From the NCBI GenBank assembly GCA_945865865.1, contig CAMBEX010000001.1, positions 1 to 48,939 on the forward strand: DNA of 48,939 bases, written 5' to 3'. Shown here piece after piece: positions 1 through 48,939 of the stretch (position 1 is its first letter; every line of letters begins with the position of its first letter). Made by a program: the position numbers and the translations under genes. The notes beneath the pieces were generated by a model, which had not been told where the DNA came from, ran no database searches, and worked only from the letters and a program-made list of their open reading frames with translations. Origin of the DNA: Bdellovibrio sp. ZAP7 (lineage in GTDB: Bacteria; Bdellovibrionota; UBA1018).

Positions 1-1
1 G

Positions 2-1690
2 ATCTTTTTCGAAGAGGCGCCCCCACTTCTTAAGCGCCGGATCTACGTTGAGCGGGAAATTGAAAAGGCCGCAGAGCTGGTGATTCAGCGACTTAAGACG
101 GCGGGTTATCTAACGGCAAAACTGGTGACGGTGAATCGTCGATTCAACCCAGCCAAGGACCGGGTTTCAATCCGACTCTATTTGTTCGAAGGGGATCAAA
201 CCCTGGTGCGCAGCGTCCGTTTGCGGGGGAGTAGCGCAATCGCCGCTGCACGAGGGTTGGAGCTTCTGAGGGTAAAGGAAGGATTGCCACTCAACCTTTT
301 TTCGTTCGGCGAGGGTCTGGAGGCGCTCAAGGCCGCTTATCGGGCGAAGGGTTATCTTGAGGTGGTAATCGCGCATGAAGGCAGCGATCGAATTGTTCGT
401 TACTCGGATAGCAATCGAACTGCCGAAGTTGATGTCGAGGTGGTGGAAGGAGTTCAATCGCGTGTCTCAAAGATCACCATTGAGGGCTTATCGGCAACTC
501 GCGAGTTCGTGGTGTTGCGAGAACTTCCTTTTCATGAGGGAGATGTGCTTGCCGAACCTTTGATTGCCGAAGCGCAAACACGTTTGAGACGCCTTGGAGT
601 ATTTTCGAACGTGACACTACGAGTTCTGGAACAGCCCAAGGAGCCTTCACGGAAAATAGTTCAGGTGTTTGTGCAAGAAGGAACTCCGGGACTGGTCGCT
701 GGCGGCATCGGTTATCGCAATGACTTGGGAGCGCGTCTCTTCGCACAGACGGCCTACACCAATATTGGCGGTAGAAATCAAACATTGTCCTTTAACTTGG
801 TTTCCAACCGACGATTTGTCGAAAGACGCGTTCCGGTCGAATATCAGGCTCAGGTGGGTTACGTGTGGCCTTGGTTTGTTGCAGAAGGCGTGACCCTTCG
901 CCCGACGATGAGCTTTGAGCGCGCACAATACGCAAAGTTCGACGTCGCATCACTTTCATTGGCGGGTACGATCGACAAGAGGCTCCTGAGAAACCCAAAT
1001 CTTTATGCGGCCTTTACCTACAGTCTCGAGCGAACCGAACAAAATGCGCCCGACCCCCTAGATGACCAAACTCTCACGATCGGCGCACTGTCCCCGTCAA
1101 TAAGGCTCGACATGCGCGACAACCCGCTAGCTCCGACCCGTGGATTTTTTGGAACGCTCACCTATGAGTGGGCGGACCCGAGTTTTTTCTCCCAGGCTGC
1201 GCCGTTTCCTATTGGCTACACTCGCTTTCAGATGCGAACCGATTATTTTGTGCCGATTTCAGCTGGAATTACGGGGTTTTTTAGTTTTCGCACCGGAATC
1301 GAACGCAATACGCAAGTGAGCGATGACCCACGCGTGGCCATACCGCTTGTCAAACAGTTTACGGTGGGTGGGGCTGGAAGTCTTCGCGGATTCAAGGAGC
1401 AGGAGCTCAACCTTCAAGACATCGCGATCCGCGGAACCGCTGCCTATGTCAACTACAGAGCGCAGCTCGATTTACCGATTGCCGGCGCCATGCGTTTCGG
1501 ACCGTTCGTGGATGCAGCTAATTTGACCGTGGACAGATTTTCGCTGACCGAAGAAATGCGAATCGGGGCGGGAGCCGGAGTACACTACCAAACACCGGTG
1601 GGTCCGGTAAATTTTGATCTGGGATTTAAAATCAAGCCGCGGCCGGGCGAGAGCCCCTACCACTTCTATTTTTCTATCGGGATTATTTAG
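2..1690 (+). CDS. Omp85/BamA-family outer-membrane protein, 5'-truncated by the window edge
   Basis: The frame of the listed 80..1690 ORF stays open back to nt 2 (IFFEEAPPLLKRRIYVEREIEKAAEL...), so the GTG at 80 is internal. POTRA-like segments (e.g. SRVSKITIEGLSATREFVVLRELPFHEGDVL) are followed by a long beta-barrel region with Omp85-type motifs (VGGAGSLRGF; RIGAGAGVHYQTPVGPVNFDLGF). Confidence 0.8.
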   Translation: MFFEEAPPLLKRRIYVEREIEKAAELVIQRLKTAGYLTAKLVTVNRRFNPAKDRVSIRLYLFEGDQTLVRSVRLRGSSAIAAARGLELLRVKEGLPLNLFSFGEGLEALKAAYRAKGYLEVVIAHEGSDRIVRYSDSNRTAEVDVEVVEGVQSRVSKITIEGLSATREFVVLRELPFHEGDVLAEPLIAEAQTRLRRLGVFSNVTLRVLEQPKEPSRKIVQVFVQEGTPGLVAGGIGYRNDLGARLFAQTAYTNIGGRNQTLSFNLVSNRRFVERRVPVEYQAQVGYVWPWFVAEGVTLRPTMSFERAQYAKFDVASLSLAGTIDKRLLRNPNLYAAFTYSLERTEQNAPDPLDDQTLTIGALSPSIRLDMRDNPLAPTRGFFGTLTYEWADPSFFSQAAPFPIGYTRFQMRTDYFVPISAGITGFFSFRTGIERNTQVSDDPRVAIPLVKQFTVGGAGSLRGFKEQELNLQDIAIRGTAAYVNYRAQLDLPIAGAMRFGPFVDAANLTVDRFSLTEEMRIGAGAGVHYQTPVGPVNFDLGFKIKPRPGESPYHFYFSIGII

Positions 1691-2675
1691 CCTTTGGTTT
1701 TTTTGAGAGCGCCATCAAGCTCAGAAACTCAAACACCAACGCTGCACCCAAAAGTGACGTGAGCTCGGCATGATCGTATGCGGGTGAGATTTCAACGAGG
1801 TTAGCCCCCGCAACATCCAGCCCCTTGAGTTTGCGAACGCATTGGAGCGCTTCAAGACTGGTCATTCCGCCGACCACTGGTGTGCCTGTGCCCGGAGCAA
1901 AAGCGGGATCCACTCCGTCGACGTCGAAAGAAATGTAGATGGGTTTTTTAGCTGCCGCATTTCGGATTCGGTTAAAAAACTGGTCGCGTTTTTTAGGGTC
2001 GCAAAACGCATCCATGTCGAGGATGTTGATTTTTTGCTCACGCACATATTCTTCCTGGTCCGGCGAAGTGAGCGGGCCCCGGATTCCGATTTGAAAAATC
2101 TCGCTGCCATTGAGCAAGCCTTCTTCGATCGCGCGCCTGACTGGAGTTCCGTGATGGTATTTTTCTCCCCATGCAGAATCCGCGGTATCGGTATGAGCAT
2201 CGAACTGTACAAGCACCACTTTTCCAAAACGCCTGTGAACAGCACGAAGATCAGGGAGTAAGATCGAATGATCGCCCCCGACGCAAATCGCACGTGCCCC
2301 CGCTTCGTGGACCTCACGAATTCGCTCCTCGATATTCTTGAAAGTGATCTGAAGATTGATCGGATTGACGGTGATATCCCCGGCATCCACGACATTGAGA
2401 GACTCGTAAACTGACACGTCAAGGTTGGGGTTGTAATTGCGGCAAAGCACCGAGGCGTCACGAACCGCACGGGGCGCAAAACGGGCACCCGGGCGATAGG
2501 TTGTACCTCCATCGAAGGGCACTCCCAGGAGCGCGACCGAGACGTCGTTTCCTTTTAAATCAGGGACATATGGGAGTCTATTGAAGGTGGCCAGATCCCC
2601 AAAACGAGGGCTTTTCAAAGGGTTCCGGGGACGGTACTGGGGCTTCTGATTTGACGACTTTTTTGGGCTGCTCAT
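1683..2675 (-). CDS. speB: agmatinase / ureohydrolase (arginase family)
   Basis: Ordered Mn-binding ureohydrolase signatures: LLGVPFDGG, QFDAHTDT, GGDHSI, ISFDVDGVDPAFAPGTGTP. The ATG at 2675 (MSSPKK...) is preferred; an in-frame GTG at 2702 is an alternative. The 3' end overlaps the convergent Omp85 gene by 8 nt. Confidence 0.85.
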   Translation of the reverse strand: MSSPKKSSNQKPQYRPRNPLKSPRFGDLATFNRLPYVPDLKGNDVSVALLGVPFDGGTTYRPGARFAPRAVRDASVLCRNYNPNLDVSVYESLNVVDAGDITVNPINLQITFKNIEERIREVHEAGARAICVGGDHSILLPDLRAVHRRFGKVVLVQFDAHTDTADSAWGEKYHHGTPVRRAIEEGLLNGSEIFQIGIRGPLTSPDQEEYVREQKINILDMDAFCDPKKRDQFFNRIRNAAAKKPIYISFDVDGVDPAFAPGTGTPVVGGMTSLEALQCVRKLKGLDVAGANLVEISPAYDHAELTSLLGAALVFEFLSLMALSKKPKAK

Positions 2676-2741
2676 GTGGTTGAGATCATAGGTGAAAAAC
2701 ACGTTGACTTCAACTTACCCCTCCGGTAATCCCAACGTCCT

Positions 2742-3254
2742 ATGTTACAGCAGAAGACTTATCAGGCTAAGCAGTCAGGTCCTCATTTTTTTGAGACCGA
2801 AGGCCCTAATGCTCCCAAGTGGTACGTTGTTGATGCTCAGGACCAAGTCGTTGGTCGTCTTGCAACAGTCATCGCTCGAGTCATTACCGGCAAACACAAA
2901 AGCACCTATACCCGTCACGCAGATACCGGCGATTTCGTCGTAATTGTGAACGCGGACAAGGTAGTTTTCACCCGCAATAAGTGGGAAGGAAAACTTTACG
3001 TCTCACACACCGGCTACGTGGGTGGACTCAAGACTCGCACCGCTAAAGAGATGCTGGCGCGTGATCCAGAAGAAATTCTACGTCAGGCAATTTGGGGAAT
3101 GACTAACAAGTCCAGCCTGGCTCGCCATCAGATGAAGAAGCTCAAGCTTTATGCTGCTGCGGAACATCCACATGCAGCGCAGAACCCACAGGCACTTCCT
3201 GCCGGAGCGATACGTCGCACCGTGCTCGGAACCAAGAAAAAACTCAGTAAGTAA
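2742..3254 (+). CDS. rplM: 50S ribosomal protein L13 (uL13)
   Basis: [28 protein letters not shown]...[11 protein letters not shown] is the classic uL13 N-terminal region. It forms the conserved rplM-rpsI pair with the next gene. Confidence 0.95.
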
Positions 3255-3268
3255 AAGAGTTCAAAAAC

Positions 3269-3667
3269 ATGGAAAAGCAGACTCAACAAAACGGTAAAAG
3301 AAAAAGCGCGATTGCTCGGGTGTACATCCGTCAGCGCGCCACTGAAACGGGCGTGATTCGGATCAACGGGCGCTCATTCGAAGACTACTTTCCTCGTCCG
3401 ACCGCACGCATGTTGATCATGCAGCCTCTCGAGCTGACTTCCACCGTAGGACGTTTTGACATCGTCATCAACGTCAAGGGTGGCGGTAACTCTGGGCAGG
3501 CAGGCGCTGTTCGTCACGGCATCTCTCGTAACTTGATCAAGATCGACCCTTCGTTTCGTCCGGTCCTCAAGAAGGCTGGCTTCTTGACCCGCGACTCCCG
3601 CGAAGTTGAACGTAAAAAGTACGGCTTGGCTGGCGCTCGGCGCCGCTTCCAGTACTCGAAGCGTTAA
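3269..3667 (+). CDS. rpsI: 30S ribosomal protein S9 (uS9)
   Basis: [12 protein letters not shown]..., [19 protein letters not shown] and the C-terminal [25 protein letters not shown] are uS9 signatures. Confidence 0.95.
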
Positions 3668-3693
3668 TCGAGTTTTCTGGTTTCAAAATCAAA

Positions 3694-3738
3694 GGCCTGG
3701 GGAAGCGATTCCCTGGGCCTTTTTTTATATTTTTTTTG
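3694..3738 (+). terminator. Rho-independent terminator after rpsI (possibly bidirectional)
   Basis: GGCCTGGGG (3694-3702) pairs with CCCTGGGCC (3711-3719): 9 bp including two G-U pairs, with an 8-nt loop. It is followed by TTTTTTTATATTTTTTTT. An A-rich tract precedes it, so it could also act on the minus strand. Confidence 0.7.
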
Positions 3739-3774
3739 GAAAAGAGAGGCAGGCGTCCCGGTGGACCGCTTGCC
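3739..3774 (-). terminator. Rho-independent terminator ending the five-gene signalling operon
   Basis: Read on the minus strand, GGCAAGCG (3774-3767) pairs with CGCCTGCC (3755-3748): 8 bp including one G-U pair, with an 11-nt loop. It is followed by UCUCUUUUCC and starts 10 nt after the TAA of the REC-PilZ gene. Confidence 0.6.
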
Positions 3775-3783
3775 TGTTCCGTC

Positions 3784-4527
3784 TTAGTTGGAGTCGGGGA
3801 TGTAGGCTTTGGTCGTGAGCGCGTTAATCCGTTCAATCATCTCGGCTCGACATTTGTCTGAGAGGCTGAAAATCTCGACGCCGATTCCATCAGGCAGGGT
3901 AGTCATCTGATGACCAGAATTCGCCTTAGGTTGGCGACGAATCCATCTCACGACTCCGGTTCCTGAAATTTCCATTTGGCCTCGGACCTCAGTGATCAAA
4001 AAGTTTACTGTTTGTCCCACAGACGGTAATGGCGCTTGAGGTTTGAGCTCAGTGATTGGGAGAAAAAATCCACCCCTGCCGAGAGACAGCAAGCTTCCTG
4101 AAATATGCGCGCAAAGGTTCGTTGATGGAGCTGGCGCCTCGGGTCGGCACTTCCAGCGTTCCTCCATGGGCGAGAGGCATCGATGGATCAGCTCCACGAG
4201 CTGGGCTCTTTTGAACGGCTTTGAAAGGAGGCCGTCTGCGCCCTTTGCATAAAGTTCCTGAATTGAAAATTGCTCAAGTCCCGTCATGAAAAGGAATGGC
4301 TGCAAGCCCGGATCTCTCGCCCTCACCCAGTCCAGCAGATAGACTCCAGGCAATCCCGGCATTCGGATATCCGAGACGATCAAGTCGATAGTTCGACTAC
4401 TCAGAGCGTCAACGGCTTCGGTCACATTCTTTACAAAGATGATCTGATGTCCAAGCTGGCTCAACCTGGGCAAAAGCGCCTCTCGAATGTCCTGCTCGTC
4501 GTCCACAAGGAGAATGGTGGCGCTCAC
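3784..4527 (-). CDS. response regulator: receiver (REC) domain + C-terminal PilZ-like domain
   Basis: REC: ILLVDDEQD..., DLIVSDIRMPGLPG, FLFMTG, LSKPF. The C-terminus has PilZ topology: RWKCR (RxxxR), then LSLGRGGFFL, ...GTGVVRWI..., DGIGVEIFSL. GTG start in a GTGA overlap with the upstream ORF. Confidence 0.8.
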   Translation of the reverse strand: MSATILLVDDEQDIREALLPRLSQLGHQIIFVKNVTEAVDALSSRTIDLIVSDIRMPGLPGVYLLDWVRARDPGLQPFLFMTGLEQFSIQELYAKGADGLLSKPFKRAQLVELIHRCLSPMEERWKCRPEAPAPSTNLCAHISGSLLSLGRGGFFLPITELKPQAPLPSVGQTVNFLITEVRGQMEISGTGVVRWIRRQPKANSGHQMTTLPDGIGVEIFSLSDKCRAEMIERINALTTKAYIPDSN

Positions 4528-4742
4528 AGTTTTGCTCCCAGGGTGTTTCGACGGTCTTCCAAAATTTTCTGAACGGCCTCGAGTGCGCGCATGATTTGTT
4601 CAAGCGCTGGAAGATCCGGACCGGTTTGGCCGTCCGTTTCGTTCTTTTTTTGAATCAAATCCTCCAAGGTAAAAATCGCGGCGGCTAGTGGGCTAGCAAT
4701 CGCATGAAGTGTGTCTCGTTCCTCGCCCAATTGAACGCTCAT
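4524..4742 (-). CDS. 72-aa stand-alone DHp-like (histidine-kinase H-box helical hairpin) protein; function unknown
   Basis: LHAIASPLAAAI (His13) aligns with the H-box of the adjacent kinase (AHEINNPLTVI). A Gly/Pro loop and a second helix (LPALEQIMRALEAVQKILEDRR) follow, and there is no ATPase domain. The ATGA overlap with the kinase stop and the GTGA overlap with the next start argue that it is translated. Confidence 0.55.
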   Translation of the reverse strand: MSVQLGEERDTLHAIASPLAAAIFTLEDLIQKKNETDGQTGPDLPALEQIMRALEAVQKILEDRRNTLGAKL

Positions 4743-6340
4743 TCGGTGACCACCCCGCGGGTTGGAAGGGTAATCACAAAACGCGTGTTCGGCGCTTGAA
4801 GGTCCACGGCCAAGTCACCACGGTGAGCGGTGATGATCCCCTTAGAAACGCTCAGGCCCAATCCGGTTCCCTTGCCGACTTCCTTGGTGGTGAAAAACGG
4901 AATAAAAAGTTTCTGAAGGACAGTAGGGTCGGTAATTCTTCCGCTATCGCTGACGGTGAGCTGAATGACACTTCCCGCATCGATTAGTTTGACCTCAACC
5001 CAAGAGTTGGGTGAGTCGATTACGGCATCAAAGGCATTGTTCAGTAAATTGAGCAGCACCTGCTCGATTTGAATTTCGTCTCCCTGAATCGAGCTCGCGC
5101 TCTCAGGCACAATGATCCGTAACGGGATGCCGTGCTTTTTGAATCTTTCGTTGCAGAGGGCGAGCGTGTTTTGAATCACTTTGCTCAGGTCTACCGATGC
5201 AAAGGGGGCATCGCTTCCGTCCCGTGAAAAATCACGCAGTCCCCGCACGATCTTGGCGATTCGGTCAGAAGTAGCCTCAATTCGATGAGCGAGTTTTCCG
5301 GCATAGGCATGATCAAACTGTTGTTCAGCTACGAGGTCCTGAAGTTCTTCAGAGGTGGCAGAAATCACAGTGAGCGGGTTGTTGATTTCGTGTGCGATTC
5401 CGGCAGCCATCTCTCCGAGTGAGGCAAGTTTTGAACTAGCGAACATTCGTTGCTGTTGGTCGGCGATGGTCTGGGTCCTCTCTTGCACTCGGGTTTCCAA
5501 GGATTCGTTGAGGCGGCGAAGCGTCTCGGCGGACCTCCTGAGGCGCACGAGCGCAAAAATCGTAGCCGCACCAAAAACGAGCGCCAACAAGAAAAGTGCG
5601 GAACTAAAGGCATTGGATCTCTCCTGATCCTTGCGATGCTGAGTGGAGTAGGCGGCAAAGAGTGAGTCAGCATGGTGAGAGGTCGGAAGTGCCAACAGTT
5701 CAGAAACGAGCTCATCCAATAGAGTTTTCTGTGTAGCAATGAGCTTGGCATGTTTCAAAAAGCCCTCTGTGCCTTTCGAAAGGGACCTCGAATTGGATAG
5801 AAAATTTATGAGGGATAAAATTTGTTCTTTGAGGTCTTGGCTTGCGCTGGCGTTGTAAATAAAAAGTTTGTGAGTCAGTGTTTCAGCCCGGTTACGCAGG
5901 GATAATTGTCCCGGGCGAAAGTCGGCGTCGCTGAGTGCGCTGGGCAGGTAATTGAGCGAGTTCTTGAGCACGGAGTTGTTGGACTTGAACTCTTCGATCA
6001 ACTCGATTTTTCGGCTAAAAACCGACTCAAAGAGCTTGAGTTCGGGGGTTTCGTTTGCGGGACCTTTCTTGATTTCCGTGACGGTGTCCTGAATGGATTC
6101 TGCGGCCTGTACGATCGAATCGTAGTTGGGGTGGGAGCGTAGTCGCGCTTCAAGTACCTGGCTGGTCAGCACCGCATCGAGTTCCTTGAGGGTTTTGAGC
6201 GTGGACGCAGTATGCGTGTACTCCCCGAGGTCGCGGAGGTGGGCTTTGTATAAGAGTCCTGCGCAAACAATCAGCAGGAGCATTCCCCAAGCAAAGTGAG
6301 GGACTTTCAGTTTCGGTTTGAGCAGAGTATTTAGATTCAC
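4739..6340 (-). CDS. membrane sensor histidine kinase (HisKA + HATPase_c) with an all-helical periplasmic sensor domain
   Basis: TM1 FAWGMLLLIVCAGLL, a predicted helical extracytoplasmic region of about 200 aa, then TM2 ALFLLALVFGAATIFALV. H-box AAGIAHEINNPLTVI, N-box LLNLLNNAFDA, G-boxes VSDSGRI and GTGLGLSVSKGII. GTG start in a GTGA overlap with the upstream gene. Confidence 0.9.
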   Translation of the reverse strand: MNLNTLLKPKLKVPHFAWGMLLLIVCAGLLYKAHLRDLGEYTHTASTLKTLKELDAVLTSQVLEARLRSHPNYDSIVQAAESIQDTVTEIKKGPANETPELKLFESVFSRKIELIEEFKSNNSVLKNSLNYLPSALSDADFRPGQLSLRNRAETLTHKLFIYNASASQDLKEQILSLINFLSNSRSLSKGTEGFLKHAKLIATQKTLLDELVSELLALPTSHHADSLFAAYSTQHRKDQERSNAFSSALFLLALVFGAATIFALVRLRRSAETLRRLNESLETRVQERTQTIADQQQRMFASSKLASLGEMAAGIAHEINNPLTVISATSEELQDLVAEQQFDHAYAGKLAHRIEATSDRIAKIVRGLRDFSRDGSDAPFASVDLSKVIQNTLALCNERFKKHGIPLRIIVPESASSIQGDEIQIEQVLLNLLNNAFDAVIDSPNSWVEVKLIDAGSVIQLTVSDSGRITDPTVLQKLFIPFFTTKEVGKGTGLGLSVSKGIITAHRGDLAVDLQAPNTRFVITLPTRGVVTE

Positions 6341-7311
6341 CTCGCGTTCCCCTCTGGAGTCTTTCCAGTGAGTGAGCGCAGGAACCTCGAAATCAGTTCG
6401 ATGTCTTTCGCCGAGAGGTCTCGTCCTAGCTGGTACTTGCCCATGATCTTCACGGCATCTTCAATCGTGGAGGCGGATCCGTCGTGAAAATAGGGAGCAG
6501 TCAGCGCTACATTGCGGAGGCTTGGTACTTTAAACCGATGCTTGTCGCTCTCCTTCTGGGTGACGTTGAACCGGCCAAGGTCCCCTCGGGTGAGCTTTTT
6601 TCGGTCGGAGAAAATATTGCCCATGACCCCAAAAACCTGAAACATATTTCCGCCGATGTTTCTACCCTGGTGGCAGGCGATGCAGCCATAGTCCTTGAAC
6701 CGGCGGTAGCCTTCTCTCTCTTGACCGTCCAGTGCGTGAGTTTCGCCTCTGAGAAATCGATCGAATTTTGAGTCGGGAGTCGCCAAGCTCCGCTCGAAAG
6801 TGACAATGGCATTGCGAATGTTATTTTCGTTGGGCTGACTTGAATAAACTTTTTTAAACTCAGCTAGGTAGGCTGGGTCCTGCTGAAGTTTTTGAATGAT
6901 CTGCACCCAAGTCGATGCCATTTCGTTTTCACCATGAAGAGGGCCGTCGAGTTGCTCCTCCAGAGACTCAGCCCTGCCGTCCCAGAACTGCTTGAAATTG
7001 AGAGCACTATTGAAAACCGAAGGAGTATTGAGTTCGTTCTTTCGACCATGAATACCGATCGCCAGGGATTTTCCGTCAGCCCCGCCCCTTTTGAAATCGT
7101 GACAACTGGCGCACGAAATCGAGTTATTGGCAGAGAGAATCGGGTCATTGAAGAGTCGTCGTCCAAGCGACACCTTTGTCGGATTGAGATCTGTTGGGAT
7201 TACGATCGGCTCGATGGGTTCGCTCGTAATGCCGGTCGCGGGACTGAGAAAGAGATGCGCCACGAGGATCATGGCAAGTCGCATGTTGTTGCGCCTCACT
7301 CTCGCCCTCAC
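6337..7311 (-). CDS. secreted di-haem cytochrome c peroxidase / MauG-family protein
   Basis: Signal-peptide-like N-terminus (MRLAMILVAHLFLSPATG). Two CxxCH haem motifs (CASCHD and CIACHQG). CCP-family blocks NTPSVFN, FWDGRA, FKVPSLRNV, APYFHDGS. The GTG at 7311 overlaps the upstream stop; the ATG at 7284 is an alternative start. Confidence 0.88.
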   Translation of the reverse strand: MRARVRRNNMRLAMILVAHLFLSPATGITSEPIEPIVIPTDLNPTKVSLGRRLFNDPILSANNSISCASCHDFKRGGADGKSLAIGIHGRKNELNTPSVFNSALNFKQFWDGRAESLEEQLDGPLHGENEMASTWVQIIQKLQQDPAYLAEFKKVYSSQPNENNIRNAIVTFERSLATPDSKFDRFLRGETHALDGQEREGYRRFKDYGCIACHQGRNIGGNMFQVFGVMGNIFSDRKKLTRGDLGRFNVTQKESDKHRFKVPSLRNVALTAPYFHDGSASTIEDAVKIMGKYQLGRDLSAKDIELISRFLRSLTGKTPEGNAR

Positions 7312-8720
7312 GTTGCACCTGCTTTTCGTCTTAGGGTGTTGAAAAGCTCCAGATTAGAGGGGTAGCGAAAAAGAGAGATCAGGGCCTTCATGCAGTCGTG
7401 ATCAAAGCGCTCGACACCGATGGAGAGTATTCTATTGATCGCGTTTTCTGCTGTCATGGGCGGCCCAGAGGACGTTTGCATGGCGAGTTTGCAGAACTCG
7501 TTGGCAAGACATACGACCCGCGACATGGGGTGGATTTTATCCTTTCGAAGTCGGGATGGAAAACCAGAGCCGTTTTGATTTTCGTGGTGCTGGTGCACGA
7601 TCTGGAGAATGTCGGTGGGGATGCTAGAAATCTGAGCCAGGATCTCAGTGCCACGGCCCGTGTGGCTTTCGTACAGGATGACCTCTTCAATGGTCAATTC
7701 AGAGCGTGCTTTTTTAAGAATCGAAGGCGAAATTTCTTTTTTTCCGATGTCGTGAAAAAGCGCGCCGGCAGCCACTTTGAAAAGGTTTTGTGGGTTTTTC
7801 CAATGGAGTGCTCTTGCGATGAAAGCGGAGTAAAAACTCACGGCCACGGAGTGAGCGTAGAGTGGCTCTGAGTGTGACGCTAATGCGGTAAGAAGGTGAA
7901 GGAGTTCGGGTTCGTCACTGAGTGCTGAAAGTGTCGATTCAACGATCGTACAGGTGTTGCGATATAAGTTTTCGTCGAACTCGCTTTGGTAAAGCGCTCT
8001 GAGCACGGACTCAGATGCAACCTTCAAAAACTGAATTTTTCGATCGCGAGTGATGAGCGCGTTCGAGGTGAGTGCTTGAGCAACCGAGATATTGAAGCCG
8101 ATGTATTTCCGGTAGTCTTCCTGGGTGAGGTAGAGAAAAAACAGGCCTTTTTCGCGATAGGAGCGAATGCGCTCGATGGAGATGTCCTCGCCTCCGTGTG
8201 CGACTCTCAGATATTTTTCGGCTGACAGTCGGACATGAATGTCGTAGCGGATCTGGCTTCCGGAGACGAAGTCATCGATTGGAATTCCGCAGTAGAGGCT
8301 ATCCAGATGAGCGGGCTTTGCTTTGGGTTCCAGCCCAGAAAAGCAAGCCGAGAGGGCTTCTAGAATCGCCTCTGCCTTGAACGGCTTTGGCAAAAATGCC
8401 TTCGCGCCCAGGTTGTAAGCTTCTTGAGTTTCAAGAAGGTCTGCAAAGCCCGTGATCAAAATCACCGGCATGGGGCGAGTTTCATTGATCCACTTCAGGA
8501 GCTGAAGGCCGTTGAGTTCGGGCATCTGAATGTCTGAGATTACGGCTGAGTACACTGAGAGCGCGATGAGTTGCTGGGCGTGTTTTGCGTTTTCTGCGCA
8601 TTCCACTTTGTAACCATGGCTCTCGAGACAGCGGCTGAGCGCAAGCCTGAAGTAATAGTCGTCATCCACTAATAGAATTTGGCGCTTGGGCGATGGATCA
8701 GTGTTTTGGGTCGAAGTCAC
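7308..8720 (-). CDS. response regulator: REC + HD-GYP-type domain (putative c-di-GMP phosphodiesterase)
   Basis: REC: ILLVDDDYYF, AVISDIQMPELNG, ILITG, LPKPF. HD-GYP: ALFHDIGK and HQHHENQNGSGFP (GYP appears as GFP). GTG start at 8720 preceded by GGAGAA with a 9-nt spacer. Confidence 0.88.
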   Translation of the reverse strand: MTSTQNTDPSPKRQILLVDDDYYFRLALSRCLESHGYKVECAENAKHAQQLIALSVYSAVISDIQMPELNGLQLLKWINETRPMPVILITGFADLLETQEAYNLGAKAFLPKPFKAEAILEALSACFSGLEPKAKPAHLDSLYCGIPIDDFVSGSQIRYDIHVRLSAEKYLRVAHGGEDISIERIRSYREKGLFFLYLTQEDYRKYIGFNISVAQALTSNALITRDRKIQFLKVASESVLRALYQSEFDENLYRNTCTIVESTLSALSDEPELLHLLTALASHSEPLYAHSVAVSFYSAFIARALHWKNPQNLFKVAAGALFHDIGKKEISPSILKKARSELTIEEVILYESHTGRGTEILAQISSIPTDILQIVHQHHENQNGSGFPSRLRKDKIHPMSRVVCLANEFCKLAMQTSSGPPMTAENAINRILSIGVERFDHDCMKALISLFRYPSNLELFNTLRRKAGAT

Positions 8721-8732
8721 AGCGAGCGATTC

Positions 8733-8762
8733 TCCGAAAAGTTTTCTTAATTACTTTTCGGA
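8733..8762 (-). promoter_or_regulatory. perfect 10-bp inverted repeat (TCCGAAAAGT-N10-ACTTTTCGGA) overlapping the Shine-Dalgarno of the REC-HD-GYP gene
   Basis: Arms at 8733-8742 and 8753-8762 are exact reverse complements. On the mRNA strand the 3' arm ...ACUUUUCGGA runs into the GGAGAA SD. It could be an operator or an RBS-occluding hairpin. Confidence 0.5.
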
Positions 8763-8805
8763 CTGCCCGGGCCGTTGCTAAAGGGGAAGTCGTTAAAACC
8801 ACAGG

Positions 8806-8849
8806 AAAAAATGCGGCACAGCGCGGCGCTCCGATCGGCCTATGCCGCA
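8806..8849 (-). terminator. Rho-independent terminator of the upstream hypothetical gene
   Basis: TGCGGCA (8849-8843 on the minus strand, including the last codons and stop) pairs with TGCCGCA (8818-8812). This is a 7-bp perfect stem with a 24-nt partly self-pairing loop, followed by AUUUUUU. Confidence 0.5.
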
Positions 8850-9433
8850 CGGGCAATCGGCTTGGCCTCGGCCTCGTAAGCCAGGGCGACACACTCCAAA
8901 ACCCGTCCGTACTCGTGCGCGGCTTTGATGCGCTCAGCTCTCAGGAGCTCGTGTTTGTAAGCGGGTTCCGCGAGTTTCTCTAAATGTTTGCGACCGCGGT
9001 TCAAATACAACTTCATTTCAGGGGGCATCTCGCTCATTCCCGGCGGACAGTGGCGTGCACAGGACTCGAGAAGGTCAGCGGTCGTGTCCTCGCGTTCACG
9101 CAAGCTGTACTCATCGAGGGCGCCCTCAAGGTAAGGGAGCTCGCTTGAGCGTGGCTCCAGGTAAGCAATCTTGGCTTCATGCCAAAAGGCGCGCGCCAAG
9201 TGTTTGGCGGTGCGCGCCCATCTCTCTGCAGCCAGTCGGTCGCCGCTTCGAAGGGCATTAAAACCACGCTTGTAGATCGTGAAGACCTCGTCGGAATGAA
9301 CGCCGGCAATCGAATGACGGTCCCAAAAGTGAGTCACTCCGACCTCGATGGCGCAGTTATATGCTTTTTTGAGTTCGTGCTCCGCGTTTTCGGGGCCATG
9401 AGTGTGAGACTCGGGAGTTCGTAATCGTGTCAT
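8840..9433 (-). CDS. hypothetical all-helical protein (no family recognised)
   Basis: Long ORF with its own terminator and no signal peptide or TM segment. The ATG at 9433 (MTRLRTPES...) is preferred over the TTG at 9454. No motif I can assign. Confidence 0.55.
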   Translation of the reverse strand: MTRLRTPESHTHGPENAEHELKKAYNCAIEVGVTHFWDRHSIAGVHSDEVFTIYKRGFNALRSGDRLAAERWARTAKHLARAFWHEAKIAYLEPRSSELPYLEGALDEYSLREREDTTADLLESCARHCPPGMSEMPPEMKLYLNRGRKHLEKLAEPAYKHELLRAERIKAAHEYGRVLECVALAYEAEAKPIARAA

Positions 9434-9481
9434 GCGAGCAGGTGGTGCAATCAAAGTACCAGAGTGCGATAATCAGCAGGA

Positions 9482-10774
9482 ATGGTTTGGACTACCTACA
9501 AAGAGAAAATCAAGCGGCTGTCGCAGCGGATCGTCGATGCGCAGAAACCCATCCGTATTCTCGATGCGATTAAGTGGGATCCATCCGTGGAGCAGGCACT
9601 CCGAAAATCCAAGTTCAAGCTGATGCCCAAGGTGGGTCCTGAGTATTATCAGAAAATTCCATTGGGCTACGATCCGGCTGGGAAGATCGAGGAGTTCGAA
9701 GGAATTATTGCAGACACACGAGCCTCGCTTGGGGCAGAGGACGAAGTCGGAAAGCTCCTCTGCAAGGTTGCGCTGCAATATGCTGACGTGATCGAGATGA
9801 TCCGTCATCGCGGCACCAAGAAGTTTTGGGAATTCAGCAAAAAACTCTACGGTTCACCGAAAGACACTTTTTACGACTCGAAAAATACGGTGTCGCAGCT
9901 AGGTCAGCTTCTCTACTCAATCTTGAATGGCCTGGATAGCGCGACCATGGGGCAGGAGTATCCCAGAAACATCGAGGCAGCCCAGGCTGTTGAGATTTTG
10001 AATGGACGGCTCAAGACCTATTTCAAAGATGAAAAAGACCGCGCCAAAATTTCGGACGGAATTCTTGCGGACGCCGCGGCAGGCGGCGACGCAGTCAAGG
10101 TACGAGAAGGTTCACTGTTTTCGGCGCGGGATGTGGACATCCTCGAAGTGCATGAGGGCTGGGTCCATATCGCGACGACTTTGAATGGTAACCAACAACA
10201 TGTGGCCAAGTGGCTCTCCAAGGGGCCACCGAGATGCTCCAGTACCCAAGAGGGTTTGGCCGTGATCATGGAGATCTTCACGTTTCGCTCGTATCCGAGA
10301 CGAGCCCGTCAGATAAATGACAGAATTCTGGGGATTGATAAGGCTGAGGACGGCGCGAACTTCCTGGACCTCTTAGAGTTTTATCGAACAGAGGGCTATT
10401 CGGAGGACGAAAGCCTCGCCAACGCCAAGCGGGTATTTCGCGGAGGCATGGTCGAAGGGGGAGCGCCTTTTACGAAGGACATCTCGTACTGCCGCGGTTT
10501 TGTCGAAAATTACAATTTCATGCGAACCGCTATTCGATCCGGCAAGCCTGAGTTGATTCCGTTTCTATTTCTTGGCAAACTTCATGTAGACGACATTCCG
10601 CTGCTTTATCAGAAATATAAGGAAGGAATCGTGGACGCTCCGGTTCATCTTCCTCCGCAGTTCACGGATCTGAACGGGGTGGCGGTTTGGATGAGTTTTT
10701 CGAGCTTCTTGAACCAGGTCGATCTTCGAAAGGTTCAAGAGCATTACGACAAGTTATTTAAACAGTTTTTGTGA
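9482..10774 (+). CDS. DUF1704 / QEGLA-motif protein (MATCAP-like putative metallocarboxypeptidase)
   Basis: Contains the family-defining STQEGLAV motif and an upstream HEGWVH (HExxxH-like) motif. Length of about 430 aa is typical of the flavohemoglobin expression-modulating QEGLA motif protein family. Confidence 0.75.
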   Translation: MVWTTYKEKIKRLSQRIVDAQKPIRILDAIKWDPSVEQALRKSKFKLMPKVGPEYYQKIPLGYDPAGKIEEFEGIIADTRASLGAEDEVGKLLCKVALQYADVIEMIRHRGTKKFWEFSKKLYGSPKDTFYDSKNTVSQLGQLLYSILNGLDSATMGQEYPRNIEAAQAVEILNGRLKTYFKDEKDRAKISDGILADAAAGGDAVKVREGSLFSARDVDILEVHEGWVHIATTLNGNQQHVAKWLSKGPPRCSSTQEGLAVIMEIFTFRSYPRRARQINDRILGIDKAEDGANFLDLLEFYRTEGYSEDESLANAKRVFRGGMVEGGAPFTKDISYCRGFVENYNFMRTAIRSGKPELIPFLFLGKLHVDDIPLLYQKYKEGIVDAPVHLPPQFTDLNGVAVWMSFSSFLNQVDLRKVQEHYDKLFKQFL

Positions 10775-10799
10775 ATGGCCGATTATGAGGGGCACGAAT

Positions 10800-11615
10800 A
10801 TGAAAATTCTCGGACAATGGGCTTCCGTTTTTGTTGCAGTCGCAGTTTTTGCCACCAGCGCCCGCGCCGCTGAGCTGGCATCGGTTAACGAAAGAAAGAT
10901 CACGGACGTTGAAATGAAGGCCGCTCTCGCGCAGTTCAGCGAGGGACAGCGCGCCAATATCATGAAGGATCCGGCCTCCCGCAGACAAATTTTGATGGGC
11001 ATGATCGATCAAGAAATTCTTTTTCAGCAGAGTGAAAAAGAGAAGCTCGATCAAGACGAGGAATTCAAGCGCGCGCAGGACGGTTTTCGCCGCCAGTACA
11101 TGGTCAGCAAGCTTCTGCAAAAGAGTGTCGGCAGCAAGCTGACTGAAAAGGCTGCAAAGGGTTTTTATTCAGCTCATAAGACTGAGTTCGCCACCGACCA
11201 GGTCCGAGCCCAGCACATTCTGGTTTCGAATCCTACGGAAGCCGCTGAAATCTTGAAAAAGGTGAAGGCTCCGGGCGCGGATTTTCAGAAAATCGCAGAA
11301 CAGGTTTCAAAAGATCCGACCGCAAAGAACAACCGGGGTGATCTCGGATACTTTGGCCGTGAGCAGATGGTCTCGGAGTTCAGTAACGCGGCATTTAGCG
11401 GATCCGAGGGCGAAATCGTGGGGCCCGTCAAAACGGCTTACGGATATCACGTGATCAAGGTCATCGACAAGAAGGTGGGTAGCCCGCTTTCTTATGATGA
11501 GGTTGAGCTCAAGGTGAAGGAACGCGTTCGCCAGCAGCTTGTGCAGGACTACGTAGGCAGCATTCGCGGTAAAGCGAAGGTCACCCTCAATGAGGCGGCC
11601 ATCGATAAACTATAA
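10800..11615 (+). CDS. secreted parvulin-type peptidyl-prolyl cis-trans isomerase (PpiC/SurA/PrsA-like)
   Basis: Signal peptide MKILGQWASVFVAVAVFATSARA. Parvulin domain: VRAQHILV, DLGYFGREQMVSEFSNAAF, GPVKTAYGYHVIKV. The ATG at 10800 has a GAGGGG SD 7 nt upstream; the ATG at 10785 is an alternative. Confidence 0.85.
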   Translation: MKILGQWASVFVAVAVFATSARAAELASVNERKITDVEMKAALAQFSEGQRANIMKDPASRRQILMGMIDQEILFQQSEKEKLDQDEEFKRAQDGFRRQYMVSKLLQKSVGSKLTEKAAKGFYSAHKTEFATDQVRAQHILVSNPTEAAEILKKVKAPGADFQKIAEQVSKDPTAKNNRGDLGYFGREQMVSEFSNAAFSGSEGEIVGPVKTAYGYHVIKVIDKKVGSPLSYDEVELKVKERVRQQLVQDYVGSIRGKAKVTLNEAAIDKL

Positions 11616-11653
11616 GCGACAAGATGTAAGCGAAGCGCTGTCTTCGGCCAACG

Positions 11654-13135
11654 TCAGCTGTAATCCCGCGCGGTAATCCCGTATTTTTCGAGCTTTCTGA
11701 GCAGCGTTTTCTTGGGAATGTTTGCGTGCAGAGCAGTTTGGTTGATGCGGCCTTTGAACGTCTTCAACGCGCTGATTAGAAACTGTCGCTCGAACTCCTC
11801 TTTGTTGGCCTGAAAGTCCAACTTGCTGATGTCGAGCTTGAACCCGCGTCCCAGGCTGGCGTCCGTCGGGACTGCTCCAGGCGACAGGCAGATCATCGCC
11901 TCGGGAGCCTCGTGGTCCGTGTATTCCGAGAGATTGGACGTGTCATTTTTGGCTGGCGTGAGCAAGCGGCCTCGGAGCACTGACTCAGGAAGACTCGGTA
12001 TCGTGAGCTGATTTCCTGACTCGATTACAAACGCGTGTTCGATCACGTTTTCGAGCTCCCGGATATTTCCAGGCCATGAGTGGTTCTTGAGTGCCTCCAT
12101 CGCGTCTGCCGCAAGTGCCGTGATGCTTTTTCTGTGCTGCTGATTGAACTTCTCGATGAAGTACTTTGCCAGCACCTCGATGTCGTTCTTACGCTCACGG
12201 AGGGGCGGAAGCTGAATCGGCAATACATTGAGGCGGTAAAAAAGGTCCTCGCGAAACTCGCCCTTACGGATCATGTCTTCGAGGTTTCGATTGGTCGCCG
12301 CGACGATGCGGACATTGACCTCGATCTCGCGGTTGGCACCGACCGGGGTAAAGCGTTTTTCCTGCAGAACGCGTAGAAGTTTGACCTGCATTCCGGCTGA
12401 AACGTCGCCGATCTCGTCCAAGAACAGGGTGCCGCCGTCGGCATACTGAAACTTTCCGATCTTGCGGCTGTCGGCTCCAGTAAATGCGCCTTTTTCGTGT
12501 CCGAAAAATTCGCTCTCAATCAGGTTTTCAGGCACCGCTGAACAGTTGATGGTCACAAATCGATTGTCTTTGCGTGGGCTGTTGTGATGCAGCGCCTGCG
12601 CCACCAGCTCCTTGCCCGTGCCGCTTTCGCCACGGATGAGAACGGCGGTGTCCACACGCGAAAGTTTATCAATCACGCTGAAGATGCGCTTCATCTCGGA
12701 GCTCTGACCGATGAAGTCGGTACCATTAGGTAGGCGAAACACCGGAGCTGAGAGGGTGATGTTTTTGACCATGGAGTGGGCTTTGAGCGCCTTGTCCACA
12801 AGGTAAACAAGGTTTTCGGCCTTGATCGGTTTCTCAAGATAGTTGTAGGCGCCATGGCGTGTGGCCTCGACGGCGTCACGCACATTTGAAAAGGCGGTCA
12901 GTACGATCGCAATAATGGATGGATCGTGGGCTTTGATTTCCTTGAGGGCCTCGAGCCCGGACATTCGGGGCATGTTGACGTCCAGAAGTACCAGATCGTA
13001 GCGCCCAGCCCGAATGCGGTTCACACCCTCTTCGCCATCGCGAGCCTGATCCACGAGGTAGTGGCTCTCCGAGAGGGCCGAGGCTACGGCAAGACGCAAA
13101 TCCGCATCGTCATCAACAACTAGAACTTTATACAT
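11654..13135 (-). CDS. sigma-54-dependent response regulator (NtrC family: REC + AAA+ + Fis-type HTH)
   Basis: REC: VLVVDDDADL, LVLLDVNMPRMSG. AAA+: GESGTGKE (Walker A), ESEFFGHEKGAFTGA (GAFTGA sigma-54 contact loop), LFLDEIG (Walker B). C-terminal HTH: NQTALHANIPKKTLLRKLEKYGI. The ATG at 13135 has a GAGGA SD and overlaps the kinase stop by 8 nt. Confidence 0.92.
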   Translation of the reverse strand: MYKVLVVDDDADLRLAVASALSESHYLVDQARDGEEGVNRIRAGRYDLVLLDVNMPRMSGLEALKEIKAHDPSIIAIVLTAFSNVRDAVEATRHGAYNYLEKPIKAENLVYLVDKALKAHSMVKNITLSAPVFRLPNGTDFIGQSSEMKRIFSVIDKLSRVDTAVLIRGESGTGKELVAQALHHNSPRKDNRFVTINCSAVPENLIESEFFGHEKGAFTGADSRKIGKFQYADGGTLFLDEIGDVSAGMQVKLLRVLQEKRFTPVGANREIEVNVRIVAATNRNLEDMIRKGEFREDLFYRLNVLPIQLPPLRERKNDIEVLAKYFIEKFNQQHRKSITALAADAMEALKNHSWPGNIRELENVIEHAFVIESGNQLTIPSLPESVLRGRLLTPAKNDTSNLSEYTDHEAPEAMICLSPGAVPTDASLGRGFKLDISKLDFQANKEEFERQFLISALKTFKGRINQTALHANIPKKTLLRKLEKYGITARDYS

Positions 13136-15161
13136 AGGTGCTTTCCTCACTGGATTTGCCCGAGTCTTCGGGCATTGAAACGGTTAAGCCGGGGCGGATC
13201 ATCGCAGCCGGAGGGAGCGTCGGTAAAATGGGGAGAAGAATTCGAAACGTACTCCCGATTCCCTGCTCGCTCTCAACTTCTACGCGACCCTGATGTGCCT
13301 CGATAAAAAACTTGGACAAATAAAGGCCAAGGCCTGTGCCGGAAGTCTGAGCGGTGGCCTGATTTTTAGCGCGATAAAAACGCTTAAAGAGGCTCTCAAT
13401 CTCATCAGGAGAGAGACCGACGCCTTGGTCGCGAACGGAAATTTGCACCCACTCGTTTTTTTCGACCGACAATATCGAAATCTCTGAGCCCGGATCAGAA
13501 TACTTGATCGCGTTGTCGATCAGGTTGTTCAAGACCTTGGTGATCATTGACACGTCTACCTTGATCGGAAATAGCGGTTCAAGGTTCATCGTGATTTTGC
13601 AGTTTTTGGCGCGCGCTTGAGCGCGAAACCCAGCGGTCGCTCTCTCGATGATGGAGTTGACGTCCTTAGACTCAAGCCTCAAGTGTATGTAGTTGGACTC
13701 CACCTTGGCGAGTTCAAGAATACTCGAGATGAATCTATTGAGCTCGTCCGTGGACTGAATGATGTGATTGAGGGTCTCTTTGTCGCGATCGACGAGTCGA
13801 TCCGCGGCCTTTTTCAAAAGCACTTCCGCTAGGCCTTGGATTCGCGCGACCGGAGTCTTGAGATCGTGCGTGACCAGCGACATAAAGTTGGTTTTAAGTT
13901 CCTCGACTTGTACGAGGAGTTTGTTTTTACGCTGGTAGTCCCAGCGTTTTTTATACTCACGGATCAGGCGGTAAGGCACCGCTAGGTAGTATCCCAGAAA
14001 TGCCCCAATCAGCGGCTGGCTCACGCGAATCCAGAGTCCGCTGTGGCCGCCAAATCCATAAAAAACCAACTGAGTGAAAGTCAGAAACAGGATAATTACG
14101 GCGACGGTGGCAAAGAGCCCATTGAGTGGGCTCAGGATCATGACGGCAGCAATCACAAATACACTCAGCAAAAATATCGCAAGGACATTGACGTAATGAG
14201 GTGTCTTGGCGACTCCGTCGTCGTTGATCAGGGAGTCCAGAATATTGGCGTGGACTGCCAGTTTTGGATTTGAAAAAGAAGCCGACGAGTAAGGAGTGAG
14301 CGCGTAGTCCTGGGAGTCGTCGCGGGTGAGCGTGCCCACCAATACGATTTTATCGCGAAGGGAGTCGATCGGCGCCGTTCCGTTCAGGACGTCAAGAAAC
14401 GAGAGACGGCGGTAGCGTTCTGAATCCGAAAGCTGCGAGGCGTGGCTCAAGGCAACGTCGCCGTGATAACGAAAATTAAAATAATTGGCGTCCACTTCAG
14501 GAACAGAAAAGCTGCCGCGAGGCAAATGCCCCTCAGAAATCAGTCCCAGTTTTCGGGCCAGTTCGAAGTGAAAAACGGATTTATCATACAGGTGGGTAAG
14601 CGCACTGCGAGTGACCTTGTCTCTCGCAAATACATTTCCATCCTTGTGAATGAGTGCAAGTGCGTGTGGCAATGCGCTCAGCGGATACGGAGGCAAGACC
14701 TCGCCCGTGACATCGAACGAGGTGCCCATAATAACTGGCGTCCCTCCTCGCTCCATCCGAATGGCGATCTCTGTGAATTTCTGTCCAGGGTGCGAACGAA
14801 ACTGCTGTGGATAGAGTTGGCTGACCCGGTTCATGTCGACGAGGTAGCCCACGCCGCGCGGGGAATACTTTTCGAGCGACTCCAGGAACCGCGCATGAAC
14901 CTCAAGCGATAGGGGTGAGAGGTCGTCGAGAGTCGCCGTAGTGGCATCGTCGAGTGTAATGAGGGTAATTCGCGAATCCGGGCGGGCCTGAGGGCCTTTG
15001 GCCATTCTAAAGTCGTAGAGACCCGCCTCAATTATGTTGAATTCAAAATTGAGCAGCAAAGCCGTGAGAATGCCTGCCCCTGCAAGAATGCTGAGCGGGG
15101 TCTTGAAGTGTCGTAGCGACAGCTTCTGCAAATTACTGAAGTTCAACTTCCAAAGGGACAT
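13128..15161 (-). CDS. CHASE2-domain sensor histidine kinase
   Basis: N-terminal TM, then a CHASE2-like extracytoplasmic region (RITLITLDDATTATLDDLSPLSLEVHARFLESL...), three TM segments, HisKA (SLVTHDLKTPVARI) and HATPase_c (NLIDNAIKYS, VRDQGVGL, GTGLGLYLSK). The start is placed at ATG 15161 because the GTG at 15194 lies inside a sigma-54 promoter core. Confidence 0.85.
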   Translation of the reverse strand: MSLWKLNFSNLQKLSLRHFKTPLSILAGAGILTALLLNFEFNIIEAGLYDFRMAKGPQARPDSRITLITLDDATTATLDDLSPLSLEVHARFLESLEKYSPRGVGYLVDMNRVSQLYPQQFRSHPGQKFTEIAIRMERGGTPVIMGTSFDVTGEVLPPYPLSALPHALALIHKDGNVFARDKVTRSALTHLYDKSVFHFELARKLGLISEGHLPRGSFSVPEVDANYFNFRYHGDVALSHASQLSDSERYRRLSFLDVLNGTAPIDSLRDKIVLVGTLTRDDSQDYALTPYSSASFSNPKLAVHANILDSLINDDGVAKTPHYVNVLAIFLLSVFVIAAVMILSPLNGLFATVAVIILFLTFTQLVFYGFGGHSGLWIRVSQPLIGAFLGYYLAVPYRLIREYKKRWDYQRKNKLLVQVEELKTNFMSLVTHDLKTPVARIQGLAEVLLKKAADRLVDRDKETLNHIIQSTDELNRFISSILELAKVESNYIHLRLESKDVNSIIERATAGFRAQARAKNCKITMNLEPLFPIKVDVSMITKVLNNLIDNAIKYSDPGSEISILSVEKNEWVQISVRDQGVGLSPDEIESLFKRFYRAKNQATAQTSGTGLGLYLSKFFIEAHQGRVEVESEQGIGSTFRILLPILPTLPPAAMIRPGLTVSMPEDSGKSSEESTYV

Positions 15162-15178
15162 GGTCGGGACAACTAAAG

Positions 15179-15193
15179 GCAACTGCCGTGCCA
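15179..15193 (-). promoter_or_regulatory. sigma-54 (-24/-12) promoter core TGGCAC-GGCAG-TTGC
   Basis: The reverse complement of 15179-15193 reads TGGCACGGCAGTTGC, an exact match to the TGGCAC-N5-TTGC consensus. It sits immediately 5' of the CHASE2-HK / NtrC-type operon. Confidence 0.65.
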
Positions 15194-15263
15194 CTGAAAT
15201 TCAGCGAAACGGTGAAGTAACCGTCTGCAATTACAGCGTTAAATAGGGGGTATTTAAGAATCA

Positions 15264-15282
15264 CTGTCTAAGTTTTAGACAG
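15264..15282 (-). terminator. hairpin 12 nt downstream of motB (weak terminator candidate)
   Basis: CTGTCTAA-N3-TTAGACAG is a perfect 8-bp stem. On the minus strand it is followed by UGAUUCUUAAAU, which is U-rich but not a clean U-run. Confidence 0.4.
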
Positions 15283-15293
15283 ACGTACAGCGG

Positions 15294-16085
15294 TTAGTAG
15301 GCCCGGTTCTTGGTAAGCGTGAACTCGATGCGCCGGTTTTTTCTGCGGTCCTCGTCGCCGTCGTTAGCGGCGTAGGGACGGCGAGGTCCGCTCCCTACGG
15401 GGAGCAGGCGCTCCTCATCGACATAGTTTTTGGCAGTGAGATACTTCATGATCGAAACGGCGCGCGAAAGGGTAAATTCAAATTGGTTTCCGGCGCTTCC
15501 GCCGTCTGCCGACGTATCCGTGTGGCCGTCAATTCGGATATAGCCGCTGAAACTTTTGAAAAGCCTTCCGAGCCGGTCCATTTCTTTTTTTGCTTCGGTA
15601 CGCAGCTGGGTGCTTCCCTGTGTAAAAAGAAGGTCCTCTGGTAGTGAAAATTTCAGGTAGTCGATACTCACATCGAGTGCGTAGAGATTATCTCCCATGA
15701 CCTCTTGGGCGAGATCTCCGAGTTCACGGTTGGTTTGAAGTGTGCTCTGAACCGGCCGCATGGGTTTGGTGATGATTTCCTCGGGGTTTGCGCCGTTAAG
15801 ACCTTGCAACATGTTTTCGCCTGAGCCCTGCACCTCGCCCAGAGGACGTGCTTCATCGGAGTTCGTGTCGCGGCCGTAATTCCAGGGAGTGTTGGGATGA
15901 TTGAAATAGTGCGAGATGGCGGCTTTGGTTTCTTCGTCGGCTCCCATCAGCCACATCACAAGAAAGAAGCACATCATGGCGGTCACGAAGTCGGCATATG
16001 CGACTTTCCATGCCCCACCGTGGTGACCGGCGTGGGCCGCGGCCTTTTTCTTTTTGATGATGATGATCTGACCTTGGGCTGCCAT
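15294..16085 (-). CDS. motB: flagellar motor stator protein MotB (OmpA-like C-terminal domain)
   Basis: N-terminus IIIIKKKKAAAHAGHHGGAWKVAYADFVTAMMCFFLVMWLM carries the MotB plug/TM signature with the conserved Asp. The C-terminus is OmpA/PG-binding-like (IRIDGHTDT..., NRRIEF). Confidence 0.9.
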   Translation of the reverse strand: MAAQGQIIIIKKKKAAAHAGHHGGAWKVAYADFVTAMMCFFLVMWLMGADEETKAAISHYFNHPNTPWNYGRDTNSDEARPLGEVQGSGENMLQGLNGANPEEIITKPMRPVQSTLQTNRELGDLAQEVMGDNLYALDVSIDYLKFSLPEDLLFTQGSTQLRTEAKKEMDRLGRLFKSFSGYIRIDGHTDTSADGGSAGNQFEFTLSRAVSIMKYLTAKNYVDEERLLPVGSGPRRPYAANDGDEDRRKNRRIEFTLTKNRAY

Positions 16086-16087
16086 GG

Positions 16088-16951
16088 TTACGCGGCCTTT
16101 TTACCAGCTCCGGAGGTTGCTTTATCGACTTCCTCAAAGCTTGGGCGCGCTCCATCAGGAACGTTTCGGCGAGCAAACTCGACGCAAACTTTCGGCGAGC
16201 AGTTTTTGGCATAGGCGATCAGCGCTGCTTTGATCACGATGAAAAATTTGCCGTTTTCCTGGTTGACCGCCTCCATCTTCGCCGAAAGAGGCTGCATGAA
16301 TCCGTAAGAAAGCAAAATTCCGATAAACGTTCCCACGAGAGCGGCGGCAACGCTGTTACCGATGACTTCTTTTCCTTCGGTCAACTTACCCATCGTGTGA
16401 ACGACGCCGAGAACGGCGGCCACGATTCCGAGACCTGGCATTGCGTCACCGACTTTTGCGACCATGCCGGGCGCATGAGCCTCGCCTTCATGAATCACCG
16501 TGATGTCGGCGTCCATGAGATCTTCTAAATCGTAAGGGCTCATGGGAGCGCTAATTTGGACTTTCAGTGTGTCGCAGAGAAAGTGGACTGCGTGATGGTT
16601 GTGAAGAATGCCCGGATAGCGTTTAAAGATTTCGCTGGTATCGGGTTTTTCGATGTGAGGCTCAAGGGAGAGCGGATTTTGTTTTGCGGTCTTACAAAGT
16701 TCAAAGAGGAGCAACAAGAGTTCGAGGTACTGCTCTTTTCCGGTGGGTGCGCCTTTAATGGAACCCGCGATCTGTGTGAAAATGTTTTTGATTTGCTGGG
16801 GAGTGCAGGAGATCAGCATGGATCCCAGTCCCGCGCCGCCGATGATAACAAATTCGAAAGGCTGCACGAGGACGCCCAAATGCCCGCCCGCAGCGGCATA
16901 GCCCCCGAACACGCTTAGAATCACGACGATGGCGCCTACGATGACTAACAT
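16088..16951 (-). CDS. motA: flagellar motor stator protein MotA
   Basis: MLVIVGAIVVILSVFGGY..., PGLGIVAAVLGVVHTMG, ALVGTFIGILLSYGF: MotA/TolQ/ExbB proton-channel signatures. The gene lies 2 nt upstream of motB. The ATG at 16951 is chosen because the longer listed ORF (to 17158) would overlap the PBP1A gene. Confidence 0.9.
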   Translation of the reverse strand: MLVIVGAIVVILSVFGGYAAAGGHLGVLVQPFEFVIIGGAGLGSMLISCTPQQIKNIFTQIAGSIKGAPTGKEQYLELLLLLFELCKTAKQNPLSLEPHIEKPDTSEIFKRYPGILHNHHAVHFLCDTLKVQISAPMSPYDLEDLMDADITVIHEGEAHAPGMVAKVGDAMPGLGIVAAVLGVVHTMGKLTEGKEVIGNSVAAALVGTFIGILLSYGFMQPLSAKMEAVNQENGKFFIVIKAALIAYAKNCSPKVCVEFARRNVPDGARPSFEEVDKATSGAGKKAA

Positions 16952-17066
16952 GGAGTTTGCCGTACCTCTCTTGAGACGTTTCGCCGTTTTTAGGTAAAGA
17001 CATGAGAGGATTTCACATTCGTTGAATAAATTCCTTGTCGCAGGGCGGCATGCACAAAATGCAGGC

Positions 17067-19481
17067 TTAAATCGCGTGCGAAACGGGAACAGACGCAGGC
17101 CACTCGGAATCGCAGGTGCTGGTCTTGGGTTCGCGTCCAAGGATGTATTTTTCCACAAGAATTTGTGCGTCCGGGCAGTCCGGCGAGGCAGCCTGGCCTG
17201 TGTGGCGGTCGATGCGAATGGACCCTAAGTGTGGGCTGAGCGGAAACGGGATCGGGGGCTCGCCCTCGAGTGCTTCGTTCATGAAAGAAACCCAGATCGG
17301 GAGGGCAGCCCCGGAGCCGGTTAATATCGACTTGGGTGACTTTTTTTGGCGGGGCTCGGGCGCCTCTTGGGGAGACTGTTGATCCATTCCGACCCAGACC
17401 ACAGTAGTGAGCTGTGGGGTGTAGCCGGCAAACCAGGCATCGCGATGGTGGCTGGTGGTGCCCGTTTTTCCGGCAGCAGGGCGATCAAAGCCCAAGTGAG
17501 CAGCTCCTAGGGCGGTGCCCTCCTGAAAAACGCTCGTCATGAGGTCCGTCAATAAATCAACGGGCGCCGGATCGGTCACCATTTTGGGGTGATAGACAAA
17601 GCGTGCAAACTGGCTGCCGTCATCATGGGAGATTCCCCGAATGACCGTGAGTTCGTCGAGCACCCCATGATTGGCAAGCGCCGCATAAGCGCGAAGAAGT
17701 TCCACGGGAGAGAGTTCGGCCACTCCGAGTGCGAGTGAGGGTACAGCCGGAAGGTGCGACTCAATGCCCAGTGCACGTGCGGTGTTGATGATGTTCTCCG
17801 GCCCGACATCCCAACCTACTTTGGCGGCGACGGTATTGACCGAGTGGGCGAGGCTTTGCCGCAGTGGAATCCAGCCTTTAAATTCGTTTTCGTAATTTTT
17901 GGGAGACCACGTTTGCTTTCCGTGGTCGTAGTGCAGCGTCCAGGCCGAGTCCTCAGTCGGATAGCCTGGCCCGTACTGAATTCCGTTTCGATCCTGCCCC
18001 TTTTGCAGTGCCGCTAAATAAGCGATGGGCTTGAAGGTCGAACCTACCTGGCGCTTCATGTTCAAGATGCGATTGAAAGTGGAATCGGCGTAACTTCGAC
18101 CGCCGACGAGAGAGCGGATCACTCCTGTGGAATGGTCCACGCTCGCAAGCGCGGCCTCGAGTCGCGGTGAACCCGGAAGTTTCTTTTCGAGTGAAGCAAC
18201 TCCTTGCGAAACCGCGCGCTGGGCGGCGTTGTTCATGGTGATGTCGAGCGTTGTGTAAACGCGAAGGCCCGCTTCCGAAACTTCCTCCTCACCCATCTGA
18301 TCTTTGAGATGCCGAATCAGCTCGGCCTTAACAAAATCCACAAAATAAGGCGCTTTATTGGCCACCGTTTGCGGGGGGGCCAGTCGAATAGGGAGTTTCT
18401 CGGCATCGCTTGCCTCGGTTGCCGCGATTTTTCCGGTCTCCACCATCTTTTTTAGGACCAGTCGCTGGCGCTCAATCGCACGCTCGTTCTGGCGATAAGG
18501 AGAGTAAAAACCGGGACCGCGAATCAGTCCCGCCATGAGCGCGATTTCACCGAGATTAAGATCATCGAGCCGTTTTGCGAAAAAATGTTTCGCGCCTTCG
18601 GCCACCCCGTGAATTTCGAGATTTCCAATTTGCCCCAGATAAACTTCGTTTAAATAGCGCTCAAGGATTTCTTCTTTGTCGTACTTCATCTCAAGAAGCA
18701 TCGCCAAAAACACTTCATTGATTTTCTGAGCGATGTTCTTGGTTCGGCGGGCCATGAGATTTTTTACGAGCTGTTGGGTGATGGTGCTCCCGCCCTGAGC
18801 CAGTCGCATCGACTTCAAGTTGACCCAAATGGCGCGGGCGATTCCGCGCGGATCCAAACCGTGATGATCAAGAAAATGCTGATCTTCGATCGCGATGATG
18901 GCTTGCCAGACAGGGGCCGGAATCTGGTCAAATCGAAGCCACTCACGAACTTGTTTTTTTGTCTGAACTCCTGCGCCGCCGCTTGAAGACGATCTCCCCA
19001 GTGTGGCGACGAGTTCGGGCTCGAGAAAAATCTCCGCGACTTCTTCGGCCTCGATGGCGACGGATTGTAATAGGCTGTCACTTCCTTTTCCGTCAAAGAG
19101 CAAAGTGATCGGCGACTGTGCGGCGGCAGCCTCAATCGTAGGATGCCCTTCGGGCAGTAGGTACTCTGGGTAATTGATGGTGTGGAGTTGGATTGTCAGC
19201 GCGAGACCCTCGTCACGCACGGAAGCAGAGGCCTGATAACCCAAGGCTCTGAGTCGCTCTTCGATTTTTGATTTTTGCTGGGGGGGCGCGATCCTATGGA
19301 CGTCCGAAAAAATTCGGGTGGGAATGAACTGGTCCTGCTGCGAGAAAGCCTGCTCCATTTGCCGGTAGAGCATACCGAGGTAGCCGCCCATGGCGGCGAT
19401 CCCGCCGATGGCGGCAAAAAACGCGAGTGAGAAAATGACTACTCCGGATTGGGATTTTGTTCGTTTCGCGCCGCGCTGCAT
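17067..19481 (-). CDS. mrcA: penicillin-binding protein 1A (bifunctional glycosyltransferase/transpeptidase)
   Basis: GT51 motifs IAIEDQHFLDHHGLD, GGSTITQQLVKN, RKINE-like KINEVFLA. Transpeptidase motifs STFKP, SVN, KTGTT. N-terminal membrane anchor. Confidence 0.92.
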   Translation of the reverse strand: MQRGAKRTKSQSGVVIFSLAFFAAIGGIAAMGGYLGMLYRQMEQAFSQQDQFIPTRIFSDVHRIAPPQQKSKIEERLRALGYQASASVRDEGLALTIQLHTINYPEYLLPEGHPTIEAAAAQSPITLLFDGKGSDSLLQSVAIEAEEVAEIFLEPELVATLGRSSSSGGAGVQTKKQVREWLRFDQIPAPVWQAIIAIEDQHFLDHHGLDPRGIARAIWVNLKSMRLAQGGSTITQQLVKNLMARRTKNIAQKINEVFLAMLLEMKYDKEEILERYLNEVYLGQIGNLEIHGVAEGAKHFFAKRLDDLNLGEIALMAGLIRGPGFYSPYRQNERAIERQRLVLKKMVETGKIAATEASDAEKLPIRLAPPQTVANKAPYFVDFVKAELIRHLKDQMGEEEVSEAGLRVYTTLDITMNNAAQRAVSQGVASLEKKLPGSPRLEAALASVDHSTGVIRSLVGGRSYADSTFNRILNMKRQVGSTFKPIAYLAALQKGQDRNGIQYGPGYPTEDSAWTLHYDHGKQTWSPKNYENEFKGWIPLRQSLAHSVNTVAAKVGWDVGPENIINTARALGIESHLPAVPSLALGVAELSPVELLRAYAALANHGVLDELTVIRGISHDDGSQFARFVYHPKMVTDPAPVDLLTDLMTSVFQEGTALGAAHLGFDRPAAGKTGTTSHHRDAWFAGYTPQLTTVVWVGMDQQSPQEAPEPRQKKSPKSILTGSGAALPIWVSFMNEALEGEPPIPFPLSPHLGSIRIDRHTGQAASPDCPDAQILVEKYILGREPKTSTCDSEWPASVPVSHAI

Positions 19482-19673
19482 CTGAGGTTAATCTCCTTGA
19501 CGGACTTCAAGGTACTCACTAAAACGAGCATATTCTTGCTTTTATCTCAAGTACATACGCTCGTTAGGAGTGTACGCGTGCGGAGACTCCCATCGTGTGT
19601 TGGTTCGAGTGTGGGGGAATTCGCGAGTGAGCGGCTTGAGCAACTCAAATGGGCATCACCTAGGGGGCGTCTC

Positions 19674-21146
19674 GTGAAAGTTCTGAAACAACATTGTGTG
19701 ATTGCGTGGGGAATTGGGCTGCTTGTTTTTGCTGCCAGCGTTCAGTCGGCGCAGGCGTTGGATTTGGATTGGTCCGGGCAGTTTCGCGCGGAGGCACACC
19801 GGGTTGGCAATTACACTTTGAGTGATACGAATACTTCGACAGATCCCAGTAGAGATGACGAGGGCGGATATTACGTTCCGGGCGGTGGGAGTTCGACTTC
19901 AAACTTTCAGTCACTCTTTGTACGACTTCAGCCTAAGGCGATTGTGAACGACAACGTCACTCTCAAATCTGAGTTTTGGCTGGGAAACCCTGTGTTTGGT
20001 GTTTTTGGCGATGCGGCTCCACAGACCTCCGATCAACAGCACTACTATTCTACTTTCTCGAGCGGATCATCGTTTAGCGCGCAGAGATTTTGGGGTGAGT
20101 TTACCACCGACTTCGGTACCGTGCATGTCGGACGAGCGCCGCTTCAATGGGGTTTGGGCTTGGTTTGGAACAGCGGCGACGGAGTGTGGGATCGCTATCA
20201 ATCGACGGGTGACGTGATTCGCGCGGTTTCAAAATTTGGCGCCTTTTCTTTCATTCCTTCGATCGTGAAGTATTCGGCGGGTAACAACCTCGGAGGAGGC
20301 GCAATCGGGGTTTCTGACTACGCGCTAGCGCTTCAATACGAAAATCCCGACCAGGACATGGAAGGCGGCGTAAATTTTATCCGTCGCATCGGCGGTGGGT
20401 CTAACGGCATTTTCACCGGCATCACCCCGGCACTGGATACCGTTTCTACTGTGGGTTTCAATTACACGACTTGGGATATCTACGGTCGCAAGAAGCTCGG
20501 TAAGTTTTCTTTTGCCGGTGAAGCTCCGATCTCATCCGGAACTGTGGGTCAGTTTGAGTACAGCACCTTTGCGATCGCTCTCGAAAGCGGCTACCAGATT
20601 TCTGAAAGCTGGGACGCCCATCTCAAGGCCGGTAGAGCCCCAGGTCAGGCGGGATCCTCTTCGAAGTATCGGGCCTTTTACTTTCATCCTAATTACAGGC
20701 TTGGGATGATCATGTTTAATTATCAGCTCGCAAACTTCGCAAGCAACAGTACAGCCAATGCGAGCACGGATCTTAAATCTCCATTTGATAATCCGATCAC
20801 CAACGCGAACTACCTCTCAGCTGGGGGCCAGTTTCAGTCGGACAAATGGGCGTTTCATGGTGATGTGATTTTTGCCCAGGCAAACGAAGTCGCCAAGGCG
20901 GGAGAGACCTTTTTCAACTCTTGGACTCGCACGCTGCAGACCAATGCGACGGGCCCCGCTCAGTCGGATTCGTTGGGGTGGGAATTCGATCTGGGAACGT
21001 CTCTTCAGTGGGACGACAACATTCAGTTCAAGGCTGATCTGGGCTTTTTCTTTCCCGGAGATTTTTACAAGTTTTCAAATACGTCCACTGATAATGCCGT
21101 TTCGACCGTTACTGCGGCCGTGATTGGAGTGGGAGCCAGCTTCTAA
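19674..21146 (+). CDS. putative outer-membrane beta-barrel (porin-like) protein, family not recognised
   Basis: The GTG at 19674 is preceded by an AGGGGG SD. Signal peptide VKVLKQHCVIAWGIGLLVFAASVQSAQA. Gly/aromatic-rich with alternating strands and a C-terminal ...GVGASF beta-signal ending in Phe. Confidence 0.6.
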   Translation: MKVLKQHCVIAWGIGLLVFAASVQSAQALDLDWSGQFRAEAHRVGNYTLSDTNTSTDPSRDDEGGYYVPGGGSSTSNFQSLFVRLQPKAIVNDNVTLKSEFWLGNPVFGVFGDAAPQTSDQQHYYSTFSSGSSFSAQRFWGEFTTDFGTVHVGRAPLQWGLGLVWNSGDGVWDRYQSTGDVIRAVSKFGAFSFIPSIVKYSAGNNLGGGAIGVSDYALALQYENPDQDMEGGVNFIRRIGGGSNGIFTGITPALDTVSTVGFNYTTWDIYGRKKLGKFSFAGEAPISSGTVGQFEYSTFAIALESGYQISESWDAHLKAGRAPGQAGSSSKYRAFYFHPNYRLGMIMFNYQLANFASNSTANASTDLKSPFDNPITNANYLSAGGQFQSDKWAFHGDVIFAQANEVAKAGETFFNSWTRTLQTNATGPAQSDSLGWEFDLGTSLQWDDNIQFKADLGFFFPGDFYKFSNTSTDNAVSTVTAAVIGVGASF

Positions 21147-21169
21147 CCGAAGCGCCTCTTCTTTTTGGG

Positions 21170-21751
21170 TTATTGAATAATAAACTGCGTGAAAAACACG
21201 TTGGTAACGACCGTTTCCTTGGCGAGCTGATTGGCGAGCTCCAGGATCTGGGTGCGTAGCACGTACCTGCCTTGGACGGTGGCCAGCTCGTGGAAGGGCT
21301 TTCTTCCGATCATCGAAAGCATCTTGTCCATGATGATTGGGCGCATGGGCTCGAGCAATTCTTTGTGAGAGAGATCTTTAAGTTCCAACGTAAAGCCAAT
21401 AGTGGCGTAGTGAAGCTTGCTAATCTCGGCCGGAGTGTCTTCTTGGATTTCGGATCCGCTGGCCGGATGGGGAGTGTTTTGTGCGATATTGATGGTCACA
21501 GGCTCAAAGACCATCTCGCTGGGAATGTGGTTGGCTTCTTTCTTTTCTTGGAGCTTGGCGATTCTTTCGCGCTCGGCATCTTCGGTGATGGGCGGGCGTT
21601 TAAACAGAATTCGCGTATAGACCAGGGATCCTGCCGCAGCTAAGACGACCAGCACATTGACGAGGGCCAAAATGAGGGGCCCTTTTGGGGGCTTAGGCCC
21701 GGCGTCTTTTGCGCCTTCGGTCGAAGCTTTCTTTTCTTTTTCTTCAGCCAT
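21170..21751 (-). CDS. fliL: flagellar basal-body-associated protein FliL
   Basis: Lys/Glu-rich N-terminus, a single TM (LILALVNVLVVLAAAGSLVY), then the FliL domain ending ...VVTNVFFTQFIIQ. Confidence 0.8.
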   Translation of the reverse strand: MAEEKEKKASTEGAKDAGPKPPKGPLILALVNVLVVLAAAGSLVYTRILFKRPPITEDAERERIAKLQEKKEANHIPSEMVFEPVTINIAQNTPHPASGSEIQEDTPAEISKLHYATIGFTLELKDLSHKELLEPMRPIIMDKMLSMIGRKPFHELATVQGRYVLRTQILELANQLAKETVVTNVFFTQFIIQ

Positions 21752-21785
21752 GCCCACCTAGTGTATCGGGCAGAGGCAGAATTGT

Positions 21786-22130
21786 TCAATAATCGTTTTT
21801 AAAGCCTTCGCGGAAACTTTCGTATTCCTCTTCGAGGCTAAGATCGCCCTGGTCGTCGCATTCCACCTCTGTGCCGCTCAGTTCACAGCGTCTCAACATA
21901 CAGTCCGTGCGGAGCTCGCCGGTCAAGCCGAGGTCCATCAACTCATTGAACCCCGGAAGTTTACGGTTTTTGCAAATGGCTCGGCTCCCATTGGGGCCGT
22001 TTGCGGCGTCCCAGCCGAGAGCGGCTTCAGGAGTGGTCGCGCAGGACGAAATCAGAAAAAAAACGGGTAATACACCTCCGAAAAGAAGCGCATTACCCGG
22101 ATTAAAAGTGGTCAGCAGCTTATTAGACAC
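21786..22130 (-). CDS. small Cys-rich putative lipoprotein
   Basis: Lipobox FFLISSC after a hydrophobic stretch. Four further Cys residues lie in the mature part (AIC, TDC, RRC, VEC). The only plausible start after the ald coding region is the GTG at 22130, which overlaps the ald stop by 8 nt. The start is uncertain. Confidence 0.5.
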   Translation of the reverse strand: MSNKLLTTFNPGNALLFGGVLPVFFLISSCATTPEAALGWDAANGPNGSRAICKNRKLPGFNELMDLGLTGELRTDCMLRRCELSGTEVECDDQGDLSLEEEYESFREGFKNDY

Positions 22131-23229
22131 GCACCGGTTCGAAAGGCAGCCCCAAGTCATCGGCCACTTGTTTGTAGGCAACCTTGCCGTTGAGGATATT
22201 GACGCCCTTTCGGAGTGCCTCATCCTTGCCTACAGCAGCCTGCCAACCCATGTTGGCAATCATGAGCGCGTACTTGAGAGTCACGTTCGTGAGCGCGTAA
22301 GTTGAGGTGCGTGGCACAGCTCCCGGCATATTTGGGACCGCGTAATGAATCACCCCGTCTACGGAGTAGGTCGGATGTTCGTGGCTGGTTGGGCGGCAGG
22401 TTTCTACCGAGCCACCTTGGTCGACAGCAACGTCCACAACCACCGAGCCCGCTTGCATCTTGGAAATCATCTCGCGGGTGACGAGCTTGGGAGCTTTGGC
22501 TCCCGGAACAAGCACTGCACCAATCACGAGATCAGCGGTGGTCACCGCTTTTTCGATTTGTTCGTTATTGGAGTAGAGCGTGGTGATCTCATTTCCAAAG
22601 ATATCTGAAATGTAATCGAGGCGATGAACATTGACGTCCAGCATGGTCACTCTCGCGCCCAAGCCCACTGCCATTTTCGCCGAATTGATTCCGACGACTC
22701 CGCCACCTAGAATCACGACGTGAGCGCGGTCCACGCCGGTAACGCCGCCGAGGAGCATTCCTTTTCCACCGTGATCATGTTGCAGATAGGTAGCGCCGAT
22801 TTGCGTGGCCATTCGTCCTGCCACTGCGCTCATGGGAGCGAGAAGCGGGAGAGATCCGTCGCTCGGCTGAATGGTTTCGTAGGCAATTCCGACGATTTTT
22901 CGTTCCATGAGAGCCTTCGTGAGGCGCTCGTCGGCAGCAAGATGGAGGTAGGTGTAAAGAATCTGTCCTTCGCGAAGCAAAGGATACTCTTCAGGGAGGG
23001 GTTCCTTGACCTTGACGATCATGTCGGACTTTTCGAAAATTTCGCGGGAGCCTTCGAGAATGGTTGCGCCTGCTTTGCGATAGTCGTCGTCGCCAATTCC
23101 AACGCCAATTCCAGCATTGTGCTGAACGAGGACTTTGTGTCCGGCTTGGGTCAGGGCCCGAACTCCGGCAATGACCATTCCAACTCGGTTTTCTTTATTT
23201 TTGATTTCCTTAGGTACGCCTACGATCAT
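22123..23229 (-). CDS. ald: alanine dehydrogenase
   Basis: MIVGVPKEIKNKENRVGM..., the NAD fold VVILGGGVVGINSAKMAVGLGARVTMLD, and ...VDVAVDQGG are typical Ald/PNT signatures. Confidence 0.92.
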   Translation of the reverse strand: MIVGVPKEIKNKENRVGMVIAGVRALTQAGHKVLVQHNAGIGVGIGDDDYRKAGATILEGSREIFEKSDMIVKVKEPLPEEYPLLREGQILYTYLHLAADERLTKALMERKIVGIAYETIQPSDGSLPLLAPMSAVAGRMATQIGATYLQHDHGGKGMLLGGVTGVDRAHVVILGGGVVGINSAKMAVGLGARVTMLDVNVHRLDYISDIFGNEITTLYSNNEQIEKAVTTADLVIGAVLVPGAKAPKLVTREMISKMQAGSVVVDVAVDQGGSVETCRPTSHEHPTYSVDGVIHYAVPNMPGAVPRTSTYALTNVTLKYALMIANMGWQAAVGKDEALRKGVNILNGKVAYKQVADDLGLPFEPVRV

Positions 23230-23245
23230 TTTCTTACTCCTGGGA

Positions 23246-24055
23246 TCATTTCCCCGATGCCTGTGCGCGGATTTTTAAACCATCGTACGCGAGGGACACT
23301 CCCTTCGGGAGCTTTTTAGCCCATTTCGCGTACTCGAATTCATGCCCTAAGTGCGTTAAATACGTCTTTTTGGGCTTAAGCCGACTGACTGTCTCCAGTG
23401 CCTGATCCAGATTAAAGTGAGTGCCGTGTTTCTCGAGCCGCAAGCAGTCGAGTACCAAAACGGAAAGCCCTTTGAGCCGATCAAGCGAGTTTTCAGGGAT
23501 ATAGCTGCAATCGGTGATGTAGGCAACGGATTCGATTCGGTAACCGAGGCACTCTCGGGAGCCGTGCTGGACTGAAATCGGAACCACCGGAACCCCTTGG
23601 ACTCTCAGGGTTTTTTTTGGGGAATAGTCTGCCGCGTAAATCCGGTTGGCCAGCAATTGGGGTGCCCCCCCACCTTCTGACGTGTGATTATCAAAGATAT
23701 AAGAAAACCGCTGGGTCAGCTCATCCATGGCCCAATCATTTCCAAAAATCGGAATGGGCGCTTGCTGGAGAAAATTATAGCTCCGGAGTTCGTCAATGCC
23801 ATGGACGTGATCCGAGTGGGGGTGGGTGTAGAGGACCGCATCGACCTGTGAAATCTTGTTTCGCAGTGCCTGCTGCCTCAGGTCGGTGGAGGTATCGATG
23901 AGGATACTCTTTCCCCGGTACTGCAGCCAGGCTGAGGCGCGGAGTCGCTGGTTCTTAGGATCCTTCGAGCGGCAAACGCGGCATGGACATCGGATGAGCG
24001 GCACGCCGCTGGAGGTTCCACAACCAAGGATAGTGAGATGTACAGTGCTGGGCAT
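23246..24055 (-). CDS. MBL-fold metallo-hydrolase (PhnP-like)
   Basis: ILGCGTSSGVP...C..C.VC N-terminal Cys cluster and the HPHSDHVHG metallo-beta-lactamase motif. Confidence 0.8.
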   Translation of the reverse strand: MPSTVHLTILGCGTSSGVPLIRCPCRVCRSKDPKNQRLRASAWLQYRGKSILIDTSTDLRQQALRNKISQVDAVLYTHPHSDHVHGIDELRSYNFLQQAPIPIFGNDWAMDELTQRFSYIFDNHTSEGGGAPQLLANRIYAADYSPKKTLRVQGVPVVPISVQHGSRECLGYRIESVAYITDCSYIPENSLDRLKGLSVLVLDCLRLEKHGTHFNLDQALETVSRLKPKKTYLTHLGHEFEYAKWAKKLPKGVSLAYDGLKIRAQASGK

Positions 24056-24159
24056 TTCGAAAACAAATCATGGTCCAGTCAGGTCCGTTCGCGCAACCCT
24101 GAATGCTTGAGCCGCGAAGCTAGATCGTAGGCGGGGACTGAGTTAGACTTCCAGAAGTC

Positions 24160-25179
24160 ATGAAAGCTTTGGTTACGGGCGCAAGCGGTTTTGTGGGTAG
24201 TCATTTGGCGGAACGCTTGGCCGCGCAAGGCTTTGAAGTCTTCGCGCTGATGCGAAAAACCTCCCAGGACAGAAATTTATCGGCCGTCCCTCATCGGCGG
24301 ATCGAAGGCAGCCTTTCAGATGAGGCCTCGTTGCGTCGAGCGGTTGAGGGAATGGACTTTGTTTTTCATGTCGCCGGAGCCATTCAAGCGTCAGGGAGAG
24401 ATGCATTTTTTGAAAGCAATGGTGAGGGAACCCGTCGACTCGTTGAAGCGACTGCAGCCCATTCGTCAGGGCTCAGGCGGTTTGTTTATGTTTCGAGTCT
24501 AGCCGCCGGTGGGCCGGGAGATGGCAAACAGGCCCGCGACGAGAGCCATCTCGACCAGCCGGTTTCAAATTACGGCGAAAGCAAACGTCAAGGTGAGCTC
24601 GAGTTACTTAAGTTTCGCGATCAATTACCCGTGGTCATTGTGAGGCCACCCGTCGTTTACGGCCCGCGTGACCGAGGGATGTTTGTGATCGCTCGGACAG
24701 TTTCGCACGGTCTTATGCCGCTTCCGCCGTCAGGATCCCCCGATCGAAAAAAATATTACAGCGTCGTTCACGTCGCAGATCTTGTCGAGGGGATCATTTT
24801 GGCTGCGACGGCTCCATCGGACGCATTTGCCTCAGGCGAAGTTTTTTATCTTTCGGGAGACGGAGTTCATCATTACGAAGAAATGCTGCAAGCGATGGCG
24901 GAACCTTTAGGCGTGCGGCCGTGGAAGTTTGGAGTGCCCAAAATCGCCCTCGTGGTCGCGGCCCACGGGCTTTCTTGGGTAAGCTCGCTGACTGGAAAAA
25001 AATTCGCGCTCAGCCGAGACAAGTTGAATGAGATTCTTCCAGATTATTGGGTGTGCTCGAACGAAAAAGCTAAAACCAAATTGGGTTTTTTACCTCGAGT
25101 TTCCTTGAAAGAGGGAATGCGTGAAACCATAGCCTGGTATCGTGAGCACGGATGGTTGAATGCGGGAGGCGTGAGGTGA
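24160..25179 (+). CDS. NAD-dependent epimerase/dehydratase (extended SDR)
   Basis: Rossmann motif KALVTGASGFVGSHLAERL and the YGESK (YxxxK) catalytic motif. Confidence 0.85.
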   Translation: MKALVTGASGFVGSHLAERLAAQGFEVFALMRKTSQDRNLSAVPHRRIEGSLSDEASLRRAVEGMDFVFHVAGAIQASGRDAFFESNGEGTRRLVEATAAHSSGLRRFVYVSSLAAGGPGDGKQARDESHLDQPVSNYGESKRQGELELLKFRDQLPVVIVRPPVVYGPRDRGMFVIARTVSHGLMPLPPSGSPDRKKYYSVVHVADLVEGIILAATAPSDAFASGEVFYLSGDGVHHYEEMLQAMAEPLGVRPWKFGVPKIALVVAAHGLSWVSSLTGKKFALSRDKLNEILPDYWVCSNEKAKTKLGFLPRVSLKEGMRETIAWYREHGWLNAGGVR

Positions 25180-26600
25180 GGTTATTATTTCTATCGGCAT
25201 TCGCGCTCGCGGTGGCATTCACGGGGTCGTCCTGTCGCGACAGTGATTTCAGTCTGGGAGATTCTTTCGGAATCCGTTTAAAGCTCGATCGCAGAATCCT
25301 TTCAAATGGTGTCACGATCATCATGGTCGAGGACCACACAGTACCGGTGATTTCTTTTCAAAGCTGGTTCAAGGTGGGCTCGGTCGATGAACGTCCCGGC
25401 CTCACGGGCGTGTCGCACCTGTTTGAGCATTTGATGTTTAAAGGCACTGAAAAATACGGGCCCACGCAGTTTTTTCAGCAGCTCGAGGCCAAGGGCGCCG
25501 AGGTCAACGCTTTTACAACTCGGGATTATACGGTCTATCATGAGACCTTTACGCCGGATCTTTTGCCTAAGGTCATTGAGATGGAGGCCGATCGCCTCGG
25601 CAATCTCAAACTCACTCCAGAGTTGCTCGAGACCGAGCGCCAAGTGGTCCTCGAAGAGAGAAGGCTTCGCACGGATAACTCACCCGAAGGAAAAATGGAT
25701 GAGGCACTTTGGGACCTCGCCTTTGAGGTGCATCCCTACCGGTGGCCCGTCATTGGTTATCCAGAAGACATCTCTGAAATCCAACTGCCTGAGGTCCAGG
25801 CTTATTTTAAACAGTATTACCATCCCGAAAAGCTGACGCTGGTGGTGGTGGGCGATTTCAATCAAGATGAAACCTTTGCGTGGATCCGAAGCGCTTACGG
25901 AGGGATCCAGAGATTCGCGGAGGGGACCAGAAGCGTGCGCCGTGTGGTCGCGCGTGAACCCGAGCAGCACGAGGAACGTAGGCTCACGCTTTACGACCAT
26001 GTGGCCTCCCAACGATTTCAGCGCGGCTACAAAATCACGTCAGCGTCGGATCAAGACACTCACGCGGTGGACGTCCTCTCCAATATTCTTTTTGAAGGTA
26101 TGGGGTCCCGGGCCCATCAAAGACTGGTTGAAGAAAAGCAGTGGGTTGCCGGAATTTCCGGTAGTTCATACACGCCAGCCTTTCCGGGCCTTTTGATTGT
26201 TGATGCTCAGATGAAGGGTGATTTAAAGGCCGACCTTGCGGAGGCGGAGCTGGATCGCGTGATCGTGGAAATTCAGGAAAAAGGAGTGACTCGCGAGGAA
26301 GTAGATCGCGCCGTCCGCCAGTTGACTATGGACCTCATTGATAGCGTTCGCTCACCGCATGGAATGGGACAATTGATCGGGACGGTTCAACTCCTGCTGG
26401 GTGATGCATCGAAATTTTCGCAAGACGTGGCCAAGTATTTCAAGGTGACGGCGGCGGATGTGCAGCGGGTAGCAAATCGTTATCTTCATCCCAACAATCG
26501 GTCGGTAGTGGTTTTGCTTCCGCAGACGTTCAAGTTGTTGCCCCAGAATAATCAGGGCAATCCGCCACGTAAGAAAACTAAAAACAAGAGGCGAACATGA
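25176..26600 (+). CDS. M16-family zinc peptidase (active, HxxEH), probable lipoprotein
   Basis: HLFEHLMFKGT zinc motif. Signal/lipobox LLFLSAFALAVAFTGSSC. The GTG at 25176 (GTGA overlap with the epimerase stop) has a GGGAGG SD 6 nt upstream. Confidence 0.85.
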   Translation: MRLLFLSAFALAVAFTGSSCRDSDFSLGDSFGIRLKLDRRILSNGVTIIMVEDHTVPVISFQSWFKVGSVDERPGLTGVSHLFEHLMFKGTEKYGPTQFFQQLEAKGAEVNAFTTRDYTVYHETFTPDLLPKVIEMEADRLGNLKLTPELLETERQVVLEERRLRTDNSPEGKMDEALWDLAFEVHPYRWPVIGYPEDISEIQLPEVQAYFKQYYHPEKLTLVVVGDFNQDETFAWIRSAYGGIQRFAEGTRSVRRVVAREPEQHEERRLTLYDHVASQRFQRGYKITSASDQDTHAVDVLSNILFEGMGSRAHQRLVEEKQWVAGISGSSYTPAFPGLLIVDAQMKGDLKADLAEAELDRVIVEIQEKGVTREEVDRAVRQLTMDLIDSVRSPHGMGQLIGTVQLLLGDASKFSQDVAKYFKVTAADVQRVANRYLHPNNRSVVVLLPQTFKLLPQNNQGNPPRKKTKNKRRT

Positions 26601-28045
26601 AGGTTTCAACGGCGATCCGTTTGGGGTTCTTCATCTTAGGGCTAGGCCTAGGGTACGCAGTTTGTGCGAGTGGTGTGGCCACTGCCGCGACGTCCTCGAA
26701 CTTGGCGGCGCCTCTCGTTGAAATACTTTCAAACGGTCTCAAGGTAGCGTGGTTTGTCAGCGATCGTCTCCCCATCGTGGATATTTCGCTGGTTGTAGAT
26801 GCGGGTCACACGGACGATCTGGCAGGAAAAAGCGGGACGGCCGCGCTCTTGGGTGCGGCGTTGGATCGTGGTGCGGGAGGTCTCAGTGCGCTCGAACTCG
26901 CGCTTGCGTTTGACCGACTCGGTGCCTCGCGATTGAGCTCCCCGGACTCTGAGCAGTTTTCGGTCGGAGTGCATGGATTTGCCCCGGATGTGAACGTGTT
27001 ACTTACGCTTTTGGGAAAAATGGCCTTGGAGCCCGCGCTTTCGGCTGAAGAAGTCGAAAAAGAAAAATCCAGAATCGCTGATGAGTGGAAGAACATCGGG
27101 GATTCTGCCGAAGGCCTGGCGTCCTTACTTTTTCAGAGAAAAATTTCGGCAAACACTCCCTATGAGCGCGGCGGACTTGCGTCGCTGAGAGAACTCAACG
27201 GCGTAACTCGCGACGATGTTTTTGCCTTTCATCACACTCATTTTGTTCCTGAAAACGCACTCCTGCTCGTGGTCGGAAGGGTGGATCGGGTAAAGACCAA
27301 GCTAAAGATTGAAGAGGTTTTTGGTAGGTGGACGGGCAAGCTCCCAGTCCAGGTGGCGCCGTCAAAAGGGGTGCGAGCAACTCCGACAACTCCGGCAGTC
27401 TGGATCGTGGATCGCCCAGGCCTGACTCAGGCACATCTCAGAATCGGGTTTCGTGCTCCCTTGATGAACTCGTCTGATCATTACGCGCTGGTGGTTGCCA
27501 ACGCCATGATTGGCGAGCTGTTTAATAGCCGACTGAACTTAGTACTGAGAGATGAACTTGGGCTGACGTACGGAATCGGTAGTGCTTTTTCATACAGTCG
27601 GGCACTTGCGGTTTTTGGCGTGAGCGCGGCCACTCGAAATGAGGCAGTCGGAGAACTCGTGTCTCGTACTGTGACTATTTTGGATGACTTCAAAAAATCG
27701 CCCGCGTCGGTCAGCAAGGCTTTTGCCAATGAGGTGACGGCCTCAAAAGAGTTTTTAACCGGGGGCTTTCCACTCGCGACCTCCACTTTGGGGCGAGTCG
27801 CGGGAAGATGGCTCGTGGGGGAATTTTTTGAACTCGGTCCGGACTACCTCAATGAGTTTGCGAGCAAGGTCAATCAAGTCACGCCAGAACAAGTTGTGGC
27901 TGCCGCAAGCAAGCATTTTGATCTCGAACATCTTTCGATCGTGATTGCGGGAGATCAAACGCAGATTCTAAAAAGTCTTCAAGGTGCGAAGGAACGCAAG
28001 CGCTTGGGTGAGATCAAGACCGTGACGGTTCAGCAGCTCTTGTGA
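26597..28045 (+). CDS. M16-family peptidase-like protein lacking the HxxEH motif (non-catalytic partner subunit)
   Basis: Same fold and length as the upstream gene, but the zinc-motif position reads GKSGTAALLGAALDRG. ATGA overlap with the upstream gene. Signal peptide present. Confidence 0.8.
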   Translation: MKVSTAIRLGFFILGLGLGYAVCASGVATAATSSNLAAPLVEILSNGLKVAWFVSDRLPIVDISLVVDAGHTDDLAGKSGTAALLGAALDRGAGGLSALELALAFDRLGASRLSSPDSEQFSVGVHGFAPDVNVLLTLLGKMALEPALSAEEVEKEKSRIADEWKNIGDSAEGLASLLFQRKISANTPYERGGLASLRELNGVTRDDVFAFHHTHFVPENALLLVVGRVDRVKTKLKIEEVFGRWTGKLPVQVAPSKGVRATPTTPAVWIVDRPGLTQAHLRIGFRAPLMNSSDHYALVVANAMIGELFNSRLNLVLRDELGLTYGIGSAFSYSRALAVFGVSAATRNEAVGELVSRTVTILDDFKKSPASVSKAFANEVTASKEFLTGGFPLATSTLGRVAGRWLVGEFFELGPDYLNEFASKVNQVTPEQVVAAASKHFDLEHLSIVIAGDQTQILKSLQGAKERKRLGEIKTVTVQQLL

Positions 28046-28403
28046 GAGAGGTCGACTCCATCAAGCAGCGCCCCTCGAAGTAAGCCCCGAAATCGATCTG
28101 AAGGGAGGGTGTCTTGATGTTTCCGACTACGCGTCCCGTACTGGAAATCACCACCCGAGTGAGCGCCTCGATATCGCCTTGGACCATTCCGTTCACGTAA
28201 ATCACATCCGCGTAAACTTGGCCTTCGATCATGCCATTGTCGGATAGAACCAATGTGCTTCCGTGAGCAGCTCGGACTTCGCCCACTAAAACGCCGTGAA
28301 CGCGGGTGATGCTGTCAAACTGAATGCGGCCCTCCATTCGGGTTCCCTCCGCGACCAGATTGATCGCGCTCTCATGCGCGTGTTCAGGGGTGAGGGATTT
28401 CAT
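28014..28403 (-). CDS. bactofilin (polymer-forming cytoskeletal protein)
   Basis: Beta-helical repeat pattern: G.I.F.S...V.G.L.GEV...STLVLSDNGMIEGQVYADVIYVNGMVQGDIEA..RVVISSTGRVVGNIKTPSLQIDFGAYFEG. Confidence 0.88.
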   Translation of the reverse strand: MKSLTPEHAHESAINLVAEGTRMEGRIQFDSITRVHGVLVGEVRAAHGSTLVLSDNGMIEGQVYADVIYVNGMVQGDIEALTRVVISSTGRVVGNIKTPSLQIDFGAYFEGRCLMESTSLTRAAEPSRS

Positions 28404-29245
28404 GGGGCGCTTTCTCCCGAGGTGGCTTTTTTAGAATTCTCCGGCGCTGGAACAGATATTTTTTTGTTCAGCGCTGACGATTTCTGAACAGGCGCTGAGT
28501 TCGGCGGGATCTTGAACGAATGTCTGAGAAGGAGTTTGAAGTCCTTTTTGTCGGGATCCTGGCCAAAGAGCAGGATTTCAGCGTCCCGAACCGCGTCGCG
28601 GCCCTCGACCGCTTCGAATTCAGCGTGGGTTTCGCGAAATCTAGCGACAGAAAAATATTCGCCGTTTTCGACTGAAAAGAGTGCGCTTCCTCCGCTCGCC
28701 GTGATCACCCCGCTGGGATAAGCGATGAGAGAGCCGGGTCCTCGAGCAAGAACGATGATTCGGCCTTGCTGACTTTTTCCGTCCTCTCCCGAGTATAGAA
28801 TGTTGAAATTTACGCCCAGCTGCTTTCCTTGCCAGCTTGCGACCGGAGCGCTGATTGTGATGGGAGCCTGCGTCCCCTGTGAGGATTCTGTTACGGGCGC
28901 AGAAAGGAGCTTTGGCAGGGTATTTAAAGTCGCGCTGGGTTGAATGGTTTGGATGGATTCGGGTGGCGGCGATTCGGCGCTCTGTACTGTACTTTGCGAT
29001 CGTTTGAGCGAGGCGATTTGTGCCTGAAGACTTTCGACGTTTGAGAGGTCCGCTGAAGCCGCTTTTCGATAAAAGCGAAAAGCCAAGGTGGCGGATCCCG
29101 CTGTAATCAAAATGGCCAGACCCAGGAGGACCCCTAAGTGAGAGAACCATTTGAGGGGCACCTGAAAAGTGCGCGCCGCAAAATTCTCTTTAAAAACAAG
29201 GACAGTGAGCTTGTCTGAGGACGGGCGAGGGGGGGCGGAACTCAT
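28400..29245 (-). CDS. bactofilin-operon membrane protein with an unrecognised C-terminal domain
   Basis: ATG at 29245. The N-terminus (KLTVLVFKENFAARTFQVPLKWFSHLG), TM (VLLGLAILITAGSATLAF) and short coiled coil resemble the N-terminal module of bactofilin-linked M23 peptidases. No HxxxD/HxH M23 motifs are present. ATGA overlap with the bactofilin start. Confidence 0.6.
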   Translation of the reverse strand: MSSAPPRPSSDKLTVLVFKENFAARTFQVPLKWFSHLGVLLGLAILITAGSATLAFRFYRKAASADLSNVESLQAQIASLKRSQSTVQSAESPPPESIQTIQPSATLNTLPKLLSAPVTESSQGTQAPITISAPVASWQGKQLGVNFNILYSGEDGKSQQGRIIVLARGPGSLIAYPSGVITASGGSALFSVENGEYFSVARFRETHAEFEAVEGRDAVRDAEILLFGQDPDKKDFKLLLRHSFKIPPNSAPVQKSSALNKKISVPAPENSKKATSGESAP

Positions 29246-29248
29246 CGT

Positions 29249-29272
29249 GTTAGAAACGTTAACGGTTAGAAA
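29249..29272. repeat. GTTAGAAA-CGTTAACG-GTTAGAAA motif in a divergent promoter region
   Basis: The 8-bp direct repeat GTTAGAAA (29249-29256 and 29265-29272) flanks the 8-bp palindrome CGTTAACG (29257-29264). It lies between the bactofilin operon and the FrzS-like gene. Confidence 0.45.
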
Positions 29273-29316
29273 AAAGAGTGTCAACTTAACGAGCCGTTTG
29301 TCCGAAAAGCCAGTTG

Positions 29317-30873
29317 ATGAAGATTCTCTTTTTGAATCCTCACTTAGACGCAGGGCATAAAGTGGCCAAGGGTTTCCGAGGCCGAGGCGTGGCTGTGTTG
29401 GTTTCACCCGATCCGGTTGAAGCCTGGCAGATGCTTCAACTTCATGACTCAAGCGTGGACCTAGTCGTAGCACACCGTGAATCCCTGGGAGGGCGCGGTG
29501 AGCCGGGTTTTCAATTGATTCAGCAGATGAAGCAGGACCCGCAGTTTGCAGATGTCCCCATTATTTTGACTACCGAAGCGTGGTCAGACGCTGAGTGTGC
29601 TCAGCACCAGCAAGGACCCAGCGGGCTCAACGCCTATATTGCATGGACGGTTGATCCTCAGGAGTTCCTCTCAAATATTGCTGGAACGGCCGAGGCGGTC
29701 CTAGGGCGCTCTGTAGGTGACGACCCGAGTAGGTTGATTGCCGGACAGGCCCCGAAGTCTGCCGTCGTTTCGGCCGCGGCTCCAACAGACTTTCCGGTAC
29801 TCGAGGACCTCAGTCAGGTCTTTTCGGCTTCCTCCGGGGATAGCGTCGACCTGGACATTAAGCTGGATTTTCCACCGCTTTCTGAAGATCAGTCCATTCC
29901 AACTGCTGAGACGCTCTCACCACTCGAGCTTTCAAGTTCAGACTCTGGAGTGACTCTCAGTCTTGCAAATGAGCCGCCAGGTGAAATTGTTGACAACGCG
30001 GGTGTGCAAGTCCTTGCTGAAAAGGAAAGTGTTGAATTGAGCGGTGAGCCCCAGGAGCCACCGTTTGTTGAGCTTCCCTATCTTTTTAAATCTTCTGCCG
30101 CGGAACGGTCTGTTCGCAGCCGTCCGTCGACTGCCTGGGACCAGCCATTGGGAGACGCGGTGGTACCGGGCGGTGCCGCGCACACTCCAGACACGGAGAC
30201 TCTGAAAAAATATCTGCTTTTGCGAGAGCAGGACGTGGCCGCGCTCTCGGCCCAGCTTAAAACCGCGCAAGCACAGGCTCGCGTTCTCGATCACGAACTC
30301 CGTGAGACAAAATATTCGAGCGCCGAATCGGGTTCCCTGGTTGAAAGTCAGAAAAAGAAAATCGATGAATTTGAAAAAGAGCGCGTGATCCTCATGGACG
30401 GGATGCAGTCCGAAGTCAATGAGGTGAGGTTTCAGCTCAAATCCAAGGTGGATCGAGCCCGGATTTTGGAATCACAGGTGCGGGCGGCCACAGACGAAAT
30501 GGAACGGCTAAAAGATCGCGTACGATCGGATATCCGAAAAATTCGTGTTCGTGAAAAAGAGTTGGAAAACCGCTTAGAAATCGTAAAAAAAGATTCAGAA
30601 GTACTGATCGCGACGCGCGAGTCCAAAATCATTGAACTCAAGCGAAAGATCGATCTTCTGGAATTTAATATGGACTTGATGCAGGACCAGTTCGCAAAAG
30701 AGAAAAATCATTCCGCGAACCTCAAGGATCGACTCTCCAAGGCGGCTCAGGCCGTTCGTGTCGCCGGCGGTCTGCTGGATTCGAAAGGGCAGCCGATCGC
30801 AGCTGGAGCCGACGACGATTCATCGACTGCTTCGCTGATTTCTGACGATGAAAAAGATCGGGAGGCATCTTAA
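29317..30873 (+). CDS. FrzS-like protein: N-terminal pseudo-receiver + low-complexity linker + long C-terminal coiled coil
   Basis: The layout is REC-like (KILFLNPHLD..., VDLVVAHRESLGG, VPIILTTEA, NAYIAWTVDP), but the acidic pocket (NP for DD), the phospho-Asp position (A/H) and the Lys position (W) are substituted. The C-terminal ~200 aa are heptad-rich (LKTAQAQARVLDHELRE...KELENRLEIVKK...). Confidence 0.65.
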   Translation: MKILFLNPHLDAGHKVAKGFRGRGVAVLVSPDPVEAWQMLQLHDSSVDLVVAHRESLGGRGEPGFQLIQQMKQDPQFADVPIILTTEAWSDAECAQHQQGPSGLNAYIAWTVDPQEFLSNIAGTAEAVLGRSVGDDPSRLIAGQAPKSAVVSAAAPTDFPVLEDLSQVFSASSGDSVDLDIKLDFPPLSEDQSIPTAETLSPLELSSSDSGVTLSLANEPPGEIVDNAGVQVLAEKESVELSGEPQEPPFVELPYLFKSSAAERSVRSRPSTAWDQPLGDAVVPGGAAHTPDTETLKKYLLLREQDVAALSAQLKTAQAQARVLDHELRETKYSSAESGSLVESQKKKIDEFEKERVILMDGMQSEVNEVRFQLKSKVDRARILESQVRAATDEMERLKDRVRSDIRKIRVREKELENRLEIVKKDSEVLIATRESKIIELKRKIDLLEFNMDLMQDQFAKEKNHSANLKDRLSKAAQAVRVAGGLLDSKGQPIAAGADDDSSTASLISDDEKDREAS

Positions 30874-30882
30874 GATCGCATT

Positions 30883-32385
30883 ATGAGCACGGAAAGCTTC
30901 CGTGTCCTGCTGATCGAAGGATCCAAGCAAAACGAAATCTATACGGATCTGATTCGCGAAGTCGCGGATTGCCGGGTTGATGTCGTGGGGCTCGGTGAGA
31001 GTTCCTTCGATTGGGTGGCACGTTCTAATTATCATCTCGTAGTGATCGACGCTTCGGCACCAGCGGCAGTGTCTTCGGGCAATTCTGTCTCGCCGGTAGT
31101 TGGACTATCGGGACTTCGCGCTTTGGACCAGGTGCGCCGCCTGAGTCCGATGACCAGCGTGATCTTGATTACAGAAAACGCGACCGTTGAAGAAGCGGTT
31201 GCCGCGATCCGCATGGGCGCCGAGGATTATCTCAAAAAGCCGTTTGACCCAGAGGCGTTTCGGCTTGCGGTCCGCAGGGGCCTAGATCGAAAGGTCGTCT
31301 TTGGTGAAAACACCGGAGTGACGAGTTTTCTCAGTTTGTTGAATTGTTGTCAGATGGTTTCGGCATCGCTGGACCAGGGGCGGATTTTTCAAGTCGTCCA
31401 AAGTTATTTTCAACGGGAACTGCAGGCTGCTCACTCTGGATTTTTTACTTTCAACGAAGCCGGAGAGCCAACTCGGGCCACTGCTGGAACGGTCGGCGTT
31501 ACGGGGCTACCGAACAGCGATTCTTCGACGCGGTCAGACTTTCAAGCCTCGGTCGATCACGGACTGGAAGAGGTTTTGGATATTGCCGCTCACGCGACCA
31601 ATCCATTTCCAAAAATGTCGGAGGCAGGAGAGTCGTATCGTTTTATCGATCGAGGCGCGCTGACTCCGGGGCTATTTGTGTTTCGATTTCCGTTTCCACT
31701 GGGTGACAACGGCAATCATTTTTGCGTCTGCCTTTCACCTAAACGCCCGGCTGGGATCGAGGCCTTTGAGGGGAGACTCAGAATTCTCCGATCACAGCTC
31801 GAGCTCACCGGAAAAAATATCGATCAGTATCAAGGGGTCCAGCAACTCGCGTATCTGGATGACGCCACAGGCCTCTACAACACGAGATATCTTCATTACA
31901 TTTTGGACCGCGAAATCGCGCAGGCAAAGACTTCGCTGAAGTCATTTGCGATTCTGTTTATCGATGCGGATAAATTCAAGGGAGTGAACGATCAGTTTGG
32001 TCACCTGGCCGGAACCCGGCTTCTCAATGAATTGGGCGTTCAACTCAAAAAGTACGTTCGCGAAAAGGACACGGTGTTTAGGTACGGCGGCGATGAGTTT
32101 GTGGCTGTACTCACGGCCTGCGATCTTGCGACTGCAAAAACGGTGGCCGAACGGATCAGGCAGGCCGTCGAGCAGTCGGCATTTTTGGAGCATGAGGGGA
32201 TTGCCGTCAGGTTTACGGTTTCAATCGGCGTGGCGCTTTTTCCGGACCATGCTGGATCCAGACTTGCCGTGATCAGTGCGGCGGATCATGCGATGTACGC
32301 CGCCAAAAGAACGCAGAGAAACACGATTTTTATCGCCCCTATTCCAGGGACAACTCCTCCACCGACTGGCGCCGCGAGTGAGTGA
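30883..32385 (+). CDS. response regulator-diguanylate cyclase (REC + middle domain + GGDEF)
   Basis: GGDEF domain with an intact RYGGDEFVAVL active site and an I-site REKD five residues upstream. N-terminal REC (VLLIEGS, HLVVIDA, VILITEN, LKKPF). Confidence 0.88.
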   Translation: MSTESFRVLLIEGSKQNEIYTDLIREVADCRVDVVGLGESSFDWVARSNYHLVVIDASAPAAVSSGNSVSPVVGLSGLRALDQVRRLSPMTSVILITENATVEEAVAAIRMGAEDYLKKPFDPEAFRLAVRRGLDRKVVFGENTGVTSFLSLLNCCQMVSASLDQGRIFQVVQSYFQRELQAAHSGFFTFNEAGEPTRATAGTVGVTGLPNSDSSTRSDFQASVDHGLEEVLDIAAHATNPFPKMSEAGESYRFIDRGALTPGLFVFRFPFPLGDNGNHFCVCLSPKRPAGIEAFEGRLRILRSQLELTGKNIDQYQGVQQLAYLDDATGLYNTRYLHYILDREIAQAKTSLKSFAILFIDADKFKGVNDQFGHLAGTRLLNELGVQLKKYVREKDTVFRYGGDEFVAVLTACDLATAKTVAERIRQAVEQSAFLEHEGIAVRFTVSIGVALFPDHAGSRLAVISAADHAMYAAKRTQRNTIFIAPIPGTTPPPTGAASE

Positions 32386-32404
32386 ACCCAAGGGAATCAT
32401 TCCC

Positions 32405-33493
32405 ATGCGAAAAATTAAACTCGTTGTGAGCGATTTTCACCTCGGAAAGGGGCGTTTTTTTCGGGATGGAACTCAAAACATCCTGGAAGACTTTATTTAC
32501 GACGCCGAATTTGCCGAATTTCTCGACTATTATCGTCTGGGCGATTTCGCACAGGCCGAAGTTGAACTGATCCTGAACGGCGACATTCTCAACTTGCTTC
32601 AGATCGATACGCATGGGGTCCACACGCATCTGGTGACAGAGCGCTCGGTAGTACGGGCAGTGGAGAGAATCGTCACGGGCCATCCCGATTTTTTTCATGC
32701 ACTGAGACGGTTCGCGGCAACTCCCGGGCACACGATTTCATACGTCGTCGGCAATCATGACATGGGAATGCTTTGGCCCGGGCCGAGACACGTGTTTTGT
32801 GAGGCCATCGGAGCGCGGGTGGAGTTTCATGACGTGGCATATCGATTTGACGGTATTCATGTCGAGCATGGTCAGCAGTATGAGGAGTTTGCGCGCACCG
32901 ATATGAAGCATCCGTTTATCACCCGGGGATTACCGGAGCCGGTGCTCAATTTACCCTGGGGATCGCTTTTTGTTTCGGTTCTCCTGCCAAGAATCAAGCA
33001 GGAGCGTCCTCATGTTGACAAGGTCAAGCCGTTTTCGGGTTTTTTGCAGTGGGCGGTCCTTCATGATTTTCGCTGGCTGGTGAAGGCGGTTTTGTTGGTC
33101 GCAAAATTTGTGTTCGACACGATATTGTTTCGGAGTCGCTATCAAATTCACCAGGGAGTTCGCTCCACGCTCGGGATGCTCAAGCAAATCACCGTCTATC
33201 CGAACTTTGATAAGATCGCGTTTCGGATTCTTGAGGATAATGATGACATCAGTACCGTGATTTTTGGGCACACCCACCTCTTGAGGTATCGCCAGTGGCG
33301 CGAAGGCAAAGAGTATTACAACGAGGGTACGTGGAACGAGGCGACCAACCTGGACCTCGGGGATTTTGGCACTCAAGTGAGGCTGACCTATGCGTACGTC
33401 GAGTATCCTCCTGCTGAGGGGCTGGCGCGAATCCAAGTACGTCTGAAGCGCTGGATGGGGCAGTGGAAGCCTGAGGCCGACGTCATCGCCTAA
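32405..33493 (+). CDS. calcineurin-like metallophosphoesterase (LpxH/LpxG-like layout; substrate unknown)
   Basis: MPE motifs in order: VVSDFHLG, NGDILN, VVGNHD, HVEHGQQ, FGHTH. ATG at 32405; the longer listed ORF would overlap the GGDEF gene. Confidence 0.75.
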   Translation: MRKIKLVVSDFHLGKGRFFRDGTQNILEDFIYDAEFAEFLDYYRLGDFAQAEVELILNGDILNLLQIDTHGVHTHLVTERSVVRAVERIVTGHPDFFHALRRFAATPGHTISYVVGNHDMGMLWPGPRHVFCEAIGARVEFHDVAYRFDGIHVEHGQQYEEFARTDMKHPFITRGLPEPVLNLPWGSLFVSVLLPRIKQERPHVDKVKPFSGFLQWAVLHDFRWLVKAVLLVAKFVFDTILFRSRYQIHQGVRSTLGMLKQITVYPNFDKIAFRILEDNDDISTVIFGHTHLLRYRQWREGKEYYNEGTWNEATNLDLGDFGTQVRLTYAYVEYPPAEGLARIQVRLKRWMGQWKPEADVIA

Positions 33494-33634
33494 ATGGAGC
33501 TGTTGTTTTGTGACGGCCGGGACTCCGGTATTGATCACCGTCGTTGATTACCGACATTGACATGATGCGATAATTTTCCACACAGCCACGCATCCCTTGA
33601 CCCCTTCTTGCCGCGTCTACTATTGTCGGGTCCC

Positions 33635-34375
33635 ATGAAGGTCATCTCTGTGATTCCGGCACGCTACGCGGCGACCCGCTTGCCAGGCAAACCTCTTTCC
33701 GACATTCACGGTAAACCCATGATCCAGTGGGTCTACGAGCGCGCCAAAAAAGCGCGCGGTGTGGATCGAACCGTGGTCGCAACGGATGACGAGCGAATCG
33801 CCCGTGTGGTCGAAGGTTTTGGCGGCGAGGTTGTGATGACCGCTCCTGAGATCGCAAGCGGCACGGATCGTGTGGCCGCCGTCGCGGATCAAATCGCGGG
33901 TGATATTTACGTCAACGTTCAAGGTGATGAACCGCTCATGGAGCCAACGGCGATCGAGAAAGCCGTAGAGCTTGTGAGCTCCGGTCGATTTTCGATGAGT
34001 ACGGTCATGACGCCGATGCGCGATGTCGCGGACCTTTCAAATGTGGCTGTTGTAAAAGTCATTGCTGACAAGAACGATCGCGCGATTTATTTTTCAAGGC
34101 ACGCCATTCCCTACAGCCGCAAACCTCAGCCGGATCCCGGTCAGCCGTTTGTATGCCGCAGGCACGTGGGACTTTATGTTTACTCTCGCGATACGTTGAT
34201 GCGTTTTCGCGCGCTCCCCGTATCGGCGCTTGAACAGGCTGAAATGCTCGAACAATTGCGCGCTCTTCAAGAGGGGATCTCAATCGGAATCACTGAACTC
34301 GATTTCACTTCAATCGGGGTGGACACTCCCGACGAGCTCGAAAAAGTCAGACACATCATGAAAGAATTTGTTTAA
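33635..34375 (+). CDS. kdsB: 3-deoxy-manno-octulosonate cytidylyltransferase (CMP-Kdo synthetase)
   Basis: VIPARYAATRLPGKPL, ATDDERI, NVQGDEPL: KdsB signatures. ATG at 33635. Confidence 0.9.
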   Translation: MKVISVIPARYAATRLPGKPLSDIHGKPMIQWVYERAKKARGVDRTVVATDDERIARVVEGFGGEVVMTAPEIASGTDRVAAVADQIAGDIYVNVQGDEPLMEPTAIEKAVELVSSGRFSMSTVMTPMRDVADLSNVAVVKVIADKNDRAIYFSRHAIPYSRKPQPDPGQPFVCRRHVGLYVYSRDTLMRFRALPVSALEQAEMLEQLRALQEGISIGITELDFTSIGVDTPDELEKVRHIMKEFV

Positions 34376-34387
34376 CGGGGCATCCAA

Positions 34388-36052
34388 ATGGCTAAACAAA
34401 AAAAATATATCTTTGTCACGGGCGGCGTTCTTTCGAGCATTGGTAAAGGTATCGCAGCAGCTTCCATCGGAATGTTGCTTGAGCAGCGCGGAATAAAAGT
34501 CACGATGGCCAAGATGGATCCGTATCTCAACGTCGATCCCGGAACGATGAGTCCGTTTCAGCACGGCGAAGTTTTTGTACTCGATGACGGAGCCGAGACG
34601 GATCTGGATCTTGGGCACTATTCGCGCTTTGTTCAAAACGCCGAGTTTACCCGCAAAAACAGCTTCACTACGGGTCGCATCTACGACACCGTCATCCGTC
34701 GCGAACGTGCCGGCGGTTATCTCGGAAAGACAGTTCAGGTCATTCCGCACATCACCGATGAGATCAAGCGTCACATCGATGAGGCGGCAGGCGAAGCCGA
34801 TCTCGCGATCATCGAGGTGGGCGGCACGGTGGGCGATATCGAAAGCCTTCCGTTTTTGGAGGCCATTCGTCAGATACGAGCTGACAAGGGTGCCGAAAAT
34901 GTCTTGTACGTTCATCTGACTTTGGTGCCGTATATTGCTGCCGCGGGCGAGCTCAAGACCAAGCCCACTCAGCATAGCGTCAAAGAGCTTCGTGAAATCG
35001 GGATTCAGCCTGACATTTTATTGTGTCGCTCGGATCGTAAACTTCCCAAAGACGTCAAAGAAAAGATCGGGCTTTTTTGTAATGTGCCCGGTGACCAAGT
35101 TTTCAGTGCGATCGACGTGAGCAGCATTTACGAGGTGCCGACCTATTTTGCCGAAGAAAAACTCGACGAAAAAATCGTTGAACGGCTCGGCATCTGGACC
35201 AGTAGCCCCGATCTTTCGAAGTGGTCGGCGATGGTCGAAAAAATCCGCAAACCCAAGGGCGAAGTCACGATCGGCGTCGTCGGTAAGTACACCGACTGGC
35301 GTGACAGCTATAAATCGCTCTCTGAAGCACTGATTCACGGCGGTGTTGCCAATGACGTCAAAGTGAACATGCTCTACGTTGATTCCGAGGAAATCGAAAA
35401 AGGCACCAACCTCGACCTGCTTCGTTCGGTGGATGGTGTTTTGGTTCCGGGCGGTTTTGGTGAACGTGGCATCGAGGGCAAAATCAAGGCGGCTGAATTT
35501 GCGCGCACCGAAAATGTTCCTTACTTCGGGATTTGTCTCGGGATGCAGCTTGCGGTGGTCGAGTTCGCACGCAATCGCTGTGAGCTCAAAGAGGCCAACT
35601 CGGCAGAGTTTCGCCCTGAGGGTCGTGAGAGCGTCATTCACATGATGGAGGCGCAAAAGTCGGTCACCGAAAAAGGTGGGACGATGCGCTTGGGGGCGTA
35701 CCCATGCCAGGTGCTTTCAAAGTTCGGTGGCCACGCGACCAAGGCTTACACGGCCTACAAGAAAGAACAGATTTCTGAGCGCCACCGCCATCGCTTCGAG
35801 GTTAATAACCAGTATCGCAGTGTACTCGAGGAGCGCGGTCTTTTGGTCTCTGGAAAATACCAGGATCGAAACACAGGTACTGAGCTTGTGGAAATCGTCG
35901 AGCTGCCTGGCCACCCTTGGTACCTGGGGTGTCAGTTTCATCCTGAGTTTCTGAGCAAGCCCCTTAGCCCGCATCCGCTTTTTGTGGGCTTCATCAAGGC
36001 CGCCAAAGAATGTGGCAAGGGCGGACAACCTGGCCTCAAGGGCATCGGCTGA
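34388..36052 (+). CDS. pyrG: CTP synthase
   Basis: [37 protein letters not shown] (glutaminase Cys), FHPEF. Confidence 0.97.
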
Positions 36053-36086
36053 AGGTCGGTAAGTTTTATCTAACGGAAATATAAAA

Positions 36087-36977
36087 ATGACTGCACATAC
36101 TCATTCAAAAATGACTCTCATTGCCGGACCCTGCGTACTCGAAGACGAGGGGCTCGTTCTCGAAGTCGCCCAGGAGCTCAAGCGCCAACTCAGTGGCCTG
36201 CCCGTAGAACTTTACTTCAAGGCCTCTTTTGACAAGGCCAACCGCACGTCCATCGACGGATTTCGCGGCCCTGGGATGCGTGATGGTCTGAGTCTCCTTT
36301 CTAAGGTGCGAGAGAAAACGGGGCTTCCGCTTTTGACGGACTTTCATTCTGCGGATCAGGCCATGGCGGTAGCCGAGGTTGTGGACTTCTTGCAGATTCC
36401 GGCTTTTTTGTGCAGGCAAACCGACATGATTGTCGCGGGTGCTGAGGCAGCTCTCAAGTTTGGTCGCAGACTCAATGTAAAAAAGGGCCAGTTTTTGGCT
36501 CCTTGGGACGCAAAAAATATCGTCGAAAAAGTGCGTGCGGTGGAGGTCAAGGTCGGCAAGCAAGGCGCGCCCGAGTGGTTCTGTCTCACTGAGCGCGGAG
36601 TTACGATGGGTTACAACACGCTCGTCGTCGACATGATCGGATTTCAATGCATGCAGACGTTTGGTGTGCCTGTCATTTACGATGCCACGCACTCGATTCA
36701 GATGCCGGGCGCGGCACCGGGCGGAAAGAGTACTGGAGGCAAGCGCGAATATCTTGAGACGCTGGCGCGCGCTGCGATGGCTGCCGGGGCTAACGGACTT
36801 TTTATGGAATGTCACCCGCGTCCTTCCGAAGCCAAGAGCGATGGCCCCAATGCATTTTATCTGGAGCATGTGGGAACTTTCGTAAAGCAGCTTTTGGAGA
36901 TTCGCGCACTCGTCGCAGGTCAGCCCAAGCTTCTTCCTGAGGCAAAAGCCGCGATGCCAAAAGGGGGTTTGCGATGA
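36087..36977 (+). CDS. kdsA: 3-deoxy-8-phosphooctulonate (Kdo-8-P) synthase
   Basis: LIAGPCVLE, FKASFDKANRTS, LQIPAFLCRQTD, DATHSIQ: KdsA/DAHP-synthase-I family motifs. Confidence 0.93.
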   Translation: MTAHTHSKMTLIAGPCVLEDEGLVLEVAQELKRQLSGLPVELYFKASFDKANRTSIDGFRGPGMRDGLSLLSKVREKTGLPLLTDFHSADQAMAVAEVVDFLQIPAFLCRQTDMIVAGAEAALKFGRRLNVKKGQFLAPWDAKNIVEKVRAVEVKVGKQGAPEWFCLTERGVTMGYNTLVVDMIGFQCMQTFGVPVIYDATHSIQMPGAAPGGKSTGGKREYLETLARAAMAAGANGLFMECHPRPSEAKSDGPNAFYLEHVGTFVKQLLEIRALVAGQPKLLPEAKAAMPKGGLR

Positions 36978-37522
36978 TGCCTCCCGTAAGCGCTTCGCTC
37001 AAACTTCTTGAAACCGAAGACCTTCAAAAACGGTTGCGAAAGATCAAGATTTTGATCTTGGATGTGGATGGTGTGATGACTGACGGCCGCCTGTTCTGGC
37101 TCGATGGTCACGGCTGGACGAGGCACTTTCACGTCAAAGACGGCTACGGTCTTAAACTGCTCATGAACAACGGAGTGCAGGTCGCGATCATCAGCGCTGG
37201 TGAGTCCGAAGACGTTCGCACGCGCATGAAGTTTCTTAAGATCGAGCATGTTTTCTTGGGTGACGAGGACAAGATCAAGGCGCTCGAAAAAATCAAGGCA
37301 GCCACGGGGCTTGAGTACGAGCAGATGGCCTTCATGGGCGATGACCTCTTTGATATTCCCGTGATCGAGCGCGTGGGATTTAGTGCCACCGTTCCGCACG
37401 CAGTCGATCCCGTCAAAGCTCGCGTTCACTACGTGAGCGAGACGCATGGTGGTTGGGGCGCCGTGCGCGAGATTGCGGATGCGATCCGAAAATCACAGGG
37501 GATTGGGCCTTACTTGGATTGA
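36974..37522 (+). CDS. kdsC: Kdo-8-phosphate phosphatase (HAD-IIIA)
   Basis: ILDVDGVMTDG (DxDG nucleophile motif), KDGYGLKLL, MGDDLFDIPV. ATGA overlap with kdsA. Confidence 0.88.
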   Translation: MMPPVSASLKLLETEDLQKRLRKIKILILDVDGVMTDGRLFWLDGHGWTRHFHVKDGYGLKLLMNNGVQVAIISAGESEDVRTRMKFLKIEHVFLGDEDKIKALEKIKAATGLEYEQMAFMGDDLFDIPVIERVGFSATVPHAVDPVKARVHYVSETHGGWGAVREIADAIRKSQGIGPYLD

Positions 37523-37528
37523 CTTGCG

Positions 37529-38635
37529 CTAGTGCACCCGCACCAGCGCATAAATAATTTCAAAAGCGATGAGTCCAATGATGACCAGTTCTAAAAGAAG
37601 GCTGCGCTGCGTGTTGACCTCGCCCTGAAGCAGTTCTGAAACCTGCGCGAGAATGCCCATCTTGCGACTGATGCTCTGCTGCCAATCTCCGACGCGAAAG
37701 CGGCGGATCGCGGATCTGAAAATCCGGGCCAGATAGAAATCACCCACGACTTTAAGTGAGTTTTCGACACGCCCGATAAATTCAGAGAACTCGATATATC
37801 GGCTGTTGGCTTCGTGCGAGAGCTTCCAGAACGGGTACCTTCCGAACTTTTTGCGGCGCGCTTCGATCATGTCGTAAAGGACGCTCAAGCGAACATCGAT
37901 GAGGTCGTCGTAGTAGCGCATTTCGAGGAGGTGGGTGAGCGCGAATTCCAAAACGTCTGGAATCTCTTTTTGACCACTGGGTTCGAGCACCAAGGCGCTG
38001 TTCCAGTCGATGATGACCATGTCATTTTCTTTGTACTGGTAGACGTATTCCAACAGGGAGTCGCGATTGATTTTGGCGAGGTTTCCGTCAGACTCTGCAA
38101 AAATCAGCGCCGTAACATCGGCCTTATCGAGTAGATCCTGGCCCGTTTCGACGCCGTCGACTTGCTCGAGAAAATAGATGACGTAATCTTCAAATCGCGC
38201 CCATTCTCCCGGTTTTTGAAGGGACTTGTGAATGGTTTCTGAAAGCTGCGTCGCGCGTTTGCGAGCCAGCTGATCAATTTCGTGATGAACTTCGATGGCT
38301 GCCGCCTTGACTTGGAGTTCTTGCCAACGGGTTCCGGGAGCGATCGGAATTTGAAACACGATCGAAAGCACCCCGTAGTCCCAGATTTTGGCGGAGGTCT
38401 CAGCCATGACTGTGTCGCTGCCAATGGTAATGGGCGTCTCGCCCAGAGTTAAGGTGATAGGCGCATTGCGCACGATGATCGCTGGACGGCTCGTGCGCGA
38501 AAGTTTCAGGCGTTCGCGTCCGCTCACTTCGGCGAGAATTTTTTCGGCCTTCGCGAGATCGATCTCCTCTGCGATGTCAAAACATCGATAGACCAGAATG
38601 GAGCCTTTGCGAATCCTGACGGTTTCTTTTGGCAT
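37529..38635 (-). CDS. hypothetical protein with a C-terminal TM anchor; possibly DUF155/RMD1-like
   Basis: Soluble alpha/beta N-terminal part (IWDYGVLSIVFQI, DMVIIDWNSALVL). It ends in helices and one TM (SLLLELVIIGLIAFEIIYALV), an architecture reminiscent of the DUF155 (RMD1/YagE) family. The assignment is tentative. Confidence 0.4.
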   Translation of the reverse strand: MPKETVRIRKGSILVYRCFDIAEEIDLAKAEKILAEVSGRERLKLSRTSRPAIIVRNAPITLTLGETPITIGSDTVMAETSAKIWDYGVLSIVFQIPIAPGTRWQELQVKAAAIEVHHEIDQLARKRATQLSETIHKSLQKPGEWARFEDYVIYFLEQVDGVETGQDLLDKADVTALIFAESDGNLAKINRDSLLEYVYQYKENDMVIIDWNSALVLEPSGQKEIPDVLEFALTHLLEMRYYDDLIDVRLSVLYDMIEARRKKFGRYPFWKLSHEANSRYIEFSEFIGRVENSLKVVGDFYLARIFRSAIRRFRVGDWQQSISRKMGILAQVSELLQGEVNTQRSLLLELVIIGLIAFEIIYALVRVH

Positions 38636-38641
38636 CCGAGC

Positions 38642-39043
38642 CTACTTCCTTCGTGCCGAGCAGTAGCCCGGTCGTGGACCGATCTTCGGAAAGCTTCGGC
38701 ATACGTTGGGACGTTTTTCGTAAACCGTGCAGAGCCGGGTCTTTGGATCGAGGTAGATGCAGTCGCGCCCTTGGCGCTGCTGAAGGATAAAGAGCTGCGT
38801 CTTGGCCCTAAAAGTTTGGATGATCCCTTCACGGATGAGCCTCTGGGCGACCTTTTTGAGGGAGCGAGCGGCCTCTTCTTCGGTGATGAGTTCTAGTCGG
38901 ATCAGGTCGTTTGCGCTCACTTCAACGGGCAGCGTGCAGCAACCCGACCAGCAGCCTTCACAGAGGCCGCTGCGGTACTTGACCCACCCCGAAGGGGTGG
39001 TCGCGTGTTCGAAGAGGAGTCGTTCGTTGGGCTTGCTGGACAT
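38642..39043 (-). CDS. YkgJ-family Cys-cluster protein (CxxCxxCC; putative Zn/Fe-S binding)
   Basis: GLCEGCWSGCC near the N-terminus and CIYLDPKTRLCTVYEKRPNVCRSFP near the C-terminus match the UPF0153/YkgJ pattern. Confidence 0.75.
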   Translation of the reverse strand: MSSKPNERLLFEHATTPSGWVKYRSGLCEGCWSGCCTLPVEVSANDLIRLELITEEEAARSLKKVAQRLIREGIIQTFRAKTQLFILQQRQGRDCIYLDPKTRLCTVYEKRPNVCRSFPKIGPRPGYCSARRK

Positions 39044-39342
39044 TTGAAGGTCTCGCTAACTGATCGATTTTAAATGGTTCTCTCGGGTTCGCCGGGCGTC
39101 TCGGAGTGCGAATCCCAAATACCAGTATAACAGGTTTTGGGGGGTTGCTTTTCGTGCGAAAAATATACGATACTTAAGGTCGTAGATAGTCGGATGGTCA
39201 GAGTCGGATATGTAAAGTAAATCAATGGATGCCGGAAGGCTTTTGGATTTACTGCAGAATTCGCCAGGAGCGGGATCTTTATGACGAGGGGCGATGCAAA
39301 GAGATTGAAACCGGATCCAAAAGATCGTAATTGGAGTGGCAA

Positions 39343-39846
39343 ATGATCAAACTCAATCGGACAACCGAATACGGGCTCATCGCGCTGAGGCATATGAGCC
39401 GCAAGAGCGGCGGTGCCGTGACGAGCGCACGAGAGATCGCTGATACTTATGGTCTTCCGTTTGAGATCACTGCCAAGACTTTGCAACGACTCAAGGACAC
39501 TGGCTTGATTCAGTCGGTCCAAGGTGCGCGCGGAGGCTACGCGCTCAAAAAGTCTCTCGACGAAGTCACCCTGGCAGATTTTTTGCGCGAAATGGAAGGA
39601 CCTCAGGCAGTCGTCGCCTGCGCTTCGATTGAATCCGGTCCTGGCGTCAGCGGCCATGCGTGTGACTGTGAATACGACAGCAAGTGCCAGATCGGCCCGG
39701 CTATGAAAAATCTCAATAACAAGGTTCTGCAATTTCTTTCCGGAATCCGACTTTCAGAATTTGCGGCAGAAGCCGTTCCCTTGGTTCAGCTGACGAGCTT
39801 TGAACCCAAGGCCGCGAACTCTCAGAATTCAGTGGGGCATCTATGA
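39343..39846 (+). CDS. iscR: Rrf2-family transcriptional regulator (IscR-like by context)
   Basis: MIKLNRTTEYGLIALRHM... Rrf2 winged-helix N-terminus. Cys cluster ACASIESGPGVSGHACDCEYDSKC. First gene of the isc operon. ATG at 39343 with a GGAG SD 6 nt upstream. Confidence 0.8.
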   Translation: MIKLNRTTEYGLIALRHMSRKSGGAVTSAREIADTYGLPFEITAKTLQRLKDTGLIQSVQGARGGYALKKSLDEVTLADFLREMEGPQAVVACASIESGPGVSGHACDCEYDSKCQIGPAMKNLNNKVLQFLSGIRLSEFAAEAVPLVQLTSFEPKAANSQNSVGHL

Positions 39847-41060
39847 AGTTTCCGATCTACCTCGATTACCATGCGACGACTCCGATGGATCCCGAAGTCT
39901 TTAGGACCATGGCGCCGTATTTTACCGAGATCTTTGGAAATGCTGCGAGCCGTAACCATGAGTATGGCTGGAAAGCTGAAGCCGCCCTAGAAAATGCGCG
40001 TACGCAGGTCGCTCAGATTTTGAGCGCGGTCGACAAAGAAATCATTTTCACAAGTGGCGCGACCGAGAGCAATAATCTCGCGCTTCGCGGTGTGGCTGAG
40101 ATGTATCGCGACAAGGGCCGCCACATCATCACTTCGAACATCGAGCACAAGGCCATTTTGGATACCTGCCATTATCTGGAGACGCAGGGATTTCAGATCA
40201 CCTATTTACCCGTCGACAATTTCGGGATGGTGAGCGTGCAAGCGGTGCGCGAAGCCATCCGTCCCGACACGATCCTGGTCTCGATCATGTTTGCCAACAA
40301 TGAAATCGGCACCATCAACCCCATCGCGGAAATCGGAAAAGTTTGTAAGGAAAAAGGCGTGCTTTTTCATACCGACGCGGTTCAGGCGGTTGGAAAAGTC
40401 GAAATCGACGTCGAGAAAATGGGGATCGATCTGCTCTCCTTGAGCGGCCACAAGATCTATGGTCCCAAGGGCGTGGGCGCGCTTTACGTTCGCCGCAGAA
40501 GTCCGCGCGTGCGTCTGGCGCCCTTGATTCATGGCGGCGGGCACGAGCGCGGTATGCGCTCCGGTACGCTAAATGTTCCTGGAATCGTGGGGCTGGGCAA
40601 GGCCTGCGAAATGGCCAGCCGACTCCTACTAGAAGAGAGCACGCGACTTCGCGCACAACGTGATCGCATGTGGAAGGCGATTCAGGCAGAGCTCGATGAA
40701 GTTTATCTCAATGGCCATCCGACGGAGCGGCTCCCCAATAACCTCAATGTGAGTTTTGCATTTGTCGAAGGCGAGTCGCTCATGATGGGAATGAAGGAGC
40801 TTGCTGTGTCGAGCGGTTCGGCTTGTACCTCGGCAAGTCTCGAGCCGTCGTATGTTCTTAAAAATATCGGAGTGGGAGAAGACCTCGCCCACACCAGCAT
40901 TCGATTTAGCATGGGCAGATTTACCACGGATGAAGAGTTGGATTTCGCGATTAAAAAAGTCGTGAGCACGGTCAAAAAATTGCGAGACCTCTCGCCGCTT
41001 TACGAAATGGTCAAAGAAGGAATCGATCTCAAGTCGATCGCCTGGACCGGACACCACTAA
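39843..41060 (+). CDS. iscS: cysteine desulfurase IscS
   Basis: PLP-Lys motif SGHKIYGPKGVGALY, active-site loop SSGSACTSASLEPSYVL, C-terminal SIRFSMGRFTTDEELD. Confidence 0.95.
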   Translation: MKFPIYLDYHATTPMDPEVFRTMAPYFTEIFGNAASRNHEYGWKAEAALENARTQVAQILSAVDKEIIFTSGATESNNLALRGVAEMYRDKGRHIITSNIEHKAILDTCHYLETQGFQITYLPVDNFGMVSVQAVREAIRPDTILVSIMFANNEIGTINPIAEIGKVCKEKGVLFHTDAVQAVGKVEIDVEKMGIDLLSLSGHKIYGPKGVGALYVRRRSPRVRLAPLIHGGGHERGMRSGTLNVPGIVGLGKACEMASRLLLEESTRLRAQRDRMWKAIQAELDEVYLNGHPTERLPNNLNVSFAFVEGESLMMGMKELAVSSGSACTSASLEPSYVLKNIGVGEDLAHTSIRFSMGRFTTDEELDFAIKKVVSTVKKLRDLSPLYEMVKEGIDLKSIAWTGHH

Positions 41061-41081
41061 GAGAATTTGGAGAACGAGAAT

Positions 41082-41477
41082 ATGGCCTACACAAACAAAG
41101 TTATCGATCACTTCGAGAACCCAAGAAACGTCGGCTCCTTCGATAAGAAGGCATCAGACGTGGGCACTGGGTTGGTTGGCGCTCCTGAGTGTGGAGACGT
41201 GATGAAGCTTCAGATCCAAGTGGACGAAAAATCCGGAGTGATCACCGATGCCAAGTTCAAGACCTTTGGCTGCGGCAGCGCGATCGCAAGTTCGTCGCTT
41301 GCGACAGAGTGGGTGAAGGGCAAGACGCTCGAGCAAGCCATGGCGATTAAAAATACCGAAATCGTAGAGGAGCTCTCTCTTCCTCCGATCAAGATCCACT
41401 GCTCTGTTTTAGCCGAGGACGCGATCAAGGCCGCGATCGGTGATTATCTTGAAAAGAAAAAAGGAGAAGCAAAATGA
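41082..41477 (+). CDS. iscU: Fe-S cluster assembly scaffold IscU
   Basis: YTNKVIDHFENPRNVGS, GAPECGDVMKLQ, KTFGCGSAIASSS, LPPIKIHCSVLAEDA: three scaffold Cys residues plus the LPPxK HscA-binding motif. Confidence 0.95.
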   Translation: MAYTNKVIDHFENPRNVGSFDKKASDVGTGLVGAPECGDVMKLQIQVDEKSGVITDAKFKTFGCGSAIASSSLATEWVKGKTLEQAMAIKNTEIVEELSLPPIKIHCSVLAEDAIKAAIGDYLEKKKGEAK

Positions 41478-41806
41478 ATGCTCTCACAGTCAGTGAAAAA
41501 GCCGTTAAAGAGATTAAGCGTATTCAAGCTGCGGATCCGACGTCAGGCTCCAATCTTCGTGTGATGGTGGTGGGTGGCGGTTGTTCGGGAATGAGCTACA
41601 AGCTCGGCTTCGACAACGAGCCCGCCGGTTCGAGTGACAAGGTTTTTGAAGTGGACGGAGTTAAGGTCATCGTCGATTCGAAGTCGTTTCTGTACCTGAC
41701 CGGAACGGAGCTGGATTTTTCTGACGGCTTGAACGGAACCGGGTTTACGTTTCAAAATCCGAACGCCAAGCGTACGTGTGGTTGTGGTTCCAGCTTCTCG
41801 GCCTGA
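41474..41806 (+). CDS. iscA: A-type Fe-S carrier (IscA/HesB/ErpA family)
   Basis: GGGCSGMSY and the C-terminal CGCGSSF motif. Confidence 0.92.
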   Translation: MNALTVSEKAVKEIKRIQAADPTSGSNLRVMVVGGGCSGMSYKLGFDNEPAGSSDKVFEVDGVKVIVDSKSFLYLTGTELDFSDGLNGTGFTFQNPNAKRTCGCGSSFSA

Positions 41807-42458
41807 TTCGGGCACGATCTCCCGAACTTGTTCGGAATGCGGCAGGGTGCTTGCTGGCCCGCTGTCACCGCATTTATGCGCGGAGTGTGGATTTCCTCAG
41901 CGCGTGACCGTTGTCGATAATTATTTTTCGGTCTTCGATTCGGTAAGTAAGTTTGACCCGGATCTGGCGGCGGTTCAAAAACGGTTTTATGAACTGTCCC
42001 GAGCACTGCATCCGGATCGATTTGCAAAACTGGGCGGCCAGGCCATGCAGGCGTCACTTGAACGAATGAGTTTTCTCAATGACGCTTACCGGACGCTGGG
42101 TTCCAAGCAGACTTTGCGAGCCTATCTGTTGAAGCTCGAGGGCGTGGCAGTGCCATCCGATCGGGCTGTTCGTCCACCCCTGGAGCTTGCAGAAGCCTGG
42201 TTTGACCTGCAGGACTCTGTAATGGAAAATCCGGAGAGCGCAGCAGAGCGGCTCGACGAGTTCGGTTCACGACTCAGTGTGCTCGAGTGCGAAACTCACG
42301 AGGGGCTCGCAAGTCTTGAGCGCGAATATAATAATTCGGGAGAACGAGCGTACCTTGAGCGATTGGCGCTTGAGATTCACTCACAAAGTTATCTCACATC
42401 CATGGCGCGCGACTTGGAGCGGCTGCGCGGACGCCTCGGTGTTAAAAAGGTCAGTTAG
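41778..42458 (+). CDS. hscB: Fe-S co-chaperone HscB with an N-terminal CxxC-x13-CxxC extension
   Basis: J-domain-like core (YFSVFD...[24 protein letters not shown]) followed by a helical C-domain. It lies between iscA and hscA. Only GTG starts (41778 or 41784) are available, and both overlap the iscA end. Confidence 0.75.
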
Positions 42459-42475
42459 GGTTCGAAATCACAGCG

Positions 42476-44332
42476 ATGACAATTCAAATTCAAGCACACC
42501 TTCATGCCCCTAAGTCCACGGACGAGAGCCCGATTGTCGGAATCGATCTCGGAACGACCAACAGTTTGGTGGCCTATGTGCGCGACGGAAGGCCAGAAGT
42601 TTTAAGTTCACGCGATGGTCAGCGCCTGATTCCTTCGGTGGTTTCGTGGGTGGGAGACAGGCCCGTGGTCGGCGCGGTAGCTCGCCAAAAAAAGGTGAGG
42701 GACGCGTGTCACACCGTTTTTTCGGTAAAAAGGTTGCTGGGTCGTAGTTTTGAGGATGTCCGCGAATCCGTGGGTGCTTTGCCCTACCGGGTTTTTGAAA
42801 AAGTGGGCGAGTCTCTTTTGCGAGTGGAACTCGGTGACCGAAGTTTTTCAGCGATTGAAATTTCCGCGATGATTCTTCGTGCGGTCAAAAAAAATGCCGA
42901 GGAGGCACTCGGCGTTCCTGTGACACGCGCGGTGGTAACCGTGCCAGCCTATTTCAACGACAGCCAGCGACAGGCGACCCGTGCGGCCGCCCGACTTGCT
43001 GGGTTGGATGTTCTCAGGATCGTTAACGAACCCACAGCAGCTTCGCTTGCGTATGGCCTTGACCGAAAAAAAGTAGGCCTCATCGCGGTATTTGATTTGG
43101 GTGGCGGGACGTTTGATGTCTCGATCCTCAGGCTTCATGACGGAATTTTTGAGGTTCTTGCCACCAACGGTGACACGGCACTGGGCGGCGATGATCTCGA
43201 TCAGGTGATTGCGACGATTGCGGCAGACGAGATCAGTGCGAAATACGGGATCTCACCGCTAAACGATATTCAGCTTCGTGCTGCGTTGCTGGAGTCAGCA
43301 GAGGCACTCAAGATCTCACTCTCGAAAGACGAGAGTGCTGAGTTCGTGCTCGAGGTGGCAGACGGAAAGGTTTTTTCAAGGCAGTGGACTCGCGCGGAAT
43401 TTGAGCGGGTGATTGATCCCGTTTTGGAGAGAACGCGCAAGCCGTGTTTGCAGGCGCTTGAGGATGCAGGGCTCAAGGCCTCTGAAATTTCGGATGTCGT
43501 GATGGTGGGTGGACCCACGCGACTCGCGTCCGTTCAGAGAGTGGCAGAAAGTATTTTTGAACGAAAACCCAACACTTCGGTTCATCCGGACGAAGTGGTG
43601 GCCCTGGGTGCGGCGATTCAGGCGGATATCCTGGCGGGTAACAATCAGGATTTTTTGCTTTTGGATGTAATTCCGCTTTCGCTTGGAATTGAGACTTACG
43701 GGGGCATCATGTCGCCGTTGATTACGCGAAATACTCGGATTCCGGCTGTGGCACGCGAATCCTTTACGACATTTGTGGACAATCAGACCGGAGTGGACCT
43801 TCACATTCTTCAGGGCGAGCGGGAGCGAGTCGGTGATAACCGCAGCCTCGCGCGCTTCAAGCTCAAGGGAATCCGGCCGATGCCGGCCGGAATGCCACGC
43901 GTGCAAGTGAGTTTTTTGATTGATGCCGACGGTATCTTGCAGGTTTCTGCGCGAGATTTGGATTCGGGACATGAGACCTCTGTGGAGGTGCGCCCGAGTT
44001 ATGGCCTGACTGACGAGCAGGTCGAAAAAATGCTCGAGATGAAACTCTCGCACGAAAGTGAGGACCGAGCGTTTCACCGGCTTGTCGAAGAGCGAAACAG
44101 CGCTGAGCCAGTCGTACGTGCGGTGGAGCGCCAGTTGGCGGATGCTCGCAGACTGCTTTCGCCCGTCGAGTTTGAGCAGGTGGATTTACTGTACAGAAAT
44201 CTTCAAGCCGCGCTTCACGGAAGTGAACCCAAAGTCATTCGTGAGGGCAGAGAAGCCTTGAATCAAGCCACGACCCGACTGGCTGAACTTTTGATTCAAG
44301 AGGCGGTCGCGCGCGCGGCTGAAAGGTCCTGA
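42476..44332 (+). CDS. hscA: Fe-S cluster chaperone HscA (Hsp70 family)
   Basis: [50 protein letters not shown]. Confidence 0.95.
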
Positions 44333-44625
44333 TGCCAAAAGTCACATTTTTGCCGATGAACCAGTGTTTTGAAGCTCGCGAAGGCGAAAGTATCCTCGAT
44401 GTCGCCATAAATAATGACGTGCCACTCATGCATGCGTGCGGCGGTTTTTGTGCGTGCACAACCTGTCACGTGAAAGTGAAGTCGGGGTTGCCCGGGCTTT
44501 CGGTGATCGAGGACGAGGAGCAGGAAAGATTAGAGCGGGCCGACGGAATGACCTCCGAGTCACGTCTGGGATGCCAGGCTCGAGTTCACGGTGATGTCAC
44601 CGTCGAGATTGTAAATCAGGATTGA
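44332..44625 (+). CDS. fdx: [2Fe-2S] ferredoxin, adrenodoxin/Fdx type (copy 1)
   Basis: ACGGFCACTTCH (Cx5Cx2C with the extra Cys as in E. coli Fdx) and the distal RLGCQ Cys. Confidence 0.88.
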   Translation: MPKVTFLPMNQCFEAREGESILDVAINNDVPLMHACGGFCACTTCHVKVKSGLPGLSVIEDEEQERLERADGMTSESRLGCQARVHGDVTVEIVNQD

Positions 44626-44631
44626 AGCATT

Positions 44632-45012
44632 ATGACCGGCGTAAAAAAGTATAAAGTGACCTTCCGCGCTCCAGGACAAGTTGACGAAGTGGTGGTCTCT
44701 GTCGATGCCGACGCGATTCCGTCCAGTGGAATGGGATTGCCAGGAAGCATCTTGGATATCGCACTCGCCTCGGGTGTGGATATTGACCATGCTTGCGGCG
44801 GCGTTTGTGCCTGTTCGACTTGTCATGTTGTCGTCAAGCAGGGGCTTTTGTCGTGCAACGAGGCGACAGAGGATGAAGATGATCAGCTTGAAAAAGCTCC
44901 TGGCCTCACTCCGCAGTCTCGATTGGCGTGCCAGTGTATTCCAACAGGGATCTCGGATCTTGTGATTGAGATTCCGAAGTGGAATCGAAACATGGTTCGA
45001 GAGGGAAACTGA
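44632..45012 (+). CDS. [2Fe-2S] ferredoxin, adrenodoxin/Fdx type (copy 2)
   Basis: ACGGVCACSTCH and RLACQC. Longer N-terminus than copy 1. Confidence 0.88.
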   Translation: MTGVKKYKVTFRAPGQVDEVVVSVDADAIPSSGMGLPGSILDIALASGVDIDHACGGVCACSTCHVVVKQGLLSCNEATEDEDDQLEKAPGLTPQSRLACQCIPTGISDLVIEIPKWNRNMVREGN

Positions 45013-46614
45013 ATGTTACGGTTTTCGCCGGCTCTTTTTTCGACGCTTTTATTGGGTGTTACCGGGCTTGGCGCTTTTTCTGTCCAGGTACCGAGTGTGG
45101 CAGCTGCTGCAGAACCCTCTCCGATAAATTTTACTTTCAGACTTGCGGGTGAACCGGAGACTTTGGACTGGAATCGCGCGCACACGCCGATTGAAACCTA
45201 CGTCCTCATGAATTTAATGGAAGGACTGGTTGCCTTCGACTCCAGGCTTCAAGTAGTTCCGGCTTTGGCCCAGAGTTACACAAAATCCGCCGATGGGTTG
45301 ATCTACACTTTCAAATTGCGTCCTGGAGTGAAGTGGCAAGACGGAGTGGCGCTCAAGGCACAGGACTTCGTTTTTAGTTGGAAAAGGCTTCTTTCGCCGC
45401 TCACTGCGGCGTCTTATGCGTATTTTTTATTTGATATCGTAGGAGCTGAGGATTTTAACAAAGGCGCTCTGACTGATTTTGAAAAAGTGGGCGTACAGGC
45501 GCTCGATGACTCACGTCTTCAAGTGAAGCTCCGACGTCCGGTTGCGCATTGGATTCAAATTCCAACCTTTTGGGTCACGTTTCCACTCAGGCGAGATGTG
45601 GTTGAAAAGCACGGGGATGGATGGGCGACGCCGGGGCGGATGCTGACGCTTGGGCCCTATACTTTAGCTTCTTACGATCTGGATTCACGCATCGTCTTAA
45701 AGGCCAACCCTGCTTACTACGGCAAATCGGGGAATATCGCGCAGGCCACGGCGCTTATCGTGAAAGATGAGTCGGCCGCCATGAACCTCTATGAGGTCGG
45801 AAAGATCGACTTTTTAACCGATATTGGCACGGTCGACTTGCAGCGGGTTTCGGGGCGTTCTGACCTCAAGAGTTTTCCTTACCTCAAGACAGCTTACTTA
45901 GGTTTTGTGGTCGGAAAATATCCAGCCTCCAACGTGGCTTTCCGTCGCGCCGTAGCCATGTCCATAGACAAGACAAAGATCCATCAAATCCTTTTTGGAG
46001 GCCAGCAGCCGGCACCTTCTTTTGTGCCGCCAGGCCTCTTGGGGCACTCATCGAAAGTGGGCCTTCCCTTTGATCCGGTCCGGGCCAAGGCTGAACTCAA
46101 GCGATCGGGAATGGACCCGGCAACAGTCAGGGCCGAGATCGTGGTCCCAAACTGGGACAAGGCGCGCACCTTGGCTCAATTTCTCCAGCAGGAACTCAAA
46201 AAACACCTCGGGATTCGCATTGAGATCCAGTCTTTTGATCACAAGACTTTTCGTGCGCAGTTGGATCTCAGGATTTTCCCAATGTTTCTTTCAAGCTGGA
46301 GCGCGGATTACCCGGATGCCGATAACTTTGCCTCGGTCTTTCTTTCGGGGGCGGGCAATAACCGCGGGGGATGGGCGAGCCCCAAGTTTGACTCGCAGGT
46401 TTTAAAGGCCCGGAGCTTGGCTATTCCCAAGGAGCGTGAGAGGCTCTACCTCGAAGCCCAAAAGCTTTTGTTGGATGAAGACGTGGTGATGGTTCCACTT
46501 TATTACGAACCCAATCTCGCGTTGGTCCGACCCCGAGTGAAGGGACTGGAGCTCAGCCCCCTCAATTATCTATTTTTGAAAAACGTGACAGTCGAAACAG
46601 CAGTAAGTGAGTAA
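45013..46614 (+). CDS. ABC transporter substrate-binding protein, family 5 (peptide/nickel, OppA/DppA-like)
   Basis: Signal peptide. TFKLRPGVKWQDG, FSWKRLL and SWSADYPDADNF are family-5 SBP blocks. The ATG directly follows the fdx2 TGA. Confidence 0.88.
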   Translation: MLRFSPALFSTLLLGVTGLGAFSVQVPSVAAAAEPSPINFTFRLAGEPETLDWNRAHTPIETYVLMNLMEGLVAFDSRLQVVPALAQSYTKSADGLIYTFKLRPGVKWQDGVALKAQDFVFSWKRLLSPLTAASYAYFLFDIVGAEDFNKGALTDFEKVGVQALDDSRLQVKLRRPVAHWIQIPTFWVTFPLRRDVVEKHGDGWATPGRMLTLGPYTLASYDLDSRIVLKANPAYYGKSGNIAQATALIVKDESAAMNLYEVGKIDFLTDIGTVDLQRVSGRSDLKSFPYLKTAYLGFVVGKYPASNVAFRRAVAMSIDKTKIHQILFGGQQPAPSFVPPGLLGHSSKVGLPFDPVRAKAELKRSGMDPATVRAEIVVPNWDKARTLAQFLQQELKKHLGIRIEIQSFDHKTFRAQLDLRIFPMFLSSWSADYPDADNFASVFLSGAGNNRGGWASPKFDSQVLKARSLAIPKERERLYLEAQKLLLDEDVVMVPLYYEPNLALVRPRVKGLELSPLNYLFLKNVTVETAVSE

Positions 46615-47938
46615 CCCATTGAATAAAGAACGTCCTTCCATCGAGAACACCAACACTGAACCAACAACCGAGGCACCGCGCGAGTGGTCTGACCTTGGCC
46701 TGACTGAGGCAACTCTTGAACTGATCAGGAAGGCTGGATTTCAGCGGCCCACCACGATTCAGGTGGAATCGATTCCACCCGCGCTCGAGGGTTATGATCT
46801 AATCGCGTCCGCTCAAACCGGCACCGGAAAAACGGCAAGCTTCGTTCTGCCGATGGTCGAGCGTTTTGCAGGGCGCGAAGGGACCTTCGGACTCATTCTC
46901 GCGCCCACACGAGAGATCGCGCAGCAGATCCAAACAACTCTCGAACTTTTTGCAGCGCCTCGAGGACTTCGATCCATCGTTTTGATCGGCGGAATTAACA
47001 TGAGGATCGATGCGGCGGCGCTGCAGACCTATCCGCAAATCGTCGTGGCAACGCCTGGTAGGCTTTGTGACCACCTGGACCGTGGAAACCTTTGGTTGGA
47101 CTACATTCAAGTGGTGGTCATGGACGAGGCCGATCGCATGCTCGATATGGGCTTTGCCGCTCAGCTTTCACGCATCATGGAAGAAGTTCCAAAAGACCGT
47201 CAGACCATGATTTTTTCGGCAACCTTTCCGCCCACCGTTGAAAAGCTGGCCCGAAATGTCTTGCATGAACCTAAGCGGATCGCCATCGGAAAACCCATGG
47301 TCACCGTCTCCACAGTGGAGCAGCGATTTGTTTGGGTGAGCGAAGAAAGCAAGCGTCGCGAATTTTATCGGCTCATGAAAGATGAGCAGGGCAGCATGAT
47401 TGTCTTTACCCGTTCGAAGGACGGAGCAACGGCACTTTGGCGCTGGCTGCATAGTTATGGTGTTTACGACGCTACTTTTATTCACTCGGATCGCGCGCAG
47501 TCTGACCGCGAACTCGCACTCAGGGAATTCAAAGAGGGCAAGTATCGTGTTTTGATCGCAACGGACGTGGCGGCACGCGGAATCCACGTCGATGGCGTAG
47601 CCCATGTGGTGAACTTCGAGCTGCCGATGGAGCCCGAAGATTATATTCACCGGATCGGCCGAACCGGGCGTCAGGGCGCAAGCGGAATTGCTACATCGCT
47701 TGTTTCTCCCAGGGACCGAAAATATTTAGCGGCTATTGAGAAACTCCTCGGAAAATCTCTGGGGGGTCCACCTGCCGATCGCGGTGGATCGTCTGGCCCA
47801 TCGGGTGGGCATCGTCGCGGACCTCGCGGTGGACATGGCACAAGTGGTTCACACAGCCCGATCAAAAGTGCCGACGGCACTTCTCGTCCATCAGGCAATA
47901 GAAGACGTCGAAGTGGGCCACCGAAGCCTAATTCCTGA
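46607..47938 (+). CDS. DEAD-box ATP-dependent RNA helicase (RhlE-like) with an RG-rich tail
   Basis: Q-motif GFQRPTTIQ, AQTGTGKTA, PTRELA-like PTREIA, DEAD, SAT, HRIGRTGRQG. Arg/Gly/Ser/Pro-rich C-terminus. Start uncertain (GTG at 46607 overlaps the SBP stop). Confidence 0.9.
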   Translation: MSNPLNKERPSIENTNTEPTTEAPREWSDLGLTEATLELIRKAGFQRPTTIQVESIPPALEGYDLIASAQTGTGKTASFVLPMVERFAGREGTFGLILAPTREIAQQIQTTLELFAAPRGLRSIVLIGGINMRIDAAALQTYPQIVVATPGRLCDHLDRGNLWLDYIQVVVMDEADRMLDMGFAAQLSRIMEEVPKDRQTMIFSATFPPTVEKLARNVLHEPKRIAIGKPMVTVSTVEQRFVWVSEESKRREFYRLMKDEQGSMIVFTRSKDGATALWRWLHSYGVYDATFIHSDRAQSDRELALREFKEGKYRVLIATDVAARGIHVDGVAHVVNFELPMEPEDYIHRIGRTGRQGASGIATSLVSPRDRKYLAAIEKLLGKSLGGPPADRGGSSGPSGGHRRGPRGGHGTSGSHSPIKSADGTSRPSGNRRRRSGPPKPNS

Positions 47939-48815
47939 CGGAATCAACGCTTCCTGTGGCGTCCTTTGGGTCGAGCCAGTCGCGGAGTCCGTCTCCTAGA
48001 AAGTTAAAAGCGAGCATCGTAAAGAAAAGCGCGCATCCCGGAAAAAGGATCAAATGCGGAAAGCTGCGCATCCCGCGAAATCCCTCTGCGGCTAGCGTCC
48101 CCCAACTCGAGTAGGGAGGCTGAATCCCTAGCCCGATAAACGAGAGAAAGCTCTCGGCCATGATGTTGTTGGGAATCTGAAACGTCAGCGACACGATGAT
48201 CGGTCCCCAGAGATTGGGCAAAATATGCTTGAAGATGATGGCTCCCGTTTTCACACCTAATGCGCGTGCCGCTTCTACGTAAGGCATTTCGCGCGCTTGC
48301 AAAACCTGTCCGCGCACGAGTCGTGCTTGGGTGACCCAAGAGACAGTTCCTAGCGCCAGAAAAATTCCAAAAAAACCGCGCCCCAATACCATCATCAGCA
48401 AAATCGCCATCAGCAGAGATGGAAAAATGTAAAAAAAATCGACGACACTCATCAGCACGCGGTCGATCCATCCGCCAAAGTAACCGGCAAGAGCTCCCGT
48501 CACCGTTCCCAGGAGCAAAGCAAAAACTGCGGTCACGACTCCTACGGCAAGAGACATCCGCGCGCCGTAAACGATGCGGCTGTAAAGATCCCGTCCCAGC
48601 GTGTCGGTTCCCATCCAGTGTTCAATGGAGGGAGTTTGAAGTTTGCTTTCGATGTTTTGCTCCTCGTACGAATGGCGTGTCACTACGGGCGCTAAGACAG
48701 CAAAGGCCGTGAGCACCGCCAGAAATCCGAGGCACAGGGTGGCGATCTTATTTTTTAAAAATCGGTGGGCTGATTTTATGAGAGTCACGTCAGCCTGACT
48801 CGTGGATCCACCCAT
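47928..48815 (-). CDS. ABC transporter permease (OppC/DppC type)
   Basis: N-terminal TM after a cytoplasmic stretch, HWMGTDTLGRDLYSR, and the EAA-type loop YVEAARALGVKTGAIIFKHILPN. Confidence 0.9.
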   Translation of the reverse strand: MGGSTSQADVTLIKSAHRFLKNKIATLCLGFLAVLTAFAVLAPVVTRHSYEEQNIESKLQTPSIEHWMGTDTLGRDLYSRIVYGARMSLAVGVVTAVFALLLGTVTGALAGYFGGWIDRVLMSVVDFFYIFPSLLMAILLMMVLGRGFFGIFLALGTVSWVTQARLVRGQVLQAREMPYVEAARALGVKTGAIIFKHILPNLWGPIIVSLTFQIPNNIMAESFLSFIGLGIQPPYSSWGTLAAEGFRGMRSFPHLILFPGCALFFTMLAFNFLGDGLRDWLDPKDATGSVDSVRN

Positions 48816-48939
48816 CCATAGATGAGGTCGGTTATGAGGTGGGTCAGAGTCAAAATCACTCCGTAAAGCAGAGTGGTCGCCATGACCAGGTTGTAATCGC
48901 GATTAATGACGGCTGAGACAAAGTGCTTACCCAGGCCTG
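48785..48939 (-). CDS. ABC transporter permease (OppB/DppB type), C-terminal fragment (5' end beyond the window)
   Basis: My own translation of the minus strand: ...GLGKHFVSAVINRDYNLVMATTLLYGVILTLTHLITDLIYGWVDPRVRLT*. This has the typical DppB/OppB ending (DPR[IV]R). It overlaps the next permease start by 31 nt. It is absent from the ORF track because it is under 60 aa. Confidence 0.75.
   Translation of the reverse strand, partial: GLGKHFVSAVINRDYNLVMATTLLYGVILTLTHLITDLIYGWVDPRVRLT

Follow-up and report, generated by a model that had tools for sequence, protein, structure and literature searches.

The window analysed here, a 48,939-nucleotide stretch of DNA, contains a cluster of five minus-strand genes in which the gene for a di-haem peroxidase (CCP) is enclosed by genes for signalling proteins: a receiver (REC) protein with an HD-GYP-type domain on one side, and on the other, a sensor histidine kinase, a 72-aa protein and a second receiver protein with a PilZ-like domain. 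This raises the question of what a haem enzyme is doing in such company and whether the five products serve one pathway. The key to the locus is the identity of the kinase's periplasmic domain, DAHL, as explained below. On balance, we favour the view that the five genes make up a composite signalling operon, with an old two-gene sensor at its centre, in an uncultured bacterium that is Bdellovibrionota-like.

Organization of the operon

The five co-directional genes are real, and the same five were called by independent gene callers on the source contig. Read along the minus strand, they encode the REC-HD-GYP protein (7308–8720; 470 aa); the CCP (6337–7311; 324 aa from a GTG start, or 315 aa from an alternative ATG at 7284); the kinase (4739–6340; 533 aa); a stand-alone DHp protein, referred to here as the mini-protein (4524–4742; 72 aa); and the REC-PilZ-like protein (3784–4527; 247 aa). 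The first-pass annotation had extended the cassette to 8762, whereas coding actually stops at 8720. Its domain content was reproduced with Pfam profiles: REC with HD_5/HD, CCP_MauG with two CxxCH motifs, HisKA with HATPase_c, the 72-aa ORF, and REC with a weak PilZ match. The same profiles identified no DNA-binding regulator among the five products.

Overlaps of 4 nt had been described at all junctions: GTGA at 7308–7311, GTGA at 6337–6340, ATGA at 4739–4742 and GTGA at 4524–4527. Each of these sequences is present, but the one at 7308–7311 is an overlap only if the CCP gene starts with GTG. Gene callers choose the ATG at 7284 instead, which leaves a 23-nt gap to the REC-HD-GYP gene, and a Shine-Dalgarno-like sequence precedes each of the two starts. 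The intergenic distance is at most 23 nt at every junction. As the 4-nt overlap is the commonest junction type in bacterial operons, the overlaps here reflect tight packing and are nothing unusual by themselves.

The cluster was thought to be bracketed by two terminators, and only the downstream side bears this out. The upstream candidate (8806–8849) folds at the level of shuffled sequence (z=-0.8) and was not reported by the terminator scan. The operon promoter presumably lies within the 119-nt region 5' of the first gene (8721–8839, minus strand), in which no sigma-70-like or sigma-54-like site was recognized. Directly 3' of the last stop codon, there is indeed a hairpin followed by CUCUCUUUUCC (3739–3774, minus strand), which is modest (-17.7 kcal/mol, z=-2.1). 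The stronger element is at 3691–3722: a bidirectional terminator-like hairpin that the terminator scan reported as a 14-bp stem followed by a T run. On the minus strand its z is -3.2, with 0/200 shuffles folding equally well, and it is common to the end of the operon and the convergent rpsI.

The peroxidase and the DAHL kinase

The product of 6337–7311 has the sequence of a periplasmic protein of the canonical bCCP type, with all catalytic and haem-binding residues. Its score against CCP_MauG (PF03150) is 194 bits with a cutoff of 25.6, and it matches PDB peroxidases at E=1e-82 to 1e-62, the best being 9qdt (E=1.3e-82), with the Nitrosomonas CCP 1iqc at E=4e-74. Matches to MauG structures are far weaker (about 1e-25), and the NCBIfam models for MbnH and MauG are matched below their cutoffs. 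In the alignment with 1iqc and 9qdt, the conserved motifs are CASCH, CIACH, QFWDGRA, which includes the inter-haem Trp, the distal Gln/Glu-Met pocket Q...ENEM, and AVKIM, whose Met is the axial ligand of the electron-transfer haem. Both haem-binding CxxCH sequences are kept across 75 aligned DAHL-linked CCPs, as are the Trp of FWDGRA, the pocket residues Q...EM and the Met of AV..M. Bacterial CCPs undergo large redox-linked conformational changes.

The kinase is composed of TM1, a periplasmic DAHL domain (residues ~37–245), TM2, a coiled coil, HisKA and HATPase_c, and it is without a receiver domain. DAHL (PF19443), which the first-pass annotation overlooked, scores 133.2 bits (cutoff 38), and HisKA and HATPase_c likewise exceed their cutoffs, at 46.5 and 68.6 bits. 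The kinase boxes HEINNPL, NLLNNAFDA, FIPFFTTK and GKGTGLGL are present, and the G1 box is atypical, reading DSGRI where relatives have DSGxG. An AlphaFold2 model of residues 1–274 (pLDDT 88) is all-helical with seven helices, and in both sequence and model DAHL is flanked by hydrophobic helices. The best PDB folds for the modelled domain are the HBM of McpS (TM 0.46–0.52) and the TorS sensor 3i9y (probability 0.99), with Foldseek E-values that are weak, about 0.007–0.04. The model thus depicts DAHL as an HBM/TorS-like helical bundle. Residues Y73, D74, E116, F118, K119, S120, N127, S128 and H197 are invariant in the DAHL alignment.

Pairing of CCP and DAHL across bacteria

DAHL loci were retrieved from a genome collection using the motif [VI]ExFKS[KRN]N[SA][VI], and the resulting set may represent a subfamily. 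There were 78 loci, and leaving out three at contig edges gave 75 that were testable. In 74 of these, the gene directly upstream on the same strand encodes a homologue of CCP (E about 1e-60 to 1e-120), locus L010 being the single true exception. This is also the arrangement in the window, where the CCP gene lies upstream of the kinase gene and the two share GTGA at 6337–6340; an identical 4-nt overlap occurs in 49 of the DAHL loci. The paired genes span Cyanobacteria, Acidobacteriota, Planctomycetota, Actinomycetota, Nitrospinota, Armatimonadota, Myxococcota, Bdellovibrionota and Alpha-, Beta- and Gammaproteobacteria, with at least 10 phyla represented. Pairwise distances of CCP and DAHL correlate (r=0.80, 75 pairs), which favours co-inheritance, although the value is confounded by species phylogeny.

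The cytoplasmic outputs of DAHL proteins vary: among 66 of them, there are 48 with HATPase_c, nine with GGDEF, seven with EAL, five with a nucleotide cyclase and one MCP. Across these output types, CCP is the sole constant partner. MCP, GGDEF/EAL and cyclase outputs cannot regulate ccp transcription. A CCP gene that is directly upstream whatever the output suggests that the CCP is probably the sensor's input, and a constant CCP combined with varying cytoplasmic outputs points to an old two-gene CCP-DAHL sensor module as the core. The original proposal that a haem protein supplies the periplasmic input to the kinase is very probably right, given this adjacency in so many phyla, and the CCP is probably the input partner of the DAHL kinase. 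Contact between the two proteins, with peroxide or redox state as the signal, would follow from such a partnership.

A bolder generalization, to which we give slightly less than an even chance, is that CCP-DAHL constitutes a pan-bacterial and hitherto unrecognized class of two-protein periplasmic haem sensor. Under this hypothesis, kinases, c-di-GMP enzymes, nucleotide cyclases and chemoreceptors from 10 or more phyla would all have a catalytically competent CCP as their receptor of peroxide or redox state. In the window, it would feed an "unbundled" phosphorelay through a natural DHp-only histidine phosphotransferase belonging to a new family of ~70–80 aa. The pan-bacterial coupling of CCP to DAHL is the valuable part of the finding.

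The two receiver proteins

Both receivers in the window retain the acidic pocket, the phospho-Asp, the Thr and the Lys. In REC-HD-GYP, the receiver is followed by a middle domain resembling that of Bd1817 and then by an HD domain of the HD-GYP type (Response_reg 88.6 bits, HD_5 85.2, HD 45.3). The metal ligands H, HD, H and HH(E) are present, with AHS, HDIGK, ESH and HHE aligning with V-cGAP3 and PA4781. Alignment confirmed that GFP replaces GYP, as had been noted, and PA4781 aligns with GFP as well. Besides GYP, the window HD domain lacks the Asp of ADxFDAL that is the last metal ligand, and reads LANEF there. Asn takes the place of this Asp in 4/4 Bdellovibrionota homologues, as it does in Bd1817, making the case for c-di-GMP degradation weaker than originally claimed, and the protein is best described as a putative c-di-GMP phosphodiesterase. 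Its best NCBIfam match is the model for a NosR-family c-di-GMP phosphodiesterase, at 144 bits against a cutoff of 400.

Outside the window, seven loci distributed over four phyla likewise combine a REC-HD-GYP protein with a CCP-DAHL kinase. Three Bdellovibrionota loci (L004, L006 and L007) combine the CCP-kinase pair with REC and REC-HD-GYP. In Sideroxydans, Ideonella and Nitrospinota, REC-HD-GYP is directly upstream of CCP, and the relay is built into the kinases, which are hybrids containing REC and Hpt.

The last gene has a clear receiver (Response_reg 71.6 bits) and a PilZ match (PF07238) of 13.7 bits (E=0.08), under the cutoff of 22.5. The syntenic homologue in locus L003 passes this cutoff (34.3 bits) and is matched by the window C-terminal domain at E=8e-10, so the assignment to the PilZ fold is indirect. 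The domain contains RWKCR, SLGRGG, GVVRW and GIGVE in this order, followed by a conserved C-terminal YIP tail. RWKCR supplies the RxxxR motif ~19 residues before SLGRGG, which corresponds to D/NxSxxG with Ser at the D/N position and Gly at the Ser position. In an alignment of three homologues, L003 has RKESR and NLGRGG, and L088 is without RxxxR. The claim that this domain resembles a c-di-GMP receptor has to be softened, since D/NxSxxG is altered and neither motif is kept in relatives. The gene appears to encode REC joined to a diverged PilZ-fold domain whose c-di-GMP motifs are half-degenerate.

The 72-aa mini-protein

The mini-protein has no Pfam match. An exhaustive phmmer search recovered nine relatives of 68–82 aa, which share the motif ER.FLHD[IL][AS]SPL...DRR with an invariant His. 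In the window, this residue is His12, in the H-box motif LHAIASPL, and it is followed by Ala (HA) where the family has HD. Seven of the ten family members match Pfam HisKA weakly, below the curated cutoff (best E=2.5e-4), and the window copy gives no HisKA match. Comparison with the kinase DHp by hhalign returned a probability of 92% (E=6.6e-7), with H12 in register with the kinase His. By homology, the mini-protein is a DHp-like His protein without an ATPase domain and belongs to a small, uncharacterized, stand-alone HisKA-like family.

Receiver proteins are encoded beside the mini-protein in 7/12 metagenome loci. It is again upstream of REC-PilZ in L003, L088 and L086, and in L087 it is located between two OmpR-type regulators. 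Mini-protein and receiver also form a module in other places whose surroundings lack CCP, DAHL and kinase genes. As most family members are in kinase-free loci, any specific link between the mini-protein and the window kinase is tentative. The adjoining receiver genes lead to the prediction that the mini-protein transfers phosphate between receivers.

Conservation of the cassette and a proposed pathway

The cassette had been presented as one self-contained unit. Gene-neighbourhood comparison recovered the exact set and order of five genes from no locus other than copies of the source contig, and relatives mix modules. Locus L003, for example, has the CCP-kinase pair with a divergent mini-protein, REC-PilZ and REC.

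The suggestion of branched or relayed phosphotransfer is plausible, as the operon encodes one non-hybrid kinase, two intact receivers and a genuine DHp-like protein. In the pathway that we propose, the haem state of the CCP would be set by H2O2 and periplasmic electron donors. The DAHL double helical bundle would read this state, as TorS reads TorT, and would set the balance of autokinase and phosphatase activities of the HisKA kinase. Phosphoryl groups would then pass to two receivers, REC-HD-GYP and REC-PilZ-like. The former might hydrolyse c-di-GMP or, like HnoD, regulate another enzyme; the latter would probably be a protein-binding adaptor, with c-di-GMP binding either kept or lost. In what is the least certain step, the mini-protein would dimerize into a four-helix bundle, and phosphate would be exchanged between this dimer and the product of the neighbouring receiver gene. 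The mini-protein could act here as a phosphotransferase or phosphatase resembling Spo0B or EnvZ domain A, creating a relay or a phosphate sink.

Alternative explanations

The role of the CCP can be read in other ways. It may be merely a co-expressed detoxifying or respiratory enzyme, with DAHL sensing small molecules alone and the adjacency due to shared physiology. A canonical CCP with its catalytic residues intact would suit this explanation, as would the proposal that Campylobacter jejuni CCPs may take H2O2 as electron acceptor (PMC13462783). In addition, direct binding of several small ligands has been reported for the DAHL domain of the C. jejuni chemoreceptor Tlp10 (Elgamoudi 2021, cited in PMC9796306), so that the CCP may not be the ligand-bearing part. 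This explanation is nonetheless unlikely: the 74/75 adjacency is mostly translationally coupled and independent of output type, several of the outputs could not control ccp transcription, the window operon has no DNA-binding regulator and, in C. jejuni, the CCP DocA adds nothing to H2O2 resistance (PMC4518328). Alternatively, the CCP could be a MauG-like di-haem protein that modifies a DAHL residue post-translationally, or makes the true ligand by oxidation, and is not a peroxide reporter. The family name CCP_MauG, the sub-cutoff MbnH and MauG matches and the invariant polar and aromatic residues of DAHL (all those listed above except F118) are compatible with this. The protein is, however, far nearer to true peroxidases than to MauG and keeps the peroxidase-typical Met ligand, which makes such chemistry extremely improbable. 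The CCP as input partner is the reading that we retain.

Other explanations concern the mini-protein and the operon as a whole. Phosphatase activity is known from DHp fragments in isolation, EnvZ domain A among them, and the mini-protein could be no phosphotransferase at all: either a dedicated REC-PilZ phosphatase or an inhibitor that heterodimerizes with the kinase DHp. The window copy does lack an acidic residue after its His, and its gene overlaps the kinase stop codon. Against this, the invariant His and flanking motif argue for phospho-His chemistry, the many relatives that adjoin receivers in kinase-free loci argue against a kinase-specific inhibitor, and the L087 layout fits a shuttle; we consider a non-transferase role somewhat unlikely, and keep the phosphotransferase as the working model. 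It could also be that the five modules came to adjoin one another fortuitously and belong to no common signalling pathway, as the restriction of the exact set to copies of the source contig and the existence of mini-protein and REC modules apart from CCP or DAHL might suggest. This is very unlikely, as all junctions are within 23 nt on one strand, L003 independently joins a CCP-DAHL kinase with a mini-protein and REC-PilZ, and REC-HD-GYP recurs with CCP-DAHL kinases elsewhere. A composite operon remains the favoured interpretation.

Comparison with known systems

The first-pass annotation knew of no characterized system with this parts list. This holds for the full list and fails for the core pair, which corresponds to DocA-DocB/Tlp10 of C. 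jejuni. There, docA (Cj0020c, a CCP) overlaps the downstream docB/Tlp10 (Cj0019c, a DAHL chemoreceptor) (PMC13462783), and as in the window, the CCP gene is translationally coupled to the DAHL receptor gene (PMC3156733, PMC4518328, PMC9796306, PMC13462783). Each of the two is needed for colonization (PMC3156733, PMC4518328, PMC13462783), DocA gives no protection from H2O2, and a paper from 2026 offers the speculation that Tlp10 receives a signal from DocA, "perhaps to signal peroxide availability" (PMC13462783). The C. jejuni output is a chemoreceptor acting on CheA, whereas the window has a HisKA kinase, two receivers and a DHp mini-protein. The assignment of the window pair to the DocA-DocB type is based on the literature and the Pfam domain name.

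TorT-TorS and LuxP-LuxQ are similar in that the primary receiver is a soluble periplasmic protein, which a membrane kinase reads through a sensor domain of stacked helical bundles. The partner in the window differs from TorT in being a redox enzyme that carries two c-type haems and not a solute-binding protein. The kinases differ as well: TorS is a hybrid that contains a relay of its own, and the window kinase is non-hybrid. The overall logic also parallels the H-NOX/HnoK and NosP-associated systems, in which a separate haem protein acts on a kinase and this on several receivers, including REC-HD-GYP. In the HnoK-HnoB/HnoC/HnoD NO network of Shewanella and Vibrio, a haem protein controls a kinase that branches to several receivers, one of them a REC protein whose degenerate HD-GYP domain adjusts the turnover of c-di-GMP (PMC6335343). 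The haem sensor of that network is cytoplasmic, b-type and responsive to NO, whereas the window protein would be periplasmic, c-type, di-haem and peroxidase-like, and the window operon is without an EAL partner or a DNA-binding regulator.

For the mini-protein, the relevant comparisons are Spo0F-Spo0B-Spo0A, ChpT and EnvZ domain A, where phosphate could move between receivers by way of a phospho-accepting His on a dimeric DHp hairpin, and the window His is in the corresponding H-box register. A degenerate ATPase-like domain is still present in Spo0B and ChpT, whereas the window family is a bare hairpin of ~70–80 aa. For REC-HD-GYP, the best solved relative is Bd1817 of Bdellovibrio bacteriovorus (PDB 3tm8), which matches residues 128–421, the middle and HD domains, at E=8.6e-15 with low identity and shares the Asn noted above. 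The window protein differs in having an N-terminal receiver and HHE...G.GFP, while Bd1817 is without the aromatic residue altogether.

The exact five-gene combination is a new variant on known signalling parts, with a core pair already known from C. jejuni. If the CCP-DAHL sensor class proves true, it would account for the unexplained colonization phenotypes of DocA and DocB in that organism.

A di-haem peroxidase paired with a DAHL receptor

Gene 2 of the cassette (6337–7311, minus strand, 324-aa ORF) matches Pfam CCP_MauG. The closest PDB matches of its product are 9qdt (E=1.3e-82) and the Nitrosomonas peroxidase 1iqc (E=4e-74), with MauG at about 1e-25. The two CxxCH motifs are kept, as are the Trp between the haems, the Gln/Glu-Met pocket and the Met ligand; by sequence, the product is a di-haem cytochrome c peroxidase (CCP) of the canonical bacterial type. 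A MauG- or MbnH-type maturation enzyme was rejected, as the ORF is far nearer to true peroxidases and retains the Met ligand.

Gene 3 (4739–6340, minus strand, 533-aa ORF) encodes a kinase with DAHL, HisKA and HATPase_c domains in Pfam, the DAHL domain scoring 133 bits against a cutoff of 38. The first-pass annotation had identified the kinase correctly; the periplasmic DAHL domain was invisible to it, yet is key to the locus. An AlphaFold2 model of this region is an all-helical bundle (pLDDT 88), and its best PDB matches in Foldseek, all with weak E-values, are the HBM domain of McpS and the sensor domain of TorS. The G1 box of the kinase (residues about 460–470) reads DSGRI, where DSGxG is found in 13/13 aligned homologues; this may alter ATP binding or kinase activity.

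A scan of 185,579 species, one genome per species, using a 6-sequence DAHL-domain alignment as the query, returned 78 loci. These come from Cyanobacteria, Acidobacteriota, Planctomycetota, Actinomycetota, Nitrospinota, Armatimonadota, Myxococcota, Bdellovibrionota and the Alpha-, Beta- and Gammaproteobacteria. A close CCP homologue lies directly upstream of the DAHL gene, on the same strand, in 74 of the 78, and the same 4-nt overlap between the two genes is present in 49. Three loci end at a contig edge, leaving 75 that are testable, and a single one of these, L010, truly lacks the CCP gene. A haem-protein input to the kinase, as originally proposed, is supported by 74/75 testable loci. The coupling is near-obligate across bacteria, and is among the most valuable content of the analysis, lying partly outside the framing of the first-pass annotation.

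In L010, which comes from an uncultured Chromatiaceae, the place upstream where the CCP is expected is taken by a divergent patatin-like gene (L010:2628–5585). In one Bdellovibrio MAG, the CCP before the DAHL kinase is an 84-aa fragment (L004:5620–5874, likewise L005 and L074), perhaps through pseudogene formation or faulty assembly; the sensor there may be a natural variant that has lost its CCP.

The cytoplasmic halves of 66 DAHL proteins comprise kinase ATPase (48), GGDEF (9), EAL (7), adenylate/guanylate cyclase (5) and chemoreceptor (1) domains, and many also contain PAS, GAF, REC or Hpt domains. With halves that vary so widely, the CCP is the one partner of the DAHL domain that stays constant, and since many of the outputs have no means of acting on transcription, its gene is not just a target under their regulation. 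Pairwise distances of the CCP and DAHL proteins are correlated (r=0.80 over 75 pairs, with species phylogeny as a confounder), consistent with the two being passed on as one unit. The CCP is probably a co-sensor of the DAHL receptor; that the signal is peroxide or redox state is a more tentative proposal, with the odds slightly against it.

A stand-alone DHp mini-protein

Gene 4 (4524–4742, minus strand) encodes a 72-aa protein that has no Pfam match and retrieved only itself in a word-index homologue search. An exhaustive phmmer search found nine relatives of 68–82 aa, and the family shares the motif ER.FLHD[IL][AS]SPL...DRR, in which the His is invariant. Pfam HisKA is matched weakly by 7 of the 10 members, and profile–profile alignment of the family with the DHp of DAHL kinases (92% probability, E=6.6e-7) placed the His in register; the family profile searched against PDB sequences returned only coiled-coil noise. 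The invariant His, the HisKA matches and the profile alignment support the initial reading of a DHp-only mini-protein. The stand-alone DHp proteins constitute a new family, also among the most valuable content and partly outside the initial framing.

A metagenome scan added 12 mini-protein loci, and CCP, DAHL and kinase genes are absent from all 12. Their receiver neighbours include REC-PilZ, OmpR-type regulators on both sides, a single REC and an HD-GYP protein. It follows from the missing sensor genes that the mini-protein is a portable companion of receivers that is not specific to the CCP–DAHL sensor. In L087, one of the comparative loci (L087:6223–7969), the mini-DHp gene sits between two OmpR-type response regulators and the nearest 7 kb hold no kinase, a layout that looks like a minimal receiver–His–receiver arrangement. 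That the mini-protein is a true phosphotransferase, and not a phosphatase or inhibitor, is considered rather doubtful. As a minimal phosphotransfer element, the family could serve to study or engineer two-component specificity.

The two receiver outputs

Gene 1 (7308–8720, minus strand, 470-aa ORF) encodes REC and HD_5/HD domains in Pfam. For the middle and HD domains the nearest match is Bd1817, an unconventional Bdellovibrio HD-GYP protein, and the ligand set H, HD, H and HH is complete. GFP does stand where GYP is expected, as first noted, and PA4781 aligns with GFP as well. Asn takes the place of the last metal-binding Asp in 4/4 Bdellovibrionota homologues, as in Bd1817, which makes catalysis uncertain; by analogy, a regulatory role like that of HnoD is possible (PMC6335343). 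REC-HD-GYP genes accompany CCP–DAHL kinases in three further loci (L004, L006 and L007), and in Sideroxydans, Ideonella and Nitrospinota a gene for a canonical REC-HD-GYP lies directly upstream of the CCP. The DAHL kinase in the latter loci is a hybrid, with REC in 3/3 and Hpt in 2/3, so that multi-step relays exist downstream of the CCP–DAHL sensor.

Gene 5 (3784–4527, minus strand, 247-aa ORF) has a REC domain and a sub-threshold PilZ match (13.7 bits, E=0.08). A protein search with its C-terminal domain returned no homologues, and a single-sequence AlphaFold2 model was useless (pLDDT 38), so the fold assignment rests on the syntenic homologue in L003, a CCP–kinase locus with a divergent mini-protein. 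That homologue exceeds the Pfam PilZ cutoff (34.3 bits) and matches the C-terminal domain of the window protein at E=8e-10. The domain thus has a PilZ-like fold and may or may not bind c-di-GMP; the putative motifs are RWKCR then SLGRGG in the window and RKESR and NLGRGG in L003, with no RxxxR in a third REC-PilZ locus, L088. Given this variation and the Asn in the HD-GYP domain, the c-di-GMP assignments had been overstated. The three REC-PilZ-like proteins share an extreme C-terminal motif, [KA][AI][YF]IP[DK][SN] (window 3784–3810, minus strand), which may be a docking tail.

The receivers of the L003 and L088 proteins share 45–61% identity with the single-domain receivers encoded after the kinase in L004, L006 and L007. 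This resemblance, together with the recurrent REC-HD-GYP, indicates that the kinase family has two recurrent receiver partners, and the multi-receiver pathway put forward earlier holds up.

Layout of the cassette and its flanks

Five co-directional minus-strand ORFs were recovered by gene callers on ENA metagenome contig ERZ27280197 (k141_895294), part of which is identical to the window. The GTGA, GTGA, ATGA and GTGA junction sequences are present, the first (7308–7311) being an overlap only if the CCP starts at GTG; the gene callers place its start at ATG 7284, leaving a 23-nt gap. Four-nt overlaps are ordinary in operons, and those here amount to tight packing and nothing beyond. Coding sequence stops at 8720 rather than 8762. 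The upstream terminator claimed at 8806–8849 is no more stable as a fold than shuffled sequence (z=-0.8), and the downstream one at 3739–3774 is a modest hairpin (z=-2.1). A stronger, bidirectional hairpin (3691–3722, both strands, z=-3.2) is common to the cassette end and the convergent rpsI. A conserved five-gene unit was rejected, being absent from the comparative loci. Overall, the observations of the first-pass annotation largely stand; of its interpretation, the haem-protein input and multi-receiver pathway survive, and its claims for a unified cassette and for c-di-GMP functions were put too strongly.

Just upstream lies a co-directional gene for a hypothetical protein of 197–204 aa with no Pfam match (ORF 8840–9454, minus strand); as the intervening terminator is weak, read-through from it into the cassette is conceivable. 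A motif search of 8721–8839 found no sigma-54 promoter, and an Rfam search of the entire window matched no RNA family. A sigma-54-like element, TGGTAC-N5-TTGCA (9447–9461, minus strand), stands 13 nt before ATG 9433, with such matches at chance level window-wide. Divergent from the hypothetical gene is one for a MATCAP-family protein (PF08014; 9482–10774, plus strand). About 3 kb from the cassette is a second two-component system (11654–15194, minus strand), consisting of a 688-aa histidine kinase (13128–15194, minus) and an NtrC-type regulator with REC, sigma-54 activator and HTH domains (11654–13150, minus). A perfect sigma-54 consensus, TGGCACGGCAGTTGC (15179–15193, minus), lies right where the longest kinase ORF begins. 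On the other side of the cassette are conserved rplM–rpsI, arginase-family, BamA-like and TamB genes, according to precomputed Pfam annotation for the source contig.

Proposed mechanism and relation to known systems

The anatomy of the locus, its homologies and the adjacency statistics are direct observations, and they suggest a mechanism. Here, H2O2 and periplasmic reductants would set the haem state of the CCP, which the DAHL bundle would read, thereby setting the kinase/phosphatase balance. Phosphate would then pass to REC-HD-GYP and REC-PilZ-like, and the mini-protein would exchange phosphate with the neighbouring receiver as a shuttle or sink. By analogy with the hybrid kinases of the proteobacterial cousins, an "unbundled" relay in the cassette is plausible.

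Periplasmic sensing of hydrogen peroxide or redox state in bacteria is poorly understood; the cytoplasmic counterpart is provided by OxyR and PerR. A peroxidase that also served membrane receptors as their ligand-binding subunit would be a simple answer, and the near-universal adjacency makes the idea testable in Pseudomonas, Polaromonas, Acaryochloris and C. jejuni. Peroxidases, hydrogen peroxide and the DAHL domain all go unmentioned in a 2022 census of the sensory inputs that feed c-di-GMP signalling (PMC8846402), a gap in current surveys. A literature search of incomplete coverage found no CCP–DAHL pairing outside Campylobacter, and an earlier description is possible; searches for the DAHL domain with histidine kinase or cytochrome c peroxidase returned nothing relevant.

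The closest parallel is DocA–DocB/Tlp10 of C. jejuni, in which a CCP gene likewise lies upstream of, and overlaps, a DAHL receptor gene. There, docA is directly upstream of docB/Tlp10 (PMC3156733), and a July 2026 paper reports that cj0020c overlaps cj0019c and is translationally coupled to it, and speculates that DocA may signal peroxide to Tlp10 (PMC13462783). The founding DAHL domain is that of Tlp10 (PMC9796306). In strain 81-176, CCPs make no contribution to H2O2 resistance (PMC4518328), yet chick colonisation needs DocA along with the neighbouring chemoreceptor (PMC3156733, PMC4518328, PMC13462783). A signalling role for DocA would explain this need despite the lack of peroxide protection. 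A second likeness is to TorS, whose sensor domain is among the top fold matches of the DAHL model, and which reads TorT, a partner protein in the periplasm. The system is a variation on known kinds: two-component sensing assisted by a partner protein, and c-di-GMP networks under the control of a haem sensor.

Follow-up and report, generated by a model that had tools for sequence, protein, structure and literature searches.

HPt proteins (PF01627; ArcB-HPt, Ypd1 and ShpA) are small His-phosphotransfer modules working between two receivers; they fold as monomeric four-helix bundles, have an H-x-x-K-G motif and share no homology with the DHp of histidine kinases. Spo0E-family phosphatases, which carry an S-Q-E-L-D motif, and Sda-type anti-kinases, which have no H-box, are small helical hairpins that act on two-component proteins and lack a conserved phosphorylatable His. 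The isolated domain A of EnvZ, an engineered piece of the DHp about 67 residues long, reportedly accepts phosphate in trans, passes it to OmpR and dephosphorylates OmpR~P, as Park et al. and Zhu et al. are said to have found in 1998 and 2000. This fragment is a laboratory truncation, and work in mammalian cells failed to reproduce its phosphatase activity (PMC8971529). Spo0B of Bacillus and ChpT of Caulobacter and Brucella are dimeric DHp-type phosphotransferases in which the His lies on a helical hairpin and dimerisation builds a four-helix bundle; neither autophosphorylates, and both carry phosphate from one receiver to another (PMC3433190, PMC5231405). Each retains a C-terminal alpha/beta (Bergerat-like) domain (PMC3433190).

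The window, the whole stretch of 48,939 nucleotides of Bdellovibrio sp. ZAP7 DNA analyzed here, contains a gene for a 72-residue protein, which we call mini-DHp. Its family appears to share with the HisKA DHp (PF00512), for example that of the adjacent DAHL kinase, a two-helix hairpin with H-[DE]-x-x-[STN]-P-[LI] in helix 1 and an Arg near the end of helix 2, but sensor, linker and CA domains are all absent, and the window protein falls below the Pfam threshold. Unlike a sensor histidine kinase, the polypeptide holds no CA (HATPase_c), and all homologues found were 41-101 aa long. In size and content it resembles EnvZ domain A, but it is a natural gene. Its likeness to Spo0B and ChpT would lie in the shuttling of phosphate between receivers, the function proposed below; its model consists of two helices only and leaves no room for their C-terminal domain. 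A specific sequence relation to Spo0B or ChpT was not found: weak SPOB_a matches occurred in 4 of the 82 aligned family members (best 0.029), and neither protein was among the PDB profile matches at E ≤ 10. Mini-DHp is as small as an HPt module, but it has two helices and the His context F-L-H-D-I-A; Hpt gave no match in the window protein and was absent among the 25 Pfam families listed for members. It is similar in size to Spo0E and Sda but, unlike them, has a conserved His; the S-Q-E-L-D motif is absent from the family consensus, and no Spo0E or Sda family was among the same 25.

Operon structure and the mini-DHp gene

The genes concerned and the element that follows them, in the order of transcription, are:

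7308..8720, minus strand: REC-HD-GYP response regulator, 470 aa (Pfam Response_reg 4e-25, HD_5 5.6e-24), first in the operon and the module's second receiver
6337..7311, minus strand: di-haem cytochrome c peroxidase-like protein (CCP_MauG, Pfam 2.7e-57)
4739..6340, minus strand: sensor histidine kinase, DAHL-HisKA-HATPase_c, 533 aa (Pfam DAHL 1.5e-38, HisKA 3.8e-12, HATPase_c 7.9e-19), upstream of mini-DHp
4524..4742, minus strand: mini-DHp gene, 72 aa, ATG start, predicted stand-alone HisKA-type DHp hairpin
3784..4527, minus strand: REC-PilZ response regulator, 247 aa, GTG start (Pfam Response_reg 7.7e-20, PilZ weak at 0.081), downstream of mini-DHp
3691..3722, no strand assigned: hairpin, its stem 14 bp long, located between rpsI and the stop codon of REC-PilZ (consensus scan), probably the terminator that closes the operon

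Mini-DHp is thus the fourth gene of a five-gene operon, and its protein, translated from 4524..4742 on the minus strand, is MSVQLGEERDTLHAIASPLAAAIFTLEDLIQKKNETDGQTGPDLPALEQIMRALEAVQKILEDRRNTLGAKL. The plus-strand letters tcat at 4739-4742 correspond to ATGA on the coding strand, where the kinase stop and the mini-DHp start overlap. Positions 4524-4527 read tcac, or GTGA, where the mini-DHp stop codon (4524-4526) overlaps the GTG start of REC-PilZ. These two 4-nt overlaps bear out the proposal that mini-DHp is translationally coupled on both sides. A Shine-Dalgarno-like GGGAG run lies 7 nt upstream of the REC-PilZ start, within the mini-DHp gene. The stop of the CCP_MauG gene overlaps the kinase start, and gene callers favour a start at 7284 for it, which gives 315 aa. 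No RNA family was found anywhere in the window with Rfam.

The mini-DHp ORF was called by gene callers on public contigs (ENA, Logan), the sequence is also present in NCBI, and the identical protein is encoded on contigs of three separate samples or runs. ORF 4524..4742 is a genuine gene, because gene callers predict it and because there are about 90 homologues of similar size. Where the original prediction had looked for a translation signal, both gene junctions and the gene callers favour translation; where it had denied the protein a catalytic ATP-binding domain, Pfam gave zero HATPase_c matches in the 72 residues.

Homologues and conserved residues

A word-indexed homology search with the single window protein returned only the protein itself, as one sequence cluster with no close relatives, so an exhaustive phmmer search was needed. 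Together with a profile search it yielded about 90 homologues of 41-101 aa, and 82 members (63-101 aa) were aligned and used for all conservation counts. Two phmmer matches, P0129 and P0131, were rejected as spurious, both proteins being long and repetitive (765 and 764 aa). A metagenome scan with the family alignment confirmed 5 loci. A genome-collection scan with a DAHL-kinase alignment was discarded, as it keyed on the generic H-box and returned mostly unrelated kinases, with mini-DHp at none of 80 loci. Every homologue with a named source came from Bdellovibrionota/Oligoflexia. Most are unnamed or labelled 'hypothetical', and JGI names a few 'histidine kinase'. Neither Pfam nor NCBIfam has a model of its own for the family, and literature searches on stand-alone, isolated or orphan DHp proteins and on Bdellovibrio REC-PilZ modules returned no description of it. 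The family is undescribed and, among its named members, so far confined to Bdellovibrio-like bacteria.

The aligned members showed the signature [DE]-E-R-K-F-L-H-D-x-[AS]-[SNGT]-P-[LI] ... R-R-x-x-L, which in the window falls at two places:

4686..4721, minus strand: H-box codons E8-L19, EERDTLHAIASPL, with the His13 codon at 4704..4706
4548..4553, minus strand: Arg64-Arg65 motif near the end of helix 2

His13 was invariant (82/82), as the original prediction would have it. E8 was kept in 81 members, R9 in 80, L12 in 81 and P18, the Pro at H+5, in 70; R64 was present in all 82 and R65 in 81. Asp occupied H+1 in 79/82 and Leu or Ile occupied H+6 in 74/82, and the residue at H+4 was Ser in 47 members, Asn in 20, Gly in 10 and Thr in 5. 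The E-R-K-F ahead of the His and the R-R of helix 2 are motifs specific to this family.

The window copy departs from the family at three positions, K10D (H-3), F11T (H-2) and D14A (H+1), each kept in at least 69 of the 82 members, and its H-box reads H-A-I-A-S-P-L, with the acid at H+1 missing. Judged by these residues, it may accept phosphate less well than typical members do. The family could be functional while the window copy has drifted, the three substitutions leaving a scaffold or adaptor that can no longer be phosphorylated, or a gene in decay. Apart from the departures themselves, the lack of close relatives in the word-indexed search and the absence of a Pfam HisKA match even at E ≤ 1 would fit such a degenerate copy. 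We regard it as decidedly improbable, however: the frame is unbroken and overlaps each neighbour by exactly 4 nt, His13, E8, R9, L12, P18, R64 and R65 are all retained, the same protein stands on contigs from three separate samples or runs, and the member P0127, which likewise reads H-A, lies between two intact regulators.

Relationship to the DHp of histidine kinases

The family profile was aligned with the DHp of DAHL kinases using hhalign, which gave a probability of 93.7 % (E = 1.9e-7). L12-H13 was matched to A-H(317), P18 to the Pro of the H-box, and R65 to the kinases' near-invariant helix-2 Arg in GLR-x-F. The score of 38.8 far exceeded those of 100 column-shuffled controls (mean 10.3, sd 2.1, maximum 15.8) and of a reversed control (11.0), so the H-box match is above chance. 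The predicted alignment of helix 1 with the H-box of the neighbouring kinase was thereby recovered, His on His and Pro on Pro, at only about 22 % identity to the DHp of that kinase. The family HMM also spans the whole DHp of unrelated kinases, from their H-box His onward. Pfam HisKA matched 43 of the 82 members at E ≤ 1 (best 1.1e-5) and did not match the window protein at that threshold; the one Pfam match of the window protein was the sub-threshold DUF4164 (E = 0.041). The NCBIfam models most often matched by members were histidine kinases.

The structure was modelled with AlphaFold2 from the 82-sequence alignment, which placed helices at residues 2-40 and 44-71 with a mean pLDDT of 89.9 and a pTM of 0.74, a confident two-helix hairpin such as the predicted helix-loop-helix. 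About 46 % of the helix positions had a hydrophobic consensus, as counted from the 82-member conservation table, a proportion more in keeping with a four-helix bundle than with a lone two-helix coil. Neither the single protein nor the profile gave a significant match when searched against PDB sequences; the best matches were FliS (E = 0.022) and coiled coils, and a single kinase appeared at E = 0.79. Foldseek comparison of the model with the PDB returned generic helical hairpins only (best E = 0.14), with kinases at E > 1, and was non-discriminating because a two-helix hairpin is too simple a fold. The profile comparison, the hairpin model and the invariant His13 together support the core of the original prediction, a stand-alone DHp-like hairpin without CA.

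Genomic context of the family

Gene context was counted at 16 distinct mini-DHp loci. A REC protein adjoined mini-DHp in 11 of them, and a fragment of an HD-GYP gene did so in 2 more (L087, L098). Mini-DHp lay immediately upstream of an orthologous REC-PilZ gene, to which that of the window belongs, in 7/16 (the window, L084, L088, L093, L097, L100 and L089). Among the first six of these the two genes overlapped by 4-14 nt in five and were separated by a 6-nt gap in L097; L089 shares the arrangement, but its contig ends ahead of the PilZ region. At other loci the small gene stood between two OmpR-type regulators with no kinase (L092) or next to a receiver alone (L094, L095), and three orphan copies, two in L091 and one in L101, had no two-component neighbour. 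A kinase was directly upstream in only 3/16 (the window, L089 and L090). The constant neighbour of mini-DHp is thus a receiver protein, not a kinase, and its description as wedged between a kinase and a receiver holds for the window locus but not for the family. Mini-DHp is very probably a stand-alone DHp that acts on receivers. Its usual place directly ahead of REC-PilZ suggests that it probably passes or removes phosphate in the REC-PilZ pathway.

These counts bear on two readings that tie mini-DHp to the kinase. The CA domain of the neighbouring kinase might phosphorylate His13 in trans, so that one sensor would feed two DHp outputs with different receiver specificities. EnvZ domain B is able to phosphorylate domain A in trans, and Rv0600c/Rv0601c of M. 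tuberculosis is a split kinase. The latter pair is listed in PMC3544749 as two sensor kinases with one regulator. The kinases encoded just ahead of mini-DHp in the window, L089 and L090 would suit this arrangement, as would the Asp at H+1 in 79/82 members, a residue needed for ATP-dependent His phosphorylation (PMC3510030). The helix-1 residues after the His are A-A-A-I-F-T in mini-DHp and T-V-I-S-A-T in the adjacent kinase, a comparison by eye from which no conclusion was drawn. We nevertheless consider an auxiliary DHp of this kind improbable, since most loci have no adjacent kinase (regulators only in L092, a receiver only in L094 and L095, and the three orphans), the H+1 acid is absent from the window copy, and the sensor types of the associated kinases are unrelated (DAHL, MASE6, PilJ-GAF) whereas the REC-PilZ partner is orthologous. 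A 154-aa 'HATPase' gene in L098, considered as a stand-alone CA partner, was rejected as a truncated PAS-kinase remnant that keeps the G2-box end only, and so gives no evidence for a split kinase.

The hairpin might also bind, or heterodimerise with, the kinase DHp and block or tune autophosphorylation, for which small helical-hairpin anti-kinases (Sda) and the inhibitory DHp-DHp heterodimer RetS-GacS are precedents. Its homology to the DHp of the upstream kinase and its translational coupling to that gene point in this direction. Yet an inhibitor has no need of the invariant His, the Asp at H+1 or the H-box Pro; the identity to the adjacent DHp is only about 22 %, and linkage across the family is to receivers. 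A kinase modulator is therefore very improbable.

A second receiver was present in all 7 REC-PilZ loci with enough flanking sequence, as REC-HD-GYP in the window, L090, L093, L098 and L100, whereas L084 and L097 have a single REC in this role. In the sister locus L085 the CCP-DAHL-kinase and REC-PilZ genes occur without mini-DHp and without a second receiver; the correlation rests on 7 loci against 1. REC-PilZ orthologues without mini-DHp (L085, L005) indicate that mini-DHp is an accessory and not an obligatory step.

Proposed phosphorelay and the phosphatase alternative

Among the three roles first offered, phosphotransferase, kinase modulator and phosphatase, we infer the first: mini-DHp would be a CA-less His-phosphotransfer relay protein serving REC-PilZ, to which we assign a probability of about 0.45. 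Two hairpins would associate as a four-helix bundle, resembling a kinase DHp minus sensor and CA, and this bundle would dock receiver domains, chiefly that of the co-translated REC-PilZ, with the invariant His (His13 in the window) bearing the phosphoryl group. As it has no ATP-binding domain, mini-DHp is unable to load itself, and it would serve as the H2 node of a four-part relay. The kinase would autophosphorylate and pass phosphate to the second receiver (REC-HD-GYP in the window, a single-domain REC in other loci), from which it would move to His13 of mini-DHp and then to REC-PilZ. Transfer from one receiver to another has its support in gene content, a second receiver being encoded at all 7 REC-PilZ loci with enough flank. 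Because His-Asp steps are reversible, mini-DHp could also drain REC-PilZ~P back. The outcome would be a Spo0B/ChpT-type phosphotransferase pared to a hairpin, in a module with c-di-GMP-type output domains.

Some evidence stands against this relay. The adjacent kinase, which retains an H-E-x-x-N motif of its own, could supply the two receivers without an intermediary, Ala occupies H+1 in the window copy, three orphan copies have no two-component neighbour, and we know of no natural hairpin-only phosphotransferase that has been demonstrated.

A dedicated phosphatase would use the same dimer differently, docking REC-PilZ~P or another receiver and speeding hydrolysis of the aspartyl-phosphate, as the phosphatase state of HisKA freed from the kinase. 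Co-translation with the presumed target is tight, and cheY-cheZ-type pairs are a precedent for a phosphatase encoded with its target. In HisKA kinases the acid at H+1 is required for kinase activity, that is for ATP-dependent His phosphorylation, and not for phosphatase activity, and Thr or Asn at H+4 is needed for phosphatase activity only (PMC3510030). H+4 was Ser, Asn or Thr in 72/82 members, at a position required for HisKA phosphatase activity, and the window copy has lost the H+1 acid, which is dispensable for it (PMC3510030). The isolated EnvZ DHp was first reported to dephosphorylate OmpR~P, as cited in PMC8971529. However, a re-test of the DHp-only EnvZ fragment in mammalian cells gave no apparent phosphatase activity (PMC8971529), and the neighbouring kinase already has the H-E-x-x-N phosphatase motif. 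Gly occupied H+4 in 10/82 members and the canonical Thr or Asn in only 25/82, whereas the His and the Asp at H+1 were far better kept; with its varied Ser, Asn, Gly or Thr, H+4 is less constrained than the residues tied to His phosphorylation. A phosphatase is, on these data, rather unlikely.

Significance

The original prediction had foreseen a new small two-component part, and the data showed an undescribed family with an invariant His that is genetically locked to receivers. We tentatively suggest that it is a natural family of DHp-only phosphotransferases, a third structural class of H2 proteins beside monomeric HPt and two-domain Spo0B/ChpT, linking REC-HD-GYP (phosphodiesterase-type) with REC-PilZ (receptor-type) in Bdellovibrionota. 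If so, one protein of 70-80 residues would couple the phosphorylation of a c-di-GMP degrader to that of a c-di-GMP reader.

The DHp hairpin has hitherto been known in kinases, in the two-domain Spo0B and ChpT and in the laboratory EnvZ fragment. A conserved hairpin-only family would show that the four-helix bundle suffices as an independent signalling component, and would add a type of phosphorelay node that domain-based censuses miss as a separate component. It would also be a very small, tractable system for the specificity of DHp-receiver pairs and for the balance between transfer and phosphatase activities. It would further indicate that predatory and related bacteria share a conserved module composed of kinase, mini-DHp, REC-HD-GYP and REC-PilZ, through which phosphorylation may be linked with c-di-GMP signalling.

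Operon structure and the 72-aa gene

Five minus-strand genes, from a REC-HD-GYP regulator to a receiver protein with a weak PilZ match (REC-PilZ), form a single tightly coupled operon, with overlaps of 4 nt or nearly so at the four gene junctions.

Features of the operon (domains from Pfam)
7308..8720, minus strand, REC-HD-GYP regulator
6337..7311, minus strand, di-haem cytochrome c peroxidase-like protein (CCP_MauG)
4739..6340, minus strand, DAHL-HisKA-HATPase_c kinase
4524..4742, minus strand, mini-DHp, 72-residue ORF with ATG start
3784..4527, minus strand, Response_reg protein with weak PilZ match (REC-PilZ)
3691..3722, near-perfect hairpin with 14-bp stem and flanking A and T runs, 3' of REC-PilZ, between it and the convergent rpsI gene

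The gene overlaps on both sides of the 72-aa ORF, originally noted as translational coupling, were confirmed: its start shares ATGA with the kinase stop (tcat at plus-strand 4739-4742), and its stop shares GTGA with the GTG start of REC-PilZ (tcac at plus-strand 4524-4527). The hairpin is probably a bidirectional terminator. The 72-aa ORF is a real gene, which gene callers predicted on the retrieved contigs and whose sequence was present in NCBI, ENA and Logan. Names attached to the closest kinase homologues point to a metagenome-assembled genome of Bdellovibrionota as its source.

The CCP_MauG gene overlapped the DAHL kinase gene by 4 nt in three independent loci, namely the window and the comparison loci L084 (4027..6602) and L085 (4003..6605). 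This looks like a conserved periplasmic haem protein/kinase pair, which may co-sense peroxide or redox state. Adjoining the operon on its upstream side is a 204-aa ORF (8840..9454, minus strand) with no Pfam match, beside a divergent MATCAP-family gene (9482..10774, plus strand). A second two-component pair, in which a CHASE2 histidine kinase gene overlaps that of a sigma-54-activator response regulator, lies at about 11654..14742 (minus strand; converted from gene calls on the same contig).

The mini-DHp family

A word-indexed search returned no homologue of the 72-aa protein besides itself. Exhaustive phmmer analysis of 1.84 billion representatives detected eight further small proteins (68-82 aa, E 5e-6 to 7e-4); two long matches, the repeat proteins P0129 and P0131, were spurious and were rejected. 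The profile search from the nine sequences yielded 91 proteins of 41-101 aa, mostly unnamed or 'hypothetical', although four had the JGI label 'signal transduction histidine kinase' and one a Ribonuclease G/E label. All organism-bearing source names were Bdellovibrionota, Oligoflexia, Oligoflexus or Pseudobdellovibrionaceae.

Conserved columns in the 82-sequence family alignment (H, the H-box His13)
7 (H-6), D or E, 65/82
8 (H-5), E, 81/82
9 (H-4), R, 80/82
10 (H-3), K, 69/82
11 (H-2), F, 80/82
12 (H-1), L, 81/82
13, H, 82/82
14 (H+1), D, 79/82
17 (H+4), S 47, N 20, G 10, T 5, 82/82
18 (H+5), P, 70/82
64, R, 82/82
65, R, 81/82
68, L, 68/82

The histidine on which the original prediction turned was thus invariant in all aligned members. 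The window protein deviated from the family by K10D, F11T and D14A, at positions each conserved in 69/82 sequences or more, and it shared the His-Ala variant at H+1 with P0127, the homologue in locus L092.

The window protein itself matched nothing in Pfam or NCBIfam. Among the 82 members, 43 had Pfam HisKA matches with E <= 1, the best at 1.1e-5; SPOB_a was matched by four and HisKA_3 by three. The NCBIfam models most often matched were histidine kinases, and none was dedicated to this family. An hhalign comparison of the family profile with the DHp portion from 13 DAHL kinases covered 54 columns without gaps, at 93.7 % probability (E = 1.9e-7). In line with the likeness to the neighbouring kinase's H-box noted originally, His13 fell on the phospho-acceptor His and Pro18 on the H-box Pro, with Arg65 on the near-invariant helix-2 Arg. 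The score was 38.8, against a mean of 10.3 (sd 2.1, max 15.8) for 100 column shuffles and 11.0 for the reversed alignment. The family HMM also matched the DHp of unrelated kinases in the comparison loci, starting exactly at the H-box His and in one kinase extending to the end of helix 2. Judged from sequence, homology of the mini-DHp to the HisKA DHp was established.

AlphaFold2 with the 82-sequence alignment modelled the expected two-helix hairpin (helices 2-40 and 44-71, pLDDT 89.9, pTM 0.74). Foldseek of this model against the PDB returned generic hairpins only, and the family profile gave nothing significant there; so simple a fold as a pair of helices gives such tools too little to work with. 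Homology and the hydrophobic consensus at about 46 % of positions in both helices (counted from the 82-sequence table) suggest a four-helix bundle.

Genomic neighbourhood

Sixteen distinct loci carrying mini-DHp were surveyed. The gene lay directly upstream of an orthologous REC-PilZ gene, with orthology established by alignment and HMM, in the window, L084, L088, L093, L097 and L100, overlapping it by 4-14 nt in five of these and separated by 6 nt in L097. L089 had the same mini-DHp to REC order, its contig ending before the PilZ region. A REC-HD-GYP gene or HD-GYP fragment adjoined mini-DHp in L087, L090, L093, L098 and L100; two OmpR-type regulators flanked it in L092, and a receiver-only protein was the neighbour in L094, as well as in L095 and its near-identical copies. 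Mini-DHp stood without a two-component neighbour in L091 (4953..5222 and 8550..8828, 3.3 kb apart) and L101 (5864..6106), and the L101 and L102 genes adjoined DUF4423 genes.

Only the window, L089 and L090 had a kinase gene directly upstream of mini-DHp, and the sensor domains of kinases near the family were unrelated (DAHL, MASE6, PilJ-GAF). The description of the gene as wedged between kinase and receiver therefore held for the window but not for the family. This neighbour pattern identifies the receiver, above all REC-PilZ, as the conserved partner, and not a particular kinase. Loading of mini-DHp in trans by the kinase CA domain is improbable because kinase adjacency is not conserved; anti-kinase action by heterodimerisation is more improbable still, since an inhibitor would also have no need of an H-box.

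Within the survey, a second receiver was present in every REC-PilZ locus with enough flank, as REC-HD-GYP in the window, L090, L093, L098 and L100; L084 and L097 had a lone REC instead. In the sister locus L085 the CCP-DAHL-kinase pair and REC-PilZ occurred without mini-DHp or second receiver, and L005 had REC-PilZ without mini-DHp; mini-DHp is therefore an accessory part.

In the REC-PilZ orthologues (window, L084, L085, L088, L090, L093, L097, L098, L100), N-L-G-[RK]-G-G replaces the canonical PilZ D-x-S-x-x-G; the window copy has S-L-G-R-G-G, lacks an 8-residue segment and reached only E = 0.081 with Pfam PilZ. c-di-GMP binding is uncertain because of this non-canonical motif, the missing segment and the weak score. 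L098 contained a 154-aa PAS-kinase remnant (873..1337), and at 3614..4988 its 179-aa REC precedes an HD-GYP of 254 aa encoded separately; L093 had HisKA and HATPase on separate ORFs (3231..4578). These split or truncated genes reflect either frameshifts in the assembly or paralogues in decay.

Proposed function

Mini-DHp, which is linked to receivers across the family, would work like a DHp. Unlike a sensor kinase it has no CA domain, as had been predicted, and is therefore not a kinase; it is not of the Spo0B/ChpT type, since it has neither a C-terminal domain nor a specific sequence relation to them. Nor is it an HPt domain, and the Spo0E and Sda motifs were absent.

We infer that mini-DHp dimerises, docks receiver domains and bears phosphate on His13. 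The favoured reading, at a probability of about 0.45, is a phosphotransferase in a relay: the kinase would hand phosphate to the second receiver, which would pass it to His13, and His13 would donate it to REC-PilZ, each step being reversible. This reading is favoured because His13 and the H+1 Asp, tied to His phosphorylation chemistry, are nearly invariant, while H+4, specifically a phosphatase position in HisKA kinases, varies among S, N, G and T, with Gly in 10 members (position roles from PMC3510030). A kinase, two receivers and a DHp-type His protein also mirror KinA-Spo0F-Spo0B-Spo0A, and a DHp bundle can serve as H2 node, as in Spo0B and ChpT (PMC3433190, PMC5231405).

The main alternative is that mini-DHp serves REC-PilZ as a dedicated phosphatase. 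The close pairing of the two genes agrees with this, as does the window protein having lost its H+1 acid. Evidence that isolated DHp domains act as phosphatases is mixed: the original report for EnvZ domain A did not hold up in mammalian cells (PMC8971529). We consider this alternative rather unlikely. The relay phosphotransferase is preferred.

In full-text literature searches, neither naturally occurring stand-alone DHp proteins nor a module of this kind turned up. The nearest natural precedent is M. tuberculosis Rv0600c/Rv0601c, in which a His-domain protein is reportedly separate from its CA domain. PMC3544749 lists that system as a pair of sensor kinases with a single regulator. Mini-DHp extends known chemistry rather than introducing a new principle; it should interest workers on two-component signalling and can be tested directly.
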